Positions 1 to 33,321 of a stretch of 33,321 nucleotides of DNA are shown piece after piece. The first letter of the stretch is position 1. The number at the start of each line of letters is the position of its first letter. A model generated the notes under the pieces. That model was not told the origin of the DNA. It worked only from the letters and a program-made list of their open reading frames with translations, and did not search any database. The translations under genes and the position numbers were made by a program. Origin of the DNA: a virus (Duplodnaviria; Caudoviricetes); the IMG/VR virus record IMGVR_UViG_3300044676_005607, positions 1 through 33,321 of that record; one strand, 5' to 3'.

Positions 1-2
1 AT

Positions 3-188
3 ATTGGTATCTGTTCACGTATAAAGGCTATTATACGTCAAGATCAAATAGAAGGCGGCATGGTAAGTATCTATAACCCAAGCATAACACAAAGGCTTAA
101 CGGGCTAACTGAAAAGGTAGAACAAACTAATATAGAGAAACCAATCTTCGGTGGAATTGATTTAGATATTAATCATGAGATGGATTGA
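3..188 (+). CDS. terS: Terminase small subunit / DNA-packaging protein, C-terminal part (5' truncated by the window edge)
   Basis: Manual translation IGICSRIKAIIRQDQIEGGMVSIYNPSITQRLNGLTEKVE...MD*; resembles gp3-type small terminases; directly upstream of terL. Confidence 0.75.
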   Translation: MGICSRIKAIIRQDQIEGGMVSIYNPSITQRLNGLTEKVEQTNIEKPIFGGIDLDINHEMD

Positions 189-266
189 GTTTAGCAAAAG
201 AACCTAAACAGAAATGCGACTTGCTGAGTACGAGAACAAACCGAAAACGCTATTTAATTTAAACAC

Positions 267-1439
267 GTGAGCCAAATATTCAAACAAACAACCGCACAAG
301 CTAAAATAGCAAGACTTAGAAAAAGGGTGCGAGGTGTTAAAGGTGGCACGTCAGCAAGTAAGACATTCTCAATCATACCTTTACTAATTGAATACGCATC
401 TTTAAAACCTAAGATGGAAATTAGCATAGTATCTGAATCAATACCACATTTAAGACGTGGGGCAATGCGTGACTTTGAAAAGATAATGGTAATGACTGAT
501 AACTTTGTAGATGCAAGGTTTAATAGGTCCAATCTTACTTATAAGTTTGCCAACGGGTCCTACATTGAGTTTTTCTCAGCGGACCAATCAGACAAGCTAA
601 GAGGTGCAAGGCGTGACGTGCTGTTTATAAACGAGTGTAATAATATAAACTTTGAGGCATACCAGCAAATGGCAATAAGAACACGAAACTTTATTTACCT
701 TGACTGGAACCCTACTCACGAATTTTGGTTTAATACTGAATTAGAAGGCGATAGCGATACCGATACAATTACCTTGACCTACTTAGATAATGAAGCTCTA
801 GAGCCTAGCATAGTAAAAGAAATAGAAAAAGCTAAAGAGAAAGCAAAGAATTCAAGCTACTGGGCAAATTGGTGGAATGTTTATGGTTTAGGTTTACAGG
901 GTGTAATTGAAGGCATAGTTTACCCAGACTGGAAGATAATAGATAAACTACCCATAGAGGCTCGCTTATTAGGTACGGGCTTAGATTTTGGTTTTACGAA
1001 TGATCCAACCGCTGCAATAGATGTTTATAAGCTAGACGATGGGTATATTTTGGATGAGGTTCTTTATCGAAAGGGGTTGCACAATAACGAAATTTATGCC
1101 TTACTAAAAGACAAAAGGAATGTTTATGCTGATAGTGCAGAACCAAAAAGTATCTCAGAATTAAGGCGGTATGGTTTAGGTGTAAGGGGTGCGGTAAAGG
1201 GTAAGGATAGCATAATGTTTGGAGTTCAAATCTTACAAAGTAATAAAATTTTTGTAACTTCGCAAAGCACTAACTTAATAAAAGAGATGCGAAATTACAG
1301 CTTTGATAAAGATAGGGCAGGCAATACACTAAACAAGCCTATTGATGCGTTTAATCATTGCATGGATGCAGCTAGGTATGCAGCAAGCGAATTGATAGGC
1401 AACAAGAATCAAGGCAAATATAGGATAGCAAGAGTATGA
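267..1439 (+). CDS. terL: Terminase large subunit, PBSX-like family
   Basis: Walker A GGTSASKT, LRGARRDVLFINE Walker B region, DWNP coupling motif, nuclease motifs GLDFGF, ADSAEP and NHCMDAARY; GTG start. Confidence 0.95.
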   Translation: MSQIFKQTTAQAKIARLRKRVRGVKGGTSASKTFSIIPLLIEYASLKPKMEISIVSESIPHLRRGAMRDFEKIMVMTDNFVDARFNRSNLTYKFANGSYIEFFSADQSDKLRGARRDVLFINECNNINFEAYQQMAIRTRNFIYLDWNPTHEFWFNTELEGDSDTDTITLTYLDNEALEPSIVKEIEKAKEKAKNSSYWANWWNVYGLGLQGVIEGIVYPDWKIIDKLPIEARLLGTGLDFGFTNDPTAAIDVYKLDDGYILDEVLYRKGLHNNEIYALLKDKRNVYADSAEPKSISELRRYGLGVRGAVKGKDSIMFGVQILQSNKIFVTSQSTNLIKEMRNYSFDKDRAGNTLNKPIDAFNHCMDAARYAASELIGNKNQGKYRIARV

Positions 1440-1963
1440 AAATATACCAATACCAACAAGTTTACAAGATACTAAGGGATGATGATTTACAACCAATAGA
1501 AAAAGCTCTATGGTTTTGGTCAATCCTAAAAAAAGTATCTTACGAAAAGGCAGAGGCAGAAGTACCTTTAAATAAGCTAACTGAGTTCTTCAAGCGTAAA
1601 GACATACAACCAAGTCCTTTCTTTGCCTGGTATAGAATAGGTTGGAGGATTTATCGTGTTCAACTAGATGCGTTTAAATGCACAAGTGGGGATATTAATG
1701 GGGCTTTAGCTTTAGGGGTGGATGAGGAAAGTCTAGTATCAAACATTCATGAGATAATGGCAACCTATACAATACGCAAAGACAAGTCAAGAGAATACCA
1801 CAAGAAACTATCTGAGAAGATCAAGTATAATGTGGATGCTGGCAAAGCCTTATCTATTGCAGGTTTTTTTTTGACCAATTACGAGGGGACAAGGGAAAAA
1901 TTGTTGAAGATATTAACGAGCAGGATGCAGAAAATAAACCAAAAATTACAAGCGCAGACGTAA
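1436..1963 (+). CDS. Putative tail assembly chaperone (G-like) with a slippery T9 run
   Basis: 175 aa; GGT TTT TTT TTG (GFFL) at 1862-1873; the -1 frame is open from there into the next ORF. Confidence 0.55.
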   Translation: MKIYQYQQVYKILRDDDLQPIEKALWFWSILKKVSYEKAEAEVPLNKLTEFFKRKDIQPSPFFAWYRIGWRIYRVQLDAFKCTSGDINGALALGVDEESLVSNIHEIMATYTIRKDKSREYHKKLSEKIKYNVDAGKALSIAGFFLTNYEGTREKLLKILTSRMQKINQKLQAQT

Positions 1964-1965
1964 TT

Positions 1966-2169
1966 ATGCACTACTTGAATACTATTGATAAAATGTCAAG
2001 AGGCGATAGACAAAAATGGGATTACTTTATGAATATGCGATACGATGAGTTTAAGCATTACGAAGGGTTTTTTAATGATAAGCGCAGGGAAGTAAACCAA
2101 ATGTACAAGGGTAAGAAAACGTATGAGGAATTAATGGTAAATCAATTAGGGGTATTAATAGAACGATGA
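1966..2169 (+). CDS. Putative frameshift extension (T-like) of the tail assembly chaperone
   Basis: Frame has no stop from 1864 to 2169 and is -1 relative to ORF 1436. Confidence 0.55.
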   Translation: MHYLNTIDKMSRGDRQKWDYFMNMRYDEFKHYEGFFNDKRREVNQMYKGKKTYEELMVNQLGVLIER

Positions 2170-2786
2170 GCAACAAATATTCAAACGTAATAAAAGCACA
2201 AAAGGCTCTTTTAGAAACGCCTTACCTTGACCAATTAGGGGAACAACCTATTGAAGTTGTATTTGATAATCAGATACAGGCAATCCTACACAAGTTTGGG
2301 GATGACCTAGTTTTGGACATAATCAAAAGCATAGATGAAAAAGGGCTTAATGCAAGTAAAAACTTAACCCAATCTATTAACGATCCATTGCCTACTGTTC
2401 AAGCTAATGGAAATTATCAGCTAAAAATAGTTATGGCTGATTATTGGGAGTGGGCAGAAACGGGCAGAAATGATGGCAAAGCACCTCCAATAGAAAACAT
2501 AATGCAATGGATTACCGATAAAGGAATAAAGGTAAGAAAGTCAAGAAGTGAAAAGCTAACAAGCGTATTGAAAAGGCGTAGGTCTATGGCATTTGCAATA
2601 AGCAGAACGATTGCCAAGCGTGGTTCAATAAAAAGGTTTAACTATAAAGGCTCTAAATTTTTATCTGATGTAGTAAATAATGAGGCTATGGAAGATTTAG
2701 GGGTTGGGCTTGCAGAGGCATTAGGCAAAACAGTTGCGGTAAGTGTTGCCCTTTCATTTAACCCTAAATACAATACAAGTATCTGA
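2166..2786 (+). CDS. Putative virion neck / tail-completion protein (HK97 gp10-like)
   Basis: ASKNLTQSI, ADYWEWAETGR, GKAPP...WI..KG, AFAISRTIAKRG pattern typical of this morphogenesis family. Confidence 0.55.
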   Translation: MSNKYSNVIKAQKALLETPYLDQLGEQPIEVVFDNQIQAILHKFGDDLVLDIIKSIDEKGLNASKNLTQSINDPLPTVQANGNYQLKIVMADYWEWAETGRNDGKAPPIENIMQWITDKGIKVRKSRSEKLTSVLKRRRSMAFAISRTIAKRGSIKRFNYKGSKFLSDVVNNEAMEDLGVGLAEALGKTVAVSVALSFNPKYNTSI

Positions 2787-2805
2787 TGTGGGGTTTACCT
2801 AAAAA

Positions 2806-2822
2806 TTACGTTAATAAGTAGA
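2806..2822 (+). promoter_or_regulatory. Putative late promoter motif TTACGTTAATAAGTAGA (copy 1)
   Basis: 16/17 identical to 14021-14037; both lie in the rare intergenic gaps before structural operons. Confidence 0.6.
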
Positions 2823-4021
2823 TGGCAGTAACAATACAGCAAGAACCTAGCGAAGTAACCCCAGCATTTAATCAATGCGCTTATGTGCTTAGTTCAGATA
2901 AAGTATCTACAAATTCAGACCATTATTACATTGCAATAATTAAAAACGAGGCAGGCGATCAAATCAGCAGACAAGAGTTTGTAGGTGCGCCTGGTTTCAT
3001 TAATGGGTACATTGATATTCACAGAATAGTATCTAATTTAGTTACTTTTGATTTTGCTTTAGGGTTAGACCAAGTAACTAAGATGGGGGATAGTGTGGCT
3101 TATGTAGAAGTTGAATTTAGCGAATATTATGGTGGAACAGAATACCCTAGTATTGTTAATTCAGAAATCTATGTAACAAACATGGGATTAAATACCTACA
3201 ATTATCTAAGCTATAATTCAGCAGATTATGTAGATGCGTTTTTAAATACAACTACAAAGATAAAGATTGATAGTTTGGCATGGTTAGCGTTTAGGCATGA
3301 ATCATCAGCCCCAATCGTTAAGGTAGTTGTAACTGCAAACAATGGCGTGGGAAATACAGTTACCGAAATAGACAATCCTTGGGATGGTTTTGCAACTTGG
3401 CAAGAGGGGTTCTTATATTTTCCTAGTGGTTCAAATCTAAATGATATTGATCCATTGCAAATTATAGCAGGGTCGCAACCTATTATAGCTACTGATACTT
3501 TGTACTATACAGTTGAACTTTACTCAGGAGCAGGCTCACAAGCAACTTACAGATACGAGATAATAAGCAATAAATTTAGTGCGTACTATTCTAAATCGTG
3601 CTATTCAGATTATGAACTTTACTACCTAAACAAAAATGGGGCATTTGAAACCTTAGTAATGGGTAAAGGGTATAAAGTAACCCAACAAATGACAAGGCAA
3701 AACGCAAGCCGTATTATGTCTAAAATGACAAGCACCACAACTTATGGGTATGCTTTAGATAGTGCAATGAGGGTAAACAATCAAATAACCTATCAGGGCA
3801 AATGGAAATTAAACAGCGATTGGATAAGTGAGCAAGAATCAGCAAACTACCTTGAAATGGTAAACAGCCCTGTAATTTATTTGAACGATGGGACTAAGAC
3901 AATAAGAGTAGTATGTTCTGAAAGTTCTTACCAAGAGAAATCCGAAAGGTATGATAGGCTATTTAATTTCAGCGTAACAGTAGAGGAAAGCCAAAAACAG
4001 GAAAGGCAATGGGTAAATTAA
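2822..4021 (+). CDS. Virion structural protein, probable tail/baseplate component
   Basis: 399 aa, beta-rich; YYLNKNGAFET and KLNSDWISE motifs recalled from Bacteroidota phage tail proteins; position before the large tail protein. Confidence 0.6.
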   Translation: MAVTIQQEPSEVTPAFNQCAYVLSSDKVSTNSDHYYIAIIKNEAGDQISRQEFVGAPGFINGYIDIHRIVSNLVTFDFALGLDQVTKMGDSVAYVEVEFSEYYGGTEYPSIVNSEIYVTNMGLNTYNYLSYNSADYVDAFLNTTTKIKIDSLAWLAFRHESSAPIVKVVVTANNGVGNTVTEIDNPWDGFATWQEGFLYFPSGSNLNDIDPLQIIAGSQPIIATDTLYYTVELYSGAGSQATYRYEIISNKFSAYYSKSCYSDYELYYLNKNGAFETLVMGKGYKVTQQMTRQNASRIMSKMTSTTTYGYALDSAMRVNNQITYQGKWKLNSDWISEQESANYLEMVNSPVIYLNDGTKTIRVVCSESSYQEKSERYDRLFNFSVTVEESQKQERQWVN

Positions 4022-6960
4022 TCATATCAGATTATAACCTTGCAGGCGCAGCGGTAGCACCAGGCATTGAAATAGATATTACCATACCTATACCTTTGAC
4101 TAAATCCATTTCGGATGTAATGTTTCCTGAAACAAGACAAGGCGAATGGAGTAAGACAATTACAATACAAGGGTACAGTGAGGTAAACAAAGCCTTTACA
4201 CATATCTACGAGATAAACGAAACGATTACTTCAGATACTCAATATGACCCAAGTTTTAACCCTAACAAACGTGCAAACGTAATTTATCAAAGTGATGGGG
4301 TTGTACAAATGCGTGGTTATATTCGTTTAATCGAGATAAACAAGATACTTGAAACGAGCGAAATACAATACCAATGCCAAATAATAAATAATGTAAGTGA
4401 TTTCTTTGCAGACATAAGCGGGAAATCTATGGCAGATATTGACCTAACAAGATACAACCATGTAATAACAAAGGAACTTGTAAGAAAATCGTGGGATCAA
4501 AATATTATAGATGGGGGCGTTCAAATACCTTTTGCAAAGGGTACTGGATATGTACACGCTTTAATTAACAAAAGACCATACAAAGGTACAATAGGCTCAA
4601 CAGACCCTACTACAAGCTGGGATGTTGGCGATACAACTCCATGCCTTTACGCAAAGGAATTAGTAGATAAGATTTATGCAGATGCAGGGGCTACTTATGC
4701 AAGTGGGGGTTTCTTTGATAGTGCAGAATTTAAGAATTGGGTAGTACCTTATAATGGTAGAAGTTTAGGGCTTACTAATGCAGATATTGACTTTTATAGG
4801 GTACAAGCACAAAGTTTAGCAACCCAAACTACAGGCGGATTAATAGCACCTGAAACAAGCAGCGTTGATTTAGTTTTCTCAAATGATAGTACAAGCGGGA
4901 ATCAAGATAATTCAAATTCTTGGAATACCTCACCAATACAGGGTATATTTACTGCACAGGTAGATGGTAACTATGGGGTTCTTTTAGATACGCCAATTAC
5001 TATATCCTATTCAGGGGCATTAAGACCAGTGAAAATTACAAGCACTTTAGTAGCAACAAACACAACCACAGGGGCAAGATATTTTAGTCAAAACGGAATA
5101 GCATATACACAATCGACCACACCTGCTATTGTTTTGGGTGGCATTCAATTATACATAGAGTCTATTCCTGTAAAATCAGGCGAATCATTAACCTTTAGCC
5201 TTGAGTGTTATGGTAATGCAAACAGTTCAGGTGTGGGTATAGCAAGTTTGGCAATAGGGGCTACTTTATTTATACAACCGAAAACGCTTTATTATGGTTC
5301 AGGTTCAACAGTAGACTTCCAAGAGTTCTACGATAGAAAAATAACCCAAAAGCAATTTATGGTGGATTTGATACGCACGTTTAATCTTTGGATAGATGTG
5401 AACAATCAAGGCGAGCACGTTGTAGAAACGAGGGATGATTATTTAGGAACTGATGTAACGGATTTAGAAGATGTCATTAATACCGATAAGGAAGTATCTT
5501 ATTTGCCTATGGGGGCTTTAGATGCAAGAAAGTATATCTTTACATACAAAGAGGATAAAGATAGCTTAAACGAGCTGTATAAGTTTAGAAACGAAATGCC
5601 TTATGGTACAAAGGAATTTGATGTAGATAACGATTTTATCAAAACAGATAAAGAGATTAAGGTAAGTTATTCGCCTACTCCTATGCGTTATTTCGATACT
5701 AGTGGAATGACATTATCAGATATTACCTTTTACGATAAGCAAGGCGGTCAGGATAAAGAAAAAAAATCTAATTACAGATTGCTAAGATACGAGGGTATTG
5801 AAAATTGCAACCCTTATCATCTTGAAGATTCAGCAGGTATAAATATTGAAACAGGCTACCCATTAATAGGGCATATTAATGACCCATTAAACCCTACTTT
5901 GGATGGGCTTTTTGGAATGTTAGACCAACACTACTTAAACCCATTAATAAAGTATAGCAATAATACCCTATGGTTTCAGTACTATCTTAAACAATACAAA
6001 GAAATAACCGATAGGAATAGTAAGATAGTGAAAGCCTGGTTAAACATTGGTGAGGACTTGTACCCTAATATGACCTTTGATAAGATTTACTATTTTGATA
6101 ATGCTTATTTTCGGTTAAATAAAATCTATGATTACAAGCCTAAAGAAGATACTTTATGCGAGTTCTTAAAGTTAGTTGAATACACTAAGCCAGCAACCGA
6201 AAACGGGGATAATGGTGGATGGGATGATACAGATACTTTCAGCGATTATTTTCCTACCCCTTCAAGCATATTAAATGGAAGTGGGAATACAGGGTTTAAT
6301 CGAGGCGCAGATAACACAATGACAGATACCGCTATTGCAATCGGTAACAATAACACTTACGGGGGTATAGGTCTTGTATCAATTATGAGTTCAAGCAATG
6401 TAAATGTAGCTGATGGGGTTACACAAGCGACTGTAATAAACTCAGATGGTTTAGAGGTTCAAGAGAACAGCTTGTATATTAATGGGGTTAACGTTATACC
6501 AAATGAAAACTTAACAGCATTTAGCAAAGCAGACCAAACGGCTGATGGTGCTGGAACAGCAAAGGAAATATCATTTACAGGAAGTACATTAAATGGAGAT
6601 AGCATTTCAATTAGTGGAAACGAGATAACAATAGAAAGGGGAGGTCTATACTCAATTACTATTAATGCTCAAATTTATAGAATTTCTGGAGGTTCAACAG
6701 AAGATTTTTTTATGTGGGTAGAGGGAGATAGTGGCTCCGGTTTTAGTGCATTACCTAATAGCGCAAGGCATAGCAGCACGTTAAATTCAAATAAAACTTT
6801 TATAGTGCCTATGGAAATAACCCAAACTTTTAATGCTGGTGATATTATAAAGTTTATGTTTGAGGTAAGTAACACTAACGTATATCTGAATTACGAGCCA
6901 GTAAGCGGTTCAAGACCCGAAGTAAATAGTTTTAATGTAATAGTAAGGAGAGTATTATAA
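4009..6960 (+). CDS. Large tail tip / hub protein with a C-terminal beta-sandwich domain
   Basis: 983 aa; N-terminal SKTITIQG...NKAF hub-like region, YFRLNKIYDY motif, Gly/Asn/Thr-rich distal region; next to tape measure. Confidence 0.7.
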   Translation: MGKLIISDYNLAGAAVAPGIEIDITIPIPLTKSISDVMFPETRQGEWSKTITIQGYSEVNKAFTHIYEINETITSDTQYDPSFNPNKRANVIYQSDGVVQMRGYIRLIEINKILETSEIQYQCQIINNVSDFFADISGKSMADIDLTRYNHVITKELVRKSWDQNIIDGGVQIPFAKGTGYVHALINKRPYKGTIGSTDPTTSWDVGDTTPCLYAKELVDKIYADAGATYASGGFFDSAEFKNWVVPYNGRSLGLTNADIDFYRVQAQSLATQTTGGLIAPETSSVDLVFSNDSTSGNQDNSNSWNTSPIQGIFTAQVDGNYGVLLDTPITISYSGALRPVKITSTLVATNTTTGARYFSQNGIAYTQSTTPAIVLGGIQLYIESIPVKSGESLTFSLECYGNANSSGVGIASLAIGATLFIQPKTLYYGSGSTVDFQEFYDRKITQKQFMVDLIRTFNLWIDVNNQGEHVVETRDDYLGTDVTDLEDVINTDKEVSYLPMGALDARKYIFTYKEDKDSLNELYKFRNEMPYGTKEFDVDNDFIKTDKEIKVSYSPTPMRYFDTSGMTLSDITFYDKQGGQDKEKKSNYRLLRYEGIENCNPYHLEDSAGINIETGYPLIGHINDPLNPTLDGLFGMLDQHYLNPLIKYSNNTLWFQYYLKQYKEITDRNSKIVKAWLNIGEDLYPNMTFDKIYYFDNAYFRLNKIYDYKPKEDTLCEFLKLVEYTKPATENGDNGGWDDTDTFSDYFPTPSSILNGSGNTGFNRGADNTMTDTAIAIGNNNTYGGIGLVSIMSSSNVNVADGVTQATVINSDGLEVQENSLYINGVNVIPNENLTAFSKADQTADGAGTAKEISFTGSTLNGDSISISGNEITIERGGLYSITINAQIYRISGGSTEDFFMWVEGDSGSGFSALPNSARHSSTLNSNKTFIVPMEITQTFNAGDIIKFMFEVSNTNVYLNYEPVSGSRPEVNSFNVIVRRVL

Positions 6961-8880
6961 ATGACAGCAGTATCAACAGCAGCAGAGGTAAAAGTTCAGA
7001 TAACGGGGCAGGAGAGCGTTAAAGAATTAAACACTTTAATAAAGCAGAACAATAATTTAATGGAGGCTGCTAGGGCTGCTTATGGCGAAAATTCTGACGA
7101 GTATGCTCTTGCAAAACAAAAGCTAGATGCAGTTACAAAGGCTTTGGAGGGTGTTAATGCAGAGGCAAAGGACTTAGGGGACAAGAACCTTAAAAAAGTA
7201 ACCAACGAAACAAAGAATGTTAAAAACGGGTTTGATGCAGTAGGTAAAGCTGGGCAAGTTTTTGAGCAGTTTGGGGGGAATATTGGTCATGTAGGCAGTG
7301 CAATGGGGAGGGTATCTGATGCAGCGGATTTATTCAGCAGTAAATTAAGGATATTTAAAAGTTTTAAAACAAGCATACTAAGTGCTGCATCTGCTTTTAA
7401 GGGGAACATGGTCGCTGCTTTAGGTAAAGCGAGGGTAGCAGCTTTGGCATTTATGGGTGCTTTAGGGATTGGCATCTTAATAGCTGGCGTTTCTTTGTTG
7501 GTTACTTATTGGAAGGAAATATCTGTATTCTTAGGGTTAAGCGCAAGCGATTCGGAGAAGCTAGAAAAATCAAGTCAAAAGATTGCAGATAAAGCCCTTG
7601 AAAGGTTAAACACAACTAAGGGGATGACCGAGCAATTAAGGTTGCAAGGGCTAACGGAAAGAGAAATACTCCAAAAGAAACAGGATGAAACAAAAGAGGC
7701 GATTAAACAAAGGCTTATAGCTATAAATTTAGCTGAGTTTAATCTAAGGGAACAAGTAAGATTAGAAACAAGAAACAAGCAAATACTAGTAGGGATATTA
7801 AATTTTATTAATGCACCGATACAGGCTATACTAAAAACAATGGATTTATTGTCTAAGGCAGTAGGTAGGGATTCCAATTTGGCGCAGGGAATGAATGATT
7901 GGATTGCTAGTTTTGTGGCAGACCCTGATAAAACAAAAAAGGAAGGTCAGAAAGCTATTGACGAGCAAAAGAAATCATTAGAGGGGTTAAAAGAAGAGTT
8001 TGCTAAATACGAAAACACAAAGAACGCCCAAGACCAAAAGGCAGCAGATAACGCTAAAAAACTAAGGGATAAAAATGCAGCAGATGCAGCAGCAGCACAA
8101 AAGAAAATAGACGATGCAAAACTAGCAGCACAAGAAAAGGCAAGAGATGAGGCAAATAATATAGCAGCAAAAGCAGCAAGAACAAAAAAAGAACGTGAAA
8201 CAGATGAGTTTGAGTTAAAGCTACAAGATGCAGAGGCTAAATTTTTAAAAGAAAAAGAGTTACTTGAAGCACAAGGATTAGAAACGATAACACTTCAACA
8301 GAATTTTGATGCCGAAATAGAGCAAATAGCAATAGATAAAAATGATAGATTAAATAAAATAGAGGCTGATGCAGCAGCCAAAAGAGCAGCAAAGAAAAAA
8401 GAACAAGATGATGCAGATTTAAAAGAAACCGAAAGGATAGCAAATGCAAAGATACAAATTGAGCAAAATGCTTTTAAGGCTGCACAAGCTTTTAGCGGTT
8501 TGATGGCAGAAATAGGAAAAGATAACCTAGAAACACAAAAGGCTCAAGCGTTATTCCAAGTTGGAATAGATACAGCAAGTGCTATTAGTAGCGTTGTAAA
8601 TAGTTCTGCGGCATTAGCAGGAAACCCAGTAGCATTAGGGTTTAACATAGCAGCAGGGATAGCAATAGTTTTAAGAAACATGAAAAAAGCTACAAGCATC
8701 CTTAATGCACAAGTACCAGTGCCAGGCGGCGATAACGGTGGAGGCGGCGGTAATAACGACAATCCACAACCTGACATACAAGCCAATCCAAGAGATAACA
8801 GGGTATTTGTACTTGAAACCGATATAACAACAGCACAACAAAGAATAAACAACTTAAACAAAATAGGAATAATTGATTAA
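6961..8880 (+). CDS. Tail tape measure protein
   Basis: 639 aa, Ala/Lys/Glu-rich helical coiled coil with hydrophobic segments (ALGIGILIAGVSLLVTYW) and C-terminal RVFVLETDIT motif. Confidence 0.8.
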   Translation: MTAVSTAAEVKVQITGQESVKELNTLIKQNNNLMEAARAAYGENSDEYALAKQKLDAVTKALEGVNAEAKDLGDKNLKKVTNETKNVKNGFDAVGKAGQVFEQFGGNIGHVGSAMGRVSDAADLFSSKLRIFKSFKTSILSAASAFKGNMVAALGKARVAALAFMGALGIGILIAGVSLLVTYWKEISVFLGLSASDSEKLEKSSQKIADKALERLNTTKGMTEQLRLQGLTEREILQKKQDETKEAIKQRLIAINLAEFNLREQVRLETRNKQILVGILNFINAPIQAILKTMDLLSKAVGRDSNLAQGMNDWIASFVADPDKTKKEGQKAIDEQKKSLEGLKEEFAKYENTKNAQDQKAADNAKKLRDKNAADAAAAQKKIDDAKLAAQEKARDEANNIAAKAARTKKERETDEFELKLQDAEAKFLKEKELLEAQGLETITLQQNFDAEIEQIAIDKNDRLNKIEADAAAKRAAKKKEQDDADLKETERIANAKIQIEQNAFKAAQAFSGLMAEIGKDNLETQKAQALFQVGIDTASAISSVVNSSAALAGNPVALGFNIAAGIAIVLRNMKKATSILNAQVPVPGGDNGGGGGNNDNPQPDIQANPRDNRVFVLETDITTAQQRINNLNKIGIID

Positions 8881-8884
8881 TATT

Positions 8885-9061
8885 ATGGCAAGCAAAAAGA
8901 AAATTAGAAAGGAATTAATAGGCGCAAAGATTACAAAAGGTCATGTAACTATTATCATGGATGATTCAGAGGAATGTATTACAAAATGCAATATTCTGAA
9001 ATTAGATGTATTTGAAAAAAAGGAAAAGAAAGATGCTAAACTTGACGAAAGATCAGAGTAA
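8885..9061 (+). CDS. Small hypothetical protein
   Basis: ORF track 8873-9061 starts at TTG; the in-frame ATG at 8885 just after the upstream stop is preferred. Confidence 0.55.
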   Translation: MASKKKIRKELIGAKITKGHVTIIMDDSEECITKCNILKLDVFEKKEKKDAKLDERSE

Positions 9062-9293
9062 TACACTTTACTCATTTTTTAACAACTATACAGGGGTTGC
9101 ACCTTTTACCTTGACATTAAGTAGTCAGATAGACAGCACTGAAACCGAAAGTTTTGTATTAACTTTGTCAGAGTTCGGGGAGCGTGTATCTTTTAGCATA
9201 ACGCCTACAACCATTGCAGGCTCTTATAGGTATGAAATAACCGATACGAATAGCAAGGTAATGGAATCAGGCAGAGCAGAAATAGAATTATGA
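9033..9293 (+). CDS. Hypothetical protein, probably a beta-rich virion component
   Basis: ORF track 9006-9293; ATG at 9033 more likely; GSYRYEI...MESGRA motif; ATGA overlap with the portal start. Confidence 0.6.
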   Translation: MLNLTKDQSNTLYSFFNNYTGVAPFTLTLSSQIDSTETESFVLTLSEFGERVSFSITPTTIAGSYRYEITDTNSKVMESGRAEIEL

Positions 9294-10639
9294 AATTTGA
9301 ATTTATAAACATATCGGAAAAGCCTTTGAGTATTGGCGTTGCTTATTCAAGTAAAACCGATGCAGACGATACTTTTATATCGTATTCCTTGCGAGGGGTT
9401 GAACAGGACAAGGCAAAAGTTAATATGCTGGCTTATGATTTAATCGATTTGCTTAATAACTCTAGTAAACATAATGCTATTGTAACGAGCAAGGTAAATT
9501 ACATTACAGGTGGGGGTTTGATTACTGAGGATGAAAAAGAGGATGCTAAGACAAAAGAATTTTTACTTAACCCTAATGATTTCGAGGATGCAAACCAAGT
9601 TCTTGAAAAGTGTGCTACCGATTACGAGTTACAAGGTGGGTACTATCTTCAATTAGTTTTTGGTAAATTAGGTGAGCAGCTTGTAAGCGTGTATCATGTA
9701 CCTTTTGAAAAGATGCAGCCCAATGAGAACGCAAGTAAGTTTAAGTTCGTAGATGACCCTAAAAAGCCTCGTGAATACGTTATTTATGATGCTTATGATG
9801 GTATAGACAAAACAGGTACTAAAATATTGTACGTTTCAACTTATCGACCAGGCAGTGGGGTTCTTACTTTGCCTGAATACTATGCAAGTTTAAGATACAT
9901 TCAGATAGATAAAGAGATAGCTAACTTCAATTATAATAACATTAAAAGTGGTTTTAGCGCAGGCACAATGATTGTGCTTTACGATGGCGAACCACAACCT
10001 GAAGAAGAGCAAGCAATTAAAGACCAATTAAAAGCCAATACCACAGGCTCAGAGGAGGCTGGTAATACTTGGATATACTTTGCAAAGCCTGGAGATGATA
10101 AGCCCGAAGTGATACCTTTAAATGGAAATGATTTAGTAGACAAGTTTACACAGTTAAACGAGCAATGCAGGGATGAGATTTTTATAGGTCACAAAATTGT
10201 TTCTCCTATGTTGTTTGGTGTAAGGGTTGAGGGTACGCTAGGCGGTAGAAATGAAATCTTAGAGGCTTATGAACTTTTGAATAGTGGTTACATTGAGCCA
10301 AAGCAAAAGACCTTACAAGCGACTTTCAATATGTGCAATAGATTGTACGGAGGTCAAAGTATGTTAATAATTAAACCTAGCAAGCCAATGGGCTTAGATT
10401 ACGTTGACATGTTCAAAGAGGGTATTATTACCGATAGGCGAATAGTGCAAAAGGAATTAGGCTTAGAAATTAGCGAAGATGTAGTTAATGTACCTTCACA
10501 ACAATTATCCGAACAAGGTAAACCAAGAAATATTGATTGGGTTCAATTTGAGCAGTTTGGCGAGCCAGCAGAAAACTTTGAAGAGGTTCATGTATTAGAT
10601 TTACCGATAGATTTACAAGATAATGGCGAAACTAACTGA
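9290..10639 (+). CDS. Portal protein
   Basis: SSKHNAIV..K..YI.G.G, YHVPF, LPEY, NNIKSGFS, GSEEAG, IFIGHKIVSPMLFG motifs typical of phage portal proteins. Confidence 0.88.
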   Translation: MKFEFINISEKPLSIGVAYSSKTDADDTFISYSLRGVEQDKAKVNMLAYDLIDLLNNSSKHNAIVTSKVNYITGGGLITEDEKEDAKTKEFLLNPNDFEDANQVLEKCATDYELQGGYYLQLVFGKLGEQLVSVYHVPFEKMQPNENASKFKFVDDPKKPREYVIYDAYDGIDKTGTKILYVSTYRPGSGVLTLPEYYASLRYIQIDKEIANFNYNNIKSGFSAGTMIVLYDGEPQPEEEQAIKDQLKANTTGSEEAGNTWIYFAKPGDDKPEVIPLNGNDLVDKFTQLNEQCRDEIFIGHKIVSPMLFGVRVEGTLGGRNEILEAYELLNSGYIEPKQKTLQATFNMCNRLYGGQSMLIIKPSKPMGLDYVDMFKEGIITDRRIVQKELGLEISEDVVNVPSQQLSEQGKPRNIDWVQFEQFGEPAENFEEVHVLDLPIDLQDNGETN

Positions 10640-11657
10640 AATAGGCAAAAAGGCTTTAAAGATTATTAAGGACAATGCAGGGATAGACCTTGCAACCTTA
10701 TTAACTATTCTTGCAACGGGTGCAGTAGCAGGCGCAGAATTAATTAGCGACCTTAAAAAAGAAAAGTTGTTGGACGATGAGGATGGCTTAAAAGTAAGCA
10801 AAGAAGGCGAAGAAGAAATCAAAGAGGTTAAAAGCGAGTTCTTTGTAAAGTATAAATACTTTGGGATAAGGGATAAGGAAACAAATAGACCTTTTTGCGC
10901 TAGGTTATTGGAACTTAATAGGGTTTATACTAGAGAGGACATAAATACCCTTTCAGAGCGTTTAGGTTACAATGTATGGATGCGTAGGGGCGGTTGGTAT
11001 CATAACCCTGACACGGGCGTTAATACGCCTTATTGCAGGCATACATGGAGGCAAGTGATAGTAAAGCGTAAAACTCAGGAATTTGCTGGATTTAATCCAA
11101 ATCAGAAAAGAAACAAGGATGGTAAGTGGGGGGATGGTAATTCTGAAAAAAATGCAGATGAATTAACAGAACGAGATGAGGAAATTATAGACCATTATAC
11201 AGATGAGGGGTTTGTGAATATGAATAGAAGTTTACAAAGTCAAGGTTATTTCGGAGAGCCAGCGGAAAAATTAGCCAAAGATGTAGATGATTTAAACAAT
11301 GCTTTGGAAAAATTACCAAAATTTGAGGGTACTGTTTTTCGTGGAATAGATTTCGGGGGTGCAGGGCCAAAGACGTGGGCATTTGAGGGTAATATTAAAA
11401 GCAGCAAAAATGAGGTTTTATTTAAGGGCTTTACATCAACATCAAAAAACACGTCTTTCCCAAACGACATTTTAGAGGGAGGACGAGGTGGAGGGAAATA
11501 CATAATAGAAATATTAAGTAAATCAGGTAGAGATATTGGAGATTATGCTCATTTAGGAGGGGAGGCAGAAGTTATTTTCAAATCTGGCACTAAATTTAAA
11601 GTTTTAGATTATGATTTTGAGGGGGTAATAAAAAAAGTAAAACTAGAGGAATTATGA
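10623..11657 (+). CDS. Head-morphogenesis (MuF-like) domain fused to an R-S-E ADP-ribosyltransferase
   Basis: N-terminal RPFC...RGGWYHNP...PYCRHTW; linker FNPNQKRNKDGKW; ART motifs HYT...MNRSL, VFRG, FTSTS, EAEVIF. Confidence 0.8.
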   Translation: MAKLTEIGKKALKIIKDNAGIDLATLLTILATGAVAGAELISDLKKEKLLDDEDGLKVSKEGEEEIKEVKSEFFVKYKYFGIRDKETNRPFCARLLELNRVYTREDINTLSERLGYNVWMRRGGWYHNPDTGVNTPYCRHTWRQVIVKRKTQEFAGFNPNQKRNKDGKWGDGNSEKNADELTERDEEIIDHYTDEGFVNMNRSLQSQGYFGEPAEKLAKDVDDLNNALEKLPKFEGTVFRGIDFGGAGPKTWAFEGNIKSSKNEVLFKGFTSTSKNTSFPNDILEGGRGGGKYIIEILSKSGRDIGDYAHLGGEAEVIFKSGTKFKVLDYDFEGVIKKVKLEEL

Positions 11658-11743
11658 AAAATAATAAATTTGTAGGAGATGGTAGCGACTGGGTTTTTAT
11701 ACCTAAAGGAAAGCCTAAGAAAACTGATAAAAAGAAAAAATAA
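11654..11743 (+). CDS. 29-aa micro-ORF MKNNKFVGDGSDWVFIPKGKPKKTDKKKK
   Basis: ATGA overlap with the ART stop and TAATG overlap with the next start; fills the gap exactly. Confidence 0.6.
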   Translation: MKNNKFVGDGSDWVFIPKGKPKKTDKKKK

Positions 11744-12294
11744 TGGCATATACATATTTAATAACAGAAACAGAGTTAAAGCAAGATACAATCATCCAAA
11801 ACAACGTGGATGGTAAATTGCTAGGATGGGCAATGAGAAAAGCTCAAGACATTTACACAAGGGCGGTACTTGGTACTGCATTGTACAATCAAATCATTAC
11901 AGAGTTCGCAGCGGCAAGCCTAACGGCTGCAAATCAAACTTTGCTTGATAGTTACATTGTACCGATGCAAAGGGAGTACATCCAAAAAGAGGCTACTTTT
12001 GCGCTATGGATTAAGTTTACAAATAGCTCGATAGGTACACGCTCGGTTGATGATTTACAAACATCAGGACAAGAGCAAGTAAACTATGCGGTCAATGAAT
12101 TTGAAAGGGCAGCAGAATACTGGAAAGACCTTTTGATTAAATACATTTGTGATAACATTGCAGACTATCCATTGTATAATACAGGCGATCAAGAAATTGA
12201 ACCCAACACAAAAAGTTACACATCAAGATTTACATTTACAAACGAAATAAATGAAGAAGTCCACAAAAGAAAAATACGAACGCATATTATTTAA
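11743..12294 (+). CDS. Putative head-tail adaptor/connector
   Basis: 183 aa helical; AQDIY...LGTALY motif (DUF6712-like from recall); downstream of the portal. Confidence 0.6.
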   Translation: MAYTYLITETELKQDTIIQNNVDGKLLGWAMRKAQDIYTRAVLGTALYNQIITEFAAASLTAANQTLLDSYIVPMQREYIQKEATFALWIKFTNSSIGTRSVDDLQTSGQEQVNYAVNEFERAAEYWKDLLIKYICDNIADYPLYNTGDQEIEPNTKSYTSRFTFTNEINEEVHKRKIRTHII

Positions 12295-12302
12295 TAGCAC
12301 AA

Positions 12303-12740
12303 ATGAACTTAAAAAAAGTAATTCAGGAAATAGAAACGGCAGCACTTACACAGGCTCAAATAAAGTCGATTGTGATAGACGAGAACGGGTTGCAAGAACT
12401 AGAGAACGAAGAAAGTAAAGATTATCCGGTATTTATCATTGAGATAATGAATGTGGATGTGCAGCTTTCAGCTACAAGTGCTGGTCTTGTCTACTATTTT
12501 AATTTGATTTGCTTAGATGCTGAATTGCAAGGAAAGCAAAACAGAGTAGATTGTTTAAGCGATACGCTAGGTATTTTACAAGATGTTTTTAGTGAGTTGT
12601 TTCGTAATGGATATTACAGTTATGGCACAAATGGTCAAGCATCGATAATAACAGAGGTAGCACCAACGCATACCGCTGGGTGGGTTATGCCTATTCAAGT
12701 AGTAGGGGCATTTACCTCAGATACTTGTGATGTGCCTTAA
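12303..12740 (+). CDS. Putative tail terminator / head-tail joining protein
   Basis: 145 aa acidic; YPVF, LSDTLGILQD, AGW motifs; position after the adaptor. Confidence 0.55.
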   Translation: MNLKKVIQEIETAALTQAQIKSIVIDENGLQELENEESKDYPVFIIEIMNVDVQLSATSAGLVYYFNLICLDAELQGKQNRVDCLSDTLGILQDVFSELFRNGYYSYGTNGQASIITEVAPTHTAGWVMPIQVVGAFTSDTCDVP

Positions 12741-12974
12741 TTACCAAGCAGGCTGATTAGTAACACAAAAAGGATCGCCTACATAATTGCTCATCCAAAT
12801 ATCTTGGTCAAAACAAAACTTCTTTTTATTGCCTGAACAATCGTTACGAATTTCAAGCCAGTAACATTTATTTGTAATGCCATCGTTTGCGATAATACCG
12901 CAATTACAATCTTTGTCCTTCTTGCATCCTAAGAACGCAAGGGCTACAATTATTAATAATAAATATTTCTTCAT
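12741..12974 (-). CDS. Small Cys-rich lipoprotein
   Basis: MKKYLLLIIVALAFLG-C lipobox followed by KKDKD; six further Cys. Confidence 0.7.
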   Translation of the reverse strand: MKKYLLLIIVALAFLGCKKDKDCNCGIIANDGITNKCYWLEIRNDCSGNKKKFCFDQDIWMSNYVGDPFCVTNQPAW

Positions 12975-12976
12975 GA

Positions 12977-13288
12977 TTATTTCTTTGCTTTGGGTGCTGA
13001 TTTCTTTGGTGCTGCTTTCTTTGCTGCTGCCTTTTTAGCTTTAGGCTTTGGTGCTGGCTTTAGAAACTCATCATAGGCATTGTATAGCTTTTTAATGGCA
13101 TCAATGCAACAAGTTACACAAGTAGTATTTACCTTTTGATCGAACACCTGAGAATAAACCTCAGTAATCGCCTTGAAGTCTAATGCTCTTGTGTTAATCG
13201 TTCCATACTTTGTTTCTGCTATTACCCTGCCTACTCTTTCGTATGCCTCAATAGCTGTAATCTGTTCTTTGTTAAATTGTATTTTCAT
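12977..13288 (-). CDS. CxxC protein with a Lys/Ala/Pro-rich histone H1-like tail
   Basis: Start revised to ATG 13288 (ATGA overlap with the upstream stop); CVTCC; C-terminus KPAPKPKAKKAAAKKAAPKKSAPKAKK. Confidence 0.7.
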   Translation of the reverse strand: MKIQFNKEQITAIEAYERVGRVIAETKYGTINTRALDFKAITEVYSQVFDQKVNTTCVTCCIDAIKKLYNAYDEFLKPAPKPKAKKAAAKKAAPKKSAPKAKK

Positions 13289-13509
13289 AATATTTTGTAT
13301 AATGCTTGATAAGCTAGGTACGCACCAAACGCAGCAATAATTGCATAAGGGAGTTCTAGTGTGAAAAGCCCACTCACTAAGATAACCCAAAAGGTTGTGC
13401 ATGATCCGCACCTAATTAATTTAGGTAGTTTTTCTTTAATCTTAATAAATGGGGTAAAGTATGTATAAATTACATACATGGCTAAAAATGTGGCTATAAT
13501 AATTGGCAT
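13285..13509 (-). CDS. Small membrane protein with CxxC (DUF1360-like)
   Basis: Hydrophobic segments flanking CGSCTTFW. Confidence 0.6.
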   Translation of the reverse strand: MPIIIATFLAMYVIYTYFTPFIKIKEKLPKLIRCGSCTTFWVILVSGLFTLELPYAIIAAFGAYLAYQALYKIL

Positions 13510-13991
13510 AGTCTTTCGTATTCGTTAATTACTTTTTCTTTTATTTCCTTAAATGCCCTCGTCATTTCATACGAAGGTAATTTATTTTTTGTTAAGCGTC
13601 TTATTGATGATTGATTATGCCCTTCTATCATTAATTGCATAATCCGGTGTAAATATCTATCGGTTTCATTTTCAAACACATTAAATAAAGCCTCTTGCTT
13701 TATATTGGTATGCTTGCTTGCATCTTGGAAGTTTTCCAGCGTTTCACTAAAAACTAAATCTATCTTTTTCTTTGGCTTGTAGTTTACTTCTGAGCATGGT
13801 CTAGTAAGTGATATTATTAGTGCCTTACATTTATAATCTAAGTCATTGGTAAAGTATTCTGTGGGCTTTTCACAAACCTTTAATAAAAACCAAGAGTAAA
13901 CCTCTTTCCAATTTTGGGGGGCTAGGGTTTTGCAAACCTCTTTATAAGTTTGATTTCTACCAATTAAAACAAGTGCCTCCCTTTTTTGCAC
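13494..13991 (-). CDS. Putative divergent sigma-70/ECF-like transcription factor
   Basis: 165 aa helical; region-2-like N-terminus and C-terminal HTH-like segment (IMQLMIEGHNQSSIRRLT...); divergent from the head operon; similarity is weak. Confidence 0.45.
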   Translation of the reverse strand: MQKREALVLIGRNQTYKEVCKTLAPQNWKEVYSWFLLKVCEKPTEYFTNDLDYKCKALIISLTRPCSEVNYKPKKKIDLVFSETLENFQDASKHTNIKQEALFNVFENETDRYLHRIMQLMIEGHNQSSIRRLTKNKLPSYEMTRAFKEIKEKVINEYERLCQLL

Positions 13992-13995
13992 CTTA

Positions 13996-14003
13996 CAAAA
14001 ATA
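13996..14003 (-). promoter_or_regulatory. Bacteroidota -7 promoter element TATTTTTG
   Basis: Matches TAnnTTTG, 4 nt upstream of the GTG at 13991. Confidence 0.5.
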
Positions 14004-14020
14004 CTAAACTTTTTGGATAT

Positions 14021-14037
14021 TTACGTTTATAAGTAGA
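14021..14037 (+). promoter_or_regulatory. Putative late promoter motif TTACGTTTATAAGTAGA (copy 2)
   Basis: 16/17 identical to 2806-2822; 5 nt upstream of the protease ATG. Confidence 0.6.
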
Positions 14038-14042
14038 AAGCT

Positions 14043-14630
14043 ATGCCAATACAGGAGTTAGATACTTTTAGAATTACAATTAACGAAGAAGATGAGGGCG
14101 TAGACTTTATCTCTTTTGTAGATAACCCTGCGATTAAAAAGGGGTTTGTAGCTTTCAATGAGAATTTAAAGGTGTATTTCAATGAGGAGTTGAGAATAAT
14201 TACTACTCCGGTATTAATCCCAAATCAAAAGATTTACAGAAACCAAGATGGCAGAGAGTTCAATCTCATTGCTCTTGAATCTGATGTAGAAAAGATTTAC
14301 AATAAATTTGTAAAAGATGCGAACTTTAATAAACTAAATCTAATGCATCAAGAGGGTACTGAATTAAGTACTAATGATGCACACCTAATAGAAATCTTCT
14401 TATCAGATAAGCGTAGAGGGATTTCAAATCCTACCTCATTTAGTAACCTACCCAATATGACATGGTTTGTATCTTACAAGATTACAAGCGATAAACTTTG
14501 GAACGATATTAAAGATGGGACATTCAAGGGCGTTTCGTTAGAGGGCAATTTGGGAATTATGGACTTTGACGAGGACAAGCAAATAGATTCATTACTACAA
14601 GAACTAAAAAATATTATTAATAATGAGTAA
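14043..14630 (+). CDS. Prohead serine protease (XkdF/S78-like)
   Basis: ISFVDNPAI, PVLIP..KIYR, NLMH, TWFVSYK, IKDGTFKGVSLEG motifs. Confidence 0.8.
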   Translation: MPIQELDTFRITINEEDEGVDFISFVDNPAIKKGFVAFNENLKVYFNEELRIITTPVLIPNQKIYRNQDGREFNLIALESDVEKIYNKFVKDANFNKLNLMHQEGTELSTNDAHLIEIFLSDKRRGISNPTSFSNLPNMTWFVSYKITSDKLWNDIKDGTFKGVSLEGNLGIMDFDEDKQIDSLLQELKNIINNE

Positions 14631-15204
14631 AAATAAAATTATCGTAGCATTAACCGAAATGGTTGATAGCTTAAAAGGCAAAGAGGTAGCTTTAGAAGAT
14701 ACCCCAGTAGCAGAAAAAACGGTTGAAACCGTAGAAGAAACTGAAGTACAATTTATGGAAAGCACTTTAACCGATGGCACTATTGTAAAATACGATGCTT
14801 TAGAGGTAGGGCAACCGTTAGTAGTAGTAACAAGTGAAGGCGAACAACCTGCACCAGATGCTACACACGAATTTGAAGATGGAACTTTAGTAACAACTAG
14901 CGAAGGTATTATTACAGAAATTGTAGAAGGCGCACCAGTTGAAACAGAAGATGAAATGTTTAGCGAGTTCAAAGCAATGATTGAGAAACTAGGTTTAGAT
15001 TTTCAAGAGGCGGTTGCATCTCATAAAGAGGAAATGGAAACTTTGAAAACTGAGTTAGCTGAATATAAAGAACAAGTAAGCGTATCACTTGGAGAGGTTA
15101 AAGAGGCGGTAAGTGTAGCATCTAAGATGCCAGCAGCGAACCCAGCTAAAAGACCACGATTAAATACAGCCAAAGGATTTAAGCAGGCTTTAAAAGCGAA
15201 TTAA
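14623..15204 (+). CDS. Capsid scaffolding protein
   Basis: Very acidic; APDATHEFEDGT motif, C-terminal coiled coil; between protease and capsid. Confidence 0.7.
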   Translation: MSKNKIIVALTEMVDSLKGKEVALEDTPVAEKTVETVEETEVQFMESTLTDGTIVKYDALEVGQPLVVVTSEGEQPAPDATHEFEDGTLVTTSEGIITEIVEGAPVETEDEMFSEFKAMIEKLGLDFQEAVASHKEEMETLKTELAEYKEQVSVSLGEVKEAVSVASKMPAANPAKRPRLNTAKGFKQALKAN

Positions 15205-15247
15205 GAAAGACAAATAAATATTAACAAAAAAATAAAAGAAAAAAATT

Positions 15248-16183
15248 ATGGCATTCGATGTATCAGGATTAGCAGCGTATGTAGATGAGTCGAGCGACCA
15301 GCTACTAGCAGCAGCAGTAGAAAGTGCAAGGTCAAAGAGTTTGACTACTATGCACACAGGAATTAAAGGAACGCAAGACATTCATTTGATTGCAAACGAC
15401 TTAACCTATCAAAACGATGGTTGTGAGTTGACAGCAAGCGGAGATAGCACACTTACGAAGGTGGCTATGACTGTTGCTGATATTGCAGTTCAAATGAAAT
15501 ACTGCCAAAAAGACCTTATTGGGAAATATACTCAAAGATGGTTAAGAGCAGGATCAAACGGAGATTTAGATGAAGTAACCTTTTTGTATAACGAAATCAT
15601 TCAAGATTTAGTTAAAAAGATTGCAGCACAAGAAGAAACTAACGTATGGCAAGGCGATACAGCTGGAGCTGGAAACTTAGCATTTTATGATGGTTGGTTA
15701 AAGACTATCGATGCGGGTTCTCCTATTGATGGAAACCCAACAGGTATCACAGCAGCAACAGGAATCACAGCAGCTAACGCTATCTCAATCATGCAAGGTA
15801 TCTACAATGTAGTTCCAGCAGCTTTATTGGGAGATGAAAGTTTGGCTATCATGTGTGGAATGGACACTTTTAGAGTATTCCAACAAGCATTGGTAAACGC
15901 TAACTTATTTAGCTATAATGGTCAAGCAGTAGATACTGTAAACTTACCAGGAACAAACGTGCCGATTGTAGGAGTAAATGGATTAAATGGTACAAATAGA
16001 ATAATCTCTACTACTGAGGGTCATTTACATTGGGGAACTGATTTAGAAAGTGATGAAGATGAGTTGATTGTTGAAAGTGGAAACACACCAGGCGATAAAA
16101 ACTTCTATGTTACTTCAAGGTTCAAATCAGGAACAGCGGTTACTTACATTGGCGAGATAGTAGAGTTCACTCTAGTACCTTAA
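15248..16183 (+). CDS. Major capsid protein
   Basis: 311 aa; MAFDVSGLAAYV, WQGD, YDGWLK, VNGLNGT, GTDLESD motifs; after the scaffold and followed by a terminator. Confidence 0.85.
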   Translation: MAFDVSGLAAYVDESSDQLLAAAVESARSKSLTTMHTGIKGTQDIHLIANDLTYQNDGCELTASGDSTLTKVAMTVADIAVQMKYCQKDLIGKYTQRWLRAGSNGDLDEVTFLYNEIIQDLVKKIAAQEETNVWQGDTAGAGNLAFYDGWLKTIDAGSPIDGNPTGITAATGITAANAISIMQGIYNVVPAALLGDESLAIMCGMDTFRVFQQALVNANLFSYNGQAVDTVNLPGTNVPIVGVNGLNGTNRIISTTEGHLHWGTDLESDEDELIVESGNTPGDKNFYVTSRFKSGTAVTYIGEIVEFTLVP

Positions 16184-16203
16184 CAATAGGATAAACAATT
16201 AAC

Positions 16204-16239
16204 AAAGGGCAGGTGGCTTAGACTGCTTGCCCTTTTTTT
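16204..16239 (+). terminator. Intrinsic terminator after the capsid gene
   Basis: AAAGGGCAGGTGG / CTGCTTGCCCTTT stem with G:U pairs, ending in a T7 run. Confidence 0.75.
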
Positions 16240-16267
16240 ATAAAACAAGAAAAAAGAAAATAAAATT

Positions 16268-16804
16268 ATGAGTTGTGTATTAACAGCTGCGATTGCAGCA
16301 CAATGTAGAGATGCAGTAGGTGGTATCTCAAAGGTATGGGCGGTTGAAGTCGCAGCAGCACACGAGGGCGATGCTACTTATGTAGAAACATCGGGTGCTT
16401 TAACTACTTTAACGCTAGAAACTACACCAACAGCAAGAACTATTTATGCTTGGAACTTTGGTAAGGATAGCGCATCTATAAACGAAATAGTACATACCGG
16501 AAACGAAAACGGTACTACTATGTATGATCATGGATTAGAGTTATCATTTTGGAAGTGGGAAACTACGAAAAGGAATGAAATTTTAATTGCAGCTACTACT
16601 CCTTTGCTTATAGTTGTAAAAGACCAAAATAGTCAATATTGGGCTTTAGGTTTAACTAGAGGTTTAGATATGCAAGATGGAGCAGAGGCAACATCGGGTA
16701 AATTACTAAACGATAAAAATGGTTATACTCTTCAATTTATGGGGTCAGAGCCAGCACCAGTTATTGAGATTACAGATGCAGTATTTATAGCAGCCCTACC
16801 ATAA
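16268..16804 (+). CDS. Major tail tube protein
   Basis: MSC.LT....CRDAVGGI, ENGT..Y, VKDQN..YWALG, DKNGYTLQF.GSE motifs. Confidence 0.75.
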   Translation: MSCVLTAAIAAQCRDAVGGISKVWAVEVAAAHEGDATYVETSGALTTLTLETTPTARTIYAWNFGKDSASINEIVHTGNENGTTMYDHGLELSFWKWETTKRNEILIAATTPLLIVVKDQNSQYWALGLTRGLDMQDGAEATSGKLLNDKNGYTLQFMGSEPAPVIEITDAVFIAALP

Positions 16805-17064
16805 TGACAGGTATAGAAAGAACATCAGGCGGTAATGGTACTTATGGCATAGCAGATACTACACAAGCTGTAAGGTCTTTTGAATTTATCCAAGTAAATG
16901 CTGATGCGGTTATCTCTGAATTGACTTATCAAGATGGGACAAACGCTTTAACGGCATTGAACTTAGCTACTACTACATGGGTGGCTGGTATGCTGATAGC
17001 TGCGCCAATGGGTTTAAATTTCAAGAGCATTACTTTAACAAGTGGCAGCGTATTAATTAGCTAA
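16804..17064 (+). CDS. Small beta-rich virion protein, possible head-spike base
   Basis: 86 aa ending SITLTSGSVLIS; directly before a LGLG-leader protein. Confidence 0.5.
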   Translation: MTGIERTSGGNGTYGIADTTQAVRSFEFIQVNADAVISELTYQDGTNALTALNLATTTWVAGMLIAAPMGLNFKSITLTSGSVLIS

Positions 17065-17928
17065 ATGTTAAACTTAGGTTTAGGCATAAAAGTTAAGAAG
17101 TTGGGGGGTGGTGCGCCACCTCCTCCACCTCGTGACCCAGATACCACAGCATTTATGAATGCAACAGGCATTCCAGATGATAGTACTGTTTACTATACTG
17201 GAACACCACAAGAAATAACAGGAACGGGGTTATGGACAGCGATAGATACGTTGGTACTAGATTTGAAAGATGCTAGTTTATGGAGCGATTTACAAGCATT
17301 TTACCCGTTTGTAGGTGGAACAGCAAGCACTCATAAATGGAACTTAAAAAATCCTTTAGATACTGATGCAGCTTTCAGATTAACTTGGGGTGGCGGAGTT
17401 ACTCATGATAGATTAGGTGTAACGGGCAATGGAACAAACGCATACGGAAACACTCACATAGTACCATCTACAGACATAAATGGAGATAGTTCATTTGGGT
17501 TTAAGATAGGGAATAATGCGGATAGTTTAGCGGTTATGGGAAGTATTTTAAATTTGTCTAATGGTGAGTATATGTATGTATATCCGAGATATAGTAATAA
17601 TGCATTGTTTACGCAATATGAAGATGTAAATTATACTTCTGGAAGTTATTCTAATACAGATTCAACAGGGTTTTACAGATTTAATCAATTAGGTACTGCA
17701 TACAAAGCTCTAAAAGATGACGTTTTAAAACTAAATAGAACTGTAACGGGAGTTTATCCTAATATCCCAATAGCGTTATTTTGCTTAAACACGGATAATG
17801 TAAGCTTTGCTGATTTCGGTGTTTTTAATGCTACTTCTTTTGACTTTTTTACTAAGGGGCTTAGTTCAGTAGAAATGACCGATTTAAACACAATTAAAAA
17901 CGATTTTGAAACAGCTTTGGCTAGATAA
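17065..17928 (+). CDS. Virion fibre/decoration protein, possible head spike
   Basis: MLNLGLG leader, GGGAPPPPP linker, YPFVGGTA..HKWNLKNP domain. Confidence 0.55.
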   Translation: MLNLGLGIKVKKLGGGAPPPPPRDPDTTAFMNATGIPDDSTVYYTGTPQEITGTGLWTAIDTLVLDLKDASLWSDLQAFYPFVGGTASTHKWNLKNPLDTDAAFRLTWGGGVTHDRLGVTGNGTNAYGNTHIVPSTDINGDSSFGFKIGNNADSLAVMGSILNLSNGEYMYVYPRYSNNALFTQYEDVNYTSGSYSNTDSTGFYRFNQLGTAYKALKDDVLKLNRTVTGVYPNIPIALFCLNTDNVSFADFGVFNATSFDFFTKGLSSVEMTDLNTIKNDFETALAR

Positions 17929-17929
17929 A

Positions 17930-18139
17930 ATGTATAAGATTAGTATAGAAACAGCGAATTTATTAAAGGGTAAAACCTTTGCAAAAGATATGATTTTTAA
18001 CCCAGTTCAAGATGTAAACGGAGATTGGTTTATTTCAAAAGAAGAAGTAAAAGGCAATACCAATTCGAGGTATAAAGACTTATTAGCAGGTTTAGAACTT
18101 GCTGAATTTGTACCACCTAAGCTTGAACTTGGTTTTTAA
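17930..18139 (+). CDS. Small hypothetical protein
   Basis: ATG at 17930 preferred over TTG 17906; FNPVQDVNGDWFIS.EE motif. Confidence 0.65.
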   Translation: MYKISIETANLLKGKTFAKDMIFNPVQDVNGDWFISKEEVKGNTNSRYKDLLAGLELAEFVPPKLELGF

Positions 18140-18227
18140 TTTTAATGATATTGGCAGCTATCATAGCGGACATAAACTTAAAGAGGTGAAAGCAGTTGGT
18201 GATAAAGAAGTAAAACCCTAAGAACAA

Positions 18228-18830
18228 ATGATTTACTTATTTCTGTTTTTATTAGTGTTTGTAACTATCATTTTTTTAGGAGTTAAAGACCCAAGCGTAC
18301 GAATTACAAAATACTTTACTTTAATGTTTGTAATGTTATTTTCAATGCACCTTTGGCATATCGATTTTAAGTCTTTGTATTCTGCATTTTTTATAGGTTT
18401 ATTCCTAGTAGATGAATGGCTTAGTTTAATCCCTAAAATAGACAAATGGAATAAAATGAAGCGGGTATCTGTAGCAGATATTGAACTTGTAGAATTTTCT
18501 GCTATTAATAAAATACCTAAAGATTATATTTTTGAAATGGCCGCTAATATTCATGGCAATGTGGTAGAAAAAACCCCTAACTTTATGAAGATAGTTTTTT
18601 GGATTAAAGGTGCGCTTGTTACAACTAAATACATAAAAGACTTTGAGAGCGATTTTAAGGTACTTTCAGGCAACTTTATAGTAAGCACTTATGATATTTA
18701 TGAAAATGAAACAAAGCACCATTTAAATAAAGGCGATAGGTTTCAAATAAACGCTTATGTACCTCATTCATTTGAGGCTTTTGATGATAAAGTTAAAATA
18801 GAAACTATCGCTAAAAAACATGAGCAATAG
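18228..18830 (+). CDS. Membrane protein with a degenerate cupin-like C-terminal domain
   Basis: About three N-terminal hydrophobic helices; FKVLSG...LNKGDRFQINAYVPHSFEA. Confidence 0.55.
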   Translation: MIYLFLFLLVFVTIIFLGVKDPSVRITKYFTLMFVMLFSMHLWHIDFKSLYSAFFIGLFLVDEWLSLIPKIDKWNKMKRVSVADIELVEFSAINKIPKDYIFEMAANIHGNVVEKTPNFMKIVFWIKGALVTTKYIKDFESDFKVLSGNFIVSTYDIYENETKHHLNKGDRFQINAYVPHSFEAFDDKVKIETIAKKHEQ

Positions 18831-19227
18831 AATAGGATTATTTTGCATAGATATAGTTTTATCTATTATGATATTACAAAGTGTAGATAGTTCTATGGTA
18901 CTCTATGTTATAGGAATCATTTGTATTCTTGCAGCTAAAATAGCCCTGATATGGAACGATAAAGCTAAACTAACAACCAAAGCAATAGTTATTACAAGCG
19001 TTTTAAGTATCACTGGTGGGTACATAGGCTATTTGCTTGGGTTAATATGGTTTCCAGATAGAGAAATGGTTAGGCTGGGAATACTATTGCTTTTTGTCTA
19101 TCTTGGTGATACTATTCTAATTGGTTTAAAAGCACAGTTTCCTGAATTATACAAGTCAATTTTAAAGGGTGGTGCAAACGCTATTATTAAGAAAATAGGG
19201 GGAGATAAAGAAGAAAGCGAACTATGA
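18820..19227 (+). CDS. Putative holin
   Basis: 135 aa, 3-4 TM segments, charged C-terminus, overlaps the endolysin start. Confidence 0.65.
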   Translation: MSNRIGLFCIDIVLSIMILQSVDSSMVLYVIGIICILAAKIALIWNDKAKLTTKAIVITSVLSITGGYIGYLLGLIWFPDREMVRLGILLLFVYLGDTILIGLKAQFPELYKSILKGGANAIIKKIGGDKEESEL

Positions 19228-19706
19228 GAATATCGGAAAACTTTACTTTAAAAGAACTTACTATTAGTCAAACAGCAGTAAGAAAACAATATAAAGAGCA
19301 ATTTGATCCAAGTGCCGAAATAATAAACAACCTTAAAACTTTAGCTGAAGAGATTTTGCAACCTGCTAGGGCTAGGCTAGGCTGCCCAATAAGGGTAAGT
19401 AGTGGGTATAGGTGTTTAAGAGTAAATAAGTCAATCGGTGGAAGTTCAACAAGCGACCACGTTAAAGGTTTAGCAGCTGATGTACATAACACCAATGGGA
19501 GTGATATTGAAATTGCAAAAGTTATTTTATTAATGGGTTTACCTTTTAAGCAAATGATTATAGAATTTGGAACACTTGCAGAACCAAGCTGGGTGCATAT
19601 CAGCTACGATAAGTTTAACAATAAGCAACAAATATTAAGGGCATACAAACAGGGTAGGGCTACAAAATACAAAACACTAACAAGAAAGGATATTTTAGAT
19701 GTATAA
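19224..19706 (+). CDS. Endolysin, peptidase M15 family
   Basis: SENFTLKE, SSGYRC..VN..IGG...SDH..G.AAD, WVHISY zinc-peptidase motifs. Confidence 0.9.
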   Translation: MRISENFTLKELTISQTAVRKQYKEQFDPSAEIINNLKTLAEEILQPARARLGCPIRVSSGYRCLRVNKSIGGSSTSDHVKGLAADVHNTNGSDIEIAKVILLMGLPFKQMIIEFGTLAEPSWVHISYDKFNNKQQILRAYKQGRATKYKTLTRKDILDV

Positions 19707-20121
19707 ACGCATTTTAATAACGATATTAGCGACTTTCTTATTTATTGGGTGTAACACGCAACGAAAGTGCCAAAGGTTATTTAAAAAGCACCCTAAATGC
19801 TTCACAAGCGATACTCTGATACAATATGATACTATAAAGGGAATTGAATTTGATACTATCTTAATCGGTAGAAATACAATAGATACTTTTATGGTAGATA
19901 GCGGAGGTATTCAGGTTCAAACCATTGTAAGGTGGAAAACCAAAACTTTGTATCAAAAGGTAATTGAAAAAGATACGATTTTAGAAACCAAAACTATTAG
20001 GCAGATACCTAATCCAATAGTAATAAATGAAAAGCCTAAATGGTTGAGCGGCTTATTAATAAGCCTATTTCTGTTTATTGTTTTATTACTTGGTTTGGTT
20101 TACCTTCTCTTTAAAAAATAA
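19699..20121 (+). CDS. Putative unimolecular spanin
   Basis: N-terminal lipobox (FLFIG-C), beta-rich middle, C-terminal TM helix; follows the endolysin. Confidence 0.6.
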   Translation: MYKRILITILATFLFIGCNTQRKCQRLFKKHPKCFTSDTLIQYDTIKGIEFDTILIGRNTIDTFMVDSGGIQVQTIVRWKTKTLYQKVIEKDTILETKTIRQIPNPIVINEKPKWLSGLLISLFLFIVLLLGLVYLLFKK

Positions 20122-20124
20122 ACT

Positions 20125-20958
20125 ATGATAGTAACTAAAAAGAATGACATTTTAGAAGTTAAATTTACTTCTAAGGTGAATTTTAAACAGCACATAATGT
20201 TTTCTAGTGATTGGCACTTTGATAACTCACATTGCAAAAGAACGCTTTTAGCAGAACACTTAAAAGAAGCTGAAGATAAAAAAGCACCTGTTATTTGCGC
20301 TGGTGATGCGCTTTGTTTAATGCAAGGCAAGTACGACCCAAGAAAGTCAAATAGCAGTTTAAAGCCTGAACACATGAAAACCTATCTTGATGATATTATT
20401 GAAGATACAGCCGACTTTTTAAGCAAGTACAAACTAACATACATATTTTTTGAAGGCAACCATGAATCAAACATACGTGAACGACTTGGAACAGATATGC
20501 TTAAACGCTTAGTAAAAGAATTGCAGCACAGAGGTTTAAACGCTTACAGCTTCGGCTATCAAGGTTTTATAAGGTTTCAGTTTAGGGTAATAAACGCCAC
20601 GTTTAGCTTGCTTTATGCTACGCATCATGGAAATTGGGGTGGGGTTGTTTCGAAGGGTGTTCAATCGGTTGCAAGGTATTCAAGTATATTTCCACAGGCG
20701 GATATATTTCATTCAGGCCATACTCATGATAGCTGGGTAGTTCCTGATCGTAGATACTGGGTTAATCAAATAGGTAATATAGTGCAAAAAAATCAATGGC
20801 ACTTAAAAACACCTACTTATAAAGATGAATTTGAAGGTGCAAGGGGCTGGGCAGTTGAGAAGATAGTTAAACCTAAACCATTGGGCTGTATCTTTGGCAA
20901 GATAAAGGTAAACAAAACCACAGGCATAGAACTAAACTTTGATTTAAAAGTTACATGA
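20125..20958 (+). CDS. Calcineurin-like metallophosphoesterase
   Basis: SDWH, AGD, EGNHE, HHG, GHTH motifs in canonical order. Confidence 0.85.
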   Translation: MIVTKKNDILEVKFTSKVNFKQHIMFSSDWHFDNSHCKRTLLAEHLKEAEDKKAPVICAGDALCLMQGKYDPRKSNSSLKPEHMKTYLDDIIEDTADFLSKYKLTYIFFEGNHESNIRERLGTDMLKRLVKELQHRGLNAYSFGYQGFIRFQFRVINATFSLLYATHHGNWGGVVSKGVQSVARYSSIFPQADIFHSGHTHDSWVVPDRRYWVNQIGNIVQKNQWHLKTPTYKDEFEGARGWAVEKIVKPKPLGCIFGKIKVNKTTGIELNFDLKVT

Positions 20959-21413
20959 TAGCAATTATCGGGCATGGTGGGCATGGTAAAAGTACACTTG
21001 CTGATATTATTGCAAAAGAGCATGAAATTTCATGGATAGATACAAGCCTTGCAGCGTTTAATCTTTTTATTTGGAAACAACTCAAAGGCATTTATAAAAC
21101 TAAGAGAGATTGCCTGCTTGATCGTGTAAACAATAGGCAGCTATGGTTTGACATGATAAGCGAATTTTGCAAAGATGACCCAAGCGCATTGATAACGCAC
21201 ATAGATAAGTACTTTAATATGGTTGTGGGTATTCGCAGCCGTAGGGAGTTTGATGCAAGCAAGCACCTGTTTCATTTAGTGATAGGTGTATGGCGTGAAG
21301 GCTATGATTTAGACCCTACCTTTGAACTTGATATTATTAAAGATAGTGATATTTTGGTGCAAAGCACTTCTATTGAAGCACTAGAGCAATTTTCAACCAG
21401 TAGAAGCTTTTGA
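20955..21413 (+). CDS. P-loop nucleotide kinase-like protein
   Basis: IAIIGHGGHGKST Walker A; VGIRSRREF motif resembling dNMP kinases. Confidence 0.65.
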   Translation: MIAIIGHGGHGKSTLADIIAKEHEISWIDTSLAAFNLFIWKQLKGIYKTKRDCLLDRVNNRQLWFDMISEFCKDDPSALITHIDKYFNMVVGIRSRREFDASKHLFHLVIGVWREGYDLDPTFELDIIKDSDILVQSTSIEALEQFSTSRSF

Positions 21414-21416
21414 TAG

Positions 21417-21734
21417 CTAGTAAATTGTTCTGTAATAAAGATTTATATTGTTTTCTTTTGCGTATTTCTCAGCATATTTCATACCTATACTCATACCATA
21501 GTCAATATAAAAAACTGTATAATCAGCAACATTAGACCATATCAACCCAGCGGATATACCTAGTTCTCTTTCATGCTTTATATTATCGTTTAATACCCCT
21601 TCTTGAGTGTATAGCAAATGGCTTGCTATTGGTGATTCGCCTTTCATTAAACTATCTCTAATACATTCGCGGGCGTATTTTACGTTCCTTTCAATATCTC
21701 CTGCATAGGGGCTTTCTATTACTACTCTTTTCAT
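21417..21734 (-). CDS. Nucleoside 2-deoxyribosyltransferase-like fold protein (DUF4406/DUF7768-like)
   Basis: VVIESPYAGD..RN..YA, SPIASHLLY, GMS.GM motifs. Confidence 0.6.
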   Translation of the reverse strand: MKRVVIESPYAGDIERNVKYARECIRDSLMKGESPIASHLLYTQEGVLNDNIKHERELGISAGLIWSNVADYTVFYIDYGMSIGMKYAEKYAKENNINLYYRTIY

Positions 21735-21736
21735 TA

Positions 21737-23974
21737 TTAAAATAGGCTTAAAACTGTGCTTTTTTCTAAATCAATAGATTTGTGATTCTTTACATTTATA
21801 TCAAAGTAGCTTTCTTTTAATTCAATAGAAACGCTTTTGCGGTTCATTTTAATAGCTTGATAACCCTCGCTACCTATCCCTCCAAAGAAACTGCCTACTA
21901 CTTCTCCCTCGTTTGAATACAAGTGTATTATCCTTTGGATAGTATCTAACTGTAAAGGGCAAATGTGCTTTTCATCATTACCATCTCTAGCCGATCGGTA
22001 TTGCAATGTTCTCCCATAATCAATATCCATCCAAACAGGGCTGGCATACTTTTGCCATAAATCAACTGGCAAATAATTAGGCTTATCATTGTCAGTATCT
22101 TGGTGCTTTATTGGTGTTTCGTTATCCCCGCTATTTCTAAAAAACAAAACATAGTCAGGAATACCAACTCTACTCATTACGCTATCCTTTTTAATAGTCT
22201 TATGGAGTAGACCGAGTGCTTTTGTTCTTTGCATTTCTGTAACTGGGTTCTTCCATATTGTAGTTCTTGCATGGTAAATAAAACCTTGTTCTGTAAACCA
22301 ATCAATTAGCATCCCGCTAAAATCTCTTAACCCTATAAAACCCTCTTTGCCTTTTTGAATAGGTAAATCCATGCAATGAACAGCGCATATTCTGCCATCT
22401 TTTAGCGTTCTTTTTATTTGCGGGATTAAGTGCTTAAAGTGTTGTTCAAACTGCTTATAATCGCTTACATTGCCCATGTCCTCAGGTTTGTCAGAGTAAA
22501 CGTAAAGTTCAGCAAATGGCGGGCTAAATACAACCAAATCTAATGAGTTAGATTCTAGTTTTTGGCTTTCTTTTACGCAATCACCATTTATAACGTGGTA
22601 GTTTTCGGTTTTTATTTCTTTGTTCTTTATCATGAATTTTGATTTGTTAGTTTTATAATCTGAATCAGCAGAATATTTGCTCATTTCGGATATCATTTCA
22701 AAGTGCTTTTTTTCTTTTTGTAGTATTGTCTTTCTTACGTTCTCTTGGCTTTGTGGCACTAATAAATGAACCTTAACTTTATTCTTTTGCCCAAACCTAT
22801 AACATCTTCTAACAGCTTGATAGAACGCTTCAAACTTGAAATCATAAGAAGTGAATACCATATTAAAACATTGCTGGTAATTCATACCAAACGATGCTAT
22901 ACTTGTTTTGGTTATTAGCGTTTTAAACTCTTTATCTGCAAAACCATTTAAGTTTTTAGCTTTATATTCTGCCTTATCAGATCCTTGAACATTAACGCTA
23001 TCATTCAAAACTTTTTTAAGGGCGGTTGCCTCATCGTTTTTTAAAGTCCACACAATCCACTGGTCATCATTTGAATTTACAAGGTCTATGGTTTTTTGAA
23101 CTCTACTATCGAATGATCGCTTTAAATCTCTATGCAATTCAGTAGCACTTACCGCAACATCGCCAAATAGATTTTCGCTTGTGTTTTCAACTTCTATAAT
23201 ATGTTCAATATATTCTATTTCAGGCAAATCATAACCGCAACCATCAAAGCCTAATGTAGTAGGCGTATCAATAGATATTGACCATGTGCAAACGTATTTC
23301 CAAAAACTATCTTTTGCGTGCTTTCTTAATCTCCATTTGCTTGTTTCTCCTCCATCATGCACAAAGAACATTGCAAGCATTTCTAAATAAGGCATTGCCC
23401 CTAAAAATTCACTATGCTGCCCTAGTTCCATGTGATCGTTAGGAGATGGTGTGGCAGTACAAGCTAGCTTATAAGGTGTATTTTTAAAGCTATCAATTAT
23501 AAACCTTGATAGTTTACCATCCCTACCTTTCAATATGCTACTTTCATCTAAAACGACTCCACTAAAAACGCTTGTATCAATGTTTTTTATTTGCTCATAG
23601 TTTGTGATATAGATGCCATTTAAACTGCCTATAATGTTATCGATATTTGTATTTAGATTTTCAATATCAATGTTGAACTTACTACCCTCTTTAATTGTTT
23701 GAGCAACAACAGCCAAAGGTGCAAGTATTAATACAGGCTTTTTAGTATGTATGTTTACTTGTTTAGCCCATTCTAATTGCTGGAATGTTTTACCAAGCCC
23801 GCAATCTTCAAATAGTGCAAACCTCCCTTTTTTCAGGGCTATTTTAATGCAGTACTTTTGGAAGTCCTTTAGTTTAGGGTTTAATCCTGATTCGTTAATG
23901 TCAAAACCGCTGGCGATAAATGACTTTTTTTTAGTTTCTAAAAAATCTAGGTATTCTGTGTTTGTGTTTGTCAT
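21737..23974 (-). CDS. SNF2-like helicase fused to an amino (N4C/N6A) DNA methyltransferase
   Basis: GLGKT, DESS, TATP, QAVRRCYRFGQ helicase motifs; then GDC, SPPF, HICPLQ, FGGIGS methylase motifs. Confidence 0.88.
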   Translation of the reverse strand: MTNTNTEYLDFLETKKKSFIASGFDINESGLNPKLKDFQKYCIKIALKKGRFALFEDCGLGKTFQQLEWAKQVNIHTKKPVLILAPLAVVAQTIKEGSKFNIDIENLNTNIDNIIGSLNGIYITNYEQIKNIDTSVFSGVVLDESSILKGRDGKLSRFIIDSFKNTPYKLACTATPSPNDHMELGQHSEFLGAMPYLEMLAMFFVHDGGETSKWRLRKHAKDSFWKYVCTWSISIDTPTTLGFDGCGYDLPEIEYIEHIIEVENTSENLFGDVAVSATELHRDLKRSFDSRVQKTIDLVNSNDDQWIVWTLKNDEATALKKVLNDSVNVQGSDKAEYKAKNLNGFADKEFKTLITKTSIASFGMNYQQCFNMVFTSYDFKFEAFYQAVRRCYRFGQKNKVKVHLLVPQSQENVRKTILQKEKKHFEMISEMSKYSADSDYKTNKSKFMIKNKEIKTENYHVINGDCVKESQKLESNSLDLVVFSPPFAELYVYSDKPEDMGNVSDYKQFEQHFKHLIPQIKRTLKDGRICAVHCMDLPIQKGKEGFIGLRDFSGMLIDWFTEQGFIYHARTTIWKNPVTEMQRTKALGLLHKTIKKDSVMSRVGIPDYVLFFRNSGDNETPIKHQDTDNDKPNYLPVDLWQKYASPVWMDIDYGRTLQYRSARDGNDEKHICPLQLDTIQRIIHLYSNEGEVVGSFFGGIGSEGYQAIKMNRKSVSIELKESYFDINVKNHKSIDLEKSTVLSLF

Positions 23975-23992
23975 AGTGTTTTATTATACTAG

Positions 23993-24000
23993 CAAATGTA
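23993..24000 (-). promoter_or_regulatory. Bacteroidota -7 promoter element TACATTTG
   Basis: Exact TAnnTTTG in the AT-rich gap upstream of the helicase-methylase. Confidence 0.6.
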
Positions 24001-24052
24001 ATTAAAATAATTTTATTTATTACTATTTTTTTATATCAATTTGCTTTTAATG

Positions 24053-24418
24053 TTATCTGTTTAGTACGTTAATCATTGATGCCATGCTATCCAGGACTTT
24101 GTTATAACTCCCTAGCATTATCTTTGCGCCCTTTGCCTCGCTTTCTGCAATAGCCTCATCTATTCTTAATTGTTCGTGTTCAACTATCGCAGCCGATTCT
24201 TTTTCTAAGATCGTGCCTGTATTTGTAATCTTACTTTTTGCCTCTGCTATTTTGCGCTCTTGGTATAAAGTATGATATTGACTAACAGCTTTTTTCTCTG
24301 CCTCTGCTATGCTTACGCATACTATTGATAGTTCCCTACGAGCCTCTAAGAGCGTATCTAAGCCCTGTTCTAATCGGTAGGTAGCAAACCATTCTATAAT
24401 GTCCTTTGCGTTGCTCAC
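24053..24418 (-). CDS. Hypothetical helical protein in the recombination cluster
   Basis: 121-aa coiled-coil-like ORF; GTG start overlapping the upstream stop. Confidence 0.65.
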   Translation of the reverse strand: MSNAKDIIEWFATYRLEQGLDTLLEARRELSIVCVSIAEAEKKAVSQYHTLYQERKIAEAKSKITNTGTILEKESAAIVEHEQLRIDEAIAESEAKGAKIMLGSYNKVLDSMASMINVLNR

Positions 24419-24813
24419 AGCTTTACTATTAATGAATCCTTAGAAAATGAAACTTTTGCAGGCGGTATCTCTTCGCCTGTATCTGAATCAATCGCTACCG
24501 ATCCATTCTTTAAACTAGCCTTTGCAATATCTTCTAGCCTTTTTAATTCAGCTTTTTTATCTTTCCATAGGTCGATGTGGTCAAACTTATAAGTGCTTTT
24601 ACCATTCCTAAGTTCAAAGTTTAACCCTAAATGCTCGAAGGTTTTATCTTCAAACTTTTCTGCCTCGGTTAAAGCGTGTTCCTTTACGTTATCGATGCTT
24701 ATCTTTAAATGCTTTTCAAGGTCTTTTAAGTAGGCATAGATTTCAAGAGGGTCAGACATACCCTCTTGAACCCTTACAACTGCCTCCGATATTGTTTCCT
24801 TAAACGAGTTCAC
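24415..24813 (-). CDS. Hypothetical protein adjacent to ERF
   Basis: 132 aa; DPLE, IDSDTGEEIPPA motifs. Confidence 0.7.
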   Translation of the reverse strand: MNSFKETISEAVVRVQEGMSDPLEIYAYLKDLEKHLKISIDNVKEHALTEAEKFEDKTFEHLGLNFELRNGKSTYKFDHIDLWKDKKAELKRLEDIAKASLKNGSVAIDSDTGEEIPPAKVSFSKDSLIVKL

Positions 24814-25300
24814 TTTTAACCTCCTCTCTCATTTTGTACTTTTTCAATATGTCATTAAGATTGCCACCATCAGCAATAAATACTTTAGCCTTTTCAAACT
24901 CAGGCGTTCCTTTGTTTAGCCATTTCTTATCGTCTTTTGGTGTGCTTGCTTTGTTGCCATCGTCATCTTCTGCTTGAAGTCCTAACAATGATTGCAAAGT
25001 ATATCTTCTGTAATACGTTACACAACTTCCTAGCTTTTGAGGATCGGATAGTTCCGGTAACTTCATTTCGCTTACTACTTTTTCTCCGCTATCAATATCT
25101 ATTAAAATTGATTGCTGGCAACCATCTACAATCGGCTGCAATAGTAGCAACTTCTCTTTTTGTAGTAATGGTTGCAAGTGGCTTATCAATCCATTAATAT
25201 CAAAGTACTTTGATTTGAAGAAAGGGTTTGTTGATTCCTTACTGATTGCTCCAACTTCGCCTTGAAGTTTAAAAAGCTTTTGTGCTATTTTAGTTTCCAT
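24800..25300 (-). CDS. ERF family single-strand annealing protein
   Basis: NPFFKSKY, PQKLGSCVTYYRRYTLQSLLGL, EDDDGN. Confidence 0.9.
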   Translation of the reverse strand: METKIAQKLFKLQGEVGAISKESTNPFFKSKYFDINGLISHLQPLLQKEKLLLLQPIVDGCQQSILIDIDSGEKVVSEMKLPELSDPQKLGSCVTYYRRYTLQSLLGLQAEDDDGNKASTPKDDKKWLNKGTPEFEKAKVFIADGGNLNDILKKYKMREEVKSELV

Positions 25301-25302
25301 AT

Positions 25303-25659
25303 TTATTCTTTTATTAGGTTATCGAATGTTAATTGATCGCATTGCTTGTAAAAATAGTTCGAGCCATTTGTAAAGCTAAAACTTAAACCATCCTCAACTT
25401 GATACAAGGAGTTTAATACAGTCGAGTGGTGTGCCATACCGCTTTTCATTCCTATGCTTGTGAGTGCCATTCTTGTATGCTTTCTGAGCAAGTATCTATA
25501 AGCGTGGCGTATCTTTATAATATCCTCGTTTCGTTTCTTGCTTTCTATCGCTTGCTCAACTTCTCTTAGGGTTATTCCTAAAAGGTCGGAGATTCGTTTT
25601 TTTGCTGATTGTTCTACTATGTTATTCATTTCTTTATTATCTTTCATTTTGGTGTGCAA
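25303..25659 (-). CDS. Stand-alone DnaA domain IV-like HTH protein (start uncertain)
   Basis: SKKR...IRH...YLLR......TSIG....HHSTVL matches the DnaA C-terminal signature. Confidence 0.65.
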   Translation of the reverse strand: MHTKMKDNKEMNNIVEQSAKKRISDLLGITLREVEQAIESKKRNEDIIKIRHAYRYLLRKHTRMALTSIGMKSGMAHHSTVLNSLYQVEDGLSFSFTNGSNYFYKQCDQLTFDNLIKE

Positions 25660-25939
25660 ATAGTTTAGCTGTATCTGATAGGGTGTTAAACCTGTGAACG
25701 TAAATTTTTAACCTGAATGCCGTTTTCTTTTTTGATGAACATTGCCACCATTTAGCGTTTCTTAAAAAGCTGATCATTTCGGCTATTTCTTCTTTATAGT
25801 AAACAGCATCAAGCTTTTGGTTCAGCTTTATTAGTTCAACTCTTGCTGCTTCTATTTTCATTTTTATTACTGTGTCTGAACTTCTTTCAAGTTTCTTGAT
25901 TGAGGTTTCAACTTCTTTTATTCTTTGCTTTGTATTCAT
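25637..25939 (-). CDS. Hypothetical protein
   Basis: 100-aa ORF, co-oriented and overlapping neighbours. Confidence 0.6.
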   Translation of the reverse strand: MNTKQRIKEVETSIKKLERSSDTVIKMKIEAARVELIKLNQKLDAVYYKEEIAEMISFLRNAKWWQCSSKKKTAFRLKIYVHRFNTLSDTAKLFAHQNER

Positions 25940-26055
25940 AATTTACCTTGCTTTAAATTTCTATACCAAACTGCCCAGCGTAAAAAAGCATAATAGCTAT
26001 CAAACTTCTGAACAGTTCTTTCTACATCCATGTTAAAAAATATTGTTGTTTTCAT
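25936..26055 (-). CDS. 39-aa micro-ORF MKTTIFFNMDVERTVQKFDSYYAFLRWAVWYRNLKQGKL
   Basis: AACACT-ATG start context; ATGA overlap with the next gene. Confidence 0.6.
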   Translation of the reverse strand: MKTTIFFNMDVERTVQKFDSYYAFLRWAVWYRNLKQGKL

Positions 26056-26062
26056 AGTGTTT

Positions 26063-26266
26063 TCAATAAAGTTCTTCTATCAATTCTGCTTCCCATTCTT
26101 TAAAATCTGCCACAAGATCAACCATACCCCTTAAGGCATTTTTTTCATCGTGGCCTAAATCTTTAACGAAGGCAGTTAAGTTGGTTTCGTTTTCTTGAAT
26201 TTCATCAAAACAATCCTGTAAATCTTGTAAGGTGTTTTGGAATCTGCAATAGCTCATGTTACTCAT
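26063..26266 (-). CDS. Small acidic hypothetical protein
   Basis: MSNMSYCRFQNT..DL.DC motif; AACACT-ATG start; promoter-like element upstream. Confidence 0.75.
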   Translation of the reverse strand: MSNMSYCRFQNTLQDLQDCFDEIQENETNLTAFVKDLGHDEKNALRGMVDLVADFKEWEAELIEELY

Positions 26267-26293
26267 AGTGTTTATTTTTTTAATATTGTACCC

Positions 26294-26301
26294 GCAAGAT
26301 A
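26294..26301 (-). promoter_or_regulatory. Variant -7 element TATCTTGC
   Basis: In the AT-rich gap upstream of 26266; same octamer at 29314. Confidence 0.4.
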
Positions 26302-26335
26302 ATATAAAAAATTATTAATACCTAATTAAATAATT

Positions 26336-27037
26336 TTATTTTTGATAAAATGGTTCTATACTATCGTACAAACCTATAAAGGCATTGGCTTTGTTTCGCA
26401 GATGTATTCTTATTATCGGGACATAAACAGTTTTATGCTTTCTTAGATCAAGCCTAAACTCTTTTGCTTTTTCAAACGCCTCTTCAAGTTCTGCCTTACT
26501 AAATTTTGCGGTGTGGTTTTCAAGTGAGATTAGGTAGTCTAAATATTCTTCTCCGTATTCCTCAACTATACCTATATCATATTTCCGCTCATCACCACCA
26601 TTATAGCTATTTGATTGAAAGCATTGGATATGGATATTGTGTAAGTTTAAAGCTATCCCACGATTCGAGCCTACGCTTTTTCTATGCCCGCCTGCCATTT
26701 TACCGAATTTCCTTGTAGCTATACAAGGTTGCCCGTAATCAATTAGCCTAGCTATTTCATTGATAACTGGCTGCAAAACAGTTGCACGATAAGCATCTAC
26801 TGAAAGCAACCGCCTACGCTCTTTTGTTTTAAGCTTTGCTTTGTTGCTCTTAATTTGCTTGCTTGCTTTTAGGCTTGTTTTGTTTAGATAATCTTTGCCG
26901 TTACTTGAATTAAGTAACCATTGCCGCCAGCATTTAGCACATAAGCCTTTTTGTAAAGGGTGTAAAAAAGAATCTATACCACACCCGAAGCCCCTAGCTA
27001 ACCCCTTGCCCTTGCATTGTTTTTTAGCTTGGTTCAT
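26336..27037 (-). CDS. NinG/Rap-like HNH-fold nuclease
   Basis: IARLID...PCIA, GGH..SVG, LHNIHIQC..SN; N-terminal Cys cluster. Confidence 0.75.
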   Translation of the reverse strand: MNQAKKQCKGKGLARGFGCGIDSFLHPLQKGLCAKCWRQWLLNSSNGKDYLNKTSLKASKQIKSNKAKLKTKERRRLLSVDAYRATVLQPVINEIARLIDYGQPCIATRKFGKMAGGHRKSVGSNRGIALNLHNIHIQCFQSNSYNGGDERKYDIGIVEEYGEEYLDYLISLENHTAKFSKAELEEAFEKAKEFRLDLRKHKTVYVPIIRIHLRNKANAFIGLYDSIEPFYQK

Positions 27038-27456
27038 ATTTTTTTAATTAAATCAGCCAAGCATATCCAATCTTGCTTATCTGCGTTTTGTTTCTTTTTG
27101 TATAGAAGCCTAAGTTGATCTAAAGCCTGTTCTGTTCTTTGCTTTTTTGTGAGCTTTTTTGATTCTTGCTTTACTGGAAGGTTGCCTGTAATATCCCATT
27201 CAATCACGTTTCTGCCAGTTATCTTGCAAGCCCTTACCTGCTTTTCATAAATAACGCCCAAATCTCTTAATTCTGTAAATCTAGACGAAATACCAAAAGA
27301 ACCTGTAACTACACCGCCCCAAGTAACTGCCTCAGATGCTGTGCATGGAGCATGGTTTAATAATTTCTCATAAATCTCAAATCTTCTTTTAGATAATAAG
27401 CCCTCGGCTTTTATTTGCTGGTAGCATTGTGCTGATGTTTGTCTTGTTTTGTTCAT
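27034..27456 (-). CDS. Winged-helix-like hypothetical protein
   Basis: TS...Y..I, SSRFTELRDLGVI, CKITGR...W. Confidence 0.65.
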   Translation of the reverse strand: MNKTRQTSAQCYQQIKAEGLLSKRRFEIYEKLLNHAPCTASEAVTWGGVVTGSFGISSRFTELRDLGVIYEKQVRACKITGRNVIEWDITGNLPVKQESKKLTKKQRTEQALDQLRLLYKKKQNADKQDWICLADLIKKI

Positions 27457-27527
27457 CGTTTCTTATTTAGTTTACCGTTATCTGTGTGAAACAATCTCAT
27501 TAAGTAGTGCCATATTCTAAATCTCAT
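27453..27527 (-). CDS. 24-aa micro-ORF MRFRIWHYLMRLFHTDNGKLNKKR
   Basis: A-rich upstream sequence; ATGA overlap with the next gene. Confidence 0.4.
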   Translation of the reverse strand: MRFRIWHYLMRLFHTDNGKLNKKR

Positions 27528-27561
27528 AATCTTTCTTTTTTTGGTGCTGCATTGAAACGCA

Positions 27562-27620
27562 GCATAACAGCCAATAAATAAGCATTGTGAAAAACAACGC
27601 TTTTTATTTTAGTGTTATTC
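27562..27620 (-). repeat. 59-bp imperfect palindrome, attC-like
   Basis: Minus strand GAATAAC ... GTTATGC with internal arms AATAAA/TTTATT, AAGC/GCTT, TTGT/ACAA. Confidence 0.5.
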
Positions 27621-27971
27621 CCTTTCTCTATCCATTTGCCTTTCGCCTTCCATATGTATAGCATCTTCTCTACGTAGTTCAATATCTTCTTCTTCTAAAT
27701 CGTTCCAGTACTTGTCATGCGCTTTTTGTGCATCTTCAATATTTTTTAATCCCATGTTGTTAAAGTACCCAACGTACTCAGCAAACGTATCAAAAAAGTC
27801 TTTATCTTGAATCTCGTTTTTAAAGCCTAAAAGATTAAAGCCCTCGATATTATTAACCCATGCAAATAGCGCATAGTGTATAGTATCAAAATCAAAGTCC
27901 GTTTTAAAGGTGGATAATACTACTTCAAAAAAGCAGTTTTTAAAATGTTGTGTTGGTTTAATAGTTTTCAT
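27615..27971 (-). CDS. Acidic hypothetical protein, first gene of the leftward arm
   Basis: Start revised to the AACACT-ATG at 27971. Confidence 0.7.
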   Translation of the reverse strand: MKTIKPTQHFKNCFFEVVLSTFKTDFDFDTIHYALFAWVNNIEGFNLLGFKNEIQDKDFFDTFAEYVGYFNNMGLKNIEDAQKAHDKYWNDLEEEDIELRREDAIHMEGERQMDRERE

Positions 27972-27991
27972 AGTGTTATAATTTATTAGCA

Positions 27992-28053
27992 CGAAGATAA
28001 AACAAACTATTCAAATAAAAAAATTTTTATTCCAATTAAAAAAATTATATTTG
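27992..28053. promoter_or_regulatory. Divergent early promoter region
   Basis: Minus-strand TATCTTCG (27992-27999) and plus-strand TATATTTG (28046-28053) in an extremely AT-rich gap at the strand switch. Confidence 0.6.
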
Positions 28054-28081
28054 CGGTACACTATTATAAAAACAAAACATT

Positions 28082-28492
28082 ATGGATTACAAAAAGTACA
28101 GCAAAAACGTAGAAACAGCAATCAAGAGTTCATTAAATCACTTAAAGACTTGCGAAGAAAAAATGGATTTAATTAATGCAAAGGAAAAAGTAAAATATGC
28201 AGAGAAACTATTATCAAAACAAAGAAAAGAAAAAAACAAACTAACTCTACTTCCAAAAAAAGACCCAAAGCATAAATTAATAAATGAACAAATTGAAAAT
28301 CTTAGCACCCAAATAATAGAAACAGGTAAGAATATTAAAGAATTTAAAGAAAAAAGAAAGGATGTTCTTAAAAAGTACAGCATTTACAGAGAAAAATACT
28401 TAAGAGTAGGTCTAAAAAATTATTGCAATAGTCTTAATATTTCATACCCTTTTGTTAAAAAACTAATGGGGAATACCGAAGAAATCAATTAA
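28082..28492 (+). CDS. Lys-rich coiled-coil hypothetical protein
   Basis: 136-aa ORF, first gene of the rightward arm. Confidence 0.65.
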   Translation: MDYKKYSKNVETAIKSSLNHLKTCEEKMDLINAKEKVKYAEKLLSKQRKEKNKLTLLPKKDPKHKLINEQIENLSTQIIETGKNIKEFKEKRKDVLKKYSIYREKYLRVGLKNYCNSLNISYPFVKKLMGNTEEIN

Positions 28493-28503
28493 TATAAAAC
28501 ACT

Positions 28504-28713
28504 ATGAAATTAATGAACTTTTTTATCCAATCAGCAGAAGAACAATATTTTACTTTTATGGAATATGTCTATGATAGAATCCCTGAACCTGAAACACAAG
28601 AACAAGAGGAGGCAGTAGATAAATGGATTAGCAGTTTGCACTATCGGCAGTTTAGCCCTGAGCAAGCTGGCAAGATAATCACAAGAGCAATCAATATACA
28701 CTTTAATAAATAA
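28504..28713 (+). CDS. Small hypothetical protein
   Basis: 69 aa; AACACT-ATG start. Confidence 0.65.
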   Translation: MKLMNFFIQSAEEQYFTFMEYVYDRIPEPETQEQEEAVDKWISSLHYRQFSPEQAGKIITRAINIHFNK

Positions 28714-28717
28714 CACT

Positions 28718-29203
28718 ATGAAAATACAAGCAACATTAAAAGAGGCTAAAGAGCATCTTAGACAAAACTGGGACAAAGGAACAGGTTGCCCTTGTTGCGG
28801 TCAGCTAGTAAAGCTATACAAAAGAAAACTAAACTCCGGTATGGCAATCACTTTATTTCGTATCTACCAATATAACGGATTTAACCCTGTTCATGTAAAA
28901 GACTTTTTAAAAGATAACAAGCTAAGAAATAACCACGATTGGACATTGCTAAAGCATTGGGGTTTGTTAAAAGAGGAGTATAATGAAGATGAGGACAAAA
29001 AACACTCAGGGGTTTATCATCTCACACAAAAAGGGGTTTATTTTTTAACAACAAAGTTAACATTGCCTAAACATATTCTTATTTACAATAACAAGTTTCA
29101 GGGGTTTTCACATAATCTAACAACCTTTAGAGAATCATTAAGCAATAATTTTAGCTATCCTGAACTAATGCAATCCATTAACATTGAAATTAAAGACGTA
29201 TAA
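28718..29203 (+). CDS. Hypothetical protein with CPCC and a winged-helix-like region
   Basis: CPCCGQ.VK.YKRKL, LKHWGL, SGVYHLTQKG; AACACT-ATG start. Confidence 0.7.
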   Translation: MKIQATLKEAKEHLRQNWDKGTGCPCCGQLVKLYKRKLNSGMAITLFRIYQYNGFNPVHVKDFLKDNKLRNNHDWTLLKHWGLLKEEYNEDEDKKHSGVYHLTQKGVYFLTTKLTLPKHILIYNNKFQGFSHNLTTFRESLSNNFSYPELMQSINIEIKDV

Positions 29204-29296
29204 CACTACATTGAAATCGCAATTCAAAAGAACATGGGGAGGTAAAACTTTGGAAACATTCAAGGGCTGTTGTAGTGTTCAGCCCTCCCCTTTTTT
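29202..29296 (+). ncRNA. Structured RNA / attenuator-like element, copy 1
   Basis: AACACTACA pairs with TGTAGTGTT; GGGGAGG pairs with CCTCCCC; hairpin AGGGCTG/CAGCCCT; T6 tail. Confidence 0.55.
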
Positions 29297-29313
29297 AAAT
29301 CAAAAAAATACAC

Positions 29314-29321
29314 TATCTTGC
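29314..29321 (+). promoter_or_regulatory. Variant -7 element TATCTTGC
   Basis: Lies between the two structured elements, just upstream of copy 2. Confidence 0.4.
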
Positions 29322-29329
29322 GACAAGTA

Positions 29330-29435
29330 AAACGCCACAATGAAAAAGATATTTAGTAAAACAAATATACCTAAGAGGGTTAAAACATTGGCAGCAGCTA
29401 ATGGGGTTTCGTGGTGTTTCCAACCCTCTTTTTTT
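29330..29435 (+). ncRNA. Structured RNA / attenuator-like element, copy 2
   Basis: AAACGCCAC pairs with GTGGTGTTT; AAGAGGGTT pairs with AACCCTCTT; hairpin GGGGTT/AACCCT; T7 tail. Confidence 0.55.
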
Positions 29436-29448
29436 AAACTTAAAAACC

Positions 29449-30102
29449 ATGAAAGACACTTTTTACTTTAGTCACGATTACAACGCACGATCGGATGAGA
29501 AGATTAAGAAATTAATACGGAAACATCAAATGATCGGCTATGGAATTTATTGGGCAATCATAGAAGATTTGTATAATAATGCGAACGCATTGCAAACGGA
29601 TTACGAGGGCATTGCGTTTGATTTACATACTGATCCAAAAATTGTTAAGTCAATACTTAATGACTTTGAATTATTTGATTTTACTGGCGAATTTTTCTCT
29701 AGCTTATCGGTTAAGAAAAGACTAGAGTTAAGAGATGAAAAAAGTAGTAAGGCAAGGCAAAGCGCACAGGCTAGATGGTATAAAAACAAAGGGATTGATG
29801 CGAACGCAAAGCGAACGCAAAGCGATGGCAATGCTAAAAAGGAAAAGAAAGGAAAGGAAAAGAAAGGAAATATTATACCTCCTTTTGATGTTTTTTTAGA
29901 ATACGCTAAAGCAAACGATAGAAAGATTAGTCCGATGGGTGTGAAACATAAATACAATGCTTGGTTAGAAAATGATTGGAGGGATGGATATGATAAACCG
30001 ATTAAAAACTGGAAATCAAAACTACTAAATGCGTTAAAATACATCGATAAGATAAAAGAAGAAACAACGTGGCAGCAAACGGGCTTATTAGGTAATCAAT
30101 AA
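29449..30102 (+). CDS. Replication initiator, Lin1244/DUF4373-like N-terminal domain
   Basis: YFSHDYNARSDEKI...GYGIYWAIIEDLY; KARQSAQARW; C-terminal W.DG..KPIKNWK; start revised to ATG 29449. Confidence 0.8.
   Translation: MKDTFYFSHDYNARSDEKIKKLIRKHQMIGYGIYWAIIEDLYNNANALQTDYEGIAFDLHTDPKIVKSILNDFELFDFTGEFFSSLSVKKRLELRDEKSSKARQSAQARWYKNKGIDANAKRTQSDGNAKKEKKGKEKKGNIIPPFDVFLEYAKANDRKISPMGVKHKYNAWLENDWRDGYDKPIKNWKSKLLNALKYIDKIKEETTWQQTGLLGNQ
29798..29870 (+). repeat. Iteron-like and purine-rich repeats inside the initiator gene
   Basis: GCGAACGCAAA twice plus GCGATGGCAAT, then AAAGGAAAAGAAAGG twice; another GCGAACGCA at 29581. Confidence 0.55.
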
Positions 30103-31067
30103 TGATATACAAAATAACAGATAGAGCGAACGAAATAGCCGATAAAATTAAGCAGGGCTATGTTAAAGGATTACAAATGCCCTTTAAATGCATTGACGAT
30201 CTTTATTCTGTAAAGATGGGATGCGTTTCTTATTTTGTAGGGCATGAATACTCAGGCAAAACTGAATTTATTTTAGAGCGTGATGTTTGGCTTGCTAAAC
30301 AATTTAATCAAGTTAGTTTGATATTCACACCAGAAACTGGGGATGTAGATGATATATTTTTAGAGATTTGCCATAAGTGGTGCGGTAAACCATTGATAGG
30401 CAAGCACAAGATAAGCGAGGCAGAAAGGCTATCGGTAATGCAGCAAGTGGCTCAATACTTCCACGTTATCCAGGTAGATGATGAATTAACCTTTGATGCC
30501 TTAATTGAGGAATACAAGATATACGAATCACAAAACAATATCAAAATAAACCTTATCACTATTGATCCTTTTAACGAATTGCAATGGGACTTGAAAGGTT
30601 TACCAAGAGATATGTGGCTAGAGAATACGCTGGGTAAGGTAAGGCGAACTGCAAGAAATGAAAATATACATTTTACAATCATTACCCATCCGATAGAAAG
30701 CGATAGGCTTTACTCAAAAGAGGGTTACTTATTAGCACCAAGTAGAAAACAGTATGCAGGAGGTCAAGCATGGGCAAGGAAAGGCGAAAGCATGATTTCA
30801 ATACACAGACCTCATGTTGGCTTATCGGATGAGGCAGTAATGATAAGAGAAAACCAAATGCAGTTCACTATGCAAAAGGCAAAGCCAAAAGGAATCGGTC
30901 AATTAGGCATAGCAGATTTATACTTTGATTGGAAACGCTCTGCATACTATGAGGAAATAAACGGAAAGAATTATTATGCTGGCGAATATTATGCAAGCCT
31001 TTTAACCGATCCGCTAAAAGATACAAGCAATTTTGATTATTCACATTTAGAAGATAGCCCATTTTGA
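30102..31067 (+). CDS. SF4 (DnaB/T7 gp4-like) replicative helicase
   Basis: GHEYSGKT Walker A, ITIDPFNEL Walker B, IITHP, KAKPKGIG; acidic C-terminus ending DSPF. Confidence 0.8.
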   Translation: MIYKITDRANEIADKIKQGYVKGLQMPFKCIDDLYSVKMGCVSYFVGHEYSGKTEFILERDVWLAKQFNQVSLIFTPETGDVDDIFLEICHKWCGKPLIGKHKISEAERLSVMQQVAQYFHVIQVDDELTFDALIEEYKIYESQNNIKINLITIDPFNELQWDLKGLPRDMWLENTLGKVRRTARNENIHFTIITHPIESDRLYSKEGYLLAPSRKQYAGGQAWARKGESMISIHRPHVGLSDEAVMIRENQMQFTMQKAKPKGIGQLGIADLYFDWKRSAYYEEINGKNYYAGEYYASLLTDPLKDTSNFDYSHLEDSPF

Positions 31068-31465
31068 AAGCATTAATACCACAAGATAAGATAGAGGCAC
31101 TTGCAAAGTTAAGCGCAAGGCTACAAAAGAACGGATTAAAAAATGCAGCCGATGAGGTTGTATGGAGAAACACAATGGAGGATTATTACCGATATTATTC
31201 TGAGATAGAGGCGGTGCGTTCTAAACTTCAAGATAAGATAGTAAAATCAATCAAAGCGAATAGAGCCGATTTAAGCAATGATTTTATAGAGATTGATACC
31301 TACCTATCACTTGCAAGTGAAATGTACTTTAAATGGGCTGCATTTGACGTTATGAAGCAAGAAAAGGATAATATTATAATGGAGTTAGGTAAAGAGAACT
31401 TAGAACTGGGTAAAAAGGCAGCGGATGCGATCAAAGAATTAGAACAACTAAAAAGTAACTTATAA
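31064..31465 (+). CDS. Hypothetical helical protein
   Basis: 133-aa ORF coupled to neighbours on both sides. Confidence 0.65.
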   Translation: MKALIPQDKIEALAKLSARLQKNGLKNAADEVVWRNTMEDYYRYYSEIEAVRSKLQDKIVKSIKANRADLSNDFIEIDTYLSLASEMYFKWAAFDVMKQEKDNIIMELGKENLELGKKAADAIKELEQLKSNL

Positions 31466-32127
31466 TGGATAAATACAAAATACTAAATCTTTACGCTTGT
31501 TTAGGTGGCAATAGGTATAAGTGGGATGAGGTTGCAGATAATATAGAAGTTACAGCGGTTGAACTCGATCCTGAATTAGCAAGGTTATATCAAGAGCGAT
31601 TCCCTAATGATACTGTTATTGTTGCTGATGCTCATCAATATTTATTAGACCATTATAAAGAGTTTGATTTCATTTGGAGCAGCCCACCTTGTCCAAGTCA
31701 TTCAAGAGTTAGATTTAGTCAAAAAAATAGAGAAAATTGCGATGCGGTTTATCCTGATTTTAAACTTTATGAAGAAGTTGTTTTGCTGGACAATTATTTC
31801 AATGGGAAATATGTTGTAGAAAATGTAATTCCTTTTTATGAACCTTTAATCCCCGCTAAAAAAAGAGGCAGGCATTTATATTGGACTAATTTTATACTTC
31901 CAACAGATATAGGCGAAAGAGATGGAACAGGAATTATAAGTAAGGTGAAAAATGAAGTTGATGTTTTGTGCAAATTTCACGATTACGATTTTTACAAATA
32001 CAAAGGGAAACAAAGAAAAGATAAAATTGCAAGAAACCTAGTAGACTACGAGGCTGGCAGAACCATACTAGAAACCGCTTTAGGAATACAAAGGCAGTTA
32101 AACACAAAACAGCAAACAATGTTTTAA
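31465..32127 (+). CDS. Short C5-cytosine DNA methyltransferase
   Basis: LNLYACLGG motif I, AVE, WSSPPC motif IV, VENV motif VI, RGRH. Confidence 0.85.
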   Translation: MDKYKILNLYACLGGNRYKWDEVADNIEVTAVELDPELARLYQERFPNDTVIVADAHQYLLDHYKEFDFIWSSPPCPSHSRVRFSQKNRENCDAVYPDFKLYEEVVLLDNYFNGKYVVENVIPFYEPLIPAKKRGRHLYWTNFILPTDIGERDGTGIISKVKNEVDVLCKFHDYDFYKYKGKQRKDKIARNLVDYEAGRTILETALGIQRQLNTKQQTMF

Positions 32128-32165
32128 TGTGTATAAAACAATTATTTTTTACACGATTAAATAAT

Positions 32166-32173
32166 TATCTTTG
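32166..32173 (+). promoter_or_regulatory. Bacteroidota -7 promoter element TATCTTTG
   Basis: Exact TAnnTTTG, 8 nt before the ATG at 32182. Confidence 0.6.
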
Positions 32174-32181
32174 CAAGTATA

Positions 32182-32361
32182 ATGAGTGAAAAAGTAGAGA
32201 AAAAACGAGGCAGAAAGCCGATAGAATACAAACAGCCGATAGTTCAAAAAACTTTCAGGATGCTTGAAGCTGATGTAGCACCAGTAACTAAATTGGTTGT
32301 AAACTACATGAAAAAGAATAGCAACATAGCGAAGTATAAAAAACAAAGAAAAAAGAAATGA
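32182..32361 (+). CDS. 59-aa basic protein, possible DNA-binding regulator
   Basis: Manual translation MSEKVEKKRGRKPIEYKQPIVQKTFRM...; RGRKP motif then a strand-helix pattern; ATGA overlap with the SSB start. Confidence 0.6.
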   Translation: MSEKVEKKRGRKPIEYKQPIVQKTFRMLEADVAPVTKLVVNYMKKNSNIAKYKKQRKKK

Positions 32362-32690
32362 ATATAAAAGGAACAATTAAACTAATAGGCAAAACACAAG
32401 CCTTTGACAGTGGTTTTACTAAACGTCAAATAGTAGTAACAACACAAGAACAATATCCGCAAGATTTAGCGATTGAATTTGTAAAGGACAAAACCAGCAT
32501 ACTTGATATGTTTAAGTCAGGCGATGTTGTGGACGTAGCTATTAACCTACGAGGTAACGAGTACAATGGTAAGTATTATGTAAACCTACAAGGGTGGAAG
32601 ATAAACAAAGAAGGGTCGGACCAAGCAGCACCCCAATCAAGTACACAGCCGATAACTGCACCAACTTCAAAAGATGATTTGCCATTTTAA
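32358..32690 (+). CDS. Single-stranded DNA-binding protein, DUF3127-like
   Basis: EQYPQ, INLRG.E, LQGWKI and acidic DDLPF tail. Confidence 0.85.
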   Translation: MNIKGTIKLIGKTQAFDSGFTKRQIVVTTQEQYPQDLAIEFVKDKTSILDMFKSGDVVDVAINLRGNEYNGKYYVNLQGWKINKEGSDQAAPQSSTQPITAPTSKDDLPF

Positions 32691-32839
32691 TGAAACCAAC
32701 CTATACACTAAAAGCTGAAAGGCATGAGGGCGAAGAGTGCGAAGTACACCGCAATTTAACATATGAACAAGCAAAAGAAAAAATTGATGTATATTTGGAG
32801 AAGAAGTGGAAAATAGATTTAACCGAAGATAAGGAATGA
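32690..32839 (+). CDS. 49-aa micro-ORF
   Basis: MKPTYTLKAERHEGEE...DKE*; TAATG and ATGA overlaps on both sides. Confidence 0.6.
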   Translation: MKPTYTLKAERHEGEECEVHRNLTYEQAKEKIDVYLEKKWKIDLTEDKE

Positions 32840-33051
32840 TACCAAGCGATCAAGAACTAATTAAACTATACATTGATACCATGAGTATCAGCGAGTTTAA
32901 GAAGTGGCTTGACGTTCCTTGCACCGATAAAGATTTAATTGCAGCGCATACCCATTTCATAAATGAGGGCTTAGATGAAAAAGCTACGATAGTATTTGAA
33001 AAGGTATGCGAGAAACAATTACCTCATAGAGTAACCGATAAAAACAGATGA
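32836..33051 (+). CDS. Small hypothetical protein
   Basis: 71-aa ORF coupled to neighbours. Confidence 0.6.
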   Translation: MIPSDQELIKLYIDTMSISEFKKWLDVPCTDKDLIAAHTHFINEGLDEKATIVFEKVCEKQLPHRVTDKNR

Positions 33052-33221
33052 ATAAGCAAATAAGAAACAACCTCAAAACAATAGCGCAGAACCTACCGCC
33101 TAAAGTGGATGGGTTTCCGGTAAAGAACAAAAGAGTAAACCATTTCCGTAGGCTTAAAAACGCTTATACCAGGAAAGGAACGGATGGGGTAAAAGAATAC
33201 TACGATCAAAACCAATACTAA
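33048..33221 (+). CDS. 57-aa hypothetical protein
   Basis: MNKQIRNNLKTIAQNLP...VNHFRRLKNAYTRKG..GV..Y; ATGA overlap. Confidence 0.6.
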   Translation: MNKQIRNNLKTIAQNLPPKVDGFPVKNKRVNHFRRLKNAYTRKGTDGVKEYYDQNQY

Positions 33222-33222
33222 T

Positions 33223-33321
33223 ATGGATGTAGAAAAAATAATGTTTCCCGATAGTGGCAAACTTGTAGAAGATGAGTATGGAACTTTACACGCTCAAATA
33301 GTGGATATGGAATTAGACCCA
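33223..33321 (+). CDS. Hypothetical protein, 3' truncated by the window edge
   Basis: ATG 1 nt after the previous stop; open to the end (MDVEKIMFPDSG...). Confidence 0.45.
   Translation, partial: MDVEKIMFPDSGKLVEDEYGTLHAQIVDMELDP

Follow-up and report, generated by a model that had tools for sequence, protein, structure and literature searches.

Tandem RNA elements with open leader frames upstream of a phage replication initiator and their possible role in its expression

The whole stretch of DNA analyzed here (the window) is a 33.3-kb virus record in which genes for a terminase, a portal, an endolysin, Erf, NinG and an SSB are recognized, with no repressor or integrase recognized among the 49 window proteins scanned. 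The relatives of its replication initiator come mostly from Bacteroidota genomes, and the region is present in public runs of marine and estuarine origin. The two elements described below sit on the plus strand between a gene for a 161-aa protein of no assigned function (28718-29203, plus strand; phrog_2693) and the initiator gene (29449-30102, plus strand; PF14297, Lin1244_N/DUF4373; phrog_2562), which is followed by a replicative helicase-like gene (30102-31067, plus strand; phrog_18375 and phrog_239). An in-frame ATG at 29401 was rejected as the initiator start, as it is absent from the homologues, in which the start corresponding to 29449 is conserved. The near-identical loci L081 and L104 carry an in-frame 30-nt deletion (window 29469-29498) close to this start, which leaves an initiator of 207 rather than 217 aa with conserved residues lost and lengthens the second leader ORF (see below) to 45 aa. 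The sole plus-strand box of the Bacteroidota -7 type (consensus TAnnTTTG, taken from excerpts of the literature) between 26345 and 32165 lies at 28046-28053. This putative promoter heads a rightward early operon (28082-28504-28718-leaders-initiator) and is the likely source of the transcript that runs through the first element. It also forms one side of a divergent early promoter region, the leftward box of which (27990-28000, minus strand) is a one-base variant of the consensus. A scan for sigma-70 promoters and terminators listed neither element.

Each element comprises a site A directly before the start codon of a short leader ORF, a helix B:B' enclosing a loop, A', that is complementary to A, and a U-run. 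In copy 1, site A1 (29202-29210, plus strand) begins inside the stop codon of the 161-aa gene, lies directly 5' of the start codon of leader 1 and is a perfect complement of 29271-29279, with a computed duplex energy with loop 1 of -11.0 kcal/mol; no A1 variants are listed in four runs. Leader ORF 1 (29211-29330, plus strand; 39 aa), which starts with TTG, is open through the fold and the U-run and stops 9 nt before leader 2. An alternative leader-1 start at 29184, an ATG in the related locus L317, is weakened by contigs from two runs, in which the third base of that codon varies and the TTG at 29211 is unchanged. The copy-1 fold is a predicted three-way junction (29236-29296, plus strand; -21.8 kcal/mol, z -2.24) displaying covariation and a double change in L317. 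Its closing helix joins B1 (29236-29242) and B1' (29284-29290), which are complementary by eye, and encloses inner helices at 29248-29254/29259-29265 and 29266-29269/29280-29283, the loop of the latter being A1' (29270-29279). In the predicted fold the B:B' helix (-20.6 kcal/mol) directly abuts, with a gap of 0, the U-run of six (29291-29296, plus strand). The same region can form a local hairpin (29263-29286) of 7 bp and about -11.7 kcal/mol (z -2.95), which ends 4 nt short of the U-run. Copy 1 has no conserved promoter of its own; downstream of its fold lies a degenerate -7-like box (29314-29322, plus strand), one T short and spaced like the canonical box of the homologues, which is a candidate promoter.

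In copy 2, the first position of site A2 (29330-29338, plus strand) is also the final base of the leader-1 stop codon; the site directly precedes the leader-2 ATG and pairs with 29411-29419 with one G-U, the computed duplex energy with loop 2 being -13.1 kcal/mol. Leader ORF 2 (29340-29471, plus strand; 43 aa) is again open through its fold and U-run, and overlaps the initiator start in another frame. A leader-initiator fusion by frameshifting at the U-run was discarded, since members differ in their frame offset (0, 1 or 2). The predicted copy-2 fold (29373-29435, plus strand; -19.7 kcal/mol, z -1.45) is homologous to that of loci L319 and L320, which have one copy-2 homologue apiece, preceded by a canonical promoter. 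It consists of a closing helix of the complementary B2 (29373-29381) and B2' (29422-29430), an inner helix (29386-29392/29397-29403), an open loop region with A2' (29407-29419) and a U-run of seven (29429-29435), all on the plus strand; the local hairpin at 29403-29427 is weak (-7.6 kcal/mol, z -0.29). A third site, A2'' (29446-29454, plus strand), spans the initiator start codon and complements loop positions 29407-29415 over 8-9 bp with one G-U (computed duplex energy with loop 2, -10.5 kcal/mol). At the family level the third site is significant (permutation p 5e-5), with each window copy ranking just 5 of 23; it reaches -10 kcal/mol or better in 8 of the 23 elements, and the 15 others, without a strong third site, nonetheless keep A:A' at the leader start. 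A box on the minus strand at 29362-29369 was considered as an opposite-strand promoter and rejected, such boxes occurring at the chance rate (51 versus 52 expected); by eye it is absent from the L317, L319 and L320 homologues.

Taken alone, each whole element has an ordinary folding energy relative to shuffled sequences (z -1.07 for copy 1 and -0.97 for copy 2), and the case against chance is therefore comparative. We compared the regions upstream of 266 initiator homologue loci, in 76 clusters. Covariation was measured on an alignment of nine sequences; they are related to each other, and site A is misregistered in two of them. Of the cells in the two helices, 91.8% pair and 20 have changed on both sides; none of 500 shuffles scores as high, and slid controls pair in 44-60%. 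This covariation upstream of homologous initiators bears out the view, taken in a preliminary description made from the window sequence alone, that the two copies are RNA elements of a control type carrying compensatory changes ahead of a replication initiator, and shows them to be conserved. The A/A' and B/B' pairings which it drew for both copies, the copy-1 hairpin, the position of each A at a stop codon and both leader ORFs are all present in the sequence; its copy-2 hairpin exists too, in the weak form noted above. Among the nine closest sequences the mean column identity is 62%, the invariant part being a short A-rich junction and scattered columns, and the U-runs are interrupted in several homologues.

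Beyond these close relatives, the same order of promoter box, site A, B:B' enclosing loop A', U-run and next gene recurs with unrelated letters. All counts that follow come from automatic detectors, which missed members seen by eye (e.g. L204) and include some false positives. A detector anchored on the promoter finds the arrangement in 28 of 634 clusters versus 8 of 1268 shuffles, a 7-fold enrichment. The elements fall into two classes: A lies either in the loop of a 5' hairpin or directly before a start codon, and both window copies belong to the latter class. An ATG occurs within -1 to +3 of A in 11 of the 28 detected elements, against a background of 8.1%. Among 14 elements with an ATG at -3 to +12, 12 keep that frame free of stops as far as the end of the U-run (3.67 expected; 1/28 for the other frames), a feature of which the detector made no use, and the leader stop in those 12 lies -11 to +32 nt from the ATG of the next gene. 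The leader ORFs, which the preliminary description listed without building on them, are the best-supported functional feature of the elements. A second detector, blind to the promoter, returned 33 hits from 81,449 starts, some of them near-duplicates, and 23 of these have a promoter box within 45 nt (background 3.7%); the remaining ten are two window-type copies, copy 2 of L317, L119 and six probable false positives. In a pattern scan, five of 23 loci are elements by eye, one of them being the twin of the window. A covariance model (R1) proved sequence-driven, recovering only kin of its training set in 100 sources, and its single match in 151 Bacteroidota genomes was set aside, since it looks like a plain terminator.

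The two largest initiator clusters (69 and 39 of the 266 loci) have a small gene in place of any such element, which is therefore optional. Likewise, no element follows the homologues of gene 28718 in L082-L085, the four viewed of 11, and cultured phages give only distant initiator matches, under 60% identity. The element also precedes genes other than initiators: the 47.5-kb phage G001 (L322, L323) has four leader-ORF elements (17315, 22202, 28292 and 39688, the last on the minus strand), heading four different operons with four different loop sequences, or addresses. In L099 and L114, the element of L055 precedes, instead of an initiator, a gene for a 127-aa protein that looks by eye like an HNH endonuclease, with the third site intact. 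The close hairpin-class homologues L004 and L154 differ by several letters swapped in both A and A', the pairing being kept. In L289, L306, L318, L321 and L179 the A:A' pairing is two-part or extended, reminiscent of the two-site pairing of C4 RNA.

The scan of all loci turned up tandem elements in the window lineage alone (L001, L081 and L104, together with L317). L317 has a helicase 99% identical to that of the window and retains copy 1 at 95.7% identity, including the C-G to A-U double change that keeps the pairing, though the copy-1 interior folds differently in its lowest-energy prediction. On the upstream side an unrelated 101-aa gene replaces window positions 28718-29203, and after 29322 the sequence is unrelated to the window, with a different copy 2 and an initiator of the DUF6291 type. 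The homology thus ends at the degenerate box (29314-29322), which marks the swap point of a cassette made up of copy 2 and the initiator. In both alleles leader 1 ends just before leader 2 (1 nt in L317, 9 nt in the window). Copy 1 persists amid exchanges of the upstream gene on one side and of the copy 2-initiator cassette on the other: run X2 contains, for either flank of copy 1, both alleles, and run X11 joins the window's upstream gene to an L317-type copy 2. Run X4 shows a third arrangement, which retains copy 2 and the initiator: between 28725 and 29284 it has 359 other letters, which do not match the L317 allele and take the place of gene 28718 and the greater part of copy 1. Across four runs, copy 1 has nine variant positions, of which seven fall in unpaired spacer and the other two make up the compensatory pair. 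The variants listed leave A, A', B, B' and the TTG untouched, and none creates a stop in the leader, the codons having been read by eye. One variant (position 1869) breaks an inner-helix pair in an L317-type copy 2. Two RNA runs, X19 and X20, yielded a small share in the form of scattered contigs.

In the predicted folds A' is unpaired, and therefore A:A' and B:B' can coexist. Since they can do so and B:B' touches the U-run, we infer an OFF state in which the leader start would be blocked and a terminator formed: loop A' would fold back on site A, and B:B', forming beside the U-run, would stop the RNA polymerase. In the putative ON state, translation of the leader would carry a ribosome across B, A' and the U-run, preventing both pairings, and the ribosome would then re-initiate at the next start after the leader. 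Taking from the layout how the region would be transcribed, terminated and translated, and in which direction it would be controlled, we propose that the two tandem leader RNAs make both transcription and translation of the initiator depend on ribosomes traversing the two leader ORFs, a reading to which we give a probability somewhat above one half (roughly 0.55). In the window this would amount to a relay from gene 28718 through leader 1 and leader 2 to the initiator. The overlap of A1 with the stop codon of gene 28718 would let copy 1 register translation of the early genes lying before it. Copy 2, which travels with the initiator, would add through its loop a second lock on the initiator start codon. 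This reading is favored by the recurrence of the layout with unrelated letters, the ATG beside A, the open leader frames, the promoter co-occurrence, the covariation, the placement of the copy-1 variants and the ending of leader 1 beside leader 2 in both alleles. Less favorable to it are the interrupted U-runs of several homologues, the TTG start of copy 1 and its lack of a conserved promoter, the small share of elements with a strong third site, the optional occurrence, the variant that breaks an inner-helix pair, the different copy-1 fold predicted for L317 and the relatedness of the nine aligned sequences. Also in its favor, passages of PMC6847099 describe Bacteroidetes as having no Shine-Dalgarno sequences and start-site structure as tuning initiation, and parts of PMC7366714 describe Bacteroides mRNAs repressed by RNA pairing over start codons.

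A different possibility, which we regard as unlikely though worth spelling out, is antisense control in trans after the manner of the phage P4 CI RNA. Here the compact piece from B to B' would be set free as a small RNA and would bind, by its loop, the starts of other transcripts, namely six early genes and the leaders, and the differing letters would be specificity addresses. The starts at 28504, 28718, 27971, 26266, 26055 and 23974 indeed share one motif, which pairs with loop 1 at about -9 and with loop 2 at about -13 kcal/mol, and its 6-mer occurs at 5 of 209 window starts versus 2 of 4689 in related loci. The retention of copy 1 with both flanks exchanged, the four different addresses of the G001 elements and the lack of a recognized repressor or integrase among the 49 window proteins scanned would also fit. 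Against this, a second supporting phage was not found: own-genome matches of other loops are few (2/34, 1/42 and 1/17; 3, 5, 0 and 1 of 84), the loop 1 enrichment is modest (5/54 versus 16/588, Fisher p 0.025), loop 2 is promiscuous (10/54 versus 56/588), and the loops of L319 and L320 match the same early starts (6 and 8 of 54). Candidate trans targets in G001 were discarded, as the recurrent 6-mer there fell at ORFs that run antisense to real genes; in 12 other records, among 6-mers with at least two G/C, the most frequent reached a count of four in one record and three in another. The start motif also marks a gene-swap boundary (28725) and may therefore be a cassette junction from which A1 arose; it may likewise serve as microhomology for cassette exchange. 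It is confined to the early region (occurring also at 27610-27616) and is often fused to the previous stop codon. In the fullest version of the idea, which we hold to be equally doubtful, the released loop RNA would be an RNA-only repressor of the early program, pairing over the start codons of all genes of the rightward operon as far as the initiator and of four genes that point leftward, and its variable letters would be immunity addresses by which Bacteroidota phages can stack orthogonal switches, or swap them together with initiators.

The preliminary description had proposed that the local hairpin is the terminator and that A:A' and B:B' make up a mutually exclusive antiterminator or ligand-sensing fold, an attenuator or riboswitch-like control. 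In its favor, the copy-1 hairpin exists (7 bp, z -2.95), its 3' arm overlaps B', and its pairing survives the L317 double change; that change, however, also lies in a helix common to both folds. The hairpin stops 4 nt before the U-run, which B:B' reaches, the copy-2 hairpin is weak, and the compatibility of A:A' with B:B' in the predicted fold, where A' is unpaired, speaks against mutual exclusivity. The riboswitch-like part is unsupported because the paired letters differ freely between phages: across 23 elements with unrelated letters, the conserved pocket nucleotides of a ligand-binding riboswitch are absent, no ligand pocket being evident beyond the short A-rich junction and scattered invariant columns. 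As this model further leaves the open leader frames unexplained, we consider it improbable, and what stands of it is the reality of the conserved RNA elements.

More improbable still is an activating role of A:A', as in the IncI/IncB plasmids, by which the pseudoknot would draw the loop off the third site and so free the initiator start in read-through transcripts. Passages of PMC8053102 describe the IncI1/IncB pseudoknot as essential for rep translation, a third site lies over the downstream start in 8 of 23 elements, and loop 2 binds A more strongly than the third site (-13.1 versus -10.5 kcal/mol); yet the 15 elements without a strong third site still keep A:A' at the leader start, and no conserved opposite-strand promoter was found that could supply the inhibitor. 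Finally, it is hardly credible that these are ordinary leaky terminators which cassette shuffling has duplicated and whose pairings and ORFs are incidental, for although each whole element folds no better than shuffles, the covariation, the 7-fold enrichment over shuffles, the open frames (12/14 versus 3.67 expected) and the promoter co-occurrence (23/33 versus 3.7%) all argue against it.

Searches with Rfam 15 gave no hits at the gathering threshold in the window, in 15 loci or in 17 loci (three loci being in both sets); the best sub-threshold hits, FopS (25.4 versus 56 bits) and GibS, are on the minus strand and match the complement of the start region. In attenuators of the E. coli pyrBI type the leader is translated through the terminator. 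The window elements resemble such attenuators, as sketched in parts of PMC5021804 and PMC4824070, in that the leader frame spans a terminator-like helix, so that a ribosome would suppress termination. They differ in having a leader start that is complementary to a loop of the fold, in letters that change from phage to phage, and in showing no evident feature for sensing nucleotides or amino acids. In P4 immunity, according to passages of PMC4825925, the CI RNA acts with seqA and seqC in premature termination ahead of the replication genes, and the related P1/P7 C4 antisense RNA-icd-ant system is described in parts of PMC8201110. As in P4 CI and P1 C4, the window elements have an RNA loop on the same strand with complementary sites upstream and, as candidates, often downstream, and A:A' covaries in both copies; early termination in front of replication genes is likewise predicted. 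In contrast to those systems, the antisense fold is itself traversed by a leader ORF and closes with a U-run of its own, and there is no match to the Rfam C4 model, a family listed in sections of PMC2864571 for Proteobacteria and their phages.

The other likeness is to the plasmid leader-peptide systems (R1 CopA/tap-repA, IncI1/IncB Inc RNA repY-repZ and IncI2 repR-repA), in which, as excerpts of PMC8053102 and PMC10724649 describe, the start of the initiator lies within the end of a short leader ORF, whose translation can be blocked by suitably positioned RNA pairing. By its sequence layout, leader 2 would be coupled to the initiator start in the same way. In those excerpts, however, the inhibitor is an opposite-strand counter-transcript and the pseudoknot activates, whereas the window has its complementary loop within the leader itself, on the same strand and together with a terminator-like helix, and the sole candidate for a counter-transcript promoter on the opposite strand is the rejected box at 29362-29369. 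The functional design would resemble a blend of P4 CI/seqA/seqC control and plasmid leader-peptide control of initiators, with membership in neither group. Among other parallels, the odc1 motif of alpha-proteobacteria joins a 5'-to-loop pseudoknot with a uORF (passages of PMC8632094). Parts of a 2023 catalogue (PMC10690425) give four candidate structured RNAs lying upstream of DUF4373/DUF1376 genes and, by the rows, within 25 bp of DUF4373 genes, DNAVirus_187 (49 nt, mostly from freshwater phages), DNAVirus_4548 (71 nt, from Bacteroidales phages), DNAVirus_704 and DNAVirus_4859; as compared by their catalogue rows, these come with no mechanism and are shorter than the whole element (about 95-130 nt). 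Sections of the main text of PMC5737381 contain no match to the element, and the supplements of either PMC10690425 or PMC5737381 may hold family members. We found no description of this element in the literature.

The element is thus real, uncatalogued in Rfam and a variant of RNA-based initiator control, whose mechanism we read from its layout. To our knowledge, little is known of how Bacteroidota phages set the dose of their initiators. To this the locus adds a leader-ORF class of elements, a putative tandem relay and a cassette swap, with natural alleles that exchange the address, the initiator family (PF14297 versus PF19808) and the upstream gene. It would represent a compact RNA design that unites, on a single strand, translational coupling, a terminator-like helix and a leader ORF whose start is blocked by its own RNA. 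If the loops do act in trans, they would constitute a new RNA immunity code and may offer orthogonal switches for a phylum that operates without Shine-Dalgarno control.
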